Source of the DNA: Spirochaetia bacterium
Lineage (GTDB): Bacteria; Spirochaetota; Spirochaetia; CAKZLE01
Assembly: GCA_963677595.1 (NCBI GenBank)
Contig: OY782041.1
Span: forward strand, 1,664,001-1,728,000
DNA length: 64,000 bases
Direction: 5' to 3'
Shown: one piece after another, positions 1 to 64,000 of the stretch
Numbering within the stretch: the first letter of the stretch is position 1
How the letters are laid out: each line of letters starts with the position of its first letter
Notes under the pieces: generated by a model
What the model saw: only the letters and a program-made list of their open reading frames with translations
Database searches by the model: none
Told to the model about the DNA's origin: nothing
Made by a program: the position numbers and the translations under genes

Positions 1-433
1 TATGCCGATCAGGAGGCACATCATGCAGGGAGCCTGGGGGATCAAGAGCTTTAGGAGAGATTGTTCTCTTACTCGGTACTGGCAGCGTCTTGAGAGCCGA
101 CGGAAGCTTGGTCAGAAAGCATCAGTTGCCATTGCTAATAAGATGCTCTCTATCGGATTCGCTCTGCTGAAGAACGGTGACATCTACCGGATGCCTGACG
201 GGGAACAGTATCTGTTGAAGAAACTGCAATACTATAAACTTGAAGCTCTCGTCGGAACCCGATCCTGGCAGATTAATTCCGATAAGAGCTCAATAACCAG
301 CTAAAGCCAATCTAACGGTTTTAGCCTATCACTAACCACCTCCCCACGCAAGTCCTTATTTTTAAGGTCTCGGAGAATTGTGTCTATTTGAATTGCCAAA
401 ACTTTCTTGTTTATACCCCTTGACATCTACAGA
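1..433 (+). mobile_element. IS110-family element, right part (truncated by the window edge; right boundary approximate)
   Basis: Transposase C-terminus, then about 125 nt of non-coding DNA containing TTGACA (420-425), ending next to a terminator hairpin. Confidence 0.6.
2..304 (+). CDS. IS110-family transposase/recombinase, C-terminal fragment
   Basis: 'IRRHIMQGAW...YWQRLESRRKLGQKASVAIANKMLSIGFALLKNGDIY' matches the IS110 C-terminal 'K.A.VA.ARKL....A.L..G..Y' pattern. Confidence 0.75.
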   Translation: MPIRRHIMQGAWGIKSFRRDCSLTRYWQRLESRRKLGQKASVAIANKMLSIGFALLKNGDIYRMPDGEQYLLKKLQYYKLEALVGTRSWQINSDKSSITS

Positions 434-471
434 CAAATAAAATAGAACAGCCGCCCTTCTCAGGGCGGCTG
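434..471 (-). terminator. Rho-independent terminator of the pilus cluster
   Basis: CAGCCGCCC-ttctca-GGGCGGCTG (448-471), followed on the minus strand by TTCTATTTTATTTG. Confidence 0.8.
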
Positions 472-491
472 CAGGTATATTCACAGGTTGG

Positions 492-983
492 TTAGTTAGC
501 AATTACGGATAACGTCAGGATGTCTGAATACCTTGAGCTCGTCTCTGCGAGACTGCCGGCTTCATAGGCGATGGCAATATTGCCAGCCATGGTATAGTCA
601 GAATTCTGGACATGTCCTACACCATGATCGAGTGCTACAACTTCATCACCGAACAGAATGTCGTATCCGATGGTCTCATCAGAATCTGATGAGGTCAGGT
701 ACGGCGTGCCTTCTGAACTTGAGGCAGCATTCCTTGACGAAATCTCTACAGTATAACCAGTAGTTTTCGTTGAATTCTCTTTGATAGTTCCCACTTGGGT
801 CCTACCGCTTTCGCTGTCGAGAGATACGCTGGAAGAAAGGGTATCATTCAGTATTACAAGGTCAGCTCTCTCAGGTACATAACCACGGAGTACAAGAGTT
901 CCTGATGTAGCGGCAACGGTCGTTCCCAGAAATAAAACCATGTAAAGAAGAATCACTAACGAGGTTTTCATTTTAGTACGCAT
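492..983 (-). CDS. Chaperone-usher pilin subunit (single domain, minor pilin)
   Basis: Signal peptide, N-terminal donor-strand-like 'GTLVLRGYV', C-terminal 'YSDILTLSVIAN' strand; lies in the usher cluster. Confidence 0.75.
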   Translation of the reverse strand: MRTKMKTSLVILLYMVLFLGTTVAATSGTLVLRGYVPERADLVILNDTLSSSVSLDSESGRTQVGTIKENSTKTTGYTVEISSRNAASSSEGTPYLTSSDSDETIGYDILFGDEVVALDHGVGHVQNSDYTMAGNIAIAYEAGSLAETSSRYSDILTLSVIAN

Positions 984-1192
984 CTTGGTACCCCTTCGTG
1001 TGTGATTTTTCTTACTTTTTACGTAGTTTATTTTTTAATGGTTTTTTGCAATATCTGTTTTACTATCTACTTTTTTCTATTATTCCCTCCCTGTGTATAC
1101 CTGCATACATAATACACCTGCAGGGGAAGAATATCTAGGTAAAAATGTGAGAGTGCTGAATAATTTATTACAAAAACAATAATGTAATCAGG

Positions 1193-2245
1193 TCAATTCC
1201 CGATGATGGTGAAAGTCAGGTAGTCGTAGTAGTCACCGGCAGGAACGAAATCGATCAAGGAACTGATCTGTATATCAATGGGGTAGCGGTCACCGGGTGA
1301 AGATGATGCATCAGCATACGGAACAAGGGAAGCCGGACTACCTGGTGAAAGCGGGTGCCAAACGTTTTCAAAAAAGAACTTATACTCCACATACGCATCA
1401 ACGGTCTCATGCTTCAGTTTGCTGCCGTAGGTCGACTGTACTTCAATGGAATAAGGGACCAGGGCTTCGATGATCAGATCGGCTTGTTGGACCTCATCTG
1501 GATCGAGCGTCCCGAAATTCATGGAATAGGGTGTGGAGGTGAATTCAAAAGCGCCGTCATGTTCTATGATCGAGGAGTTGATGGAAGCAGCGGCGTAGGT
1601 GTTGTAGGAAATGACCTGTGAATCGAGCAGTTCCAAGTTAGGCAGGTCTGCAAAGGTGAGCTCAGTCTGGGGGCCGTCCCCGGCAAGGTCAAGCAGTCCC
1701 CAGAGTTCCACGGTGAGTGACTGGTCTGAATAGGTGCCGGTGCTGATATACTGCCCAGCTGGAATCTCGAACTCGAATGAACTGTTGGCGGTGAATTTCC
1801 TTGTCTGTCCCCCGACATAGATCGTAAGGAGGTCATTCAAGGATGTCGCATCTGCCTTCGACATCAGGACGTTCCTTGAGCTGATGGAGTCATACAGCTG
1901 GTAATTGATGCTGTAACCGCCCTGGGAGATAGTTCTTTGGAGATAGGACCCTGAATCCCCTTCAGAGACCCCGATGACCAGCCAGTCGACCGGGATCGTC
2001 TTGTTCTGGTTGACTCCATTGATGGTGATCGATTCATTCGTCGTGATAGTGATACTACCGTCGTAATTATCAGCTGAGATATACGTAGACAAGTTCTTGA
2101 AGGTCGCTATTGACCCCACATACTGTTGTGCTGACACAGATAGCGTGGATATGATAAAGAGAAGAATTATAACGCTTCTGATACCTTTGACAGTTCTCAT
2201 CAGGACTCCAAATACAGACATACTGTCTATTTTGCTGACTGACAT
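1193..2245 (-). CDS. Two-domain SCPU/CsuE-like pilus subunit (putative tip adhesin 2); true start may be further inside the ORF
   Basis: Signal peptide; two repeats ending 'GTYSDQSLTV' and 'AGDYYDYLTFTIIGN'; 'INYQLYD' and 'MNFG' SCPU-like motifs. Confidence 0.7.
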   Translation of the reverse strand: MSVSKIDSMSVFGVLMRTVKGIRSVIILLFIISTLSVSAQQYVGSIATFKNLSTYISADNYDGSITITTNESITINGVNQNKTIPVDWLVIGVSEGDSGSYLQRTISQGGYSINYQLYDSISSRNVLMSKADATSLNDLLTIYVGGQTRKFTANSSFEFEIPAGQYISTGTYSDQSLTVELWGLLDLAGDGPQTELTFADLPNLELLDSQVISYNTYAAASINSSIIEHDGAFEFTSTPYSMNFGTLDPDEVQQADLIIEALVPYSIEVQSTYGSKLKHETVDAYVEYKFFFENVWHPLSPGSPASLVPYADASSSPGDRYPIDIQISSLIDFVPAGDYYDYLTFTIIGN

Positions 2246-2384
2246 ATGGAATGCTGTTATTACCTTGGCAGTATACTTATTATAATTAGTATAATAACCT
2301 TACAAATGAAAAGAAATAGGCTATTATGATCAATTCCCAAAATAACTGCAGTTTACCTTGGGATCCTCTGTTCCTTAGGACTCT

Positions 2385-3386
2385 TCAGTTCCCAATGATC
2401 TCGAACACCAGGCTGTCTGAATAGTCACCTGCGGGTACCCACCCGAAGTCCCCGATGGTGATCGTAAGCGTATGGGCAGTCCCGTATGCATCCGTAGGAG
2501 GAGCATTGGAGATGAGCATGACCGGGTGCTGCGCTGCAGAGAGGTCGCATACCATACCGTCGATGTCGACGGTATAGGGGATGGTCTCTGTCACGGTCGG
2601 GTTCACATGGCTTAAGACACTGCCGTTATAGGAGTAGGCTGAGATGGAGTAGATGGAATTGGAGCATGCTATCGCATCCGCTTTTAGTACCTCCCCGGGA
2701 TAGATCACCCCGAAGTCCATACTGTACCCCTGTGAGTGCGGGTCATACGCTGAACCCATGTCGACGATGCATAATCCGATGCTGTGGTCGATTGTGATGG
2801 TAAGAGGCATGGTTACGTTATCCTCAAGCTCGGAATCATGGTAATAGGAGATCTCGATGGAGTCGGTGTAGGTCCCTGACGGAATATTCTGGCCTGAGGG
2901 GATCTCGAGGATGAAGCTGTGGCTGTATGTCTGGGTTATCGAAGACCTCCCCCCGATCTCAGAAGATGGGAACCGGTAGTAGAGGCAGTCCTCAAGAGAG
3001 GCAGCAGTCTCAGCATCCCGCAGGAGGTTCCGGTCTGTATCATTGTCATAGAGGTTGTAGTGGATGATCTCATTCCCCATGGTGTGAACAGCGTAGCGGT
3101 CGGAGACCGCTCCGCTGTTCCCGGCAGAGAAGTAGACATAGGTGTCTGCCGGGTCGGCAGTCTTCGGGTTATACGCCGTGTTATAGGCTCCCCGCTGTAT
3201 GACCAGCTCGAACTGGGCATGGTCGGTGAACTCCCGCATGTATGTCTCGGTGACCGATACCGGGTACTCCGCTATATCATAATGCTCGAGGATACCGTAG
3301 GCTGCCAATCCCTGCATTGCCAGCAGGAACACGCCGATGAAAATCGCGAGGTGTAGGTGTTGTCTGATTCGTCTGGTCTGCATCAT
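2385..3386 (-). CDS. Two-domain SCPU/CsuE-like pilus subunit (putative tip adhesin 1)
   Basis: Signal peptide; 'IHYNLYD', 'IPSGQNIPSGTYTDSI', 'MDFG' and 'AGDYSDSLVFEIIGN'; paralogous to 1193..2245. Confidence 0.72.
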   Translation of the reverse strand: MMQTRRIRQHLHLAIFIGVFLLAMQGLAAYGILEHYDIAEYPVSVTETYMREFTDHAQFELVIQRGAYNTAYNPKTADPADTYVYFSAGNSGAVSDRYAVHTMGNEIIHYNLYDNDTDRNLLRDAETAASLEDCLYYRFPSSEIGGRSSITQTYSHSFILEIPSGQNIPSGTYTDSIEISYYHDSELEDNVTMPLTITIDHSIGLCIVDMGSAYDPHSQGYSMDFGVIYPGEVLKADAIACSNSIYSISAYSYNGSVLSHVNPTVTETIPYTVDIDGMVCDLSAAQHPVMLISNAPPTDAYGTAHTLTITIGDFGWVPAGDYSDSLVFEIIGN

Positions 3387-3394
3387 GTTTCCTA

Positions 3395-5878
3395 TTAGAA
3401 CTGCTTGTATTCGATCGGGATGATGATATCCTTCGCCTGGAAGATTCCCGTAATCCCCGACGGGATCTCAAGAGTGAACTCTATGCCGTCCCCGGCATAC
3501 AGCGTGACGATGTGGGTCCCGCTGTGGAGTCCGTAGATCTCAAAGGTCCCGTCGTTATAGGTAAAGAAGAATTCGGGGAAATCATCAGGTCCGAGGACTG
3601 CTCCCTGTTCCAGTACATCACCGGAATAGAGTGCTACAGGGGTCCCGTCAGAGAAGAGCATCCTTCCCTGGACCGTGACATTGGCATCCACCCCGATCTT
3701 GACAGTCCCGGCTTGGTGGTAGGCAGGTCGGAAGGTATAGCTGTCTGAACCTATCTCGAAGCCGTCGGGGATCTCGATCGGCTCTATGACGATGGCATGT
3801 TCGGTGAAGGAAGAGAGGCCGTTGATCACGGCGGCACCAACATTATCGGTCCTTCCTTTGTAGGAATTTCCGCTGGGGTTCACCCCAATGACCAGACCTG
3901 GGATCTGTACTTCCGGTGCGACCAGGACAAAGGAGTCGCTGATCGGTCTTGATACCCCGAACAGGCCATCGGCATAGGAGAAGGCGGTGTCCAGCCCAAG
4001 GTCTATCGTGTATACGGAGGAGCTCCCTGTACGGTTCATCTTGAGGTTTGCATCAAGGAGGAAGTCTGAATGCTTGATGTCGGCACTCAGGTTCGCTGAA
4101 TCCGGCAGGGGATCGTCAATGGTCAGGTCGCTCATGTTCAGCCCGAGGGACAGGTTCCCGTTCAGGTTCGTGGGCGTGTAGCTGGCATTCACCGTATTGG
4201 ATCCATCAAGGACATCCTGGTCAGCGCTGATGGAGAAATCAGCGTTCCTCGGGGAGTAGTTCGCTGCTATCTTGAAGGTCGGATTGTAGCTAAGTGAGGT
4301 ATCCCATGCTCCTGTATAGGATGCGGTCACCCCGAACTCTCGGGAGAGTCTCGCCCTCAGGGAGAGAGACAGGGAGGGGTTCACGACAGTACCGTCCTTC
4401 TCGAAGGTGATCCTGCCGGTGGTACTAGCGGAGACTGCTCCGAGGATAGTCTGTCCATATGACCCGGAGAGTTTCCAGGTGTTCGTCTGCGATGCCGCAG
4501 TGTCTGTGTTGCTGAAGGATGTGTAGTGGTCACTGGTATAGGTCCCAGTAAAGGTGTAGGCCCTGTTCACCAATGAGTTGGCATCCACATGGCGGTAGTT
4601 CAGCGAGGCAAGAAGGCCGAGATTCTCATCTGCAGTACGGCTCGCTGCGGTATTGAGTTTGAAGTTTCCAAGATTGGCAGCCCATACAGTAGAAAGCCCG
4701 ATGTTCTGCTGGTTTGTGCCTGCCTGGAAGAAGTATTGCCCGCTCATGTGGTCGCTGATCCCGAAGGTCTGCATGCCGAATACCTCGGGCCAGGTTGTGA
4801 GGTCCCGGTCCTTGAATCCCATACCGAAAGCGTACTCGGTCTGTCCGGGAGGGGTGAGTGCATTGTCATATGCGAACAGGAACTCCTCTGCAGCGACTTC
4901 CTCCCCGTCGGGATCCGTCAGCTGGATCTTGAAATCATTGACGCCGTTGTTGAAGTAGAAGTCATTGATGGTGTACATACCGGCGTTCATGTCAACGGCC
5001 TTGATCCTGCGGTTGTTCAGGAAGATGTTGACCAGGACGTTGTCTTCCGGTACGAGGAAGGAATGGGTGTAGTTAGAATAACTCTTCCGCTTGAAGGAGT
5101 TGGCATAGTTCCTGGAGATGACTGCCCCGAGATAGGCTGGAGAGCTCTGGTTCGGTGCAGCATCATAGGTGATATCGCCGAGCATCAGCCGAAACGGGAG
5201 GTCTACCCAGTCCTTTAGGAGGCGTGCATAGCCGAACGAGAAAGAAGTATCAGAGAACAGCGATGTGGTGAGCCTCGATTCAAGAGTCCAGCCGGAGAAG
5301 TTGAGGGAGGGTTCGAGGATGAAGCTTATGGGGGTCGATATCTCGAAGCTGCTGCTGTCATAGCCCATGGTGATCGACCCGTTTGAATAGATGTTGGTGT
5401 ACATACTGAACCTGCTCGGTTCGATCTCGGGGTATATAAGCGGGTCTTTTGCACCCAACAGCGATATATCCTGGCTCTTGGTGTTCTCCGGCGGGATGAA
5501 CACCTCGATGAGCAGGTCGAGCATGTTGAAGGTCACGATGACAGGGGCATCCTGCAGGTCGGCTATGGCGACCCACTGCTCGGGGTTCTCGGTGAAATAG
5601 GAGAGCTTCTCCTCCGAGATTCGGTCAGTGAGGAAGGATGCAAGTTCAACGATGTCGACCTCGGTATCCATCTCCTCCATCGGCAGGGAGTTGATCTCGC
5701 CGACATACCTCCCGTCTATGAGCAGGGGAAGATAGATCTCCTCAGGAGTGAAGGTAAACTCGAACTCCTGTGCAAATAGAGAGGTGGGTATTACCATTAA
5801 GAGGATAGCTGTTAACAGTAACGAAACAGTATGTAGATGCGCAGGCTTATCTGATGTTCTCCATTTCATACGTAGCAC
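3395..5878 (-). CDS. Fimbrial outer-membrane usher
   Basis: 827 aa, beta-strand rich; 'RLMLGD', 'AGMYTINDFYFNNGVNDFKIQLTD', 'GVSRPISDSFVLV' usher motifs; adjacent to the chaperone. Confidence 0.88.
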   Translation of the reverse strand: MLRMKWRTSDKPAHLHTVSLLLTAILLMVIPTSLFAQEFEFTFTPEEIYLPLLIDGRYVGEINSLPMEEMDTEVDIVELASFLTDRISEEKLSYFTENPEQWVAIADLQDAPVIVTFNMLDLLIEVFIPPENTKSQDISLLGAKDPLIYPEIEPSRFSMYTNIYSNGSITMGYDSSSFEISTPISFILEPSLNFSGWTLESRLTTSLFSDTSFSFGYARLLKDWVDLPFRLMLGDITYDAAPNQSSPAYLGAVISRNYANSFKRKSYSNYTHSFLVPEDNVLVNIFLNNRRIKAVDMNAGMYTINDFYFNNGVNDFKIQLTDPDGEEVAAEEFLFAYDNALTPPGQTEYAFGMGFKDRDLTTWPEVFGMQTFGISDHMSGQYFFQAGTNQQNIGLSTVWAANLGNFKLNTAASRTADENLGLLASLNYRHVDANSLVNRAYTFTGTYTSDHYTSFSNTDTAASQTNTWKLSGSYGQTILGAVSASTTGRITFEKDGTVVNPSLSLSLRARLSREFGVTASYTGAWDTSLSYNPTFKIAANYSPRNADFSISADQDVLDGSNTVNASYTPTNLNGNLSLGLNMSDLTIDDPLPDSANLSADIKHSDFLLDANLKMNRTGSSSVYTIDLGLDTAFSYADGLFGVSRPISDSFVLVAPEVQIPGLVIGVNPSGNSYKGRTDNVGAAVINGLSSFTEHAIVIEPIEIPDGFEIGSDSYTFRPAYHQAGTVKIGVDANVTVQGRMLFSDGTPVALYSGDVLEQGAVLGPDDFPEFFFTYNDGTFEIYGLHSGTHIVTLYAGDGIEFTLEIPSGITGIFQAKDIIIPIEYKQF

Positions 5879-6593
5879 TCAGTTGGCCTTCTTTCAGGCC
5901 TTCGGGCCATGGAACAAGGAAAATTCGTCGCTGCCCCGCCAGGATGTTCTCACCGGCGAATCCCTTCAGCTGATCTGCAGAAAGGGTCACCTGGGATGTC
6001 ACGCTACTACCGGATTTGGAGATGACGGTCACTTCCGGCTGGTACATGATCTGGTGTGTGTTCCCGTCATTCTGCATATCGATGGCAATGAACTTATTAC
6101 CGTTCTCATCCACATGTGCCTTGACCGATTTTAGCTTCAGGTTGTAGTCGAACTCATCAGGGACCACGTACATAGTACCTCGGTAGACAAGCAGGATGTT
6201 AAGGTTCGCACCTTCCTGGGCCTGGTCGAAGTTCAGCGGGAGCTGTTCAGCCTCGATCCTGAAGGGAAGTTCAGTATCGACAGAAGCAGGACCCCTCCAC
6301 TGGACACGTACAGTCTGATACGCCCCTGGTCTCACGACGACCTGCTTGGGATAGATGTAGAAGTAGTTCGAAGCATCCTCAAGCGTCTCTGTACCGTAGA
6401 GATCCATCTCCCTGGTCATAGCACTGATCTGGACACCAATGGTCTTGTCAGTATCGTTGACCACCCTGAACGTCTGCCGTGCGCCGGTCCCTGTAGGATC
6501 GAAATCCTTGGAGATAGGCGTAAACTGGAACGCAAAAAGAGCAGGGAGGATGCATATGAATAGTACGAGCAGGAATAATTTTCTTTGTTTCAT
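5847..6593 (-). CDS. Periplasmic pilus chaperone (PapD/CsuC-like)
   Basis: Signal peptide; 'FYIYPKQVVVRPGAYQTVRV', 'ELPFRIEAEQLP', 'NDGNTH'. Confidence 0.88.
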   Translation of the reverse strand: MKQRKLFLLVLFICILPALFAFQFTPISKDFDPTGTGARQTFRVVNDTDKTIGVQISAMTREMDLYGTETLEDASNYFYIYPKQVVVRPGAYQTVRVQWRGPASVDTELPFRIEAEQLPLNFDQAQEGANLNILLVYRGTMYVVPDEFDYNLKLKSVKAHVDENGNKFIAIDMQNDGNTHQIMYQPEVTVISKSGSSVTSQVTLSADQLKGFAGENILAGQRRIFLVPWPEGLKEGQLSATYEMENIR

Positions 6594-6614
6594 GGCATTA
6601 GTATACTATAGATG

Positions 6615-6648
6615 AAAAAAAGACCCAAGAAAAATCTCGGGCCTTTTG
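6615..6648 (-). terminator. Terminator/attenuator after the major pilin gene
   Basis: Minus strand CAAAAGGCCCGAGA-tttt-TCTTGGGTC followed by T7 (stem includes G-U pairs). Confidence 0.7.
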
Positions 6649-6662
6649 TTTCTTAGCCTTGG

Positions 6663-7178
6663 TTACTGTGCTTCAATTGTAAATGTTACTGTGTCATCGT
6701 AATCGCCTGCAACATAAGTTCCATTATCTGCTGTTACAGTCAACAAAATGTCATAGGCTTCACTTTCGAAAGTAGTATTTGCTGCAGAAGTAAAAAAGAA
6801 AGTAGTATTATCAAAAACAACAGCAGTTCCGCCAAAAGTCAATGAATAAGGAACAAAGAAATCTGCTGTCCCGTCATCATTCAGGAACCTAGCACCATCA
6901 GTTGTATCATAGTTTACACTCGTTGCTTTGATCTTAAAACCTGTTACAGTGTTTGAATCAACAGTTCCAGTCGCAACTAGTAAGTCTGCTTCACCACCAG
7001 AAAGATCAATTGCAGAAGCATTACTATTTGCAGCGATGCTCAATTCAAGAATCTGATCGATTGAACCAGACAGGGCTAATACATCATCGGCAGCATTTGA
7101 ATCAGCGAAAATGGCTCCACTAGCCATAACCAACATAACCAATACGACTAAGACACTTTTGGAAAAACTTTTTTTCAT
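6663..7178 (-). CDS. Major pilin subunit of the chaperone-usher pilus (ORF track starts at 7193)
   Basis: RBS GAGG before ATG 7178; signal peptide; donor strand 'LALSGSI'; C-terminal 'AGDYDDTVTFTIEAQ'; first gene of the cluster and followed by a terminator. Confidence 0.8.
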   Translation of the reverse strand: MKKSFSKSVLVVLVMLVMASGAIFADSNAADDVLALSGSIDQILELSIAANSNASAIDLSGGEADLLVATGTVDSNTVTGFKIKATSVNYDTTDGARFLNDDGTADFFVPYSLTFGGTAVVFDNTTFFFTSAANTTFESEAYDILLTVTADNGTYVAGDYDDTVTFTIEAQ

Positions 7179-7529
7179 GTTTTCTTTCCTCACTTTATGT
7201 AATAATACCTATACTATACTATTTTGGTGCAGCAAAATCAAGAGAAGATTGTAATCAGTACAAGCGAATTATTACAAAATGTAAGGATTTCCATGTAAAT
7301 AAGTTATCTTGGGAGATTAGTGACGCTAAATATGGTGTCCAGTTGCTTTATTCCTATATTCCTGCACAATATCTGCAAATGTAAAAAGAGTGTAAAAATA
7401 TATCATACAGAGTCTTTATGGGAAGGTTTTTTACTGTTTCTTTGCCTGTTTCCCTGTTGTTCCGGGGGGTTCCGTCGTAGAATATGAGTATCCGGGAGGT
7501 TGGTGTCAAGTTCCTCCGGGGTGCATGAA

Positions 7530-10343
7530 ATGAGTAGGTTCCTCTGTTTCCTCATCGGTATGCTCCTCCTGTTCCCCGGCTGTCTCCTCGTGGGGCAGTC
7601 CTTGGGGGAGGCTGTGCCTGAAGAACCCATACACATTGGGATCACCCCTGAACGAGAGCGGCTCAGGGAGAAGATAGCGAGCGGCATCAACTACCTCTGG
7701 TATTTCGGGGACTGGGATGAGGTAGCCCGGGATGAGGAGTACCTGGACATGGCCATGGACTTCGGGCTGGTCCTGCTGCACCTCACCAACAATGATATCG
7801 ACCCGGAGCAGGTGAAAACCCTGCGAAAAGGCCATGACGGGATCTCCGGGACTGCCGATGACGTGCTCGTCATCGGCTACCTCTCCATTGGGGAGGATAT
7901 CAGGACGGATAAGGACCATATGAGTCCACTGGAGGTGGGGGACGGCAGGGGACCGGTCTACTGGGACTATGCGAAGAAGGAGAAGGTCTTCCAGGATAAC
8001 GGCTATCCCTCCTATTACCTCGATGACCGGGACAAGGACGGCCTGCCTGACCGGAACTGGCAGTACCAGGGCTGCTATGCAGACCCGGGCAACCCCGACT
8101 ACCAGCTGATGCTCAAAACCGGGAAGAAGGACGAGGACGGGTTCGTCGGGCTCGACGAGCTCTTCTCCCGCTATGAGTGCGACGGGGTCTTCCTCGATAC
8201 CATGGATGTGGTCAACCCACTCGGCTGGGGGTTCCCCTTCTACTTCGAATGGGTCGCCCCGGGCGGGCAGAAACTCATCGAGCAGTTCAGGGCCTGGTAC
8301 CCGGACAAGCTCATCCTCCTCAATCGGACCCTCGTCTACTTCGACCCTAACGGGACGCAGGAAGACGGCACGCCCTACCTAGGGTCCTGGGGCAAGGATA
8401 TCGAGGATGATATCGACCTCGTCCTCTTCGAGGGGTTCTACTGGCCCGGGGACGAGGTCCGGAACCGGAACTACTGGGCCCCGAAGATCAATGCCGAGGC
8501 AGACCGTACCGGCGGCTTCACCGTCCTCGTCCTCGACTACGTCGGGGACGCCCATATCATGATAGACGGGGACCTCCAGGACTGGATCTGGAACGGGGAG
8601 GTCCAGGAGGGGGTGGAGAAGCTCGATGACGCCCTCATCTGGAGCCGCGGCGTCACCACGCCGAACGAGGCCGAGGATTGCGAGACGAAGGGGATCGACA
8701 TGGTCGACATGTGGATGGCGAACGACCCTGATAACATCAACATGTATATGCGCATAGACCTCGCCGGGAAACCCGACATCGCAGCCTATAACTACTATAT
8801 CTTCCTCGATACCGACCAGGACCGGGGGACGGGGTACCGGAACGGACCCAGTTCCCTCCTGGGTTCGGACTACCTGGTCACCGACCTCAGCAGGGACGGC
8901 TTCTTCCTCTACCGGTATGCGTGCAAGACAGGCCAGGACTCATGGGACTGGGAGCTTGTCGGGGAGATCCCCTCTGCGACCGGCATCCCCTACGGGGAGC
9001 TTGGTTCGATCGAGCTCGCGATACCGAAGGCCCTCGTCGGGGAGCGGGATGTCTTCGACGAGGCAGTGGACCTGGTCCTCTTCACCGAGGATGCGAGCAT
9101 CTACCCCTACCGGACGGACCAGGCCCCAGATGACCAGGAGAAGGACTTCTACCAGTACCTCTCGAGGACCCGTGCCCTGGGCTTCGAGGAGACGATTACC
9201 CGGCAGGGGTGGCTCGCCTATAACAAACCGCTCATCGGCGGGTCGAAGGTCCCGCTGATCAATCTCCATGCCGCCGAGGTCACAGCCCTCCCCGATACTG
9301 AACCACCGGTCTGGGACTCGACTGCGGCATCTCCGGGAGTCGGGAACCCTGCCGCCCCGGTCCCGAGGGTCGGGATCCAGGAGGCAGAACCGGGAGACGG
9401 TTCAGTCACCGTCCGGTGGGACACGGCGCGTGACCGAACACGTCCGGTGACCTATACCATCTACTACAGCACTGATGCAGAATTGAACCCTGCAACAGCG
9501 ACTCAAGTTAAGAATATTGATACGACCACCGCCGGGAGGAACTATTACCAGGGTACAGGACACCGGGATGACTTCCCGAACGTGCAGGGCTCCCCCAATG
9601 GGTTCTACTCGCAGAAGGTCGGGGAAGGAGTCTATCCCTATGAATACACGATCGATGGATTGGAGAATGATAGGACCTACTACTTCATGGTCCGTGCTTC
9701 CGACCATGCGGCTGAGCCGAATACGGAGACCAACTCGGTAGTGCTCTCGGCAACCCCCAGGCGGCCTGTCACCCGTACTATCCGCCTCGACGGTAAGGTA
9801 GGGGATTGGGAGAAGGTCATCCCGCTCGACTTCTCCCCGGGGGAGGTAGCCGACCCCGATACCCTTCCCCCGGAGATTGATATCACGGAGATCAAGGTGA
9901 CCGAGGACCGGGATGAGATATTCTTCCTCATAACCGTCGAGGGTGCTGCTGACTTCGGGAAGTGGCGGGACCAGCTCTCGGTCTACATCGATACCGACGG
10001 GGATAAGACTACCGGCTATGCCGGGGCGTTCGTCCCCACCTTCCCGTGGATGGTCGGTGCGGACTACATGCTCCAGAACGGGAGTCTCTACTCCTATGAG
10101 CCGCTGAACGGATACCGTGTCTGGAACTGGGTCATGGAGGCAGAGAACGGGAAGGGGCAAAGCCGCATGGTCTATACCGACAGCCAGGTGGAGCTCTCGG
10201 TAAAGAAGTCAGCCCTGGGCGATCCTGATGGTATCAGGATCGCGGTCGAGACCGACCGGATCCTCGATGACGGGAGCCATCTCATCGACCGGGTTCCGAA
10301 CGACCTCTTCTCGCACTATTACACGTATACGCTCCTGCAGTGA
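7530..10343 (+). CDS. Secreted/lipoprotein GH114/PelA-like TIM-barrel glycoside hydrolase with an FN3 domain and two repeated accessory domains
   Basis: 'VIGYLSIGE' and 'DGVFLDT' motifs; FN3-like 'SVTVRWD..YTIYY..GLENDRTYYFMVRA'; two copies of 'DG...DW...(F/Y)(L/I)DTD....TGY...G.DY'; N-terminal hydrophobic leader ending LFPGC. Confidence 0.65.
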   Translation: MSRFLCFLIGMLLLFPGCLLVGQSLGEAVPEEPIHIGITPERERLREKIASGINYLWYFGDWDEVARDEEYLDMAMDFGLVLLHLTNNDIDPEQVKTLRKGHDGISGTADDVLVIGYLSIGEDIRTDKDHMSPLEVGDGRGPVYWDYAKKEKVFQDNGYPSYYLDDRDKDGLPDRNWQYQGCYADPGNPDYQLMLKTGKKDEDGFVGLDELFSRYECDGVFLDTMDVVNPLGWGFPFYFEWVAPGGQKLIEQFRAWYPDKLILLNRTLVYFDPNGTQEDGTPYLGSWGKDIEDDIDLVLFEGFYWPGDEVRNRNYWAPKINAEADRTGGFTVLVLDYVGDAHIMIDGDLQDWIWNGEVQEGVEKLDDALIWSRGVTTPNEAEDCETKGIDMVDMWMANDPDNINMYMRIDLAGKPDIAAYNYYIFLDTDQDRGTGYRNGPSSLLGSDYLVTDLSRDGFFLYRYACKTGQDSWDWELVGEIPSATGIPYGELGSIELAIPKALVGERDVFDEAVDLVLFTEDASIYPYRTDQAPDDQEKDFYQYLSRTRALGFEETITRQGWLAYNKPLIGGSKVPLINLHAAEVTALPDTEPPVWDSTAASPGVGNPAAPVPRVGIQEAEPGDGSVTVRWDTARDRTRPVTYTIYYSTDAELNPATATQVKNIDTTTAGRNYYQGTGHRDDFPNVQGSPNGFYSQKVGEGVYPYEYTIDGLENDRTYYFMVRASDHAAEPNTETNSVVLSATPRRPVTRTIRLDGKVGDWEKVIPLDFSPGEVADPDTLPPEIDITEIKVTEDRDEIFFLITVEGAADFGKWRDQLSVYIDTDGDKTTGYAGAFVPTFPWMVGADYMLQNGSLYSYEPLNGYRVWNWVMEAENGKGQSRMVYTDSQVELSVKKSALGDPDGIRIAVETDRILDDGSHLIDRVPNDLFSHYYTYTLLQ

Positions 10344-10386
10344 CCATGTGAGGGGCAAACTGTGCTATAACAGTTGAAGAAATTCC

Positions 10387-10444
10387 TTGACAAATGAAAT
10401 AAACGGGTACAAGCTACATACAGCAGACAACAGATGTCTGATGT
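10387..10444 (+). promoter_or_regulatory. Promoter -35 box and candidate FadR/GntR operator of the TRAP operon
   Basis: TTGACA at 10387; inverted repeat CAGACA-acaga-TGTCTG at 10424-10440. Confidence 0.45.
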
Positions 10445-10460
10445 AATTAGTGAGGTGAAT

Positions 10461-11132
10461 ATGTCTAACCATAAGATTGCCGCGATATACACCGGTGCCG
10501 CATTGGTCAAGCCGCTCTCAGACCTGATGAAGGAAGTACTTCCCGGGTACGAGGTCATGAACATCCTCGATGACAGCATGATCGCTGAGATCATCCGTGA
10601 GGGGGAACTGACGAAGGCAGTGAAGCGAAGGCTCTACGGGTATTACGAGATCGCCTGCGCCTCCGGGGCGGAGCTCATCCTGAACACCTGCTCCTCGATC
10701 GGCGATGCCGTCTACGGGGCCCGTGACTTCATGCCGATCCCGATCGTGAGGATCGATGAGGCGATGGCCTATAAAGCCATCGAGATGGCGGACTCGGTCG
10801 CCGTCCTCGCGACGCTCCCGACGACCCTGGACCCGACGATCAGGCTCCTGCAGATGTGTGCAGAAGAGAAGGGAAAGAAGATAACGACCGTGTCAGGTCT
10901 TGCAGAAGGCGCATTCTCCGCCATCACCAGCGGTGACGGGGAGACCCACGACCGGCTCGTTGCCGAGACGGCGAAGAAGGTAGCCGATACCTGTGACGTG
11001 ATCCTGCTCGCGCAGGGCTCGATGGCACGGATGGAAGCACCTTTACGTGAGCTGACCGGCAAGACCGTATTCTCCAGTCCCCGTCTCGGCGTCGAGATGG
11101 TGAAGGAGATCATGGAGGGGATCCATGCCTGA
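10461..11132 (+). CDS. Asp/Glu/hydantoin racemase-family protein
   Basis: 'LILNTCSSIG', 'PIVRIDEAM', 'DVILLAQGSM'; RBS GAGGTG before ATG 10461. Confidence 0.8.
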   Translation: MSNHKIAAIYTGAALVKPLSDLMKEVLPGYEVMNILDDSMIAEIIREGELTKAVKRRLYGYYEIACASGAELILNTCSSIGDAVYGARDFMPIPIVRIDEAMAYKAIEMADSVAVLATLPTTLDPTIRLLQMCAEEKGKKITTVSGLAEGAFSAITSGDGETHDRLVAETAKKVADTCDVILLAQGSMARMEAPLRELTGKTVFSSPRLGVEMVKEIMEGIHA

Positions 11133-11949
11133 TATCGCATACTTAGAGGACTGCGCACGCCGGATCAGGCGGGACGTGGTCGAGATGGTCTACCGGACGA
11201 AGGACGGCCATCCCTCCCCGAGCTTCTCTGCCGCCGACATGATAGCGGCTCTCTATTTCCATACCATGAAGCTGGACCCCTCGAACCCGGACTGGGAAGA
11301 GCGGGACCGCTTCGTCCTCTCGAAGGGCCATGCCTGCCCGGCACTCTATGCGGCGCTGGCGAGGAAGGGCTTCTTCCCCGCTGATGAGCTGCTTACCCTC
11401 AGGTACCTGGACTCGCACATGCAGGGTCATCCCTATGCACCGAAGACGGTGGGGCTGGATGCCACCACAGGATCTCTGGGGAACGGGGTGTCTGTGGGCC
11501 TTGGGATGGCGCTTGCAGCCAGGATCCGCAAGCTCGACTACCGGGTCTACGTGATCACCGGCGACGGTGAGCTGGGTGAGGGCCTCATCTGGGAGGCAGC
11601 CATGGCTGCAGGGCACCAGAAGGCAGCGAACCTGACCGTCTTCGTGGACAACAACAACTACCAGAGCGGCGGGACGGTCGAGCAGGTCTCCGGGCCTTAT
11701 CCCATCACCGAGAAATGGGCCGACTTCGGCTGGCATACCCAGGAGATCGACGGCCATGACATGGCACAGATCGTGGAGGCGATAGAGGTCGCCAAGGGCG
11801 TGACCGATAAACCGTCAGCGATCATAGCCAAGACCATCAAGGGCAAGGGGCTCTCCTTCATGATAGGGGACAACACCTGGCACAAGCGGGTCTACACCGA
11901 TGCGGAATATGCACAGGCCGAGATCGAGCTGGGAGGATGGAACGAATGA
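11125..11949 (+). CDS. Transketolase, N-terminal (TPP-binding) subunit
   Basis: 'DRFVLSKGH', 'TGSLGNG', 'GDGELGEG..WEA', 'TIKGKG'. Confidence 0.93.
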   Translation: MPDIAYLEDCARRIRRDVVEMVYRTKDGHPSPSFSAADMIAALYFHTMKLDPSNPDWEERDRFVLSKGHACPALYAALARKGFFPADELLTLRYLDSHMQGHPYAPKTVGLDATTGSLGNGVSVGLGMALAARIRKLDYRVYVITGDGELGEGLIWEAAMAAGHQKAANLTVFVDNNNYQSGGTVEQVSGPYPITEKWADFGWHTQEIDGHDMAQIVEAIEVAKGVTDKPSAIIAKTIKGKGLSFMIGDNTWHKRVYTDAEYAQAEIELGGWNE

Positions 11950-12896
11950 GCACACAAGTTGACAGCACCCGTGTAGGGTTCCGCGACGGCCTGATGGACC
12001 TGGCCGAGAAACGCGATGATATCGTCTTCGTATCGACCGACTCGCTCCTGGTAGTGAAGGGCGGTCCCTTCAAGGAGCAATATCCCGACCGCGTGGTTGA
12101 GCTCGGTATCGCCGAACAGAACGGCGTCGGCGTATGCGCCGGCCTCGCATCTTCGGGCATCACCCCCTATATCTGCACCTATGCAGGCTTCCTGACGATG
12201 CGCGCCTGTGAGCAGATGCGAACCTTCGTCGGCTACCCCAAGCTGAAGGTACGGTTCGTCGGGGCGAACGGCGGCCTCTACGGCGGGAACCGGGAGGGCG
12301 TGAGCCACCAGTTCATCGAGGATGTGGGACTGCTGCGGACGATCCCTGGCTTCACCGTCCTCTGCCCGGCAGACGGGAACCAGGTCTACCAGGCGATGCT
12401 CGCCTCCGTCGATGTCGACGGGCCGGTCTACATCAGGATCGGGAGCGGCAGGGAGGAGAAGGTCTTCCCAGACGGGACGGAATTCCCCCTCGGGAAGATC
12501 CGCACCGTCAGTGACTATGGCGACGATGTCGCACTCTTCTCCTACGGTTTCACCATGAACCGGGTCATAGCGGCAGCGGAACTGCTGAAAAGCCAGGGCA
12601 TCGGGGCCAAGGTAGTCGAGGTCGCGACCGTGAAGCCGCTCGATGTCGAGGGGATCTCGGAAGTGCTCGGCGCAACAGGCTGTGCGGTGACCGTTGAGGA
12701 CCATACCGTGATCAGCGGTCTCGGGAGCGCGATCGCCGAGGTGATCGCCGAAGAGACCCCGGCAGCACTGGTCAGGCTCGGCCTGCAGGACTGTTACGGT
12801 GAGTCGGGTTTCCCGGACGAGCTGCTCGACAAGTACGGTATGTCCGTTGAGGGGATCGCCGAGGCCGCGAAGAAGGCGATCGTGAAAAAACGATAA
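11946..12896 (+). CDS. Transketolase, C-terminal subunit
   Basis: 'GIAEQN', 'RACEQMR', 'GPVYIR', 'VKPLD', 'EDH..SGLGS'; ATGA overlap with the upstream gene. Confidence 0.93.
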   Translation: MSTQVDSTRVGFRDGLMDLAEKRDDIVFVSTDSLLVVKGGPFKEQYPDRVVELGIAEQNGVGVCAGLASSGITPYICTYAGFLTMRACEQMRTFVGYPKLKVRFVGANGGLYGGNREGVSHQFIEDVGLLRTIPGFTVLCPADGNQVYQAMLASVDVDGPVYIRIGSGREEKVFPDGTEFPLGKIRTVSDYGDDVALFSYGFTMNRVIAAAELLKSQGIGAKVVEVATVKPLDVEGISEVLGATGCAVTVEDHTVISGLGSAIAEVIAEETPAALVRLGLQDCYGESGFPDELLDKYGMSVEGIAEAAKKAIVKKR

Positions 12897-12949
12897 GGAA
12901 TTTGCCGGCAGGTTGATTTGCCGGTTAGAATAGGAAAAGGAGTTTACGT

Positions 12950-13966
12950 ATGAAAAAAGGAGCTATTCTAGTTTTAGCATTGCTGATGGTCTGTGCATTC
13001 GGTTTCGCACAGGGCCAGTCCGAAGGACCTACACCGGAGAAGCCGCTGGTACTCAGGTATGCACACATGAACGCAGCGAACAGCCCGAACGGACTGCAGG
13101 CTGACTACTTCGCAAAGAGGATCGCTGAAGAGACCAACGGGGCCATCAAGATCGAGGTATTCCCGGGATCACAGCTCGGTACCATCACCGAGATGGCTGA
13201 GATGGTATCACAGGGATCGATCGCCCTGCACCACAACACCTACGGCGGTCTGCAGACCCTGCAAGAGGACCTCGGTATGTTCGACACACCGTTCCTCTAC
13301 CGGGATGTCGACCACCTGCTGAAGGCAACCGACCCCTTCACCTCCACCGTACTCGAGGAGATGAACGAGCGGCTGATCGAGGAACGCGGTGTACGGATCC
13401 TCTACTCATTCTACTTCGGTACCAGGAACCTGACCACGAACCATCCGGTCTACTCACCTGCTGACCTTTCGGGCAAGAAGATCCGTGCGATCCCCTCAGC
13501 CATCTACATGGCAGCTGTAGAGGGTATGGGTGCGGTAGCTATCCCCGTAGACTGGGCAGAAGTCCCCATGGCTCTCTCAACCGGCCAGGCTGACGGCCAG
13601 GAGAACCCGGTAAGCGTTCTGGTTACCCACAACCTCAACGATGTCCAGGACTACGTCATGCTCACCGGCCACATCATGGGCTCTGAGCCTGTAGTGATCA
13701 ACGAGGATGTATGGCAGAGCCTCTCCTTCGACTACAAGAAGATCTTCAAGGACGTTGCCGCTGAGACCAGGGACTGGGCTTCCAACTATGTCGTGAACAG
13801 CGAGGAAAAAGACCTCCAGACCCTCAGGGACCGGGGCATGACCGTCATCGGGCCTGAGGATGGACTTGATGTGGATGCCTTCAGGGCATCGGTTAGCAAG
13901 GTCGTCGACGAGCGGTTCGGTGACAAGTGGGGCAAGTACTACGAAGTGATCAGGAATATCCAGTAG
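12950..13966 (+). CDS. dctP: TRAP transporter substrate-binding protein
   Basis: Signal peptide; 'IEVFPGSQLG', 'DLSGKKIR', 'DGQENP'. Confidence 0.93.
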   Translation: MKKGAILVLALLMVCAFGFAQGQSEGPTPEKPLVLRYAHMNAANSPNGLQADYFAKRIAEETNGAIKIEVFPGSQLGTITEMAEMVSQGSIALHHNTYGGLQTLQEDLGMFDTPFLYRDVDHLLKATDPFTSTVLEEMNERLIEERGVRILYSFYFGTRNLTTNHPVYSPADLSGKKIRAIPSAIYMAAVEGMGAVAIPVDWAEVPMALSTGQADGQENPVSVLVTHNLNDVQDYVMLTGHIMGSEPVVINEDVWQSLSFDYKKIFKDVAAETRDWASNYVVNSEEKDLQTLRDRGMTVIGPEDGLDVDAFRASVSKVVDERFGDKWGKYYEVIRNIQ

Positions 13967-14007
13967 TATCCTTGAGAACATAGCAATTCTATAGGTAGTA
14001 TATGTAT

Positions 14008-14030
14008 GTGACCGGGGTTTCCCCGGTCAC
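14008..14030 (+). promoter_or_regulatory. Intergenic stem-loop after dctP (mRNA stabiliser or attenuator)
   Basis: Perfect GTGACCGGGG-ttt-CCCCGGTCAC with no U-tail. Confidence 0.65.
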
Positions 14031-14055
14031 GATTAATCTAAAAGGAGTAAACGGT

Positions 14056-14532
14056 ATGCGTTCAGCCGTAAAGAGGATCACCCGATACCTGGAATACACC
14101 GCACTGGTGTTCCTCCTGATGGTATTCGCCTGTGTCCTCATCCAGATCATCATGAGGAACTTCTTCAACAGCGGGTCAGTCATCCTTGAGGAGCTTGCCA
14201 GGTTCAGCCTGGTCTCACTGGTCTTCCTCATGATCCCGGTCCTTGTCATCGACAAGGGGCATATCATCGTCGATATCCTCGTAGCCCGTCTCCCGAAACG
14301 AGTCAGGCGGATCTTCGAGATCATCATCCAGTCCTTCTCCTTCGGTCTTGCCCTCTTCCTGCTTGCTGCGATCAAGCAGGTCATGGATAAGAACTGGAGC
14401 GTCAGGACCCCGGCCATGAAGATGCCGAACAGCATCTATTATATCCCGATCATCATCGGGATCGTCTTCATGGCCGTCGGTGCCTGCATCGACTTAGTCG
14501 AGGCGATCAAGGATAAGGAGGGAACACTATGA
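14056..14532 (+). CDS. dctQ: TRAP small permease
   Basis: Four hydrophobic segments; 'EELARF', 'HIIVD'; RBS AAGGAG before ATG 14056. Confidence 0.9.
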   Translation: MRSAVKRITRYLEYTALVFLLMVFACVLIQIIMRNFFNSGSVILEELARFSLVSLVFLMIPVLVIDKGHIIVDILVARLPKRVRRIFEIIIQSFSFGLALFLLAAIKQVMDKNWSVRTPAMKMPNSIYYIPIIIGIVFMAVGACIDLVEAIKDKEGTL

Positions 14533-15809
14533 GCGGTCTCATGATCATTCTCCTCTTCCTTGTATTCATCATCGCCGGCTTCCCGATCGCGATCAGTATG
14601 GGGCTTCCCGCAGCGATCTACCTGCTGGTGAACAACATCCCGATCAGCGTCATGATCCAGCGGATGGTAGCGTCCCTGAACTCGTTCCCCCTGCTGGCAG
14701 TCCCGCTCTTCATCATGGCCGCGGGCCTGATGAACAGCTCGGGTATCACGAAGCGGCTCTTCGAGTTCACGAAGCTGCTCGTTGGCAGGCTCAAGGGCGG
14801 TCTTGCGCAGGTGAACATCGTGGCAAGTCTCATCTTCGCCGGTATCTCCGGTGCTGCGCTGGCTGATGTCGGCGGCCTGGGGAATATCGAGATAGACGCC
14901 ATGACCAAGCAGAACTATCCCAAGGAGGATTCCGCGGCGATCACGGCAGCCTCGGCTGTCGTCGGCCCGATCTTCCCGCCGAGCATCCCCTTGATCATCT
15001 ACGGCGCGGCGGCTGAGACCTCCTCGATGAGGCTGCTCATCGCTGGTGTGTTCCCTGCCCTGATCATCGTAGTCTTCCTCATGCTCCAGGTCGGGATCAT
15101 CGCCCATAAGAAGGACTACCCGAAGGGTGTGGAGGGATCGATCCCGTTCAAGCAGGTCATGAAGATCATCAAGGACGGTCTCCCGGCCATGATGATGCCG
15201 GTCATCCTCATCGTGGGGATGCTCAGCGGCTACTTCTCACCGACCGAGGTTGGGGCGATCACGGTGACCTATGCACTGATCCTCAGTGCGATCTACCGGG
15301 AGCTCTCCTTCAGTCGGTTCATCGAGGTCTGCAGGGAGACGCTGCGCTCGACAGTGAGTGTGCTCTTCATCGTCGCCTCCGCCGCGATCTTCGCATGGGC
15401 CCTGACGGTAGAACAGCTGCCGCAGCAGGTATCGAACATGATGCTCACTATATCGGAGAGCCCGATCGTCCTGCTGATGCTGGCGAACGTCGTCCTGCTC
15501 GTCGCAGGGATGTTCATGGAGACCACCGCGGCGATCATGGTACTGACGCCGATCCTCCTGCCGCCGCTGATGGCCGCGGGGGTGAGCCCGATCCATTTCG
15601 GGATCGTGATGGTCTTCAACCTCATGATCGGCATGATCACGCCACCGGTGGGGATGAGCGTCTACATGCTGAGCTCACTGGTGAAGATGCCGGTAGGGAA
15701 GCTCTTCAAGGCGGTTGCGCCCTACTACATAACCTTGTTTATTTCGCTTCTGGTCATTACCTATGTCCCGAAGATTTCACTCTGGCTGCCTAATTTGATG
15801 ATGAACTGA
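14529..15809 (+). CDS. dctM: TRAP large permease
   Basis: 'SFPLLAVPLF', 'ISGAALAD', 'PPSIP', 'ITPPVG'. Confidence 0.93.
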   Translation: MSGLMIILLFLVFIIAGFPIAISMGLPAAIYLLVNNIPISVMIQRMVASLNSFPLLAVPLFIMAAGLMNSSGITKRLFEFTKLLVGRLKGGLAQVNIVASLIFAGISGAALADVGGLGNIEIDAMTKQNYPKEDSAAITAASAVVGPIFPPSIPLIIYGAAAETSSMRLLIAGVFPALIIVVFLMLQVGIIAHKKDYPKGVEGSIPFKQVMKIIKDGLPAMMMPVILIVGMLSGYFSPTEVGAITVTYALILSAIYRELSFSRFIEVCRETLRSTVSVLFIVASAAIFAWALTVEQLPQQVSNMMLTISESPIVLLMLANVVLLVAGMFMETTAAIMVLTPILLPPLMAAGVSPIHFGIVMVFNLMIGMITPPVGMSVYMLSSLVKMPVGKLFKAVAPYYITLFISLLVITYVPKISLWLPNLMMN

Positions 15810-15828
15810 TGAGAGGAGGTCTCACACG

Positions 15829-16881
15829 ATGAATAACGGCTATTTCCAACGGGTACGGAGAGAGACGAAGACCCGTTTCTGGGTGAACAACCCGACTGTG
15901 GAGCAGGCACGGCAGGCCCTCGAGGCTGGTGCCGTAGGATGCACGACGAACCCGAGCTATGTCTCGAAGCTCTTCAAGTCCCCTGCTGACTTCGCCTACG
16001 TGAAGCGCACGATCGACATCCTCATCCCCTTCATGGCGAATGACACGGAGCTCGCCTGTATGGTCCAGCGGATCATGGTAGCGCGACTGAGCGATATCTT
16101 CATGCCCCTGTATGAGGCTACCGGCGGGACTGCCGGGTTCGTGACGATCCAGGGCAATCCCTTCACCGAGGAGGATGCCGACGGCATCATCGCTGACGGG
16201 TTGGAGAACCGGAAGATCGGGGAGAACATCACGGTGAAGATCCCCGTGACGGTCCCCGGGATCAAGGCGATCGCCGACCTCGTGGAGATGAACATCCCGA
16301 CGATGGCGACCGAGGTCATGGGACTCTCCCAGGCGGTATCGATCTGTGAGGCCTATAAAGAGGCTTCACAGAAGACGGGGCATACGCCCCCCTTCTTCGT
16401 GACCCATATAACCGGTATCCTCGATGACCACTTCAAGCGTGTCATCAAGGAGCAAACCCTCGATATTCCCGCAGATGTGCTGAAGTGGGCAGGGCTCTCG
16501 ATCGCGAAGAAAGAGTACGAACTACTCAAGGAACGGGACTACCCTGGGATCATGATCGGCGGCGGCGCAAGGAAGCTCGAGGACTTCACCGAGTTAGTCG
16601 GCGGCGAACTCGATATAACGATCAACTGGAAAGGGACTGCGGACGTACTGCTCGACAAGGATATGCCGGCAGAGTCACGGATCGATGCGTTCCCCGACCA
16701 GGCGGTCATCGACCAGCTCATGGCTGACCTCCCGGATTACCAGCGAGCCTATGACATAGACGGCATGGTGCCTGAGGAGTACTACGACTACGGCGGGGTT
16801 GAGCTCTTCCGGACCTCCTTCATGAAGGGGTGGCAGATGCTGCTCGACCTCATCACCGAGAGAAGGGAGGCACTGAAATGA
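15829..16881 (+). CDS. Transaldolase-family protein
   Basis: 'GCTTNPS' and 'NITVKIPVT' (Schiff-base Lys). Confidence 0.85.
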   Translation: MNNGYFQRVRRETKTRFWVNNPTVEQARQALEAGAVGCTTNPSYVSKLFKSPADFAYVKRTIDILIPFMANDTELACMVQRIMVARLSDIFMPLYEATGGTAGFVTIQGNPFTEEDADGIIADGLENRKIGENITVKIPVTVPGIKAIADLVEMNIPTMATEVMGLSQAVSICEAYKEASQKTGHTPPFFVTHITGILDDHFKRVIKEQTLDIPADVLKWAGLSIAKKEYELLKERDYPGIMIGGGARKLEDFTELVGGELDITINWKGTADVLLDKDMPAESRIDAFPDQAVIDQLMADLPDYQRAYDIDGMVPEEYYDYGGVELFRTSFMKGWQMLLDLITERREALK

Positions 16882-17222
16882 CACAGGACAAGAAGCACCG
16901 GGGGAACCTCTTCGAGGATCCCAGGGTAGAGCGGGCTCCCGGCATCGACCGGGTCACGCTCACCTATGACGAAGACTCGATGATCTGCTACTTCTACCTT
17001 GCCAAGGGTTCAGTCCTGGAGATGCACACCCATGTGCAGTCCCAGAACGGGATAGTCATGAAGGGCAGGATAGACTTCATCAAGGGAGACGGGGAGGTCC
17101 TGGAGCTCAAAGCAGGCGATGCCTACTACTTCGGCCCGAACGATCCCCACGGTTCCAATGTGATCGAGGATACTGAGCTCATGGAGTGTTTTGCCCCTTC
17201 CCGGGATGATTATAAGGTGTGA
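16878..17222 (+). CDS. Cupin-domain protein
   Basis: 'HTHVQSQ..G', 'LKAGD.YY..PNDPHG', 'FAPSRDD'; ATGA overlap with the upstream gene. Confidence 0.85.
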   Translation: MTQDKKHRGNLFEDPRVERAPGIDRVTLTYDEDSMICYFYLAKGSVLEMHTHVQSQNGIVMKGRIDFIKGDGEVLELKAGDAYYFGPNDPHGSNVIEDTELMECFAPSRDDYKV

Positions 17223-17297
17223 CAGTAGAAATTAGGGAATATTCACGGTAAGATGTCAAAATAATCATAAAACGTATGATAGCGAGGTGCGTATCTG

Positions 17298-18020
17298 ATG
17301 AAAGGTATGTTTGCGGTCAACGGGAAACGTCTCTCCTCTGTCGAGATCGTGGTGGAGAAGATCAAGGAACTGCTGATCAAACAGAAACTCAAACCCGGCG
17401 ACATGATCCCGAGCGAGATGGTCCTGGCGGAAAACCTGCAGGTGAGCCGCAGTTCCGTCCGTGAGGCGGTGAAGATCCTCTCGGCCTATGGGATCATCGA
17501 GATCCGCAGGGGCTCAGGCACCTTCATCTCCACGGCCTCGAACAAGCGGCTCTTCGACCCGCACCTCTTCCAGATCCTCGTGCAGGAGCGCGACTACCAC
17601 TCCCTGACCCAGGTCAGGGACCTCCTCGAGGAGGGAGTCGTCCAGCTCGTGGTCGAGAATGCCGATGAGGAGGACTTTATCCTCCTTGAGGATGCCATGC
17701 AGGAACTGCTCGGCGAACTGAATAAGAAAGACATCTCACGGGAGAAGGCGAACCAGTACGACCTGCAGTACCACCAGCTGCTCGGCAAGTTCTCCCATAA
17801 CCCCATCGTGGAGAACATCTACAACTTCATCATCGAACTCTTCGCCCCGACGATCAACCCGATCCATGAGGGCGTCTATGAAGCCCATAAGAACCTGCAC
17901 CAGGCCATCATGGATCGGGATGCCAACAAAGCAGTCGAATGCGTAAAGTACCATACCAGCATATGGATAGCATCCCACAGCTTCGAATTCATGAACGGGG
18001 AGAGCAAGAAAGAAGAATAA
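17298..18020 (+). CDS. FadR/GntR-family transcriptional regulator
   Basis: 'LKPGDMIPSE..LAE.LQVSRSSVREA' winged HTH plus FCD domain. Confidence 0.93.
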   Translation: MKGMFAVNGKRLSSVEIVVEKIKELLIKQKLKPGDMIPSEMVLAENLQVSRSSVREAVKILSAYGIIEIRRGSGTFISTASNKRLFDPHLFQILVQERDYHSLTQVRDLLEEGVVQLVVENADEEDFILLEDAMQELLGELNKKDISREKANQYDLQYHQLLGKFSHNPIVENIYNFIIELFAPTINPIHEGVYEAHKNLHQAIMDRDANKAVECVKYHTSIWIASHSFEFMNGESKKEE

Positions 18021-18092
18021 CGAGTATTTCATACTCATATATCTAGACAAACAGGAGATTATGAGTATACTCATTGTACAGTTCAATCAATC

Positions 18093-18164
18093 GGGCGATT
18101 AACTCAGTGGGAGAGTGCTACCTTGACATGGTAGAAGTCACAAGTTCAAATCTTGTATCGCCCA
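18093..18164 (+). tRNA. tRNA-Val (GAC)
   Basis: Acceptor stem GGGCGAT/ATCGCCC; D-arm; anticodon arm CTACC-TT GAC AT-GGTAG; T-loop GTTCAAATC; CCA not encoded. Confidence 0.95.
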
Positions 18165-18170
18165 TCTTAG

Positions 18171-18203
18171 AAGGTCATTTCCTAAAAGGGATGACCTTTT
18201 TTT
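18171..18203 (+). terminator. Terminator after the tRNA
   Basis: AAGGTCAT..ATGACCTT stem followed by a T-run. Confidence 0.75.
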
Positions 18204-18865
18204 GGGCTCAACATAATTTTGATCGGTATGCTGATGGGGTGCTTGACGATAGAATGTGAGCCTGAGGTTGAGGCGCCGGAACTCTCGGTGGAGCGATTGG
18301 CATTCCCAATTGGTAACTTCATCGCTGAACCCCGACTGAAGTCGATTTGATCTATAACCTCTAGGTCCTTGGGTGGTATATAGCGCGGTTGGAAGCCTAT
18401 ATTGATTTACTGGAGCATGTGCGCAACGAAAAGCTGTATTAAACACACCTATTACTGAATACCTACACATGTTTAGTTTCCTTATCGATAGGGCATATGG
18501 TATGATATTCATATTCTGATAGCTGAGCTCATAGTGGTACGTTTTAGATTCTTCAGAGATGAGTAGAGAGTAAAAGAATGGAATCACTTTGAGGTATCAT
18601 TTGCGATTGGGGGAATAATGGTTGATTTATGCTCTTTTCCATCACTTCCAAGTTATCAGGATTACTATGAAATAACTTATAAGGAACTTGATTCCCGAAT
18701 AAAGTACTTAGAGAATAGCTTAGAAAACATGCCCAAAACAGCTGAGGAACGAGCAAATCTAGGTGTTGCATATTTCTTTTTGATTGCGGTTATCGTATCT
18801 CTAGCCTTCATAGTGAATCTGGGTTTAGGTGTTCTTGTTTTAGTGGTTGGTATTGTTGTTTTTAT

Positions 18866-19430
18866 TGAGTCTTGGAAAACCACCGCCTATGGCGGTGGTC
18901 ATGGAATGAAGGCTACGCCGTAAGAAAAGTGTGATATGATAAGGCATGTCCAAGTGGAAGAAACAGTCGCATGTAGTATATCAGTGTATTTACCATATCG
19001 TATGGTGTCCAAAGTACCGGTTTCGGGTACTGAAAGGTGCTATAGAGAGTTATGTAGAACACCGGATACGAGAACTGTGTGAATGGAAGCAGATAGAGAT
19101 ATTGGAACTGAACGTGATGGAAGATCACGTACATATGGTGGTAATCGTACCACCAAAAATATCGTTATCAGAAATGATGGGCATGCTGAAAGGGAAAACA
19201 GCAATCAGCTTGTTTAAGAGTTTTCCAAAGTTTAAAGAGAAGCCGTATTGGGGAAACCACTTCTGGAGTCGCGGGTATGCTGTTACGACGCTCGGGTTGG
19301 ATGAAGATAAGATACGACGATATATGAAGTATCAAGAAGAGAATGAGCGACTCGAAGAAGCTCAGCAGGAAGAATTCGGCCTCTTTTAGAGGCCTAATAC
19401 AAGCCACCTCCTCTGGGGGTGGTTGTTGAC
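18866..19430 (+). mobile_element. IS200/IS605-family element (tnpA only)
   Basis: Subterminal hairpins ACCACCGCC-tat-GGCGGTGGT (18879-18899) and GCCACCTCC-tct-GGGGGTGGT (19403-19423); no target duplication; follows TTTAT. Confidence 0.8.
18946..19389 (+). CDS. tnpA: IS200/IS605 Y1 transposase
   Basis: 'YHIVWCPKYR', HUH motif 'DHVH', 'FWSRGY', catalytic helix 'IRRYMKYQ'. Confidence 0.95.
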   Translation: MSKWKKQSHVVYQCIYHIVWCPKYRFRVLKGAIESYVEHRIRELCEWKQIEILELNVMEDHVHMVVIVPPKISLSEMMGMLKGKTAISLFKSFPKFKEKPYWGNHFWSRGYAVTTLGLDEDKIRRYMKYQEENERLEEAQQEEFGLF

Positions 19431-19696
19431 TGCTACAAGAAGCATGCAATAATGTTCAAGGAACAGTTTTAAATCCCACATTCCTCACTTTCATGACGCA
19501 CACATAGCAGGATTTTCCATTTCAGGAAAGGATTGAGACTACGAAGGGCTATTCATCCTTACCGATCCTCCACACGGCATAAAAATCGGCAAATCCGCCT
19601 GGTTGCTACCCCGTCTGAACAGACATGCTGATGATCAGGACAGTAACCAGCCTTCTCATAGGTTCTGAGGATCAGACGCAGGTACACCTACGAAGT

Positions 19697-20512
19697 TCAT
19701 GCATGCAGAGAGGTCAGGACACACCTCACCCCCTTGTCGTAGAATACGCGTTCATCAAGACCCAATGCAGACAGGAAGGCCAACTGACGGGAAGAGAGCG
19801 GATTTACCAGCACCGCTTCTGCTCCCATCTCTGCCGCCATGATACCGCCAAACACGGTACTCATCATGAATGAAGTCGGCTTTGCCGTCGGTTTGTTGTC
19901 CCAGCCTGGTACCGTAGTACCTTCCTTCTGGAGATACCGCCGCATCTGCCGCTCCATCAACCGCCAGACCATCAGGGCGATCACGAGAATCATCCCCAAT
20001 GCATCTATGCGGGAAGGGGTTTTCAGAAACAGGTCATTGACTACCAGGGGATCCTTGAGGAATGAAAAATCACTCTCGATCCCATACTGGCCTTTGTACG
20101 TACGCAGTACCGATGCGGCATCAAGCGATGCAACAGCAACATTGGTAAGCAGCACAAAACATCCTGCCTGCTCTCTGAGCACCTGCAGCTTGTCCGACTT
20201 TTCGGTGATCTCCCAGTTCAACTCATACCGCAGATCTACAGGCGGCGGACCCTCCTTCGGGGGACGTCCACGACGCCGAACCGCCACTTCTTGGATCGTA
20301 ACCGTTAACGAGTGCAGCGGGGAAGAGACCGCAGCGAGGTTGGCAGCAGCAACCTGCGCATCTTCGCTGCAGTAATACTGTCGCTGAACTTTCTTCAATT
20401 TCCCGTTCAGCTCCTTCAACGATTGCTCAATCGCTTTGTCAATCTTCTTCTGCCTTCGCTTATCATGGGAACTCGAATGTATCACGACCCCGCGATAGGG
20501 CTTTTCATACAA
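19697..20512 (-). pseudogene. IS1634 transposase, 3' half of the outer copy
   Basis: Translation matches the C-terminal part of the 567-aa transposase from 'LYEKPY' onward. Confidence 0.9.
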
Positions 20513-20734
20513 CCCACATTCCTCACTTTCATGACGCACACATAGCAGGATTTTCCATTTCAGGAAAGGATTGAGACTACGAAGGGCTATTCATCCTTAC
20601 CGATCCTCCACACGGCATAAAAATCGGCAAATCCGCCTGGTTGCTACCCCGTCTGAACAGACATGCTGATGATCAGGACAGTAACCAGCCTTCTCATAGG
20701 TTCTGAGGATCAGACGCAGGTACACCTACGAAGT

Positions 20735-22438
20735 TCATGCATGCAGAGAGGTCAGGACACACCTCACCCCCTTGTCGTAGAATACGCGTTCATCAAGACC
20801 CAATGCAGACAGGAAGGCCAACTGACGGGAAGAGAGCGGATTTACCAGCACCGCTTCTGCTCCCATCTCTGCCGCCATGATACCGCCAAACACGGTACTC
20901 ATCATGAATGAAGTCGGCTTTGCCGTCGGTTTGTTGTCCCAGCCTGGTACCGTAGTACCTTCCTTCTGGAGATACCGCCGCATCTGCCGCTCCATCAACC
21001 GCCAGACCATCAGGGCGATCACGAGAATCATCCCCAATGCATCTATGCGGGAAGGGGTTTTCAGAAACAGGTCATTGACTACCAGGGGATCCTTGAGGAA
21101 TGAAAAATCACTCTCGATCCCATACTGGCCTTTGTACGTACGCAGTACCGATGCGGCATCAAGCGATGCAACAGCAACATTGGTAAGCAGCACAAAACAT
21201 CCTGCCTGCTCTCTGAGCACCTGCAGCTTGTCCGACTTTTCGGTGATCTCCCAGTTCAACTCATACCGCAGATCTACAGGCGGCGGACCCTCCTTCGGGG
21301 GACGTCCACGACGCCGAACCGCCACTTCTTGGATCGTAACCGTTAACGAGTGCAGCGGGGAAGAGACCGCAGCGAGGTTGGCAGCAGCAACCTGCGCATC
21401 TTCGCTGCAGTAATACTGTCGCTGAACTTTCTTCAATTTCCCGTTCAGCTCCTTCAACGATTGCTCAATCGCTTTGTCAATCTTCTTCTGCCTTCGCTTA
21501 TCATGGGAACTCGAATGTATCACGACCCCGCGATAGGGCTTTTCATACAACGTTACCGTCGTCTCGCACCCCTTATAGATCGCAGGAGGCCGGTTCTTCC
21601 CTGTTGGTGTTTCAGCCATCATGCCTATGGGACTCCAGCGACCCGCTCCGATCGCTTCCCTTATTGCCTGGTCACATGCGCCGTAGGTTGCCGGAAGACG
21701 GCTGATGAATGGCATCGACCCTAAAGCCTCCAGATTCTCCTGCGTCACCATGGCCGAGTCTGCAACATAGATACAGGCCCCATCTCCCAACCCATGTCGG
21801 GAGAGCAGTGTACTGATCCGTGTGAGCATCGCATTGTTAGACGTCTTGTCTGAGGAGTTCCCATTGAGGGTACTGCTGAAGATTGGGACCCCATGATCCA
21901 CGCACAGTAACTCCGTCATGAACTGCTTGAGATCCGGTCGGTGATCCTTGGAGTGCCCCAGGACGATCGAAGGCCCCGGGGTCTTTTCCTGCTCACTCCC
22001 CCGGTATTCCCCCCAGACACTCGTACTGGTAGTATCGTAACTGAGGGCATGCATATCCAGATCGAAGACCTGTGCTGCCCGAATCCCCAGTTCGGTCACA
22101 ATCTTCGATGGGCCGGCATCGAAGATCGCATCCAGGGACCGAGCTATGTTCGTGTCATTGAACAGATGCGGATCTACCTCCTGTCCCAGCAATAGGCTGC
22201 GGTTCTGCTGCTCGATGAACTGCTCGATCCGATACAGCGGCGACCGTCCATGCAGGACATCGAGCACCATCGTCTGTACCACGAGCCCCGGAGATAGCTG
22301 CATACGGGTCTCCACCGCCGCATCCACGATGTCTCTCAACCCGAGCATGCGGCAGTAGGCCGCCGCAATGGGCAGGTAGGAATGGGTATAGATTCTGGTA
22401 TGCTGAAACAGGGTTGAAAGGGGCGGAGTACTGGCCAT
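20735..22438 (-). CDS. IS1634-family DDE transposase
   Basis: 'YDTTS', 'GHSKDHRPDLKQ', 'VADS', 'YKGQYGIESDFSFLK'. Confidence 0.93.
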   Translation of the reverse strand: MASTPPLSTLFQHTRIYTHSYLPIAAAYCRMLGLRDIVDAAVETRMQLSPGLVVQTMVLDVLHGRSPLYRIEQFIEQQNRSLLLGQEVDPHLFNDTNIARSLDAIFDAGPSKIVTELGIRAAQVFDLDMHALSYDTTSTSVWGEYRGSEQEKTPGPSIVLGHSKDHRPDLKQFMTELLCVDHGVPIFSSTLNGNSSDKTSNNAMLTRISTLLSRHGLGDGACIYVADSAMVTQENLEALGSMPFISRLPATYGACDQAIREAIGAGRWSPIGMMAETPTGKNRPPAIYKGCETTVTLYEKPYRGVVIHSSSHDKRRQKKIDKAIEQSLKELNGKLKKVQRQYYCSEDAQVAAANLAAVSSPLHSLTVTIQEVAVRRRGRPPKEGPPPVDLRYELNWEITEKSDKLQVLREQAGCFVLLTNVAVASLDAASVLRTYKGQYGIESDFSFLKDPLVVNDLFLKTPSRIDALGMILVIALMVWRLMERQMRRYLQKEGTTVPGWDNKPTAKPTSFMMSTVFGGIMAAEMGAEAVLVNPLSSRQLAFLSALGLDERVFYDKGVRCVLTSLHA

Positions 22439-22469
22439 CGGTATCCTCCTGTAGCGGTCGTGGAAACAG

Positions 22470-22528
22470 GACTTGACTGATCACTGAACCTACTGTATTA
22501 TACAGTAGGACAAGAGAGGAGTCAAGTC
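22470..22528. promoter_or_regulatory. Symmetric bidirectional sigma70 promoter inside IS1634 (also present in the other two copies)
   Basis: Plus strand TTGACT(22473)-17 bp-TATTAT; minus strand TTGACT-17 bp-TATAAT; both -10 boxes fall in the palindrome CCTACTGTA-tta-TACAGTAGG. Confidence 0.8.
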
Positions 22529-22891
22529 ATGACCACCGAGACGGCACAGAAGCGCCTTCAGGTACTTCGCCGCAAACAGCAGGAACTCGCCAAGGAACTG
22601 AGCACGATCGAATTTATCTGGTCAGGATCCATCTCCAAACGGTTTCTTACCTGCGGGAACCCCTCGTGCAAGTGTCATACAGACACTGAGGCCAAGCATG
22701 GACCGTATTACTATTGGACGACCAAAAAGGGCGGGAAGACCGTAGCCAGGAAGCTCACAGAGCAGCAGGCTGAGGTCCTCCAACCATGGATTGAGAACAG
22801 GAGAACCCTGGAGAAGACGATGAATGCCATGAAGAAGCTCTCTCAGGATGCGTATGAAGCCATTTTGGTCCTCTTGGACGATGAAGGGTAG
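22529..22891 (+). CDS. IS-borne Cys/His-motif accessory protein (DUF6788-like)
   Basis: RBS GAGGAG; coiled-coil N-terminus; 'GS....CGNPSCKC......HGPYYYW'. Confidence 0.8.
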   Translation: MTTETAQKRLQVLRRKQQELAKELSTIEFIWSGSISKRFLTCGNPSCKCHTDTEAKHGPYYYWTTKKGGKTVARKLTEQQAEVLQPWIENRRTLEKTMNAMKKLSQDAYEAILVLLDDEG

Positions 22892-22961
22892 CGCTTTTTA
22901 AACCGATTTTAGCCCGAAATTAAATACCCGTTTTTTGCTGAGAAATAGTGAGGAATGTGGG

Positions 22962-23855
22962 ATACAACGTTACCGTCGTCTCGCACCCCTTATAGATCGC
23001 AGGAGGCCGGTTCTTCCCTGTTGGTGTTTCAGCCATCATGCCTATGGGACTCCAGCGACCCGCTCCGATCGCTTCCCTTATTGCCTGGTCACATGCGCCG
23101 TAGGTTGCCGGAAGACGGCTGATGAATGGCATCGACCCTAAAGCCTCCAGATTCTCCTGCGTCACCATGGCCGAGTCTGCAACATAGATACAGGCCCCAT
23201 CTCCCAACCCATGTCGGGAGAGCAGTGTACTGATCCGTGTGAGCATCGCATTGTTAGACGTCTTGTCTGAGGAGTTCCCATTGAGGGTACTGCTGAAGAT
23301 TGGGACCCCATGATCCACGCACAGTAACTCCGTCATGAACTGCTTGAGATCCGGTCGGTGATCCTTGGAGTGCCCCAGGACGATCGAAGGCCCCGGGGTC
23401 TTTTCCTGCTCACTCCCCCGGTATTCCCCCCAGACACTCGTACTGGTAGTATCGTAACTGAGGGCATGCATATCCAGATCGAAGACCTGTGCTGCCCGAA
23501 TCCCCAGTTCGGTCACAATCTTCGATGGGCCGGCATCGAAGATCGCATCCAGGGACCGAGCTATGTTCGTGTCATTGAACAGATGCGGATCTACCTCCTG
23601 TCCCAGCAATAGGCTGCGGTTCTGCTGCTCGATGAACTGCTCGATCCGATACAGCGGCGACCGTCCATGCAGGACATCGAGCACCATCGTCTGTACCACG
23701 AGCCCCGGAGATAGCTGCATACGGGTCTCCACCGCCGCATCCACGATGTCTCTCAACCCGAGCATGCGGCAGTAGGCCGCCGCAATGGGCAGGTAGGAAT
23801 GGGTATAGATTCTGGTATGCTGAAACAGGGTTGAAAGGGGCGGAGTACTGGCCAT
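22962..23855 (-). pseudogene. IS1634 transposase, 5' half of the outer copy
   Basis: Translation matches the N-terminal part of the 567-aa transposase up to 'TVTLY'. Confidence 0.9.
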
Positions 23856-23945
23856 CGGTATCCTCCTGTAGCGGTCGTGGAAACAGGACTTGACTGATCA
23901 CTGAACCTACTGTATTATACAGTAGGACAAGAGAGGAGTCAAGTC

Positions 23946-24308
23946 ATGACCACCGAGACGGCACAGAAGCGCCTTCAGGTACTTCGCCGCAAACAGCAGG
24001 AACTCGCCAAGGAACTGAGCACGATCGAATTTATCTGGTCAGGATCCATCTCCAAACGGTTTCTTACCTGCGGGAACCCCTCGTGCAAGTGTCATACAGA
24101 CACTGAGGCCAAGCATGGACCGTATTACTATTGGACGACCAAAAAGGGCGGGAAGACCGTAGCCAGGAAGCTCACAGAGCAGCAGGCTGAGGTCCTCCAA
24201 CCATGGATTGAGAACAGGAGAACCCTGGAGAAGACGATGAATGCCATGAAGAAGCTCTCTCAGGATGCGTATGAAGCCATTTTGGTCCTCTTGGACGATG
24301 AAGGGTAG
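23946..24308 (+). CDS. IS-borne DUF6788-like protein (outer copy)
   Basis: Protein identical to 22529..22891. Confidence 0.8.
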   Translation: MTTETAQKRLQVLRRKQQELAKELSTIEFIWSGSISKRFLTCGNPSCKCHTDTEAKHGPYYYWTTKKGGKTVARKLTEQQAEVLQPWIENRRTLEKTMNAMKKLSQDAYEAILVLLDDEG

Positions 24309-24445
24309 CGCTTTTTAAACCGATTTTAGCCCGAAATTAAATACCCGTTTTTTGCTGAGAAATAGTGAGGAATGTGGGTTAAATGTAGGTCCATATTTGA
24401 AAAATTTGCATTATCAGAATTTAAAGTTTGTAAAAGGAGTAAACA

Positions 24446-25723
24446 ATGGAGTTCTATCTGGAAATAATAAATGACAAAGTAATCGAGGTTTATTCTGAAG
24501 AAAATGGTGATGAACTTATTAAAATAACTTGTGAATCTGTTGATGAGTTTTATGAAAAAGTTAGTGGGTATGAAATTAATGAAGATTTTGATGAAAAAAT
24601 TAAAGAATTTTTTGAAGATTCAAGAAATAATGAATCATTAAACCGTTTTCATATAAAGCATTGGGTAAGTAATCGATCATTTGGAGAGTTAATCGATATG
24701 TATGAGCATGATGAAATTATTAAACCTGAAATGCAAAGAGATTTTGTATGGACTTCTCTTAAGTGTTCAAGGTTAATTGAATCTATTATTCTAGGTTTAC
24801 CTATACCTCCATTGTTTTTAATGGAAGTAGATAAAAATCAGTATGAACTTGTAGATGGATATCAAAGATTAACAACAGTGTTTAACTATGTGAAGGGTAA
24901 TCCTTGGGGAGGAAAAAAAGATAAACGAAATGTCAAGGCTAAATTATCTTCAAAGGTTTCTGTTGAATTGCAAAAAAAGGCTTTTGAAGATCTAGAACCT
25001 GAACATCAAAAAGCTATTAGAAGAAGTACTATTCCATTGATAGAATTTAAGCAGTTAGAACCAAATAACCTGTCATCTAAATACCTCATTTTTGAAAGAA
25101 TAAACACTGGGTCTGATAAGTTAAATCAAATGCAGATTAGGAAATCATTAGCATATGGAGAACTAATAAAAAGTCTATATTCAGTTGCAAATAAAAGTAG
25201 CGAATTTACTAAGTTGTTTTCTGCTGGAAACCTGAAAAAGGATGTACACGTAGAAGCTTATTTAAGAATATTATGTATGACTGATATTTATTATAAAAAA
25301 TATAAACCAGAGAAATATGGTATCAATTATGTACTCAATGATTATTGCGAAGTTTTTAGAAAAAAGGAGATTACAGATGAAAGAAAGGCTAAGATTAAAG
25401 AGGCTCTAACTTTTGCGTATTCTGTTTTTAATAAACCTGAAGAAATATTTAGGAAAGTTGATATGATTAAAGGACAAAGAAGATTTATCGGGAACTTAAA
25501 TATTAGCATTTTAGAGGCTTTTATTGGAGTATATATTGAAGAAAAAAACAAAATCACAATTAGAGTGGAAGAAATTTACATGAATTATATTTCTATTATG
25601 AGTGGGATTTCAACAAAAGAAAAGCAAGAAGGGGAAGAGAACTTTTTTACAACTCATACAGGAACTGAGAAAGCAATTACCAAAAGGTATGATTCAATAA
25701 AAAAAATCTTTGGGATTAATTAA
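24446..25723 (+). CDS. DUF262 (GmrSD N-terminal/ParB-like) protein
   Basis: 'QRDFVW', 'LVDGYQRL', 'IFERIN'; very AT-rich; RBS AAGGAG. Confidence 0.9.
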   Translation: MEFYLEIINDKVIEVYSEENGDELIKITCESVDEFYEKVSGYEINEDFDEKIKEFFEDSRNNESLNRFHIKHWVSNRSFGELIDMYEHDEIIKPEMQRDFVWTSLKCSRLIESIILGLPIPPLFLMEVDKNQYELVDGYQRLTTVFNYVKGNPWGGKKDKRNVKAKLSSKVSVELQKKAFEDLEPEHQKAIRRSTIPLIEFKQLEPNNLSSKYLIFERINTGSDKLNQMQIRKSLAYGELIKSLYSVANKSSEFTKLFSAGNLKKDVHVEAYLRILCMTDIYYKKYKPEKYGINYVLNDYCEVFRKKEITDERKAKIKEALTFAYSVFNKPEEIFRKVDMIKGQRRFIGNLNISILEAFIGVYIEEKNKITIRVEEIYMNYISIMSGISTKEKQEGEENFFTTHTGTEKAITKRYDSIKKIFGIN

Positions 25724-26566
25724 TGGAGATATTTGAATTTGATTGTGATGTAAGATTTGAAGCTTTGTTAGATATTTATTCTCAAGTTAAGAAAATTAAA
25801 AATAGTAGGGCAGAAGATATTGCTCAATATAGAATACTTGCAGAAAACACTGAATTAGACCTACCAACTATACTAAACTGTTGTGATAATTATGAACGCT
25901 CTTTATTAATCGAATGCTATACTTTTGCTGAACAATTATTTAAAAATTTTTATTATGAATTATTGGATTTTGAAAGAAATAACAATAAGTATCTGAGATT
26001 GTTTATTCAAAGAAAAATTCCAAGGGATAAATTTTCTCCCGATGTTTTTTTTGCTAATATTGAAGGGTCAATAAGAAGCCACATTTTGCATGGATTTAAA
26101 TTCATTTTGAAAGATCAGAACCATGAAATAAAAGTTTATGATGAAATGATTAAATCTAGGCATCGATATGCACATAGTGGAGTTTATGATTTTGATTTTA
26201 ATAATTTTGAAGACGTAGTTAAAGTGTTAGATTATATTCGATTTGAGTTAGAACTAATAACAAATAAATGGAACAATGCAAATAGAGATGAATTTGGTAA
26301 AGACATAAAGGATCTAGTTCGATTACTAAATAAGTGTCCTGATGTAGAAGAAAAGTATATAAAGAATATACGTCCAAAATTAAAATGTATTAAGAGTGAA
26401 AGTATTGCATTTTTGAAGAGTGAGCATCAAACCGCATACACTGAAGACACAATCAAAGAGATGCTATAATCTGCGAGGTGAAGATACAGCCATTACCGTA
26501 TCCTGCCACACCTAGCAGGACACGAACCAATGGTTGGGACTATGGTGATGATCTTCTGGGAGCCTA

Positions 26567-28318
26567 CTATTCCCGCTGCTTCTTGACCGTAATGGTTTTC
26601 ACTGCCAATTCTTCTTTCAGGTCAAGCGGCAGATTCCATGGGAGGAAGGTTGTGAAATCTACCGCCTGTACTGGCAGATCGCGAATACGGGTTACCTGTT
26701 TGAGCAGGTAGTCCATATAGCCATACAGGTCCAGGTCCCAGAGATTAGCCGTCTGGATGATACTCTCCAGGGTTGCCAGCGCCTTCGCACCGGTAACCGA
26801 ACCGGCGAACAGGGAGTTCATGCGGACTGTTGAGAATGCTCTGATAATGCGCTCACTTCTCGAGTTGTCTGGATTCAGGTTTGCACATGCGAGATACGTC
26901 TGGAACAGTTGCTCATGGTTGAGGTAGTAGTTCATGCCATCCATGATATAGCTGTCATTGGTATGTAAATCATACCGTCCGGTAATCCAGGCGGAGAGTT
27001 TTTCAAACAGCGGCAGGGTATCAGTTTTTCGATCGTTGAGGAACTGCTGTTCACTGATACTCTGCTCATCCTGCCACCGGACGCGGTGAGCAGCATCGAC
27101 TTTGTAGATCTGCCCGATCAGTCGAAGAATTTTATTCAGCGTACTATGGCCGTCGGATCCGCTCTGGTACCCACCTGCCTTCTGTGCATCAACGAACCGC
27201 CTCCGAAGATGAGCGATACAGAGAGCCAGCGTATACTGGTAGTGTTGCTTCTCTGCCTGGTAGCCTGTATAGCAGTCTGCCTGCACAAACCCGTCGTATC
27301 CATCGACGATATCCTTGAACACATCACTTGACCGGGATCGGTCATATTGGAAGTAGGCAGCCGGCCGATCTGGTGTCGCACTGCAGATGACCCACAGCCA
27401 GGATTTCAGCTCATCAGCTCGATCCTTCTCATCAAGTACTTGCAGACGTGTTTCGTCAGCATTGATCGCAGGCTGCCTGAGAATCTCATTCTTGATGGCC
27501 GTAGCGATGGGCTCAAGCTCCATACCGGCACGCAGGTGCCAGTTCGAGAAGTTCTGCTCACTGAGTGCTACACCAAACTGTCTGAACTGTTTTGCGATTC
27601 GGGTCACTGACAGACCGTAGAAGAACTTGTCAACCAGAGAGGCAGCAATCAGACGGTCTCCCGCAAGACCTCCCGGGATAAACCGCTCAGGAGCCTTGGC
27701 AGTCATGATCATCCGGCGCTTCGCTCCCTGCCCGTCATAGGCCGTACCACAACCGGTACAATAGCCTTTGTGCTTGGTCTGTCGAATAATCTTCAGCCGT
27801 TCTTTGATGACGTCAATATGTTCGTGTACATCCTGATTCTCGATTTCCTGAATCTCACCACCGCAGATACTGCACAGCTTGTCAAGCTGGTATTCTCGCT
27901 GCTCCCGCGGGTAGGACGGATCGAACGTCTGCCGACCTCCGCCAATACCGGGTTTGCGGTGTTTCGGATGTCGGTTCCTCATCCGCGGCGGCTCTTGCTC
28001 CTGATCAACAGCCTGTTTTGCCTCTTCGACAATCTGCCGCTCCTCGTCATTGAGCTCACTCTCCGGCTTCTCAAGGAGTTCTACCGGGATGTTGAACAGC
28101 TTCCGATACTTCTCACTTGAGCTGCCGAACTTGAGAAACAGCTCAAGACGGAGCTTCTCCTTGCCTGAACGGACTACACGGGTGAGTACTTCGACATCTT
28201 CAGTCAATTCTGCAACCTGTGCATTCGCAGCTTTCAGCTCTTTCTCAGACCGGGCTTTTTCCTTCTTTAACTCTGAGACCTGCATCTTCAACAATGCAAT
28301 CTGTTCTTTGTCTGTCAT
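26567..28318 (-). CDS. tnpC: IS66 transposase TnpC (ORF track starts at 28354)
   Basis: 'FGSSSEK', CxxC zinc finger, 'ADET', 'CIAHLRRRF', 'DNSRSERIIR'. Confidence 0.92.
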   Translation of the reverse strand: MTDKEQIALLKMQVSELKKEKARSEKELKAANAQVAELTEDVEVLTRVVRSGKEKLRLELFLKFGSSSEKYRKLFNIPVELLEKPESELNDEERQIVEEAKQAVDQEQEPPRMRNRHPKHRKPGIGGGRQTFDPSYPREQREYQLDKLCSICGGEIQEIENQDVHEHIDVIKERLKIIRQTKHKGYCTGCGTAYDGQGAKRRMIMTAKAPERFIPGGLAGDRLIAASLVDKFFYGLSVTRIAKQFRQFGVALSEQNFSNWHLRAGMELEPIATAIKNEILRQPAINADETRLQVLDEKDRADELKSWLWVICSATPDRPAAYFQYDRSRSSDVFKDIVDGYDGFVQADCYTGYQAEKQHYQYTLALCIAHLRRRFVDAQKAGGYQSGSDGHSTLNKILRLIGQIYKVDAAHRVRWQDEQSISEQQFLNDRKTDTLPLFEKLSAWITGRYDLHTNDSYIMDGMNYYLNHEQLFQTYLACANLNPDNSRSERIIRAFSTVRMNSLFAGSVTGAKALATLESIIQTANLWDLDLYGYMDYLLKQVTRIRDLPVQAVDFTTFLPWNLPLDLKEELAVKTITVKKQRE

Positions 28319-28538
28319 GCTGACAAGCATACCATAATTGCACAGAAAGAACAACCTAATTGATTATATTGCAACTAGTTGCATAGGTCTGCAACACGGA
28401 CAATGTCAGAGGTCTGCCTTGCAGGAACCCCTGGTGCGCCCTGTTTTTGCCCCAGCTGATCCCAGACGTGTATACCCTCTCGTTTCTTCGTACCACAGGC
28501 GTTCAGAAGCGTCCAAAATTTTGTGTTCTTTTTTCCTG

Positions 28539-28907
28539 TCACAGATGCAGGGCTATCCTGGTCACCTGGTTCCGTGCCTGCAGCTGATCAAGGGAGACTG
28601 GATCGCTTATGAGTCGGCGGAGCTCATCCGCAGTTATTGCGGCTGCTGCATTCCGGTCTTTCGGCCAGGGGTACCGCCCATACCGGATAACCCTCGTACA
28701 CATCCAGCACCCGGCTCCTTCACTGTATACGATCCGGATCTGCTTCCTGCTCGTTGAACAGAATACAAAGATCGACTGTTCATCCAGAGGCAGGTCCATT
28801 GCCCCCAGCACCAGGGAGATCATGCCCCGCACACCCCGACGAAAGTCGGTAGAGCCTACCCGTAGAAAGATCTTCTTTCCTTCCAGTGATGTGTCGAATG
28901 GCACCAT
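28539..28907 (-). CDS. tnpB: IS66 accessory protein TnpB
   Basis: 'TDFRRG', 'IFVFC', 'YPWP'. Confidence 0.88.
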   Translation of the reverse strand: MVPFDTSLEGKKIFLRVGSTDFRRGVRGMISLVLGAMDLPLDEQSIFVFCSTSRKQIRIVYSEGAGCWMCTRVIRYGRYPWPKDRNAAAAITADELRRLISDPVSLDQLQARNQVTRIALHL

Positions 28908-29269
28908 TACAGGACCCCCATAAGATACGTTACTTTCGTAACATTCTCACGTGTGCAGGCCAACGCCTGCAGAGTGCAGCAGCATGCATATACCTGTTGG
29001 TGAAACCGGACCATCTCTTCAAGCGATAACCGTTGACACTGCTCATCTGGCTGTGTTCCTTCAATGTGGTAACAAACTATGCCATGCTCGGCCACCTCAT
29101 GTGCCTCATCTCGGTTGAGGGCTTTCATCCAACGCTTGAGCGTTGTTATTGTCACGGTAACCTCCGGCCTTTTGCAGTAGGTGAATACCGTGAGTCCGGA
29201 TTGCAGATAATCTTCGATAATCTGTTCTCGCTCCGCGGTCGTGTATGGTTCTATTCGTCTCATATTCAT
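28907..29269 (-). CDS. tnpA: IS66 accessory protein TnpA (HTH)
   Basis: 'SGLTVFTYC...TLKRW'; first ORF of the IS66. Confidence 0.75.
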   Translation of the reverse strand: MNMRRIEPYTTAEREQIIEDYLQSGLTVFTYCKRPEVTVTITTLKRWMKALNRDEAHEVAEHGIVCYHIEGTQPDEQCQRLSLEEMVRFHQQVYACCCTLQALACTRENVTKVTYLMGVL

Positions 29270-29515
29270 CCTCCGCTGTTACGTTAGAGGATTCTCAACT
29301 CCCTGCATACTGTGTATGCGGTTTGATGCTCACTTTGAAGAAATACAATGATATGGTTCAAGCAGTCCTAATATTTGAGGATTTACTTAATGGAATATCC
29401 ATTTTATCAACAATGGATTTAAGGTCTCATAAACCATTTTATGAAAAAGTATTAGAAGTAAAGCAAAATGATTTACTTTTTTCAAAAAAGTAAGTATTAA
29501 CTGGTTTTCATAAAT

Positions 29516-32500
29516 ATGGCTTATATAAAGGATAATTGTAAATTGAAATTTATAAATAATGGGCCAGATATTCCAAATAATCTATTTGAGGCGCATAAAG
29601 AGGGACGGGTAGTTTTCTTCTGTGGGGCGGGTATATCTTTCAATGCTGGGTTAAAAGGCTTTGGGTGGCTTGTTGATAAATTGCTTGATAAATTAGGAAA
29701 GGATGCAACTCCTTTAATCAAAAGGGCGTTAAAAGATAAACGGTATGATATAGCTATTGATCTATTAGAAAAAGATTATCCTGGTGGTCGGTTTTCAGTT
29801 AGAAAAGAATTAATCAAAATATTAAAGCCAGACATAAAGAAAAAAGGATCTTTCGAAACACATAAAGCTTTACTTGATCTTTCATCAGATCAAGACGGGC
29901 AGATTCGATTGGTTACAACAAATTTTGATCAATTATTTGAAATATCTGCCAAAGATCGCTCTCCAGAGGTTAAGAAATTTAATGCCCCATATTTACCAAT
30001 TCCTAAAAAAAATAAATGGGATGGATTGGTATATTTACATGGATTATTACCAAATACTGCAAATGAAAAAGACTTAAATCAGTTAGTCTTATCAAGTGGT
30101 GATTTTGGTCTAGCCTATTTAACAGAAAGATGGGCAGCTCGGTTTGTAACTGAGCTATTCAGGAATTATATAGTCTGTTTTGTAGGATACAGTATTGATG
30201 ATCCAATTATCAGATATATGATGGACGCTTTAGCTGCTGATCGTATGATGGGTGAAAAGCCTTTGGATTCATATGCTTTTTGCGCCTATAAAACTGGCAA
30301 AGAAAATTCAGTAAAAAATGAATGGGAAGCAAAAGGAGTAACGCCAATTCTATATGAATGGTCTAGAAGGTTTCCTAGGCATAACCTCTTACATAAAACT
30401 TTAAAAGCATGGGCATATATGCATAAACAAGGGCTAAAAGGACTAGAAGAAATAATACTTAATAGTGTATTAATCAAACCAACTTTGAGTACTGTTCAAG
30501 ATGATTCAATAAATCGTTTCCTATGGGCTATATCAGAAAAAACAGGGAAGATGGCGAAACTTTTTGCTGAATTTAATCCTGTACCCGCATTTGAATGGTT
30601 TGATGAATTAATCAAACCAGCATATGGAGTTAGTGATTTTATAAGATTTGGGATCTCTCCAAATGGGAAAACTGATTCAGATTTCCAGTTTAATATATTT
30701 AGACGACCTGCTCCAACGAACCTTGCAGATTATCCATCTTTTATGGGGCTAACATATAATTATGAGTATATAAATAATTGGGATGAAGTGCTGAAACACA
30801 TATCACGTTGGTTATTAAGATATATAAATAATCCTAAAGTCATTCTTTGGCTAACTAGTCAAAATGGAGAACTACATCCACAGTTTATTAGACTACTTGA
30901 AAGTAAATTGCATAAATTAGCAAAAATGGAAAAAGAGGGGAGGACCAAGGAACTGGAAGAACTTCGTAAAAATGCTCCAGAATCCATTCCTACCAACTTC
31001 ATGATTCGTTTATGGCGATTATTCATAGATGGTCAGATTCATATGAAAAAATCACGTATTTCAGAATACGATCTCTCAGAGAGATTAAAAAATGAAGAAT
31101 TCTCTTTTGATTTACATGTGCAATTACGAAAGTTCCTTTCGCCAAAAATAAAACTTGATAGACAATATTCATTGTCAGAAAAACCGACTAAATCCTTACC
31201 TCCAATTCGTTATGAGTTAAGTTTGGATTGTGGGTATTTATATAATACTTTGCATCATAATAAAGCAGATTGGTGGCAAAAAATATTGCCATTATTCTTT
31301 TTTGATGCACAACAACTATTAATCGATGCTATGAATTTACATAAGTATGTTAATAACAATGAAGTATATGATTTTTTAAATTTTGATATGCCTTCTATAA
31401 GTGAACATAGCCAAAATCAAAATAGGCATAATTGGATTCTATTAATTGAAATTGTTAGAGATGCCTGGCTAATTATCAAGGAACAAGATCCAATAAAAGC
31501 AAAGAAAATCGCAGTAGATTGGTTTGACTCTACATTTGTAGTCTTTAAAAGGCTTGCCTTATTTGCTGCTAGTTTTGATGATATCATACCTTCAGAGTTA
31601 TGGGTTGAGTGGGTATTGGCTGATAACTCATTTGCCTTATGGAATTTTCAAACAGGTAGAGAGTTATATAGGTTATTAGTTTTACAGGGTTGTGCTCTAA
31701 CAAATAAATCACAAAATTTACTAGAAAAGGGAATTTGTAGAGGTCCTCACCAGAATCAAGATGGGTCAGATGAGACTGATAAACAAAAGTATAGAGATAA
31801 TGAGATTTGGCTTCGTTTAGCAAAACTAAGATTATCAAAAAAGCTTGGAGAAGATGCAGAAAGTCTATTTCAAAACTTAACAGAAAAATATCCTAACAGG
31901 AAACTTGCCAGTGATGAGAGTGATGAATTTGTTATCTGGAGATCCTTCTCAACACACGTTAGAAGAAATGACTCAAGTTTTGATGAGTTGCCAGAAGACC
32001 GTATGGGGTTGGTTGACTGGATCAAAAAACATATTGATGAAAAGAATTTTTCCATACTGAGTGATTGGAGCAATCATTGTCGAAAAAATCCAAAAGTTGC
32101 AGGGTTAGCACTGTTTGAAGTTATTCAAGAGGAAAATATCCCAATCAATTTAAGTAGAGAGTTATTCTATGCATGGAGTTCCTCGGATGAACTATGCCTC
32201 GAAACATGGGAGTGTTTTTCAATAGAAGTATCTGAGTTATTAAAAATTCAACTACAGAATATGTATATTGGAATAGCTCATTGGTTAAATAAGTGTGCAA
32301 TGGTTTTAAATAGCAGCAATGAAACCCTTGTAATTAAGATATGTAAAAAAATGCTTAATCTCTCAATTAATTCCGATACAGGAATACAATTAGATGGAGA
32401 TCCAATAGACCAGCCTGTAACAGAAGCGATTAATCATCCTATAGGGAAGATTACTGAGGCGATTATAAGTATCTATTTTAAAACCGAAAGAAATGATAAT

Positions 32501-33340
32501 GAAGGATTACCTGAAGCAATTCGTTTAATTTTTACGAAGCTCTGTAATATTGACAGAAGAGATTATCGTCATGGACGAGTTATATTGGCCTCTCAGGTTA
32601 TATCCTTATTTAGAATTGATGGTGATTGGACCAGACAAAATCTTATCCCCTTATTTGATTGGAGTAGAAGCTCAGAGGATTCAAGGTGTGTTTGGGAGGG
32701 GTTTTTATGGTCTCCACAAATGTATCTTCCTGTTATTTCATTAATAAAAGAAGATTTAATAAAAACAGTAGAACATTACCAAGAGTTAAATGAATTTGAT
32801 CGACAATTTGTTATGTTTATCACTTTCCTTGCATTGGATTATCCTGATGTTTTCTCGAAATCCGAGCTAATATCCACATTCAATAATCTTCCACAGCAGG
32901 GTTTGGAAGAATCATTAGACGTAATTTTACAAAGTCTCAAAAGTCATGAAACAAAACCAGAAAAATACTGGGAAGAAAAGGTTAAACCTTTTTGGAGTAA
33001 TTATTGGCCAAAATCAAGAAAAAAAATTAACTCACACATAACAGAGATAGTTGCTCAAATCTGTATAGAATCTAGAGAAGCTTTTCAAGATTCTTATACT
33101 ACATTATCAAATTGGTTAGTCCCATTAGAATATCCAACATATGTTTTAATACAATTGCTAAAATTTGGACATTGCAAAAGATTTCCATACGAATCGCTTA
33201 TGTTAATAGATGCAATAATTGAGACCCCTACTTCTTTGTCATCTAATGAGCTTGAAAAATGTTTAAGCCTTATAAGATCGATAGATTCATCATTAGAAGA
33301 CTCGTCTCAATTTAAAAGATTGAATAATTTAATTCAGTAG
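29516..33340 (+). CDS. dsr1: Defense-associated sirtuin, Dsr1-like (SIR2 NADase with a long helical C-terminus)
   Basis: 1274 aa; 'FINNGPDIP...EGRVVFFCGAGIS', 'LVTTNFD', 'YLHG', 'SGDFGLAYLTERWAARF', 'FVGYSIDDP', 'EAINHPIG'. Confidence 0.85.
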   Translation: MAYIKDNCKLKFINNGPDIPNNLFEAHKEGRVVFFCGAGISFNAGLKGFGWLVDKLLDKLGKDATPLIKRALKDKRYDIAIDLLEKDYPGGRFSVRKELIKILKPDIKKKGSFETHKALLDLSSDQDGQIRLVTTNFDQLFEISAKDRSPEVKKFNAPYLPIPKKNKWDGLVYLHGLLPNTANEKDLNQLVLSSGDFGLAYLTERWAARFVTELFRNYIVCFVGYSIDDPIIRYMMDALAADRMMGEKPLDSYAFCAYKTGKENSVKNEWEAKGVTPILYEWSRRFPRHNLLHKTLKAWAYMHKQGLKGLEEIILNSVLIKPTLSTVQDDSINRFLWAISEKTGKMAKLFAEFNPVPAFEWFDELIKPAYGVSDFIRFGISPNGKTDSDFQFNIFRRPAPTNLADYPSFMGLTYNYEYINNWDEVLKHISRWLLRYINNPKVILWLTSQNGELHPQFIRLLESKLHKLAKMEKEGRTKELEELRKNAPESIPTNFMIRLWRLFIDGQIHMKKSRISEYDLSERLKNEEFSFDLHVQLRKFLSPKIKLDRQYSLSEKPTKSLPPIRYELSLDCGYLYNTLHHNKADWWQKILPLFFFDAQQLLIDAMNLHKYVNNNEVYDFLNFDMPSISEHSQNQNRHNWILLIEIVRDAWLIIKEQDPIKAKKIAVDWFDSTFVVFKRLALFAASFDDIIPSELWVEWVLADNSFALWNFQTGRELYRLLVLQGCALTNKSQNLLEKGICRGPHQNQDGSDETDKQKYRDNEIWLRLAKLRLSKKLGEDAESLFQNLTEKYPNRKLASDESDEFVIWRSFSTHVRRNDSSFDELPEDRMGLVDWIKKHIDEKNFSILSDWSNHCRKNPKVAGLALFEVIQEENIPINLSRELFYAWSSSDELCLETWECFSIEVSELLKIQLQNMYIGIAHWLNKCAMVLNSSNETLVIKICKKMLNLSINSDTGIQLDGDPIDQPVTEAINHPIGKITEAIISIYFKTERNDNEGLPEAIRLIFTKLCNIDRRDYRHGRVILASQVISLFRIDGDWTRQNLIPLFDWSRSSEDSRCVWEGFLWSPQMYLPVISLIKEDLIKTVEHYQELNEFDRQFVMFITFLALDYPDVFSKSELISTFNNLPQQGLEESLDVILQSLKSHETKPEKYWEEKVKPFWSNYWPKSRKKINSHITEIVAQICIESREAFQDSYTTLSNWLVPLEYPTYVLIQLLKFGHCKRFPYESLMLIDAIIETPTSLSSNELEKCLSLIRSIDSSLEDSSQFKRLNNLIQ

Positions 33341-33420
33341 TTCGAAAAACGGGGTATGCAATGTGCAAAATGATGTATCATCTTACTAAAAGATTCCTAT
33401 CGGATTCCCTTTTCCCCTTA

Positions 33421-34717
33421 GGAACTGTGCATAAATAACATAAGCAATATTGATTTCTTTGTCTTCTCATGATAGAATGGTGCATGCTCGATGAGATAAC
33501 GATAAAACGCATACATACCATAGTTCCTCTACTAGATGAGAGTCAGAAACGTAAATATCTTGCAGCTGAGGCTGAGAGTATTGGTCGCGGAGGGATTACC
33601 CAGATCAGTAAAGCGCTTGGTGTTTCTCGTAATACCATTGCTGCCGGGATCAAGGAGATCAGGGAACCTGTTGATCCAAGATCTTCAACCAGGATTCGGA
33701 AGGAAGGTGGTGGCCGCAAGCCAATAGAAGAGACGCAACCTGGCATCACGAAGGCGTTAGAAGCCCTGGTTGCTGACAGCAGTTTCGGTAATCCGGAATC
33801 ACCACTGCTGTGGACGACAAAAAGTCTAAGGAACCTGAGTGACGCCCTCGGTAAACAGGGCTTTCAGGTCTCGTTTTCCAAGGTCAGGCAGATGCTTTCC
33901 GACTTGGGCTACAGCATGCAGCTAAACCAGAAGATGCTGCAGGTCGGGAAGCCCCATCCTGACCGGGATGAGCAATTTCAGCATATCAACGAGATGGCTA
34001 AAGGATTCATAGCAGAAGGGTTACCAGTGATCTCTATTGATTGTAAAAAGAAAGAGCTGGTGGGTAATTTCAAGAATCAGGGTGCAGAGTATGCTAAATC
34101 AGGGAATCCGGTGAAAGTCCTTGATCACGACTTTCCGCTGCCTGATCTTGGGAAGGTTGCACCGTATGGGATCTATGATATAGCGAAGAATGAAGGATTC
34201 ATCAATCTTGGGGTCAGCTCAGACACGGCAAAGTTTGCGGTGAATTCTATCCGGGAATGGTGGGATGAGATGGGCAAAAGTCGGTACCCTTCAGCATCAA
34301 AGCTCTACATCACCGCAGACGGTGGTGGGAGTAACGGGAGCAGGAACAGACTCTGGAAGACCGAACTGCAGGAACTGGCGAATGAAACGGGATTGCAGAT
34401 CTATGTCTCCCATTTCCCACCGGGAACTTCAAAGTGGAATAAGATCGAACATCGAATGTTTAGCTACATCTCAAAGAATTGGAGGGGAAGACCCCTTGAA
34501 ACCCTCCTTGTCATAATCAGTCTGATTGAGTCAACAACGACCGAATCAGGATTGAAGATACAATGCGAATTGGATCAGAACATCTATGAGACAGGGATAA
34601 AGGTATCAGCTGAAGAACTTGAGAGGATCAATATTACGAGGAATGAATTTCATGGAGAATGGAATTACTGCATTGCTCCATCAGAAACATTCGCATAGAT
34701 TATTTATACACAGATCC
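33421..34717 (+). mobile_element. ISAzo13-family element
   Basis: Imperfect IRs GGAACTGTGCATAAATAA / TTATTTATACACAGATCC; flanked by a 3-bp TTA duplication. Confidence 0.85.
33484..34698 (+). CDS. ISAzo13-family transposase (ORF track starts at 33469)
   Basis: 'LLWTTKSLR', 'ISIDCKKKELVG', 'ADGGGSNG', 'PPGTSKWNKIEHR', 'FHGEWNY'. Confidence 0.93.
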   Translation: MLDEITIKRIHTIVPLLDESQKRKYLAAEAESIGRGGITQISKALGVSRNTIAAGIKEIREPVDPRSSTRIRKEGGGRKPIEETQPGITKALEALVADSSFGNPESPLLWTTKSLRNLSDALGKQGFQVSFSKVRQMLSDLGYSMQLNQKMLQVGKPHPDRDEQFQHINEMAKGFIAEGLPVISIDCKKKELVGNFKNQGAEYAKSGNPVKVLDHDFPLPDLGKVAPYGIYDIAKNEGFINLGVSSDTAKFAVNSIREWWDEMGKSRYPSASKLYITADGGGSNGSRNRLWKTELQELANETGLQIYVSHFPPGTSKWNKIEHRMFSYISKNWRGRPLETLLVIISLIESTTTESGLKIQCELDQNIYETGIKVSAEELERINITRNEFHGEWNYCIAPSETFA

Positions 34718-34725
34718 TTAATCCC

Positions 34726-35847
34726 TCAACTCGTCTCCCCATCCACAAACTCCGCAGATATCTCTATGCGCTTGAATGGGCCTTCCTGGTGGGCACTGTA
34801 GTCCTGGAATAGGTTATACGTCTCTTTGCTTAACTCCATATAGGGATACTTAAACGAGGTGAAGACGATATTTCCCTTAGAGGCGGCAAACTCATCATAA
34901 TCACAGCCTATGATGGCTATGTCTTCCGGTACCCGTATATTCCGCTCCCGCAGGATGGTGAGGAGGGCAAGAGCGTCCTTATCTGACCCGCAGGCATATG
35001 CTGTTGGGCCGTATTTTGTGAGGTCCAGTCTCTTGTGCAGCAGGGTAGGAGCCCGGTCTATGAGCTCAAGGTTCTCATACAGGCTCCCTTCCAGGGTAAT
35101 GTGCTCTTCTGCTACCGGGTGGCCAAGTTTCTCCAGCGTGTCCTTGAATCCCTTCAGCCGGTCAACCATCGTGCTGATCCTGCAGAACCCTGAGAAGAAC
35201 CCGATGGTCCTATGTCCCTTGGAATAGAGGTGCTCGGCTTGCTTCTGCCCGATCCCGTAATTATCGATACCTATATAATTGGAATCTATCCCGTCAATCT
35301 TCCGGTCGAGCAGGATGAGGGGCAGGTTGTTTTGCAACTCCTTTATAATCGCAACATGCCGGTTGGAATACGAGTCGCTCGTTACCAGGACCACCCCTTT
35401 GAGCCCCTCACAACCGGTAGCCAGTAAATTCTTAATAATGGCCTCCTCGAAATCCACATTGTTCTTATGGTTGCGCAGGATCAGGTTTGAACCGTTTTGG
35501 GTAAAGACCGTCTCCATGGCTTCCAGCAGCTTCGAGCCGACATAGTTCCAATAGCTGAAGGGGAGGATGAGCAGGATGTCAGAGCTGTCATTCAGCGGCC
35601 GAAGGTCCTTCTGGAATTCCCTGCAATCCGAGATGATCGTATACCCCTGACGGGTTGCACCTTGTCTTTCTATTATGTGCTCTGACTTCAGGATGTTTAC
35701 AGCAGATACAATAGTCTTCCTGGAATACCCATACACAGATTCCAGCTTGGATATAGAAGGGAACGTGGATCCTACTGGATATCTCTCCTCGAAGATAAGC
35801 TGTTTCAGGAGATCTGCAAATTGGACATATAACGAATCTCTGTTCAT
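34726..35847 (-). CDS. GntR-HTH/LacI-sensor regulator (AraR-like); ORF track starts at 35964
   Basis: N-terminal 'YPVGSTFPS...SRKTI' winged HTH; C-terminal 'RVPEDIAIIGCD'. Confidence 0.85.
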   Translation of the reverse strand: MNRDSLYVQFADLLKQLIFEERYPVGSTFPSISKLESVYGYSRKTIVSAVNILKSEHIIERQGATRQGYTIISDCREFQKDLRPLNDSSDILLILPFSYWNYVGSKLLEAMETVFTQNGSNLILRNHKNNVDFEEAIIKNLLATGCEGLKGVVLVTSDSYSNRHVAIIKELQNNLPLILLDRKIDGIDSNYIGIDNYGIGQKQAEHLYSKGHRTIGFFSGFCRISTMVDRLKGFKDTLEKLGHPVAEEHITLEGSLYENLELIDRAPTLLHKRLDLTKYGPTAYACGSDKDALALLTILRERNIRVPEDIAIIGCDYDEFAASKGNIVFTSFKYPYMELSKETYNLFQDYSAHQEGPFKRIEISAEFVDGETS

Positions 35848-35957
35848 ATGTGGTAGTGTACCACTCTTTTTCCGGGAAATCAATAACATGCGCAATTTGG
35901 GTGCATATAATTTAAATATTATACCTCTAAAAGGATCATAAAAAGAACATAAAAAGG

Positions 35958-35985
35958 TTGACAATGACTAAAACCAGGATATAAT
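35958..35985 (+). promoter_or_regulatory. Sigma70 promoter of the ABC operon
   Basis: TTGACA-16 bp-TATAAT. Confidence 0.75.
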
Positions 35986-36004
35986 AAACCATCAGGAGGA
36001 CGAC

Positions 36005-37285
36005 ATGAAAAAAATCATTGCTGTTTTTATCGTAACGATACTAACTGCGGCAATCTGTTTTGCCGGAGGACAACAGGAAAAAGCAAGTAAACCAGAAGTG
36101 GTGACCTTGAGTGTATCCCATCCATGGTTCGGGGGTGATGCCCATGCACCATTCATGGACTGGGCTTTACAGGATTTTCAGGAAAAATACCCGAACATCA
36201 AGCTGGACATCAACCAAATCCCCCAACAGGAGATTCGCCAGAAAACACGGGCAGATTTCATGGCAGGGGTCGCGTCTGACATCATTCTCTGGTATGGAGG
36301 TGCCGAAGCCTATGATTTCGTCGCGGAGGACCTGCTGTATGATTTGTCATACTTGCTCCAGCCCATGAATGACGGCTTCATCAACGGGTCACTGGAGAAC
36401 GTCACCTTTGGCGGGGAAACCTATGGACTCCCGCTCTGCCAGAATTTCTTCGCATTCTACCTGAATACCGACATCTACGAAGCGTACGGATTCGATTATC
36501 CCAAGACGTATGACCAGCTGCTCGAACAGGTGAAAGCCTTCAAGAAAGACGGGCTGATCCCGATCATGGTTCCCGGAAAGAACCATGGTCTTATCCAGCA
36601 CTTCTATTCCTTCGTCGCGAACATGACGACCAGCAAGGACGACTTCAACGATGCCGCACATAAAGATGGAATCGATTACCTGGATGACGGCTTCGTCAAG
36701 GCTGCCGAAATCATCAAGGAACTCCATGATAATGGGGCATTTGACCCGAACATTGATGGAATCCCCATGGCAAGCGTGGAGGAGATGTTTGCTCGAGGCG
36801 AAGGGGCTATGTACTTTGCCGGTATCTGGCGGGTAGGTGCCTTGCCGAGGGAGATCCGGGACAAGATGCAGCCGATCCTCTTCCCGATCGTGGATGGGTA
36901 TTCCGACGATTCCATGATTGCCACCTCACAGACCGAGATGGCTTGGTTCGCTAACGCTTCCATAGCCAAGGATGACACGAAGAAAGCGGCGGTTGAGAGC
37001 TTTATGGAGTACTTTGCCGATCCCGCAATCAGCCAGATGCATGCCGAACTGACAGACACCATCGTACCGATCCAGAAAGGGGTGAACTTGGAAGCGGCAA
37101 GCCTCGCCGTGCTGGGATCGCAGGAACTGGTCGGGGCATCAGAGCTGCGACCGTTCATGCGCTATTTCCAGACCCCCGCACAGGGTTCCGCAACCAGCGA
37201 GATGACCTGGAACCTGATCAACGGCCGCGGCAGTGTCATGGAAAACATAGCCAAGCTGAATGAAATCCCGTCTAACACGAACTAG
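36005..37285 (+). CDS. Carbohydrate ABC transporter substrate-binding protein
   Basis: 'FAGGQQE' leader; SBP_bac_1 motifs 'YGLP', 'YLNTDIY', 'PKTYDQL'. Confidence 0.9.
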   Translation: MKKIIAVFIVTILTAAICFAGGQQEKASKPEVVTLSVSHPWFGGDAHAPFMDWALQDFQEKYPNIKLDINQIPQQEIRQKTRADFMAGVASDIILWYGGAEAYDFVAEDLLYDLSYLLQPMNDGFINGSLENVTFGGETYGLPLCQNFFAFYLNTDIYEAYGFDYPKTYDQLLEQVKAFKKDGLIPIMVPGKNHGLIQHFYSFVANMTTSKDDFNDAAHKDGIDYLDDGFVKAAEIIKELHDNGAFDPNIDGIPMASVEEMFARGEGAMYFAGIWRVGALPREIRDKMQPILFPIVDGYSDDSMIATSQTEMAWFANASIAKDDTKKAAVESFMEYFADPAISQMHAELTDTIVPIQKGVNLEAASLAVLGSQELVGASELRPFMRYFQTPAQGSATSEMTWNLINGRGSVMENIAKLNEIPSNTN

Positions 37286-37298
37286 TATATACTTACCA

Positions 37299-37330
37299 GC
37301 AGGAAGCAGGGCCTACGCCCTGCCTCCTGC
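37299..37330 (+). promoter_or_regulatory. Stem-loop after the SBP gene
   Basis: GCAGGAAGCAGGGC-ctac-GCCCTGCCTCCTGC. Confidence 0.6.
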
Positions 37331-37366
37331 CCATCTCTGATCTGTAAGGAAGGTTCTGACGTAACC

Positions 37367-38257
37367 ATGAGAAACATACTGCCTCAAAAGAGAAATAATA
37401 TTATCGCCTATCTGACGATGACCATCCCGGCTATGCTCGTCTACAGCCTGATGATCCTGGCTATGCTGCAGACATTCAGGCTTGGCCTCTTCCAATGGAA
37501 CGGTCTGGGAGACCAGCTGTTCGTCGGGTTCCACAACTACGTACGATTGGTCACCGATTTCCGCTTTTTCTATTCATTGCGGAATATCGTGATACTCATC
37601 TCCGTTACCGTCATCTTCCAGGTGGGGCTGGGAATACTCTTTGCCTTCCTTATGGTTGACTACACATTGAAGGGTTCTTCCCTCTTCAAGACCCTTATAT
37701 TCCTGCCGGTAATTATCCCGAATGTTGCGGTCGCGCTGTTCTTTGTCGAGGTCTTTGAATTCCAGTATGGGATCCTGAATTTTGTGAGAGGCCTTCTTGA
37801 CCTGGAAAAGATCAATGTGCTCTCGGGTGGAAACACCACTATCTGGTACGCCGTGTTCCCGCAGACCTGGCAGAATATAGGGCTGATGTTCATCATCGCC
37901 TATACCGGGTTCTCCTCCATGAACACTGACTTCATCGATGCAGCAAAACTCGAGGGACTCTCACTGTACCAGAGACTGGTAAAGCTCTATATCCCGGTTT
38001 CCTGGGACAGTATCAGCACCTGCTTCATCATAGCCTTAGTCGGTCCGCTGAAGGCCTTCGAGCACATTTGGATTATCACGAACGGCGGGGGCGGGGACCA
38101 GAAGACACACATCCCCTCAACGCTGATGTATAAACTGGGATTCAACAATTATGAATATGGGTATGGGTCTGCCATAGGGACCCTGATCTGTATTCTCGCC
38201 GTTGTTCTTGTGCTGGTCTTCCGCCGGCTCACGAAAGCCAAAGAAGGAAATGTATAG
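37367..38257 (+). CDS. Carbohydrate ABC permease
   Basis: EAA loop 'DAAKLEG'; 'YGYGSAIG'. Confidence 0.9.
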   Translation: MRNILPQKRNNIIAYLTMTIPAMLVYSLMILAMLQTFRLGLFQWNGLGDQLFVGFHNYVRLVTDFRFFYSLRNIVILISVTVIFQVGLGILFAFLMVDYTLKGSSLFKTLIFLPVIIPNVAVALFFVEVFEFQYGILNFVRGLLDLEKINVLSGGNTTIWYAVFPQTWQNIGLMFIIAYTGFSSMNTDFIDAAKLEGLSLYQRLVKLYIPVSWDSISTCFIIALVGPLKAFEHIWIITNGGGGDQKTHIPSTLMYKLGFNNYEYGYGSAIGTLICILAVVLVLVFRRLTKAKEGNV

Positions 38258-38266
38258 GGTACTTGT

Positions 38267-39097
38267 ATGCAGAAGACGACACGACAACCCGGAGTATGGC
38301 TGGTATATATCCTTATCATCGCATTGATTATTGTCAACTTGTACCCGGTATTCAACCTGACCGTCAATTCCTTCCGGGAACACAGGATCATCATCGGGAA
38401 TCCCATACTGTTTAACGGGTTGACCACAAAGAACTATCCGACGGCCCAGATGCATGCCGACCTGATAAGGGGAATTCTGAATTCCATCCTGATCTCATGT
38501 TCGACCATCGTGATCCTGGTGTTCCTAGCGCTGCTGCTGTCCTATGCACAGACGATCATAGTCAACCGGGTAACCAAGGCAGTCTCATCACTCATCACCA
38601 TCGGGTATTTCATCCCACCGACCGCGATTGTGCTTAACTCTTACCTGATTATCCGGAACATAGGCCTTATCGGGACACGCATCGGACTGATTATCATGTA
38701 TGTCGCGATATACATACCAATATCATTCATGCTCCTTTCAGGGTTCATAAAGATGATACCTGCATCCATCAAGGAATCTGCCACCATCGACGGTGCGGGA
38801 CACTATCGGATCTGTTTCAGCATCATAGCACCGCTGAGCAGCAACATGATCGTCACCCTAGTGATCCTGCTGTTCCTGTGGACCTACCGGGAGTATCTCT
38901 GGCCGATTATCTTCTTGTCCAAACCCGCGCAGCGTCCTGTGGCAGTGGCATTGTCGATGTTTACCACAGACAGGCAGTTTGATTTCGGTGCTTTGAGTGC
39001 AGCTGTAGTCATCACCATCATACCGATCATGAGCCTGTTCATAGTTCTCAAAGAAAAGATCATGGCCGGTGTAGCCGCCGGGGCCATCAAAGGATAA
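38267..39097 (+). CDS. Carbohydrate ABC permease
   Basis: EAA loop 'ESATIDGA'; C-terminal 'AGAIKG'. Confidence 0.9.
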   Translation: MQKTTRQPGVWLVYILIIALIIVNLYPVFNLTVNSFREHRIIIGNPILFNGLTTKNYPTAQMHADLIRGILNSILISCSTIVILVFLALLLSYAQTIIVNRVTKAVSSLITIGYFIPPTAIVLNSYLIIRNIGLIGTRIGLIIMYVAIYIPISFMLLSGFIKMIPASIKESATIDGAGHYRICFSIIAPLSSNMIVTLVILLFLWTYREYLWPIIFLSKPAQRPVAVALSMFTTDRQFDFGALSAAVVITIIPIMSLFIVLKEKIMAGVAAGAIKG

Positions 39098-39105
39098 ATA
39101 TCATA

Positions 39106-39882
39106 ATGGAAACAACCCTACTTGCAGAAAAGATCAGGGAGAGCATCTACCTGATGATACGGGAATCCGGCAAAGGCCATGCCGGTGCTAGTCTCTCTAT
39201 AGCAGATATCCTCGCCGTGCTCTACGGGAGCGTTATGAGGTATGACCCGGTAACCCCCGAATGGGATGAACGCGACCGGTTCGTACTCTCCAAGGGTCAT
39301 GCAGGCATGGCGGTGTATGCCGCCCTTGCTCATTCGGGCTTCTTCCCGGTGGAGGAACTCGACCATTTTGCCGAAATGGGCAGCCCCCTGATGAACCACC
39401 CTGATGCAAAGCGTATCAGGGGTGTAGAATTCAGCACCGGATCTCTTGGCCACGGCCTGTCCATCGCGACTGGGAAGGCATACGCCGCGAAGATGCAGCA
39501 TGCATCCTGGCGGGTGTACAGCATCGTTGGAGATGCCGAATGCCATGAGGGCCAGATCTGGGAGGCGGCAATGTTCGCTGCACACAACAGATTGGGGAAC
39601 CTGACCTGTTTCGTGGACAACAACGGCCTGGGAAACGACGATTACCTCTCAAACACTGTAATGGTTGAACCCCTGGCGGAAAAGTGGGAAAGCTTCGGCT
39701 GGGCATGCAGGACCGTGAACGGGCATGACCATGAGGATCTGAAACAAGCCTGTGAGGAGCTGGCAGCGGTCAGTGACCGTCCCGGCTGCATCATCGCGAA
39801 TACCGTGAAAGGGAAAGGACTTGCCGTTCAGGGGACACCCCAATCGCACTACATCACGCCGAAGGAGCTTGAATATGTCTAG
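39106..39882 (+). CDS. Transketolase, N-terminal subunit (second paralog)
   Basis: 'GHAGASLS', 'DRFVLSKGH', 'GDAECHEGQIWEA'. Confidence 0.92.
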   Translation: METTLLAEKIRESIYLMIRESGKGHAGASLSIADILAVLYGSVMRYDPVTPEWDERDRFVLSKGHAGMAVYAALAHSGFFPVEELDHFAEMGSPLMNHPDAKRIRGVEFSTGSLGHGLSIATGKAYAAKMQHASWRVYSIVGDAECHEGQIWEAAMFAAHNRLGNLTCFVDNNGLGNDDYLSNTVMVEPLAEKWESFGWACRTVNGHDHEDLKQACEELAAVSDRPGCIIANTVKGKGLAVQGTPQSHYITPKELEYV

Positions 39883-40876
39883 AACGGACGCAATACAGCT
39901 GGTTGCCGTCGACCAAAAGGACTCTCAGTTGACAGCCTGTGCGAGGCAGCTGGTGGAGCTGATGCATCATGATGAGAAGATACTGGTGCTTGCAGCTGAG
40001 CTGGCCACCTCCTGCAAGCTGCAGCCTGTGGCCGAGGCCTATCCCGAACGGCTGATCAATGTCGGGATTGCCGAGCAGAACCTGGTCTCCCTGGCCGCCG
40101 GCCTGGCCTCGGAAGGTTACCGGCCTTATATCTACTCATTCGCGACATTCCTGAGCATGCGTGCCTGCGAGCAGCTCCGCACCGATGTCTTCTACAACCA
40201 GCAGAACATCAAGATCATGGGGACCCACTCTGGCTTCAGTACCGGACCAGCAGGACCTACCCATTATTCCCTTGAGGATGTCGGTATCATCCGGTCGATG
40301 CCAGAGAGTCGTGTGATTGTCCCCTCTGATACGAGGAGCGCAGCCAAGACCCTCGTGGAGGTCCATGAACACGAATGGCCGGTGTATATTCGACTGGATC
40401 GGAACCCGCCGGCTGATGTGTATGATTCAGAACTCGCAGTTTCCCGATTCAATCCTCTCGGTGTAAATATCCTGAGAGAGGGAACGGACGCTTTTATATT
40501 CTGCTCTGGTACCGTAGTCCATGATGCTCTGACGGCGGCAGAACAGCTAGCCGAGTCCGGCCTTGATGTAGGGGTGATAGACCTCCCGACCGTTAAACCG
40601 CTTGATACTGAAGGGGTGGAGAGAGTCCTGCGTACCGTGAAGTACTGTATGAGTGTTGAGATCCATAATCTCTACGGGGGTATCGGGAGCACGCTCTCGG
40701 AAGTGATCGCCACCAGGGGAATTGACTGCAGGCTGACTATGATCGGTATTGATGATTCCTATCCGAAAGGTGGGCCGGTCGATGAGATAAAAAAAGCATT
40801 GATGTTGGATGAAACTGGGCTGAAACAGCGCGTCAGTGAAGGCATCCGCAAGGGAGAGTATAGGAATGAAGCTTAA
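39875..40876 (+). CDS. Transketolase, C-terminal subunit (second paralog)
   Basis: 'GIAEQN', 'RACEQLR', 'GPTH', 'VKPLD'; RBS AAGGAG before ATG 39875. Confidence 0.92.
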   Translation: MSRTDAIQLVAVDQKDSQLTACARQLVELMHHDEKILVLAAELATSCKLQPVAEAYPERLINVGIAEQNLVSLAAGLASEGYRPYIYSFATFLSMRACEQLRTDVFYNQQNIKIMGTHSGFSTGPAGPTHYSLEDVGIIRSMPESRVIVPSDTRSAAKTLVEVHEHEWPVYIRLDRNPPADVYDSELAVSRFNPLGVNILREGTDAFIFCSGTVVHDALTAAEQLAESGLDVGVIDLPTVKPLDTEGVERVLRTVKYCMSVEIHNLYGGIGSTLSEVIATRGIDCRLTMIGIDDSYPKGGPVDEIKKALMLDETGLKQRVSEGIRKGEYRNEA

Positions 40877-41834
40877 GATCGCAACCATGATGTTCACCTG
40901 GAACGGAGTCGGGGACAGGTTTTTGAAACAGTATTTTAAACCGAAGAAAGCCCAAGATGTCTTTTCAGAAATTTCCGGCTCCGTCATTGGAGGTGTGGAA
41001 CTGCAGTATGGTAACCATGTGAATAATGAGAACCTTCCAGTCATCAAGCAGGAACTTGCCAGGCACAATCTGCAGCCCGTTATCGTCAACACTCCTCTGG
41101 CCGGGAATATTGCCTTCAGGAAAGGCTCGATCACAAGCGATGACCCAGCTGTACGCCGTGAGGCTATTGACTTTATCAAGGGTGCCATGGATGCCAGCAG
41201 GGTACTTGGTTCAAACAAGATCAGCTGCTTCTTCGGGCAGGATGGGTTTGACTACCCGCTTACGACTGATTATGCGAAGATACGAACATACTTTAGGGAA
41301 GCCTTCGTGGAGGTGTGCAACTATGCCCCGGATGTCAAGATCGCGATAGAATACAAGCCGAAAGAACCAAGGTGCAGGCAGTTCCTTGATTCCGCATCCA
41401 AGGTGCTGCTCATGGCGAGTGAGCTTGACCTCCCCAATATGGGACTGCTCCTCGATGTCGGGCATGCCTGGATGGCTGGGGAGAATGTGGGTGAGATCAT
41501 CGAGTTGGCTGCCAGCCAAAACAGGCTCTTCCACATCCACCTGAATGATAACTTCAGGGTGGCTGATGATGACCTGGGTGTGGGGGGTATACACCTGGCC
41601 GAATATATTGAACTGCTCTACTGGCTGGAGAGGGTGTCCTACGATGGTTACGTCTCAATGGACGTCCACAGTCCCCGTGAAATATCGAGGGAGATCATCC
41701 AGGAATCAGCCGAATTCATCAAGCTCCTCTCTGAAAAGATGACCGGACAGACATTGGAAGCCATAGAGGAGCTGCTGGAAACCCGTGACGGGTCAAGATT
41801 GATCCGGTTCATCAGGACTAGCATGTTGTCCTGA
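40866..41834 (+). CDS. Xylose-isomerase-like TIM-barrel sugar isomerase
   Basis: 'GQDGFDYP', 'EYKPKEPR', 'DVGHA', 'HIHLNDN..DDD'. Confidence 0.85.
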   Translation: MKLKIATMMFTWNGVGDRFLKQYFKPKKAQDVFSEISGSVIGGVELQYGNHVNNENLPVIKQELARHNLQPVIVNTPLAGNIAFRKGSITSDDPAVRREAIDFIKGAMDASRVLGSNKISCFFGQDGFDYPLTTDYAKIRTYFREAFVEVCNYAPDVKIAIEYKPKEPRCRQFLDSASKVLLMASELDLPNMGLLLDVGHAWMAGENVGEIIELAASQNRLFHIHLNDNFRVADDDLGVGGIHLAEYIELLYWLERVSYDGYVSMDVHSPREISREIIQESAEFIKLLSEKMTGQTLEAIEELLETRDGSRLIRFIRTSMLS

Positions 41835-41866
41835 GCTTGGACAAGTGAAAACGACAGGAGTGAACC

Positions 41867-43312
41867 ATGAAGATAGATTTTGAGTATGGGCCCGGGATGA
41901 TGAGCGCTGAGCTCCCCGATGACAGGACAGATATATTCATTCCCGGTGAGACTGTGGCTGATCCGCCAAAACTTACCGACCCGGTTTCCGCTACCCGGGA
42001 AGCAATCCTGAACCCCTTGGGCCTAGTCCCGTTACATGAGCAGGCCAAACCGGGGGATAAGGTGGTGATCGTGTTTCCCGACAGGGTTAAGGGGGGCTCG
42101 CATCCTACCGCTCACCGAAGGATCAGCATTCCTATCGTGCTTGAAGAACTCTATAAGGCAGGTGTTGACAAGAAAGATATCGTCTTTATCTGCTCGAATG
42201 GACTCCACCGGAAGAACAAGCCGCATGAGATCCGTCAGATAATCGGCCCCGATATCTATGATGAGTTCATAACCCTGAACAATATCATGAACCATGATTC
42301 AGAGGACTGGGACAACCTGGTTGACCTCGGCTATGACGATGACAACAACCATGTGATTATGAACAAACTTGTATATGATTCCGATATAGCGGTCCTGCTC
42401 GGTCATGCCCTCGGAAACCCCTATGGAGGCTATTCAGGCGGCTATAAACATTGCTCTACCGGTATCGTGCATTGGAAGACCATCGCTACCAACCACAACC
42501 CGAAAGTCATGCATGCCCCTGACTTTACTCCGGTCACTTCACACAGCACCATGCGTAATAAGTTCAACCATATCGGCCAGCATATGGAACTTAAAATGGG
42601 GAAGAATTTCTTCACCATCGATGCGGCATTGGACAGTGTCGGGGACCAGATCGGTGTCTGGGCAGGTGACACGAACCTCGTCATGGCTGAGTCATGGAAA
42701 GTTGCCAACAAGCGGACCTATGTGCCCTGGGCTGAAAAGAAGTATGACATCATGGTCTTCGGCATGCCCCAGTTCTTCCATTACGGCGACGGCCATGGTA
42801 CCAACCCGATCCTTATCCTTCAGGCAATCAGTGCTCAGGTTATCAGGCATAAGCGGATCCTGAAGGATAATGCCGTGATCATAGCCAGCTCCCTCTGCAA
42901 CGGCTATTTTCATGATGAGGAATTCGGCGGTTCCTATCGTGCTCTCTATGATGCATTTCAGCGGGAGGGGAACTGCAGGCTTCCTGATGTGGAACGGTAC
43001 GACGGTTGGCATTGCTCGAATCCCGAGTACATCAGGGAGTACCGATATAACTATGCATTCCACCCTTACCATGCCTTCTCCATGGTGAGTTGTGGCCATA
43101 TCGCGCATAAGCACTGCTCACAGATCTACCTGGTGGGAGCCCAAGCCCCGGGCTACGCCCGCGGCATGGAGATGAAACCGATAGCCACGTTTGCAGAAGC
43201 ATTGAAGGATGCAGAGAAGTATGTGGGAGCAGAACCCAATATCCTGGCTCTCCCTAAGACCTTTAAGACTGCAGGGGTGCACCTGATGATGAAAGGTGAG
43301 AGCTATCCATAG
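41867..43312 (+). CDS. LarA-superfamily (nickel-pincer) 2-hydroxyacid racemase/epimerase
   Basis: 'PLG..PL', 'VIVFPD', 'NGLHRK', 'HDSED', 'GGYSGGYK'. Confidence 0.8.
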   Translation: MKIDFEYGPGMMSAELPDDRTDIFIPGETVADPPKLTDPVSATREAILNPLGLVPLHEQAKPGDKVVIVFPDRVKGGSHPTAHRRISIPIVLEELYKAGVDKKDIVFICSNGLHRKNKPHEIRQIIGPDIYDEFITLNNIMNHDSEDWDNLVDLGYDDDNNHVIMNKLVYDSDIAVLLGHALGNPYGGYSGGYKHCSTGIVHWKTIATNHNPKVMHAPDFTPVTSHSTMRNKFNHIGQHMELKMGKNFFTIDAALDSVGDQIGVWAGDTNLVMAESWKVANKRTYVPWAEKKYDIMVFGMPQFFHYGDGHGTNPILILQAISAQVIRHKRILKDNAVIIASSLCNGYFHDEEFGGSYRALYDAFQREGNCRLPDVERYDGWHCSNPEYIREYRYNYAFHPYHAFSMVSCGHIAHKHCSQIYLVGAQAPGYARGMEMKPIATFAEALKDAEKYVGAEPNILALPKTFKTAGVHLMMKGESYP

Positions 43313-43332
43313 GTAAAAAAATAGTTTACCAG

Positions 43333-44553
43333 TTATTTCCCAAGCAGCTGCTTCAACGGATGTATGATAGCATCATTCTCGAACATGGTATCTAAGACCA
43401 GTGTTGCAGACCCTATGGCACTGGAGTATTCTCCCAGCTCGGAGAGAACGAATTTCGTAGGTGTCCCGAATCCCTGTTCATGGTATGACTGCAGGTGGTG
43501 CAGGATGATCTCCGGGATCTCCCTAACGACTCCGCCGTTCAGGAAGATGGTGCCGGGGTTGAGCATCTGGGATACGATACTCGTGATCTTCCCGATATTC
43601 TGGCACATCTGTGACACGAGTGTCCCCGCATACCGGTCGCCCGATTTGACTGCCTGGAAAATAGGGGTAGCATCAACCAGTTTGCGTGCAGGATCAGTGT
43701 CAGCCAGATTGATATCGGAGATCACTCCCTGCTGCAGGTCGATCTCAGCCTGTCTCCTGAGCGCCCAGCTGGCTGCATAGGTCTCAAGGCAGCCAAGTTT
43801 CCCACAGATGCAGATCTTGTTCTCATCTGCCACCTTTATATGTCCTATCTCGGTTGCGAAGCCGTTCTCACCCCAGAACACATTTCCGTTAAGGACGAAT
43901 CCGCCGCTTATACCAGCCCCGATATTCAATGCGAAGAATGTTCCCTGTTCCTGGCCTTCCCCGTACCGCAGTTCCGCGAGGGCAGAGGTCCTTGCACTGT
44001 CCTCCATGGAGATGAAACAGGTTGTCGGGATTGAGATGTATCGCGTGATCAATTGGGCTATGGAGGCATCATTCCAGGAAGTGTAGAACGGCATCTTGAT
44101 ACAGGTCATCGTCGAAGTATCAAGGAACCCGGAGATAGCCAGTCCAAGACCGACTATCCTCTTCTTCTCGAGTGCATGCTCTGCGAACATCCTGTCCAGG
44201 ACCTTCCCGATGACTTCGAACGTATATTCCGGTCCCTTGCTGAGCGTCGAGGGGAAAATCTCTTTCGCCTTCAGCTTGCCGTTTATATCAAGGATGACGA
44301 TACGGATCGACCAGCCCCCGATATCAATACCCACGGTATAGATAAGATCATCCTTGATCGTGAGGGTGTTGGGTTTCCTCCCGACAGCTGATGTCTTGGA
44401 CTGTTTTGTTGACAGGACACCCATCTGGTTGAGCTCGGAGATGTAATTATTGACTGAAGACAGGGAGAGGGCTGTTTGGTTGATCAGCTCTTGTTTGGTG
44501 ATTTGGTTATTTCTGCGTATAGCATCGATCAGGTTTATAACGGTTCTGTTCAT
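43333..44553 (-). CDS. ROK-family transcriptional repressor
   Basis: N-terminal HTH; 'GIDIG', 'EIGH', 'CICGKLGCLE'. Confidence 0.92.
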   Translation of the reverse strand: MNRTVINLIDAIRRNNQITKQELINQTALSLSSVNNYISELNQMGVLSTKQSKTSAVGRKPNTLTIKDDLIYTVGIDIGGWSIRIVILDINGKLKAKEIFPSTLSKGPEYTFEVIGKVLDRMFAEHALEKKRIVGLGLAISGFLDTSTMTCIKMPFYTSWNDASIAQLITRYISIPTTCFISMEDSARTSALAELRYGEGQEQGTFFALNIGAGISGGFVLNGNVFWGENGFATEIGHIKVADENKICICGKLGCLETYAASWALRRQAEIDLQQGVISDINLADTDPARKLVDATPIFQAVKSGDRYAGTLVSQMCQNIGKITSIVSQMLNPGTIFLNGGVVREIPEIILHHLQSYHEQGFGTPTKFVLSELGEYSSAIGSATLVLDTMFENDAIIHPLKQLLGK

Positions 44554-44692
44554 ACTGCTATTTTATACAATTTTACACTAAATGACAAGCTAAATATTTC
44601 ATCAATACAGCATATATATTAATAAATAGTATTAATACTGATATAATTTCCTAAATTAAGATTAGTTTCGATTATAAATAGAACAAAAACTG

Positions 44693-44721
44693 TTGACAGA
44701 TGGATATTTCCATCATAATAT
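44693..44721 (+). promoter_or_regulatory. Sigma70 promoter of the aminotransferase/ABC operon
   Basis: TTGACA-17 bp-TAATAT; spacer contains the dyad GATGGA-tatt-TCCATC. Confidence 0.55.
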
Positions 44722-44752
44722 AAGTTAAATTTAATAGTAAAGGAGTGTTTTT

Positions 44753-46108
44753 ATGGAGAACGAAAACATTGTTTACGATGATCGTATGGGTGGGACGATC
44801 AGCAAGAAGCAGATCGATACTATTCTCAATAATCATTATATGCATGCTGATGTCCAGAAGGGGCCGTTCCTCGTAGAGGGGAAGGGGGCAGAGATCACAG
44901 ATATCAATGGGAAGACCATGATCGACTGCCAGGCCCAGGCCTGGGCACTGAATGCCGGGCATGGGAATATGGAGATCCTTGATGCAGCATATACCCAGGG
45001 GAAGATGCTTGCCCATTGCAGGCCGATCCATGACACGTTCCCGAGGACACGACTTATTGAGAAGCTGGTAGAGATAGCCCCGGGCGACCTCAAGAAAGTA
45101 GGTCTCTCATTGAGCGGTTCATCCGCTTCGGAATCTGCCCTGAAGCTTGCCATGGTGAACAGGCCGGATGCAATGAACTTCATCACGCTCTACAATGCAT
45201 GGCATGGGAACTCCCTTGCAACGATAGCCGCATCGTTTTCCCCAACACAATCAAAGCATCATAATTTCGGCTTCGGCTTGAAGTTCAAGCCTTTCCTGAA
45301 TTCTTTCCTGCGTGTTCCCAATCCTTACTGTTATCGGTGCCCATTCGGTGAAAGTTATCCGAACTGTAAGTTGACCTGTGCGAAAGTACTGGAACTGACC
45401 ATCGAGAAAGGTGCAAGCGGCCCGGTTGCTGCAGTGTACCTGGAACCGCTCCAGGGTGTTGCCGGTCAGATCCCATGTCCACCTGAATACCTGAAAGAAG
45501 TCAGGCGGATCTGTGACAAATATGATGTCCTCCTGATGTTCGATGAAGTCCAGACAGGGTTCGGCAGGATGGGGACCATGTTCGCCGCAGATTATTACGG
45601 GGTGTATCCAGACGTCATTTCCATGGCAAAAGGTATGGGGAACGGATGGCCTGTAGGCGGGATTCTTGCGAGCACGAAGCTGAAAAGCTTTGACTCCGAT
45701 GGAGAGGACGCATACACCTGCATGAACAATGCAATGATCCATGCAGCAGTATACACAAGCATCAAGTATATCCAGGAAAACGACCTGTGCGGCAATGCCA
45801 GGGTCATGGGTGATTATATGTCCCAACGGTTGAAGAGCCTGCAGGGGAAATACCCCCAGATCGGGGACGTGCGGGGGCCGGGGCTCCATATCGGGGTTGA
45901 GTTTGTCACTGACCCCGAGACGAAGGAACCTGGCGATGAGATCACGATGTCTGTTTACAGGAAGGCCATAGAGAAGGGCGTCTTTTTCGGGTTGGCCGGT
46001 GCGATCGGGAATGTACTGAAGATCAAGCCGCCGCTGAACATCACTAAGGATCAGGCTGACTTGATACTCAATGTCTTTGAAGACTGTGTCAGAGAATCAG
46101 TAAAGTAG
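44753..46108 (+). CDS. Class III PLP aminotransferase
   Basis: 'SGSSASE', 'WHG', 'FDEVQTGFGRMG', 'MAKGMGNG', 'DVRGPG'. Confidence 0.92.
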   Translation: MENENIVYDDRMGGTISKKQIDTILNNHYMHADVQKGPFLVEGKGAEITDINGKTMIDCQAQAWALNAGHGNMEILDAAYTQGKMLAHCRPIHDTFPRTRLIEKLVEIAPGDLKKVGLSLSGSSASESALKLAMVNRPDAMNFITLYNAWHGNSLATIAASFSPTQSKHHNFGFGLKFKPFLNSFLRVPNPYCYRCPFGESYPNCKLTCAKVLELTIEKGASGPVAAVYLEPLQGVAGQIPCPPEYLKEVRRICDKYDVLLMFDEVQTGFGRMGTMFAADYYGVYPDVISMAKGMGNGWPVGGILASTKLKSFDSDGEDAYTCMNNAMIHAAVYTSIKYIQENDLCGNARVMGDYMSQRLKSLQGKYPQIGDVRGPGLHIGVEFVTDPETKEPGDEITMSVYRKAIEKGVFFGLAGAIGNVLKIKPPLNITKDQADLILNVFEDCVRESVK

Positions 46109-46130
46109 ACGGTCTTTTCTCAGGAAACTG

Positions 46131-46156
46131 CAGGTGATTCTGGTTTGAATCACCTG
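46131..46156 (+). promoter_or_regulatory. Intergenic stem-loop
   Basis: CAGGTGATTC-tggttt-GAATCACCTG. Confidence 0.55.
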
Positions 46157-46210
46157 TAAGGAATATTATAATAACAATCAGGTACTTTGGCCTGAACAGG
46201 GAGGTTTGTT

Positions 46211-47593
46211 ATGAAGAAGGGTACAGTAATAGCGCTATTACTGTTAGCAATGGTTATGCCTCTGGTTGCTAATGGACAAAAAGAACCCGCAGCTGCAGCT
46301 GATCCGACCAAGCCCTATGCAGGGACTACTATCAAGGTGATCGCGGAGATGCATAATCCTACGATGGCAATGGAAGCCCAGCTTGAGAATTTCAAGGCAT
46401 TAACGGGCATCACGGTCGAGTTGGAATACGGTCCGATGAATTCCGTGGTCCAGAAGGAGATGCTTGCCCTGCAGAGCGGGACTGGGGAGTACGATGTGGT
46501 TTCGGCGCCATTTCAATTCATCGGCAGTTTCGTCGAGAACGGGTACCTGAAGAGCATAGACGGGATGATGGATGATAAGAGCCTTGCCCTTGCTGACTTC
46601 GACGCATCGAATATGGTAAAGGGCATGTGGGATGTAGCGGCGAACTGGAAAGGGTCGTACTATGGAGTCCCCTCCAATACCTGTATCCAGATCCTTGCCT
46701 ACCGGAAGGATCTGTTCGAGAATCCCAGTGAGAAAGCAGCGTTCAAGGCACATTACGGCTATGAGCTCGATGTCCCGACAGACTGGGATACCTATTATGA
46801 TATCGCGGAGTTCTTTACCCGGGGAAAAGGGGAGATGCTGGCTGGCCAGAAGCTGGATAGTGATTTCTACGGCATCACCTTCTCTGGAAAGCGTCATGAT
46901 GCAGCAGTCTGTGATTGGCAGAGTATCGCATGGTCCTTCGGCGGCGGGACCTTCGGTGACGATGGTAACCTGATCATCAATAATGCTGACAATATCGAGG
47001 CACTGGATTATATCCTCTCCTTGCGGGAGTTCGCACCTCCAGGGATCAGTAACAACACCTGGGATGAGAAAACTACCCAGTTCCAGCAGGGACTGGTTGC
47101 CATGACGATCATCTTCAATGACTGTGCTCCTTCTATAGAGGATCCGGAAAATTCAGTCTCAGCCGGGAAGATGGGCTATGCAGTGGTACCGATAAAGAAC
47201 AGGAACATCGGTGGTAACTATGGTGCATGGGCGTTCTATATCCCTGAAAGCTCAAAGAACCAGGAAGCTGCATGGCAGTTCCTCCAGTGGGTCAGTACCC
47301 CAACGGTACAGAGAAATATCGTGATCAACGGCGGTGGGTTCCCAAGTCTCCAGTCACTGTATGAAGACCAGGACCTTGCAGCCCAGCTGCCGTATTGGGA
47401 AGGTTCCTATGGGGCTTACCAGATCTGTTCGGCAAAACCGAGGATTCCGGAATGGAACTCGATCAACAATGTGATCATGCTCCAGCTCTCCAGGGCATAT
47501 AATGATGAGGTCTCCGCAAAGCAGGCCTTGGATGACGCTGCCGCTGAGATCAACAAGATCATGGGAAGCAACTTGCCCGTCTCCTACAAATAA
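46211..47593 (+). CDS. Carbohydrate ABC transporter substrate-binding protein
   Basis: 'ANGQKE' leader; 'YRKDLF', 'PTDWD', 'AAWQFLQW', 'PRIPEW'. Confidence 0.9.
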   Translation: MKKGTVIALLLLAMVMPLVANGQKEPAAAADPTKPYAGTTIKVIAEMHNPTMAMEAQLENFKALTGITVELEYGPMNSVVQKEMLALQSGTGEYDVVSAPFQFIGSFVENGYLKSIDGMMDDKSLALADFDASNMVKGMWDVAANWKGSYYGVPSNTCIQILAYRKDLFENPSEKAAFKAHYGYELDVPTDWDTYYDIAEFFTRGKGEMLAGQKLDSDFYGITFSGKRHDAAVCDWQSIAWSFGGGTFGDDGNLIINNADNIEALDYILSLREFAPPGISNNTWDEKTTQFQQGLVAMTIIFNDCAPSIEDPENSVSAGKMGYAVVPIKNRNIGGNYGAWAFYIPESSKNQEAAWQFLQWVSTPTVQRNIVINGGGFPSLQSLYEDQDLAAQLPYWEGSYGAYQICSAKPRIPEWNSINNVIMLQLSRAYNDEVSAKQALDDAAAEINKIMGSNLPVSYK

Positions 47594-47606
47594 CTGCACA
47601 TAGTTT

Positions 47607-47631
47607 CTGGGGGCTCAACAAGAGCCCCCGG
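47607..47631 (+). promoter_or_regulatory. Stem-loop after the SBP gene
   Basis: GGGGGCTC-aacaa-GAGCCCCC. Confidence 0.6.
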
Positions 47632-47659
47632 TCATTGACCGAAAGAGTGAGGGGAAGAT

Positions 47660-48556
47660 ATGAAACACAAGAAGATTATGAAGGAGAATACGGTTGCGCT
47701 GCTCTTCCATCTGCCGTCGATCGTTGTCCTCTTCCTGATCACATTTATCCCGCTGATGTACAATATCGTACAGAGCCTGTTTGACTATCGATTGTCGACT
47801 CCCGGCAGCGCACATGTATTCATCGGGTTGGGGAACTATAAAGAGCTGTTGACGGATTCGGCTTTCTGGCAGTCTCTCTGGCTGACCCTGATCTTTGTCG
47901 TTGTCGTGACACTCATTCAATTGATCCTTGGTGCGTTCATCGCTATCCTCCTGGACAAGATAACGTATGGAAGGAAGATCCTGACGGCATGCTGGCTGAT
48001 ACCGATGACCGTTGCGCCACTGGTTGTCGGGTTGATGTTCAGCTTCATCCTGAACCCGCAATTCGGGTTATATAAGTTCGTCCTTGACCTGGTGAACTCA
48101 GGACTTTCGAGAGCCCCCTTGAGCTCGTCCCTCTCAGCATTCATAGCGTTGGTAATCACTGATGTCTGGGAATGGACCCCGTATATGATCCTTATGATCT
48201 ATGCAGGATTGAAGACATTGCCTCTTGAACCCTACGAGGCCGCTGATATCGATGGAGCTACCGGGCTGCAGAAGCTGGTATTCATCACGTGGCCGTTGAT
48301 GAAGCATATCGTGATGGTCTCAGTGATCCTGCGTGGGGTAGAGGCTATAAAGGTCTTCGATAAACCGTACCTGCTCACAGGCGGGGGGCCGGGAGCCGCG
48401 ACAGAAGTCGTGGACCTGTATACCTACCGGCAGGCGTTTGTGAACTTCAATTTCAGTTATGCATCCGCATTATGTTTCATACTCTTCATTATTCTTCTGG
48501 CTATAGGAATATTCTACTGGTTCGCATTCATGAAAGGAGATGGGAATGATTACTAA
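47660..48556 (+). CDS. Carbohydrate ABC permease
   Basis: 'DVWEWTP', 'EAADIDGA', 'TGGGPG'. Confidence 0.92.
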   Translation: MKHKKIMKENTVALLFHLPSIVVLFLITFIPLMYNIVQSLFDYRLSTPGSAHVFIGLGNYKELLTDSAFWQSLWLTLIFVVVVTLIQLILGAFIAILLDKITYGRKILTACWLIPMTVAPLVVGLMFSFILNPQFGLYKFVLDLVNSGLSRAPLSSSLSAFIALVITDVWEWTPYMILMIYAGLKTLPLEPYEAADIDGATGLQKLVFITWPLMKHIVMVSVILRGVEAIKVFDKPYLLTGGGPGAATEVVDLYTYRQAFVNFNFSYASALCFILFIILLAIGIFYWFAFMKGDGNDY

Positions 48557-49370
48557 GAAGAATCTTGGTATGGCTGCAGCCTATACCGTATTGATACTGT
48601 TTTTACTGGCGTTCCTGATTCCTTATTTCTGGATGATACTGACCTCATTCAAGACCCGGCTGGATATTTTCGCCATGCCGCCGAAAGTGAGGTTCTCGCC
48701 AACGTTCGAGAATTACAGGGTGGCCTTCATCGATAAGAAGTTCATCCTGAATCTCCGGAACAGCGTGATCGTGACCTGTATGTCAGTCGGGCTGGCGCTC
48801 CTTATAGGGCTGCCTTCCTCATATGCATTCTCAAGGTTCAGGGTGAAAGGGGACAAGATACTATTCTTCTACCTGCTCGGGACACGATTCACCCCTGTAA
48901 TAGTCCTTGCCCTTCCATTGTACTTCATCATGAACAAGGTAGGACTCCTGAACTCCTTTGTTGGGATCATCATCTCTCATACTGCCTTCAATATAGTATT
49001 TGTTGTCTGGATGATGAAGAGCTTCTTCGACTCGATCCCGAAGCAGATCGATGAGGCAGCAATCGTCGACGGCTGCAGCTGGTTCTCGGTCTTCATGAGG
49101 ATAGGGCTGCCGCTGACGAAGAACGGTATCGCAGCAACGGCAGTATTCTGCGCTATCTACTCCTGGAATGAGTTCCTCATGGCTTTGATCCTTACAGGGG
49201 GGAATACGGCGACACTCCCGGTAGCAATACCCAGGCTGCTGACGCCCCAGGGAACTGCATGGGGCCAACTCACGGCAGTAGGTACAGTCGTCACGATACC
49301 GGTGATCATTTTTGCTTTCCTCGTACAGAAATACATGGTACGGGGAATGTCTTCAGGCTCAATCAAATAG
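48540..49370 (+). CDS. Carbohydrate ABC permease
   Basis: 'DEAAIVDGC', 'SWNEF'. Confidence 0.92.
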   Translation: MGMITKKNLGMAAAYTVLILFLLAFLIPYFWMILTSFKTRLDIFAMPPKVRFSPTFENYRVAFIDKKFILNLRNSVIVTCMSVGLALLIGLPSSYAFSRFRVKGDKILFFYLLGTRFTPVIVLALPLYFIMNKVGLLNSFVGIIISHTAFNIVFVVWMMKSFFDSIPKQIDEAAIVDGCSWFSVFMRIGLPLTKNGIAATAVFCAIYSWNEFLMALILTGGNTATLPVAIPRLLTPQGTAWGQLTAVGTVVTIPVIIFAFLVQKYMVRGMSSGSIK

Positions 49371-49378
49371 GATAGAAC

Positions 49379-50641
49379 ATGGTTTCTCAAAGAATACAAC
49401 AGATGCAGTCATCCCCAATACGGTATCTGAACAAGATATCAGAGACGGTACAAGCTAAAGGGGTTACCGTCTATCATGTGAATATCGGGCAGCCGGATAT
49501 AGAGACCCCGGCTATCCTGATGGATGAGATCCGGAACATGGAAGTGTCCGTGCTGGCCTACAGCCCTTCATCTGGGCTCGCCAGGACAAAGGACGCGTTC
49601 TCTGCATATTATCGGTCACGTGGGTATGCCGTGGATCCAGAACATGTGTACATGACGAATGCGGGAAGCGAAGCGATCCTGTTCGCTCTGCTGGCAGCAG
49701 CAGATAGTGGAGATTCCATCTTAGTACCCGAACCCTTCTACACAAACTACAGGAGTCTGGCTGAAGTCGCAGGTGTACATATCAAACCTGTTACCACTTC
49801 ATTGGCTGATAACTTCCGACTGCCTCCATATGAAGAACTTGCCCGGATGGTAGACAGCAGGGTCAAAGCCGTGCTTTTCTCAAATCCGGGGAATCCCACA
49901 GGCAAAGTGTATGATTCAGAGGACATGGAGAAGCTCAGAAGGCTATCTGAGGAATTTGGGATCTACCTCATAGCAGATGAGGTATACAGCGAGATCTATT
50001 ATGAAGGGGTCTCCTTCGTTAGCGCATTGGACCTGGATGATGTCAGTGATCATGTGATCATGGTAGACAGTATCTCCAAGCGGTACAGCGCCTGCGGTGC
50101 CAGGATTGGATGCATCGTTTCCAGGAGCAAGACCATCATTGAACATATCGAGAAACTCGGTCAGATGAGACTGTGTCCTCCAACCATAGAGCAGGTTGGT
50201 GCAGCAGCGTTATCGAGACTTCCAAGGGAATATTACGCATCAATCAGGGAGAGATATGAACGAAGACGTGATGTAGTCTGTGAAGGACTTAGGGTGATTC
50301 CTGGTATAGCTTTCCATATACCGGAAGGTGCATTCTACACCCTGATCGAACTGCCGGTAGAGAATGCCAAGAAGTTCTGTGAATTCCTGATTGGCGAGTT
50401 CTCGTTCGATGATGAGACAGTACTGCTGGCACCCGCTGAAGGGTTCTATATGACACCGGGATTGGGTGTCAGGGAAGTGAGGATGGCATTCGTCTTAGAG
50501 GAAGATAAACTGAGAAGAACCATAGAACTGTTGGGTAAAGGCTTGCAGGAGTATACGAGGTTACATCAGAATGAGATCATCAACATGCCCCCCATGCCGC
50601 TGGACCTTGTGATCGAGCAGAGCACGTATAACTGGGTATAA
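49379..50641 (+). CDS. Class I/II PLP aminotransferase (AspC-like)
   Basis: 'NIGQPD', 'NPGNPTG', 'DEVY', 'SISKRYSACGARIG'. Confidence 0.92.
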   Translation: MVSQRIQQMQSSPIRYLNKISETVQAKGVTVYHVNIGQPDIETPAILMDEIRNMEVSVLAYSPSSGLARTKDAFSAYYRSRGYAVDPEHVYMTNAGSEAILFALLAAADSGDSILVPEPFYTNYRSLAEVAGVHIKPVTTSLADNFRLPPYEELARMVDSRVKAVLFSNPGNPTGKVYDSEDMEKLRRLSEEFGIYLIADEVYSEIYYEGVSFVSALDLDDVSDHVIMVDSISKRYSACGARIGCIVSRSKTIIEHIEKLGQMRLCPPTIEQVGAAALSRLPREYYASIRERYERRRDVVCEGLRVIPGIAFHIPEGAFYTLIELPVENAKKFCEFLIGEFSFDDETVLLAPAEGFYMTPGLGVREVRMAFVLEEDKLRRTIELLGKGLQEYTRLHQNEIINMPPMPLDLVIEQSTYNWV

Positions 50642-50709
50642 GCATGAATCATGAGATGATCAGTCCCATTACGTCAAAAGCACTCAGTTGATTCTTCGCA
50701 AAATACTGA

Positions 50710-50766
50710 ACCGACCCAGTCACCGACCCAGTCGACCCAGTCACCGACCCAGTCACCGACCCAGTC
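50710..50766 (+). repeat. 12-bp tandem repeat ACCGACCCAGTC (four full units plus one 9-bp unit)
   Basis: Read directly from the sequence; intergenic. Confidence 0.9.
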
Positions 50767-50930
50767 GGGGGAAATTCATACCGTGATACGGTAAATACAT
50801 CTTACCACCTACAGATCTTCAAGATCTGAACATAAATATCGTCTCCAGATAGTCCGCAGAGGGTTTCACTCTCTTGAGGTTATCGTGTTTCTATGCGAAA
50901 GTACATTATACCTACAACTTGGAGATAAAG

Positions 50931-52415
50931 ATGAATACCACATACACCATACCTGTGAACAGACTGGGAGACAACCTTGAGATCAGGGAACTGACGACAG
51001 GGCTCTGGCAGGTTGCCGGCGGGCACGGGAAGATAGATTTCGAGAAGGCCGTGGAATCGATGCGGAGCATCTATGACCGCGGTTTCACCTCATTCGATAT
51101 GGCAGACCACTACGGCCCGGCAGAGGATATAGCCGGTGCCTTCTATGAGCAGGTCAAGCAGGAGGGCTTCCCGAACGGCAAGCCCCAGATCATGACCAAG
51201 TGGGTCCCCGAACCGGGGAAGATGGACATGGATGTGGTCCGGAAGGGCATCGAGGTCTCATTAAGGAGACTGAAGACTGACAGCATCGACAACCTGCAGT
51301 TCCACTGGTGGGACTACCTTGACCCGGGCTACCTCCCGGCTATGGAAGGGTTGGCAAAGCTCCAGGAGGAGGGGCTCATCAGCTCCATTGGCCTGACCAA
51401 CTTCGATACCGCCCATGCACGGATCCTGCGCGAGGAGGGCTACCCCTTCGTGTCGAACCAGGTCCACTTCTCCCTCCTCGATGACCGGCCCTGCTATGAC
51501 ATGGGGGCTTTCTGCAGAGAGTCCGGGATGAAGCTGCTCTGTTACGGTACCGTCTCGGGAGGGTTCCTCTCCGAGCGATGGCTGGGGAAACCTGAACCCT
51601 CCTTCGATGACATCTCCGGGAACTGGAGTCTCATGAAGTACCTGCGTTTCATCAAGGCTGCCGGGAGCTGGGAGGCACTGCAGGGACTGCTCTCCGTTCT
51701 GGAAGGGCTCGCTGACAAGCACGGTGTCGGTATCAGCAACATCGCCACGCGATGGGTGCTGCAGCACGATTTCGTCGGTACCGTACTGATCGGGACCAGG
51801 CTGGGTCTGAGCGACCACCTGGAGGAGAATGCCAGGATCTGTACGTTCTCCCTCGATGACGATGACATGGCTGCGATCACGGAAGCAAGGAGCGGTTTCA
51901 GCCGGCTTCCCGGGGATTGCGGTGATGAATACAGGAAACCGCCCTTCCTGACTGCGGCCGGGGACCTCTCTGACCACAAGACCCATGCATGGCGGATGCC
52001 CCTGGTGGAGCGGAAGCCGGAAGAACCCTATACCGGGGCTGCCTTCAACTCAGGCACCGTCTGGGAGGATATCGCGGGGTTCAGCAGAGCTGTCAGGGAA
52101 GGGGACACCATCCGGGTCAGCGGTACCACCGCGACCCTCTTCGGGAAAGCTGTCGCCCCAGACGATGCCGCATCCCAGGCAGAAGTCTGCATCGACAAGA
52201 TCGAGGCAGCCATCGAGGCCCTCGGGGGAAGGCTGACCGATGTCGTGCGTACCAGGATCTATGTACCGAACCTCAAAGAGGACTGGGAGGCCGTTGCTCG
52301 GGTCCATGGCCGGAGGTTCTCAGGGATCGTCCCAGCCAACACCCTGGTAGGGGCACAACTCGTAGGGGATGAGTACCGGGTCGAGATCGAGGCCACGGCC
52401 GTCATCAGGGCATAA
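50931..52415 (+). CDS. Aldo/keto reductase fused to a C-terminal Rid (RidA/YjgF) domain
   Basis: AKR 'GLWQ', 'FDMADHYG.AE', 'QFHWW', 'IGLTNF'; Rid 'GFSRAVR....VSGTTA...DVVRTRIY...VEIEA'; RBS GGAG before ATG 50931. Confidence 0.85.
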   Translation: MNTTYTIPVNRLGDNLEIRELTTGLWQVAGGHGKIDFEKAVESMRSIYDRGFTSFDMADHYGPAEDIAGAFYEQVKQEGFPNGKPQIMTKWVPEPGKMDMDVVRKGIEVSLRRLKTDSIDNLQFHWWDYLDPGYLPAMEGLAKLQEEGLISSIGLTNFDTAHARILREEGYPFVSNQVHFSLLDDRPCYDMGAFCRESGMKLLCYGTVSGGFLSERWLGKPEPSFDDISGNWSLMKYLRFIKAAGSWEALQGLLSVLEGLADKHGVGISNIATRWVLQHDFVGTVLIGTRLGLSDHLEENARICTFSLDDDDMAAITEARSGFSRLPGDCGDEYRKPPFLTAAGDLSDHKTHAWRMPLVERKPEEPYTGAAFNSGTVWEDIAGFSRAVREGDTIRVSGTTATLFGKAVAPDDAASQAEVCIDKIEAAIEALGGRLTDVVRTRIYVPNLKEDWEAVARVHGRRFSGIVPANTLVGAQLVGDEYRVEIEATAVIRA

Positions 52416-52575
52416 TCATAATCCAGATTGTCTCTTTGGTATCATCAAGTCTGCCAGTAGGTTGGTAAGGTTGAGATGGTTCATGATGGATTCTTTGTAC
52501 TGAAACCCACATTCCTCACTATTTCTCAGCAAAAAACGGGTATTTAATTTCGGGCTAAAATCGGTTTAAAAAGCG

Positions 52576-52938
52576 CTACCCTTCATCGTCCAAGAGGACC
52601 AAAATGGCTTCATACGCATCCTGAGAGAGCTTCTTCATGGCATTCATCGTCTTCTCCAGGGTTCTCCTGTTCTCAATCCATGGTTGGAGGACCTCAGCCT
52701 GCTGCTCTGTGAGCTTCCTGGCTACGGTCTTCCCGCCCTTTTTGGTCGTCCAATAGTAATACGGTCCATGCTTGGCCTCAGTGTCTGTATGACACTTGCA
52801 CGAGGGGTTCCCGCAGGTAAGAAACCGTTTGGAGATGGATCCTGACCAGATAAATTCGATCGTGCTCAGTTCCTTGGCGAGTTCCTGCTGTTTGCGGCGA
52901 AGTACCTGAAGGCGCTTCTGTGCCGTCTCGGTGGTCAT
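52576..52938 (-). CDS. IS-borne DUF6788-like protein
   Basis: Protein identical to 22529..22891. Confidence 0.8.
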   Translation of the reverse strand: MTTETAQKRLQVLRRKQQELAKELSTIEFIWSGSISKRFLTCGNPSCKCHTDTEAKHGPYYYWTTKKGGKTVARKLTEQQAEVLQPWIENRRTLEKTMNAMKKLSQDAYEAILVLLDDEG

Positions 52939-53028
52939 GACTTGACTCCTCTCTTGTCCTACTGTATAATACAGTAGGTTCAGTGATCAGTCAAGTCCTG
53001 TTTCCACGACCGCTACAGGAGGATACCG

Positions 53029-54732
53029 ATGGCCAGTACTCCGCCCCTTTCAACCCTGTTTCAGCATACCAGAATCTATACCCATTCCTACCTGCCCATT
53101 GCGGCGGCCTACTGCCGCATGCTCGGGTTGAGAGACATCGTGGATGCGGCGGTGGAGACCCGTATGCAGCTATCTCCGGGGCTCGTGGTGCAGACGATGG
53201 TGCTCGATGTCCTGCATGGACGGTCGCCGCTGTATCGGATCGAGCAGTTCATCGAGCAGCAGAACCGCAGCCTATTGCTGGGACAGGAGGTAGATCCGCA
53301 TCTGTTCAATGACACGAACATAGCTCGGTCCCTGGATGCGATCTTCGATGCCGGCCCATCGAAGATTGTGACCGAACTGGGGATTCGGGCAGCACAGGTC
53401 TTCGATCTGGATATGCATGCCCTCAGTTACGATACTACCAGTACGAGTGTCTGGGGGGAATACCGGGGGAGTGAGCAGGAAAAGACCCCGGGGCCTTCGA
53501 TCGTCCTGGGGCACTCCAAGGATCACCGACCGGATCTCAAGCAGTTCATGACGGAGTTACTGTGCGTGGATCATGGGGTCCCAATCTTCAGCAGTACCCT
53601 CAATGGGAACTCCTCAGACAAGACGTCTAACAATGCGATGCTCACACGGATCAGTACACTGCTCTCCCGACATGGGTTGGGAGATGGGGCCTGTATCTAT
53701 GTTGCAGACTCGGCCATGGTGACGCAGGAGAATCTGGAGGCTTTAGGGTCGATGCCATTCATCAGCCGTCTTCCGGCAACCTACGGCGCATGTGACCAGG
53801 CAATAAGGGAAGCGATCGGAGCGGGTCGCTGGAGTCCCATAGGCATGATGGCTGAAACACCAACAGGGAAGAACCGGCCTCCTGCGATCTATAAGGGGTG
53901 CGAGACGACGGTAACGTTGTATGAAAAGCCCTATCGCGGGGTCGTGATACATTCGAGTTCCCATGATAAGCGAAGGCAGAAGAAGATTGACAAAGCGATT
54001 GAGCAATCGTTGAAGGAGCTGAACGGGAAATTGAAGAAAGTTCAGCGACAGTATTACTGCAGCGAAGATGCGCAGGTTGCTGCTGCCAACCTCGCTGCGG
54101 TCTCTTCCCCGCTGCACTCGTTAACGGTTACGATCCAAGAAGTGGCGGTTCGGCGTCGTGGACGTCCCCCGAAGGAGGGTCCGCCGCCTGTAGATCTGCG
54201 GTATGAGTTGAACTGGGAGATCACCGAAAAGTCGGACAAGCTGCAGGTGCTCAGAGAGCAGGCAGGATGTTTTGTGCTGCTTACCAATGTTGCTGTTGCA
54301 TCGCTTGATGCCGCATCGGTACTGCGTACGTACAAAGGCCAGTATGGGATCGAGAGTGATTTTTCATTCCTCAAGGATCCCCTGGTAGTCAATGACCTGT
54401 TTCTGAAAACCCCTTCCCGCATAGATGCATTGGGGATGATTCTCGTGATCGCCCTGATGGTCTGGCGGTTGATGGAGCGGCAGATGCGGCGGTATCTCCA
54501 GAAGGAAGGTACTACGGTACCAGGCTGGGACAACAAACCGACGGCAAAGCCGACTTCATTCATGATGAGTACCGTGTTTGGCGGTATCATGGCGGCAGAG
54601 ATGGGAGCAGAAGCGGTGCTGGTAAATCCGCTCTCTTCCCGTCAGTTGGCCTTCCTGTCTGCATTGGGTCTTGATGAACGCGTATTCTACGACAAGGGGG
54701 TGAGGTGTGTCCTGACCTCTCTGCATGCATGA
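53029..54732 (+). CDS. IS1634-family DDE transposase
   Basis: Protein identical to 20735..22438. Confidence 0.93.
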   Translation: MASTPPLSTLFQHTRIYTHSYLPIAAAYCRMLGLRDIVDAAVETRMQLSPGLVVQTMVLDVLHGRSPLYRIEQFIEQQNRSLLLGQEVDPHLFNDTNIARSLDAIFDAGPSKIVTELGIRAAQVFDLDMHALSYDTTSTSVWGEYRGSEQEKTPGPSIVLGHSKDHRPDLKQFMTELLCVDHGVPIFSSTLNGNSSDKTSNNAMLTRISTLLSRHGLGDGACIYVADSAMVTQENLEALGSMPFISRLPATYGACDQAIREAIGAGRWSPIGMMAETPTGKNRPPAIYKGCETTVTLYEKPYRGVVIHSSSHDKRRQKKIDKAIEQSLKELNGKLKKVQRQYYCSEDAQVAAANLAAVSSPLHSLTVTIQEVAVRRRGRPPKEGPPPVDLRYELNWEITEKSDKLQVLREQAGCFVLLTNVAVASLDAASVLRTYKGQYGIESDFSFLKDPLVVNDLFLKTPSRIDALGMILVIALMVWRLMERQMRRYLQKEGTTVPGWDNKPTAKPTSFMMSTVFGGIMAAEMGAEAVLVNPLSSRQLAFLSALGLDERVFYDKGVRCVLTSLHA

Positions 54733-55068
54733 ACTTCGTAGGTGTACCTGCGTCTGATCCTCAGAACCTATGAGAAGGCTGGTTACTGTCCTGATCATCA
54801 GCATGTCTGTTCAGACGGGGTAGCAACCAGGCGGATTTGCCGATTTTTATGCCGTGTGGAGGATCGGTAAGGATGAATAGCCCTTCGTAGTCTCAATCCT
54901 TTCCTGAAATGGAAAATCCTGCTATGTGTGCGTCATGAAAGTGAGGAATGTGGGCTGAAACACATAGGGAAGGGAATACACATCTTTTTAGAGGGTTGAG
55001 CACGGTGTGAGGTTAAAGAGGATTAGACATTAATATAATACAATGAATAAAAAATAATACATTAATAG

Positions 55069-55096
55069 TTGACAATAAGAAATAATAAAGTACAAT
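55069..55096 (+). promoter_or_regulatory. Sigma70 promoter of the ridA operon
   Basis: TTGACA-16 bp-TACAAT in an AT-rich region. Confidence 0.65.
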
Positions 55097-55126
55097 TATT
55101 ATAAAATAATATATTCGAGGTATTTC

Positions 55127-55501
55127 ATGATCAAGTCAATTCAAACAGAATCCGCTCCCCAAGCAATCGGTCCTTATTCACAGGGATGGGTATGTAACGA
55201 TATGGTGTTCACCTCCGGCCAGATCCCTGTGGATCCGGTAACCGGGAGTATCCCGGAAGGGATCCAGGAGCAGACCCACCAGAGTTGCAAGAATGTGCAG
55301 GCCGTATTGGAGGCTGCAGGCTGTGAGCTGGGAAACGTAGTGAAGACTACCTGCTTCATTGCATCCATGGATGATTTTTCTGCGTTCAATGAGGTGTATG
55401 CGACATATTTCACATCAAAACCAGCAAGAAGCTGCGTGGCAGTCAAGACACTGCCGAAGAATGTGTTATGTGAGATCGAGGCTATTGCCGTTCTGGGTTG
55501 A
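55127..55501 (+). CDS. ridA: RidA enamine/imine deaminase
   Basis: 'APQAIGPYSQ', 'SGQIP', 'VVKTT', 'PARSCV', 'EIEAIA'. Confidence 0.92.
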   Translation: MIKSIQTESAPQAIGPYSQGWVCNDMVFTSGQIPVDPVTGSIPEGIQEQTHQSCKNVQAVLEAAGCELGNVVKTTCFIASMDDFSAFNEVYATYFTSKPARSCVAVKTLPKNVLCEIEAIAVLG

Positions 55502-55518
55502 TCAGCTGGAGGTCCAAG

Positions 55519-56700
55519 GTGTTTACTAATGACGATATCAGATTGGATGTGCTGAAAGACCGGGCTTTCAATATGAGGTGGGCAGAGGTGGAAGATGGGG
55601 TGATCCCATTGACAGCGGCAGATTCTGATTTCCCTGCCGCTCCGGAGATCTCCCAGGCCCTGATAGAATATATCCAAGGCGGATACTTCCCCTACGTTCC
55701 CAACCGGGGATTAAAGGAATTCAGGGAAAGCATATCCCGTGCATTGGCAAAGAAATTCGAGCAGGTCCTGCCGGAGCTGATCCTCCCGATCGACAGTGCT
55801 GCCCGTGGCATGGATGTCATCGCCCATACCATCCTGCAGCCGGGTGATGAGGCGATCGTCTTCGATCCTGTGGATTTCCTATTCAAGACGTCCATGGAGA
55901 ATGCAGGAGCGAAGATCGTACTCTATCCGATGCAGTTCAATGAGCATGGGAACATAGATTTCTCCAGGCTGAGAGAATACATAACCCCTAAGACGAAGAT
56001 GCTGGGACTCTGCAACCCGCACAACCCCCTGGGAAAGACGTATCCACTTGAAGATCTGGATTATCTGTTGGGACTGTCTGAGGAGTTTGGGTTCTATATC
56101 ATGAATGATGAGATCTGGTCAGATATCATCTATTCTGACAGCAAGTTTACCAGCATCCTGGCATTGGGCCCTGAACGGAACAAGAGGACGATCTCTGTAT
56201 ACGGGTTCTCGAAAGGGTACGGTATCGCCGGGCTGCGTGCCGGCTGTGTGTACTGCCAGGATGAACAGCTCTTTGAGCGGATCGTCAAGACTTCTGATGT
56301 AGAGAAGACGATCGGGGGGATCTCCTCCCTGTCACAGATCGCCGGGATCGCCTGTCTGGAGAGATGTTCTGACTGGGTGAAGGGGTTCGTGAGCCGGCTG
56401 CAGAAGAACCGGGATTATGCGGTAAAACGCTTGAATGCTATTCCCGGTGTTCGATGCAATGATCCAGAAGCTACCTTCGTGCTCTTCCCTGATATAACCC
56501 AAACAGGGAGATCAGCCGGAGAGTTGGTGGATTATCTGCGGGAGAAGAAAAAGGTATCTATTGTTCCAGGGGGGGCAAGATTCTTTGGTCCAGGATCCGA
56601 AGGGCATGTAAGAATATGTCTTGCTACCAGTATCGAGGTATTACGTGAAGCCTTGGACAGGATCGAGGAGGGCATTCACGAGTTACAAGACCAGAATTAA
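55519..56700 (+). CDS. MalY/PatB-like PLP enzyme (class I/II aminotransferase or C-S lyase); ORF track starts at 55498
   Basis: 'IPLTAADSDF', 'LCNPHNPLG', 'DEIW', 'GFSKGYGIAGLR'; RBS GGAGG before GTG 55519. Confidence 0.85.
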   Translation: MFTNDDIRLDVLKDRAFNMRWAEVEDGVIPLTAADSDFPAAPEISQALIEYIQGGYFPYVPNRGLKEFRESISRALAKKFEQVLPELILPIDSAARGMDVIAHTILQPGDEAIVFDPVDFLFKTSMENAGAKIVLYPMQFNEHGNIDFSRLREYITPKTKMLGLCNPHNPLGKTYPLEDLDYLLGLSEEFGFYIMNDEIWSDIIYSDSKFTSILALGPERNKRTISVYGFSKGYGIAGLRAGCVYCQDEQLFERIVKTSDVEKTIGGISSLSQIAGIACLERCSDWVKGFVSRLQKNRDYAVKRLNAIPGVRCNDPEATFVLFPDITQTGRSAGELVDYLREKKKVSIVPGGARFFGPGSEGHVRICLATSIEVLREALDRIEEGIHELQDQN

Positions 56701-56722
56701 CTAATCATTGGGAGGTTGAATT

Positions 56723-58105
56723 ATGGGGATCACGTTTTTGATTATCGGGCTGTTCTTCTGTGGTTTGATACTGATCGGGTATCTATCATCCAAGAAGAAC
56801 AAGAATGCAGAAGATTATTTTGTTGCCGGGCGGAAACTGAATAAATGGACTGCTGCCAATACGATGGCAGCAACGGCAATAGGCTCCGGTACGACAATCG
56901 GGGTCTGTACCTTAGCCTATAATTCCGGTATCGCTGCCAGTTGGATCCTGATCGGGTATTCGTTAGGATTCGTCCTTATTGCCATTTTGATCGGGAAGAA
57001 GATCTACAATCTTAATGTTCTGACATTAACGGATGTGATCGGCAGCAAGTATAACCAGACAGTCAGGAACCTGACCACCATCCTCGTACTGATCTCCTAT
57101 GTAGGAATCGCCTGTGCGCAGTTCATCGCATTGGGACACATCGTATCGGTATTGCTGGGGATGGATTTCAAGCTTGCGGTAGTCCTCTGCGGGGTCATCA
57201 TCATCATCTATACGACGATGGGCGGGTTGAATGCCCTGTCTATAACAGACTCCTATCAGTTGATCATCAACCTGTTCGGCATCATGGTCATCCTCCCTAT
57301 ATTCGGGTTTACCGCCACGCATGGATTCTCAGATATCGTTGCATCTGTTCCAGAGGGTTTCTTCAATATGGGTAACTTCGGTTTGGCAACGACGATAGGG
57401 TTCTTCAGCTGGATCATTCCTCAAGCTTTTCTCTCACAGGAGTTATGGGTGAGGATCTTTGCCTGCAAGAATGAGAAATTAGCGGTAGAATCTACGGTGA
57501 TCGCCTCTGTGGGTATATATCTCCCCTATGCGGTAAGTGTCGTATCTGTCGGCCTGATCGCAGCGACCATACTCCCAGCAGGTTTGGAAGGGGATTCTGT
57601 TCTGCCTACCCTGATCGCTAAACTTGGGAATCCTGTCATAGAGGGCCTCCTGTTGGCCGGCCTGATTGCTGCTGTCATGTCATGTGCAGATTCAGTCCTG
57701 CTAGTTTCATCATCCAACCTTGTGCATGATTTCTGGGGCAAGACCTTGGGGAAGACCGTAAAGAACGATCTGAGGGCTTCCAGGATCGGTGTGGTCATCA
57801 TTGGCGTGTTAGGTATCATCCTGGCAATGTATGCACAGAACATCATATCCATCATGCAGATGATGGCAACTCCATTCGTGGGAGCGATCTTCCCCATCGT
57901 CCTGGCGATGTTCTTCTGGAAGAAAGTTACTAACACAGGTGCCGTGGTAACGATCATTGCTGCATTGGTCATGGCAGTATTGTTCTATATCATTAAGATC
58001 GATATCCTTGGGTTGGACCCGAGTTTCATCACTGTCGTAGTCTGTTCCGCAATATTGATCATTGTCAGCCTGGCAACGCAGAATAAATCAGTGGAGGTGG
58101 CATGA
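56723..58105 (+). CDS. Sodium:solute symporter family protein
   Basis: 'EDYFVAGR', 'YTTMGGL...TD', 'AAVMSCADS'; many TM segments. Confidence 0.92.
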   Translation: MGITFLIIGLFFCGLILIGYLSSKKNKNAEDYFVAGRKLNKWTAANTMAATAIGSGTTIGVCTLAYNSGIAASWILIGYSLGFVLIAILIGKKIYNLNVLTLTDVIGSKYNQTVRNLTTILVLISYVGIACAQFIALGHIVSVLLGMDFKLAVVLCGVIIIIYTTMGGLNALSITDSYQLIINLFGIMVILPIFGFTATHGFSDIVASVPEGFFNMGNFGLATTIGFFSWIIPQAFLSQELWVRIFACKNEKLAVESTVIASVGIYLPYAVSVVSVGLIAATILPAGLEGDSVLPTLIAKLGNPVIEGLLLAGLIAAVMSCADSVLLVSSSNLVHDFWGKTLGKTVKNDLRASRIGVVIIGVLGIILAMYAQNIISIMQMMATPFVGAIFPIVLAMFFWKKVTNTGAVVTIIAALVMAVLFYIIKIDILGLDPSFITVVVCSAILIIVSLATQNKSVEVA

Positions 58106-58206
58106 TGGACGCATTATCAATAATCATTATAGCGATGGGTATCATTGTATCCACATTTGTGACAGTTAACTTCATCCTTGAACATACCAAAAAGAAAAAG
58201 GACTGA
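58102..58206 (+). CDS. 34-aa single-TM small protein (absent from the ORF track)
   Basis: RBS GGAGGT; ATGA overlap with the symporter stop; MMDALSIIIIAMGIIVSTFVTVNFILEHTKKKKD. Confidence 0.65.
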   Translation: MMDALSIIIIAMGIIVSTFVTVNFILEHTKKKKD

Positions 58207-58303
58207 TCAGCAGGTAACCAGTCATATTGAGAAGACGAAAAGCTTTGTATTGTTTTTCGTCTTCTCTTTGTATAAAGTATACCTATAAAGAGGATACACG
58301 AAT

Positions 58304-58978
58304 ATGACCCCAAATACCGTAAAAGTCCAATTCACGATCATCGATACCATGATCATCAATTCCTATAAATCTGTTGTTGATGGATTGGCTGAATATATGG
58401 GAAAGAATTATGAACTTGTCCTTCATTCGCTGGACAATCTGGAGAATTCGGTTGTCTATATCAAGAACGGGTTTCATACAGGGAGGGCGATCGGCGCACC
58501 AATCACGAATATGGCATTGGAGATGCTCTCAAAGATCGATAAGACTTCGACCAATGACATTACCTATTTCACCAAGAACAAGAATGGTGAACCAGTGAAA
58601 TCAACGACTATTGCTATCCGAGGGGAGAAGAACAGGATCATCGGGCTGCTGTGTATCAATTTCTTCCTGAATACCCCGTTCCTCGATGTGATATCTGATT
58701 TCTATGATGCTGACTCCATACCCAGTACTGATAAGCATAGATTCATGTATGAGTCATTCTCTGATGACCCGACCCAGATAATCATGAAGGCAATAAAAGA
58801 TTCTATTGAAGAAGCGGATTCGAGAGAAGAGGTCTCTACGACCCAGAGAAACAAAGTGATCATCTCTCTCCTGGTCGAGAAGAACATCTTCAAGCTGAAA
58901 GATGCCGTAGTGATTGTTGCTAAAGAGCTGAAGATCAGCAAGAATACCGTCTATACCCACCTTCGCTCACTGGAATAA
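58304..58978 (+). CDS. YheO/DauR-like PAS-HTH regulator
   Basis: 'ELVLHSL..LENSV..I.NG.HTGR.IGAP.T', 'IGLLCIN', 'ISKNTVY.HL'. Confidence 0.9.
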   Translation: MTPNTVKVQFTIIDTMIINSYKSVVDGLAEYMGKNYELVLHSLDNLENSVVYIKNGFHTGRAIGAPITNMALEMLSKIDKTSTNDITYFTKNKNGEPVKSTTIAIRGEKNRIIGLLCINFFLNTPFLDVISDFYDADSIPSTDKHRFMYESFSDDPTQIIMKAIKDSIEEADSREEVSTTQRNKVIISLLVEKNIFKLKDAVVIVAKELKISKNTVYTHLRSLE

Positions 58979-59018
58979 GCAGGAACCAGGCATCTGTCCC
59001 ATTACGACAGTACTCCTG

Positions 59019-60749
59019 CTACTCTTTCTTCCTTCCCTGTCTCCGCATGTTCTCCACTGCTAATGAGAAGTTTATGGGGGTGCTCTCTTTCTGCCACTCA
59101 GACCAGAAGTCTATGGTTGCGCTCAGGGGTTTCTCAACAGGTGGATGGATGCGGATCCTGCTTGGCAGCAGGACTGCGTCCCCAATGACCATTGCCTCCC
59201 CGATATCCATGACCGGGAGCACATCGAGCATCTTCTTGAAGTTCTCCGGCATCAGCTTCCTGACAGTCGATTGGTCGGTCCCGTTGGTGAGGCGCAAGGT
59301 TATGACATTGTTGCACTGGCTCAAAATGGTAGTACTCACATCCGACGGGCGCTGGCTGACGATCACGAGGGAGACGCCGTACTTCCTTCCCTCTTTGGCG
59401 ATCTTCTCGAATGCCTCGACAGCCCGCTGGGTTACTGGGTTCTGACCCTGTTTCTTCGGGAGATAGAGATGGGCCTCGTCACAGACCATGGCGATGGGAT
59501 TACGGTCCTTCGGGTCGGTCCAGAACTGGACCTGGTAGATTATCCTCGCTGTCAGGCCGACGATGATCGACAGGATGTCAGAGGGGACCTCGGAGAAATC
59601 GATGCATTTGATGTTCGAGTTCTCCTTGGAGAAATCCATCATCTTATGAATGATCTCCGCCATGGCCTGATACGTATGGAGGGGGGGCGGATACTTGAAG
59701 AGGAACCCATACCTGCGGTCCTGGACCTTTGCCTGTATCCTTGTGAGAAAGCGGCTGAACTGTCCGTTGAAGTCCCCTTTCTTCGGTCCCCGTGTTCCCA
59801 GAACCATCTCCTCATTGAGATCCGTGATCTCAGCTATGACCTCCTCTATCGAGAAGGGGATCGGGCTGTTCAGGGTGAAGTTCTTCACCATGTCCTGCTT
59901 GTCATGCACTATGAGGAATCTCTCTTTGGCTCTCAGGACCTTCTCCTGGAAGACGGCAACCTGGTTCTGGGCGCTGTGTTCGGACTGGTCGACGAACATG
60001 GAGAGGAGTTCTTCCGCATTCAGCAGCCAGTAGGGCAGGTAGAGAATATTCTCTTCATTCGAACCGAGTTCTTCCGGTCCGGGGATATGGAGGCTCTTCA
60101 CATAACTGAGGTCCTTGTATTCTCCATGGAGGTCGAACACCACGATGTTAGTCGAGGGGAGCTCTGCCGTCTTCTCGAGGATGGAGGTCACAGCCCATGA
60201 CTTGCCGGAACCGGTACTGCCCAGGAGGGCGGCATGTCTCTGGAACAACTTGTTCCCGTCAATATAGGCGGTCGCATCACGTGCCATTGAGTATGTCCCA
60301 AAGGCAAGTGAGTTATCATTCTTCCCCGCCTGGACGAGGAGGTTGAAGAATGAGGAGAGGGGTTCCCCCTGCAGTATGTAACAGCTCGAATCGATGATCG
60401 GGACCTGGTCGATAGATCGGGAGAATACGGGGTGCCCGCTGCCCCCTGATTCCCTGATCGTCCCGACCGGGGTCAGGATGACCCGGTTGGCGACCTCCTC
60501 GCTCGTGGGGTCTCTCTCTTCATTCTCCCCTGCGGGAGACAGGTTTGCCAGGGAAGCAGATTTTATGACCTTATCGATCATCACGATCATCCAGTTCCCT
60601 GGGGATGTAAGCTCGACTGCGGCAAGCTGCCCTACCTGGGCTTTCTTCAGATGCTCATCTGAGCTGACATGGAGAATGATCTGGCTGTTCTCGATCTCCC
60701 TGGCATTCCCCAGAGAGTGTTCACCTTCATTGAACTGGAAGATATGCAT
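59019..60749 (-). CDS. herA: HerA/FtsK-like ATPase (DUF87); ORF track starts at 60800
   Basis: Walker A 'GSTGSGKS', 'FDLHGEY', Walker B 'CDEAH', 'KEGRKYG', 'SQRP'; RBS GGAGG before ATG 60749. Confidence 0.88.
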   Translation of the reverse strand: MHIFQFNEGEHSLGNAREIENSQIILHVSSDEHLKKAQVGQLAAVELTSPGNWMIVMIDKVIKSASLANLSPAGENEERDPTSEEVANRVILTPVGTIRESGGSGHPVFSRSIDQVPIIDSSCYILQGEPLSSFFNLLVQAGKNDNSLAFGTYSMARDATAYIDGNKLFQRHAALLGSTGSGKSWAVTSILEKTAELPSTNIVVFDLHGEYKDLSYVKSLHIPGPEELGSNEENILYLPYWLLNAEELLSMFVDQSEHSAQNQVAVFQEKVLRAKERFLIVHDKQDMVKNFTLNSPIPFSIEEVIAEITDLNEEMVLGTRGPKKGDFNGQFSRFLTRIQAKVQDRRYGFLFKYPPPLHTYQAMAEIIHKMMDFSKENSNIKCIDFSEVPSDILSIIVGLTARIIYQVQFWTDPKDRNPIAMVCDEAHLYLPKKQGQNPVTQRAVEAFEKIAKEGRKYGVSLVIVSQRPSDVSTTILSQCNNVITLRLTNGTDQSTVRKLMPENFKKMLDVLPVMDIGEAMVIGDAVLLPSRIRIHPPVEKPLSATIDFWSEWQKESTPINFSLAVENMRRQGRKKE

Positions 60750-60936
60750 GACCTCCTCCTTCAAGAGACAGGACTCTTTACTATTCCCCGCACTGAACAA
60801 TTTACCAATGGAAAGGGAAGACCACAGTAATGTTACGGTTGCCGCTCTCTCTTATGAGTGTTAGTATAACATTATTCCCTGTGTAATGGGGAAAAACCCT
60901 GATTGGCCTACCGGTTGCTGCAGGAAGGACATACCT

Positions 60937-61626
60937 ATGGTTACTATGATCCTGTTGATCCTGATCTTCTTCTTTTTGAGTCTAAGCGGGAGTGTGCTGT
61001 GGTTCTCGATCATGCTCAGTATCACGATCATGATCCCCTTTTTCAGGTTGGCAATCAGGTCCCATAGGTCAAGGAAGAACCCATTCTCCTCAAGAAAGAG
61101 GAGAAGCTATCGAAAACCGAAATCTCCTGCCTCCCCCGGCAGGAAGATAGTGACCCCTGCGGCAAAAGGAGTTGATCCAGCATCGATCGTTATTCCAGCC
61201 CTCCATGCATTGGAAGGTGCTGTTGACAGACACCATGATGCGGACCTGCCGCTGCAGGCTGGCAACAGGGCTCCGTATACCCATTCCCAGGATGCTTTGT
61301 CTCAACGGTTGGTCAAGGCTGAAGAAGCACAGAGGCGGTTAGCGGCCTGTACAAGGATCCTGCCTGTCTCGGCACATGAAGCTGTTAATCCTTCGCAGGG
61401 GGAACGGTATCATGCGGATCAGGTCGAGGTAACAAGGATACTGGCATACTATGGGGGCAGCCACCATGTGCTCTCAGAAGAGTTCAAAGACAGCATAGAA
61501 TACATGAGGGCCACGATACCCCAGATTACAACCGGCAGTGACTATGAGGATCGGGATGACTACAAGCGGTTCGAGCAGATGGAAGAGGCGGTTGGGAGAC
61601 TGCTGGGAATCCATGATGCATGGTAG
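60937..61626 (+). CDS. Hypothetical membrane-anchored protein
   Basis: Two N-terminal hydrophobic segments followed by a basic linker; no family recognised. Confidence 0.55.
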   Translation: MVTMILLILIFFFLSLSGSVLWFSIMLSITIMIPFFRLAIRSHRSRKNPFSSRKRRSYRKPKSPASPGRKIVTPAAKGVDPASIVIPALHALEGAVDRHHDADLPLQAGNRAPYTHSQDALSQRLVKAEEAQRRLAACTRILPVSAHEAVNPSQGERYHADQVEVTRILAYYGGSHHVLSEEFKDSIEYMRATIPQITTGSDYEDRDDYKRFEQMEEAVGRLLGIHDAW

Positions 61627-61703
61627 GGCCCTGTACAGAACCTCTGTACGACAGTATAATTAGCATATGTAATAAAACAAGATCTCTAAAAGGGAGTTCA
61701 TGT

Positions 61704-62639
61704 ATGTATGCACACCTATTCGGTCCGGTGCCTTCAAGGCGGCTGGGTATGTCCCTGGGAGTCGATCTCGTACCCAGGAAGACCTGTTCCCTGGACTGCG
61801 TCTACTGCGAGGTAGGTGAGACGACTGCCTTAACCGTGGAGAGGAAGGAGTATGTTCCCTTCGAGGAGGTTCGCCACGAGCTCTCCTCCTATTTCAGCAG
61901 TACTGCTGTACTCCCTGATTTTATCACGTTCTCAGGCTCCGGTGAACCGACGCTCAACAGTTCGTTAGGCAGGATCATCTCATTCATCAGGGAGATACAG
62001 CCCGGGATCCCCCTGGCTGTCCTCACCAACGGGACCCTGCTCTCTGACCGGGAGGTACGGACAGAGCTCCTCGATACCGATGTGGTGCTGCCCTCATTGG
62101 ATGCCGTCACACAGGATGTGTTCGAAGCCGTGAACCGGCCAGAATGCTCACTCGATGTCGAACGGCATTTACAGGGACTGGTAGAATTCAGGAAGGAGTA
62201 TGCAGGCAGGATCTTCCTGGAAGTCTTCATCCTCCCCGGCTGGAATGACAGGTTAGAGCATATCATGCGAATGAAGGATGCGATCAGGAGCATCAAGCCT
62301 GACAAGGTGCAGCTCAATACGCTGGACAGGCCCGGAGCCCTCCGGGACCTGCGTGCTGCAACAAAAGAGGAACTGGAAGGAATCATCACCCTGCTCGATT
62401 ACCCGGGAACGGAGATCATCGCTGATGTCGGGGAGCGGAAGGACCTGGTCTCCTACCGAGAGGATGCCGAGTCGGCAATCCTGGGGACCATAGCCAGGAG
62501 GCCCTGTACGGTCGATGACCTCACGAAGATCCTGGGGATGCATGTGAACGAGATCAACAAGTACCTGGATGTCCTGGAGTCCGACGGCCGCATCGAGGTC
62601 GTGCGGCAGGAGAGGGGATACTTCTACCGGACAACCTGA
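61704..62639 (+). CDS. Radical SAM protein with a C-terminal HTH-like tail
   Basis: 'GPVPSRRLG.SLG', CxxxCxxC 'CSLDCVYC', 'FSGSGEPTL'. Confidence 0.9.
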   Translation: MYAHLFGPVPSRRLGMSLGVDLVPRKTCSLDCVYCEVGETTALTVERKEYVPFEEVRHELSSYFSSTAVLPDFITFSGSGEPTLNSSLGRIISFIREIQPGIPLAVLTNGTLLSDREVRTELLDTDVVLPSLDAVTQDVFEAVNRPECSLDVERHLQGLVEFRKEYAGRIFLEVFILPGWNDRLEHIMRMKDAIRSIKPDKVQLNTLDRPGALRDLRAATKEELEGIITLLDYPGTEIIADVGERKDLVSYREDAESAILGTIARRPCTVDDLTKILGMHVNEINKYLDVLESDGRIEVVRQERGYFYRTT

Positions 62640-62678
62640 GATGCAGGCCCCTACTGAGGAGAAAAATTATTTTTATAT

Positions 62679-62733
62679 TTGACAAGTGGGAAAAACCAGT
62701 GTATCCTGATTCAGGATATGGAAACGATTCCAC
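62679..62733 (+). promoter_or_regulatory. Promoter and LacI-type operator O1
   Basis: TTGACA-17 bp-TATCCT, then TATGGAAACGATTCCA (62717-62732). Confidence 0.75.
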
Positions 62734-62753
62734 AAAAAGGATATTGTCACTAG

Positions 62754-63764
62754 ATGAAACCAACTATAAAAGATGTTGCAAAAAAAGCAGGCGTCTCAAT
62801 AAGTACCGCAAGTAGAGTTCTGAACCAAAGTGGGTATGCTTCAGAAATAACACGGAAGAAAGTGTTAGATGCTGCAAGTGAAGTTTCATTTAATGCTAAT
62901 TATTTTGCGCGAGGATTAAAGGGGAAGAACCCTGGTATTATAGGGCTTATTAATAAAGATCAATTGCATCCCTTCTTTTCTATCGTTTCGCATGGAATTG
63001 AACAGGAAGCAAGGTTGCATGATCTAGGTGTCATGTCTGTATGTTCAGAAGCAAACAGCAAAATCGAGAGAACATGCATAGATATGTTATTAGACCGGAA
63101 TGTTAATCAAATGATATTTGCAACAGTAACAGATATAGAGAATATTACCTATGCACAGAATCTAGGAGTTCATTGCATATTGATTGAACGTGATCTCGGT
63201 TATTCTAATGCTGATCGAGTACTCTACAACAATCTTGGAGCTGGTGAATTAATAGCTAATATCTTTTATGAGAAGCAATACTCACGTATCGGTTTCGTGG
63301 GAATGGACACTCAGATTGGCAGCATAGAACATGATAGATATTTGGGATTCAAAGAACGGTTAAAGAATCTTGGAATTCCATTATCCGAAGATTGGGATGC
63401 CCATAATTGTTCCTTTTACAGTGCTGAAGCCGGATATACTGCTTGTGAAGGCATTTTAAATAGCAAGGTGGGAGGCTTACCGGAAGCTCTCATGGTGGGT
63501 AGTGATTTCTTGTTAGTTGGTGTTCTTGACTACTTATCTGATCATGGGATATCAGTCCCTGAAGATATATCTCTTATTTCTGCTGATAATTTTTATACTG
63601 AGATTATGCAGCCAAGGATAGATAGCATTGATTATTCTCTTTCAGAACTTGGGAAAGAGGCTATAGGGTTAGTTGAACAAAGGGCTGCATCTTCTGGAAG
63701 TACATCAGTCTTCCGAACGGTAGTTATTAATCCAAGTTATGTTGAAAGATCTTCATTACGATAA
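62754..63764 (+). CDS. LacI-family transcriptional regulator
   Basis: 'PTIKDVAKKAGVSISTASRVLN', 'SVPEDISLI'. Confidence 0.95.
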   Translation: MKPTIKDVAKKAGVSISTASRVLNQSGYASEITRKKVLDAASEVSFNANYFARGLKGKNPGIIGLINKDQLHPFFSIVSHGIEQEARLHDLGVMSVCSEANSKIERTCIDMLLDRNVNQMIFATVTDIENITYAQNLGVHCILIERDLGYSNADRVLYNNLGAGELIANIFYEKQYSRIGFVGMDTQIGSIEHDRYLGFKERLKNLGIPLSEDWDAHNCSFYSAEAGYTACEGILNSKVGGLPEALMVGSDFLLVGVLDYLSDHGISVPEDISLISADNFYTEIMQPRIDSIDYSLSELGKEAIGLVEQRAASSGSTSVFRTVVINPSYVERSSLR

Positions 63765-63784
63765 TGAAGAAAAATATTAGTTAT

Positions 63785-63806
63785 AATATGGAAACGATTC
63801 CATATT
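63785..63806 (+). promoter_or_regulatory. LacI-type operator O2
   Basis: AATATGGAAACGATTCCATATT; same 16-mer as O1, overlapping TATAAT at 63782. Confidence 0.8.
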
Positions 63807-63830
63807 TTATAGATTCTAAGGAGGAAAAGA

Positions 63831-64000
63831 ATGAAGAAATGTGTATCTATTTTTCTACTGCTGGCGATTACTACAATGGTTTTTGCTGGTGGTGCGCAGG
63901 AAACACAAGAAAAATCAGTTACGTTCTGGATGCAAGCGTACGGAGATCGTGCTGAGCAGGTAGCTGCAATGGATACTATTGCAGAAAATTTCAAAGCTGA
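63831..64000 (+). CDS. ABC substrate-binding protein, 5' part (runs off the window)
   Basis: RBS AAGGAGG; MKKCVSIFLLLAITTMVFAGGAQETQEKSVTFW... Confidence 0.8.
   Translation, partial: MKKCVSIFLLLAITTMVFAGGAQETQEKSVTFWMQAYGDRAEQVAAMDTIAENFKA

Follow-up and report, generated by a model that had tools for sequence, protein, structure and literature searches.

A cluster of six genes in a bacterium of the class Spirochaetia probably builds an adhesive surface pilus through a non-classical (archaic-like) chaperone–usher assembly for which no disulfide bond would be required, as judged from sequence comparison and structure models. The intact genes, the host class, the family matches, the missing Cys pair and the replacement of alleles between strains are established, and the steps of assembly are those that we infer. 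The window, i.e. the whole stretch of 64,000 nucleotides that was analysed, carries the six open reading frames on its minus strand, intact and without internal stops, where the original prediction had placed them; its claim of a complete chaperone–usher set is borne out by the reading frames and Pfam matches, with usher, chaperone and subunits linked (Table 1). The reading frame of the major pilin spans 6663–7193 (176 aa from GTG), and the database protein, P0008, begins at the ATG at 7178. An NCBIfam search returned no name for any of the six proteins, and a 947-aa neighbour protein gave no useful match in the PDB. Terminator-like sites (5 versus 5.4 expected in shuffles) and promoter-like sites (15 versus 9.3 expected, sd 3.4) are both near chance; the promoter-like sites in the gaps ahead of 1193–2245 and 492–983 were too close to chance for use and were set aside.

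Table 1. Genes and hairpins of the cluster, in the order of transcription
Feature	Position	Strand	Description
Major pilin candidate	6663..7178	-	Single pilin Ig domain with a signal peptide and an N-terminal donor strand left free, 0 Cys
Terminator-like hairpin, major pilin/chaperone gap	6618..6647	-	13-pair stem and T run, pattern match only
Periplasmic chaperone, non-classical type	5847..6593	-	248 aa, PF00345 above cut-off
Outer-membrane usher	3395..5878	-	827 aa, PF00577 above cut-off and trees
Two-domain subunit 1, predicted tip	2385..3386	-	333 aa, SCPU above cut-off, AF2 model
Two-domain subunit 2, predicted second tip	1193..2245	-	350 aa, paralogue of subunit 1, 0 Cys
Trailing single-domain pilin	492..983	-	163 aa, 0 Cys, profile A3 match
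Terminator-like hairpin, end of cluster	447..472	-	11-pair stem, 8 G-C pairs, pattern match only

The host and its relatives

The ushers closest to that of the window belong to two relatives, L003 (60% identity) and L004 (59%), whose chaperone coordinates are those of genomes G403 and G404, both of the same genus as the host (G000). The 16S sequence of the host shares 96% identity over 739 nt with that of the L003 genome. Its identity to G210, a genome of the same class in which FlaA is matched three times, is 87%; no FlaA match was found in the host genome. The 16S comparison, the nearest-usher genomes and the same-genus listing together place the host in the class Spirochaetia, in agreement with the spirochaete that had been supposed from the sequence.

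Chaperone–usher systems are common, not rare, in this class. The rarity suggested by a single-sequence usher query (5/401 phylum genomes) was rejected as an artefact of low sensitivity, because a chaperone profile reached 97/401 class genomes, about a quarter. A co-oriented usher is present at 84 of the 86 spirochaete chaperone loci retrieved, the usual gene order is pilin–chaperone–usher–one tip, and one pilin plus one two-domain gene occur at 54/64 loci outside a family termed f12. In f12, chaperone and usher are kept in 160/196 genomes, and the pilin-like genes are dispersed elsewhere in the genome. Tandem tip genes were seen only in the host's own family, and tandem two-domain paralogues are retained in 4/6 genomes of its order; the host also has a third, solitary single-domain pilin gene (G000:C1:3982317-3982811). 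One locus, L141 (G444), was rejected as a member of the clade, being a separate sigma-like system outside it, and its pilin is still among the 64 counted. Atlas searches led to unnamed clusters, for which SCPU was the closest family with a name (39% and 60% of their members); this serves as a lead only. Our literature search found no description of chaperone–usher pili in spirochaetes; reviews, as excerpted in PMC10104325, place archaic chaperone–usher pili in proteobacteria, cyanobacteria and Deinococcota.

Subunits, chaperone and the missing cysteine pair

Neither single-domain pilin of the window matches any pilus family in Pfam, and the two are mutually related (phmmer E 6e-5 to 5e-4). The major pilin models as a chaperone–usher pilin with a free N-terminal strand: in the AF2 model (pLDDT 91) mature residues 1–18 are unpaired, a short helix follows strand A in the monomer, and the strand order suggests an open groove. 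CfaB is its top Foldseek match (E 1e-5), and its fold matches include CS17, CupE1 (VIA Z 9.5, rmsd 10.6, 135 aligned), CsuA/B (VIA Z 8.7, rmsd 11.8, 131 aligned) and the CfaE pilin domain (VIA Z 9.7, rmsd 3.1, 121 aligned), as well as FimG, FimF and PapA (Z about 8). The trailing pilin matches profile A3 (E 7e-27), is 68% identical to its L003 counterpart, and probably serves as a minor subunit, an adaptor or a second component of the shaft. Profile searches with spirochaete subunits gave matches to CsuE, CupE1 and CsuA/B; SCPU (PF05229) is matched at E<=0.01 by 49/61 two-domain and 7/63 single-domain subunits, and none of these 61 and 63 subunits matches the CS1, CblD or EcpA families.

The two-domain proteins are paralogous (32% identity over 283 aa, E 7e-23), with SCPU scores of 27.6 bits for subunit 1 (cut-off 22.4) and 19.9 bits, below cut-off, for subunit 2. 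Subunit 1 is predicted from its AF2 model (pLDDT 96.7) to be a CsuE/CfaE-like two-domain tip, with two beta domains, a first strand from mature residue 3, and best fold matches to a CfaE-CfaB fusion (E 5e-11), CfaB-CfaB fusions and CsuE (E 1.5e-9). Subunit 2, which is 49% identical to L003:9494-10501 and a member of alignment A4, is predicted from its paralogy to be a second tip. The pilin-type Ig folds and the two putative tips of the original prediction are therefore both retained, the folds through the models of the major pilin and subunit 1. A literature search on multiple tips found nothing relevant.

The chaperone scores 26.2 bits on PapD_N (PF00345, cut-off 23), and EcpB is its sole chaperone match in the PDB by sequence (E 0.003). 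The invariant Arg89-type residue of non-classical systems is present in domain 1, where Arg112 aligns with Arg89 of EcpB and Arg is found in 86/87 spirochaete chaperones. At the Tyr196-type position of domain 2, 81/87 have Asn and 1 has Tyr, versus Tyr in EcpB and in 5/5 sigma rows.

Counts of Cys along the cluster, pilin first, are 0, 1, 0, 4, 0 and 0, so that the subunits are mostly Cys-free as had been claimed; the sole Cys of the chaperone is residue 14, within the signal peptide. The four Cys of subunit 1 are not conserved in orthologues (that of L003 has 0), and could pair, which counts against a disulfide-free reading. Across the spirochaete loci, 60/64 single-domain pilins have no Cys and 0/64 have two, and 6/62 two-domain subunits have two or more. 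The canonical A-B strand pair is thus absent from all 64 spirochaete pilins versus present in 14/16 comparison pilins, including 7/7 sigma pilins. No DsbA, DsbB, VKOR or Thioredoxin_4 match was returned by a family search of the host genome, and DsbB was found in 2/301 class genomes (control, 6/14). The supposed loss of the canonical pilin disulfide accordingly holds, together with the absence of Dsb-type families from the host. Disulfide independence as a novelty needs qualifying, as the alternate class already includes Cys-free pilins: EcpA and one CS1-type pilin contain 0 Cys beyond residue 22. Nor does loss of the pair strictly follow the absence of Dsb genes, because two Leptolyngbya pilins of the same clade lack it though VKOR is present in a cyanobacterial control genome.

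The major pilin is hypervariable between strains, by allele replacement with conserved ends. In a near-identical strain, P0009 shares a 25-residue leader with it and is only 36% identical overall; third-position GC of the window's major pilin gene is 0.25 versus 0.70 for the usher. The N-terminal part of subunit 1 is likewise replaced in a co-occurring strain (joint 2663–3474, 816 other letters; run X2). RNA-library contigs, which come from one run and may be DNA, cover only the two single-domain pilin genes of the cluster, and the fact that the chaperone, usher and tip genes are left uncovered is not counted as evidence.

The usher clade and the proposed assembly

The usher scores 37.5 bits on PF00577 (cut-off 27.1; profile positions 5–533 of 549) and has no match in the PDB by sequence. 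In one tree 8 spirochaete and 9 outside ushers form a single group (support 98/99), and this clade includes the Slr0019/UshA cluster as well as alpha- and gamma-proteobacterial (marine) ushers. The lineage is thus not spirochaete-only. On a spirochaete usher profile the same-clade outsiders score 384–615 bits, P0091, whose 90% cluster includes Slr0019, among them at 517 bits, versus 72–122 for sigma references, 40–75 for classical ushers and <=13 for alpha ushers. Three trees set the ushers apart from 5–6 sigma references, a set without CsuD and CupE5. Monophyly of the spirochaete ushers is supported in one tree (97/99) and unresolved in a later tree with outside ushers, and therefore we claim no direction of transfer; a FastTree run that included a poorly trimmed row (L076, 41% of columns) failed to bring every spirochaete usher into one group. 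The pilus lineage first proposed as uncharacterised is not wholly unstudied either, and it probably lies outside the Csu-like sigma references.

In the proposed assembly, the subunits would be exported by Sec, and the chaperone would hold the open groove of each and use its Arg89-type residue to anchor the C-terminus of the subunit, with Asn where sigma chaperones have Tyr196. One two-domain subunit, having no free donor strand, would enter the usher first and cap the fibre, and each fibre would therefore bear tip 1 or tip 2. The major pilin would then polymerize into the shaft by donor-strand exchange, and may be overproduced owing to the hairpin that follows its gene; a twin hairpin (A'-A''/B-B') and a zigzag rod are archaic-pilus features described in passages of PMC9452303. 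The conserved trailing pilin would be an adaptor, an anchor or a further subunit of the shaft. Since DsbB is almost missing from the class, Leu/Val and Ser/Thr may have taken the place of the Cys pair on strands A and B. The tip domain and the exposed body of the pilin would be exchanged between strains under selection by phages, grazers or binding partners.

The single Omp85 gene of the host genome was counted for the pilus. Against it, the fibre itself is a prediction, and excerpts of PMC4390875 leave unsettled whether the Synechocystis usher, a member of this clade, is linked to a visible pilus, the usher mutant being still motile and flocculating in those of PMC6755745. Export of a non-fibrillar coat or of short surface oligomers, as proposed for some archaic systems, would suit this best-studied member of the clade, the host without a FlaA match, and the f12 genomes with scattered pilin-like genes; it is nevertheless very unlikely, given nearest folds that are rod-forming pilins and a pilin-first order with one two-domain gene that is shared with the sigma operons compared. 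That the two-domain proteins share a compound tip or insert along the shaft, the first domain opening to donate or accept a strand, is more improbable still: the SCPU/pilin-like first domain, the CfaB-CfaB fusions among the best folds and the tandem paralogues kept in the host's order are consistent with it, but the model of subunit 1 leaves no free extension and one such gene is enough at most other loci.

An ordinary sigma (Csu-like) operon, odd-looking only through thin sampling of sigma ushers, is an unlikely explanation. Gene order is identical to that of sigma operons, most two-domain subunits match SCPU, and a joint group of this clade with sigma is not rejected by an AU test (p-AU 0.135), but the usher profile scores, the separation of the sigma ushers in trees (support 98–99), the Asn of the chaperones and the missing Cys pair all argue for the non-classical pilus outside sigma. 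A broader view, which we hold as doubtful, is that Spirochaetia carry an ancestral, unnamed chaperone–usher branch with no periplasmic disulfide system, a choice of tips per fibre and a shaft varied by exchange of cassettes downstream of an unchanging signal peptide; the f12 version would be a near-core secretion platform, its usher having gained an N-terminal membrane anchor and serving scattered pilins.

Comparison with known systems

The system would give an attachment organelle to about a quarter of the Spirochaetia sampled and to most genomes of f12, and would offer a natural test of pilin folding without DsbA, a source of Cys-free fibre scaffolds and, for the clade to which the Synechocystis UshA system belongs, a complete operon of linked genes. 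Its novelty is tempered by this usher clade, shared with UshA/Slr0019 and marine proteobacteria, and by Cys-free pilins that already exist. Classical type 1 and P pili follow the same overall route, with FimG, FimF and PapA as fold matches, but the Arg89 column is Trp in FimC, FimA keeps the Cys pair and the ushers score low. The alternate alpha pili (CFA/I, CS17, ECP) are alike in the Cys-free major pilins of EcpA and the CS1-type, in CfaB and CfaE-CfaB as top Foldseek matches and in EcpB as best chaperone match; they differ in their ushers, in families (CS1, CblD, EcpA) foreign to the spirochaete subunits, and in the CS1-type operon compared, which is chaperone-first whereas the window is pilin-first. 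The sigma systems Csu (Acinetobacter baumannii) and CupE (Pseudomonas aeruginosa) have the same pilin–chaperone–usher–tip order and Arg89-type chaperone anchor, with profile and fold matches of CsuA/B, CsuE and CupE1 to spirochaete subunits. They differ in the canonical disulfide, which CupE1 has according to excerpts of PMC10104325, in the domain-2 Tyr, in ushers that the references used (CsuD and CupE5 left out) place apart, and in the two or three tips of the host family. Closest by usher clade is the CccS/CccP/UshA set of Synechocystis PCC 6803 (slr1667, slr1668, slr0019), likewise an SCPU subunit, a PapD_N chaperone and a PF00577 usher as described in parts of PMC4390875, CccS and CccP being known here by that description; its usher is unlinked and without a structure, whereas in the window all six genes are linked and two of them code for two-domain proteins.

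The operon and its genomic setting

The pilus gene set of the original prediction comprises six minus-strand open reading frames that are intact and lie where they had been placed, and residue counts reproduce the Cys contents claimed for the pilins and the two-domain proteins (table). In a Pfam search, usher, chaperone and one of the two-domain proteins score above the cut-off and the second two-domain protein slightly under it, and neither single-domain pilin receives a family name. The host genome has a single usher match and a single chaperone match. Distant from the operon lies a lone Cys-free pilin gene, the genome's top match to the pilin family profile (E 1e-35); its product could be an alternative shaft subunit served by the operon's usher.

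Coordinates and Cys content of the operon genes (window positions) and of the distant pilin gene
Feature	Position	Strand	Cys
Major pilin	6663-7193	minus	0
Chaperone	5847-6593	minus	1, in leader
Usher	3395-5878	minus	0
Two-domain protein, predicted tip	2385-3386	minus	4
Two-domain protein, second predicted tip	1193-2245	minus	0
Trailing pilin	492-983	minus	0
Lone pilin gene	G000:C1:3982317-3982811 (= L011:8306-8824)	minus	0

The ushers most similar to that of the operon across the genome collection are from Spirochaetia/Spirochaetales, at loci whose chaperone coordinates coincide with those in two genomes of the host's genus; these ushers and a consistent 16S support the claimed Spirochaetia host. 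The host genome (completeness 95.4%) carries an Omp85 gene and gave zero matches to FlaA, DsbB, DSBA, VKOR and Thioredoxin_4. Genes on both flanks of the operon are similar to those of L003, a locus from a same-genus genome, which suggests that the operon was inherited in place. Just beyond the closing hairpin at the left edge (window 2-304 and L012:9115 onward) is what we take to be an IS110-like transposase, and contigs of run X2, from a co-occurring strain, end loosely at 441-442, which indicates that the transposase side of the operon is different in other strains. Genes left of the window (L012:2-3400) may encode [FeFe]-hydrogenase maturases, judging by motif resemblance, which would be in keeping with an anaerobic host. 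On the plus strand, 7500-10343 is oriented divergently from the pilin gene and encodes a secreted protein of 947 aa that contains an fn3 domain; this gene is retained next to the operon in L003 and in L004, a second same-genus locus. Its N-terminal motifs seem to us reminiscent of PelA/GH114-type hydrolases, a reading unconfirmed by Pfam and PDB searches.

Predicted folds and allele replacement

The model of the mature major pilin (63 aligned relatives; pLDDT 91) leaves residues 1-18 unpaired and ends in its last strand at the C-terminus. CfaB ranked top in Foldseek, and VIA-align gave scores all near one another for the CfaE pilin domain (Z 9.7, rmsd 3.1, 121 aligned), CupE1 (Z 9.5), and CsuA/B and CS17 (Z 8.7). 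The 2385-3386 model (61 relatives aligned; pLDDT 96.7) has two beta domains, is devoid of a free N-terminal extension, and matches the folds of CfaE-CfaB, CfaB-CfaB and CsuE. By the established chaperone-usher mechanism, a subunit that lacks a donor strand has no place in a fibre other than as its cap, so the model points to a cap, or tip; 1193-2245 is assigned as a second predicted tip by paralogy.

Comparison of related sequences shows that alleles are replaced between strains. Identity to L003 is 76% for the chaperone, 68% for the trailing pilin, 60% for the usher, 49% and 43% for the tips and 37% for the major pilin, whose gene has a GC3 of 0.25 (chaperone, usher and tips, 0.60-0.70). The database usher P0001 (94%) and pilin P0009 are each recorded with a longest contig of 4,356,794 nt, and P0009 has a 25-residue leader identical to that of the window major pilin at an overall identity of 36%. 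Contigs of X2 have matching ends with 6672-7102 skipped between, and carry 816 other letters in place of 2663-3474. Run X1, an RNA library from marine sediment, yielded one contig spanning 524-1077 and a second joining 6682 to 7103 through 399 other letters; these come from one RNA run and are no proof of transcription.

Distribution in Spirochaetia and loss of the pilin disulfide

A chaperone profile built from seven rows matched 97/401 class genomes, seed genomes included; the chaperone is present in 4/6 genomes of the host's order. By family, matches were found in 39/49 genomes of f12 (160/196 in a larger sample), 1/43 of f2, 0/37 of f5 and 0/17 of f6. At 84 of 86 chaperone loci, picked to span families, there is an usher in the same orientation. 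One pilin and one two-domain gene accompany it at 54 of the 64 non-f12 loci, and at 8 one of the two is absent from the fetched stretch; only the window (2+2) and L003 (2+3) hold more than one of either type. Tandem two-domain genes occur in G404 and G407 too, and thus in 4/6 genomes of the host's order. At L076:10054-13989 (G460), the usher is extended at its C-terminus by a long additional part to 1311 aa and precedes a tip and a trailing pilin.

Family f12, which we guess to be that of Sphaerochaeta, has ushers some 1000-1300 aa long, in which the N-terminus bears a hydrophobic segment and there is a Pro/acidic linker (e.g. L014:7439-10726, L099-L105, L107, L110, L143-L149). Neighbouring pilins are mostly absent, weak pilin matches lie away from the chaperone-usher pair in 3/4 f12 genomes tested, and the ushers are often directly upstream of what we assume are V-type ATPase subunit genes. 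At L015:9-6511 (G374) and L107:837-5286 (G581), about eight small secreted proteins follow the usher in a row, mostly without Cys and some with weak pilin-profile matches. A separate sigma-like pilin-chaperone-usher set, outside the clade described below, is present in another spirochaete (L141; G444:C189:2230-6002).

That the canonical pilin disulfide is dispensed with holds throughout the single-domain spirochaete pilins outside f12, the Cys pair being missing in 64/64 (zero mature Cys in 60, one in 4, two in none). The first canonical column is Leu or Val in 51/64, and the second is Ser, Thr, Ala or Gly in all 64. Among 62 two-domain spirochaete proteins, 46 have no Cys, 10 have one and 6 have two or more, and the L003 orthologue of 2385-3386 is without its four Cys. 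Both columns are Cys in 7/7 sigma pilins and in 7/9 non-spirochaete pilins of the clade, both exceptions being Leptolyngbya. DsbB matches occur in 2/301 class genomes versus 6/14 control genomes; the spirochaete genomes share ancestry, such that neither the Cys nor the DsbB counts are independent events. Enterobacterales EcpA and a CS1-type pilin are also Cys-free, and together with Leptolyngbya these argue against a strict tie of Cys loss to Dsb-gene loss. Clade members in Vibrio (L151:2236-8118) and Photobacterium (L153:2424-8371) carry two genes for the chaperone, and their pilins are Cys-paired.

Usher placement and comparison with known pili

A spirochaete usher profile scores 384-615 bits on cyanobacterial and alpha- and gamma-proteobacterial ushers and on ushers in records labelled Gemmatimonadaceae and Methylomirabilota, compared with 72-122 bits for sigma, 40-75 for classical and at most 13 for alpha references. 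In two IQ-TREE trees (LG+G4, 29-30 rows, subsets of our choosing), the spirochaete and 384-615-bit ushers form one group (support 99/99 and 98/99), and a tree test did not reject joining this clade with sigma. The trees set this group apart from the sigma references used, and the lineage is not confined to spirochaetes, as Slr0019-type and proteobacterial ushers group with it. The cluster of database usher P0091 includes Slr0019 of Synechocystis PCC 6803, a system with genetics done and its pilus unsettled according to PMC4390875, PMC6755745 and bioRxiv 10.1101/130278. A clade operon in Sphingobium has two genes of similar size 3′ of its usher, a candidate tandem pair.

With the column offset set via Ala/Ala/Ala/Ile donor residues, the Arg anchor, a non-classical chaperone feature according to PMC4654587, is present in 86/87 chaperone rows. 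The position of the sigma Tyr motif is Asn in 81/87 rows, as in Leptolyngbya and Qipengyuania chaperones. Chaperone-usher pili in spirochaetes were not found in the literature searched, mostly without subscription journals and without supplements, which could tabulate a spirochaete usher; the spirochaete branch of the clade is common and apparently undescribed. The window operon is real and intact and belongs to the Slr0019-type usher clade. Its predicted chaperone-usher pilus is archaic-like, but differs from the archaic sigma pilus in lacking two sigma features, the canonical pilin Cys pair and the chaperone Tyr.
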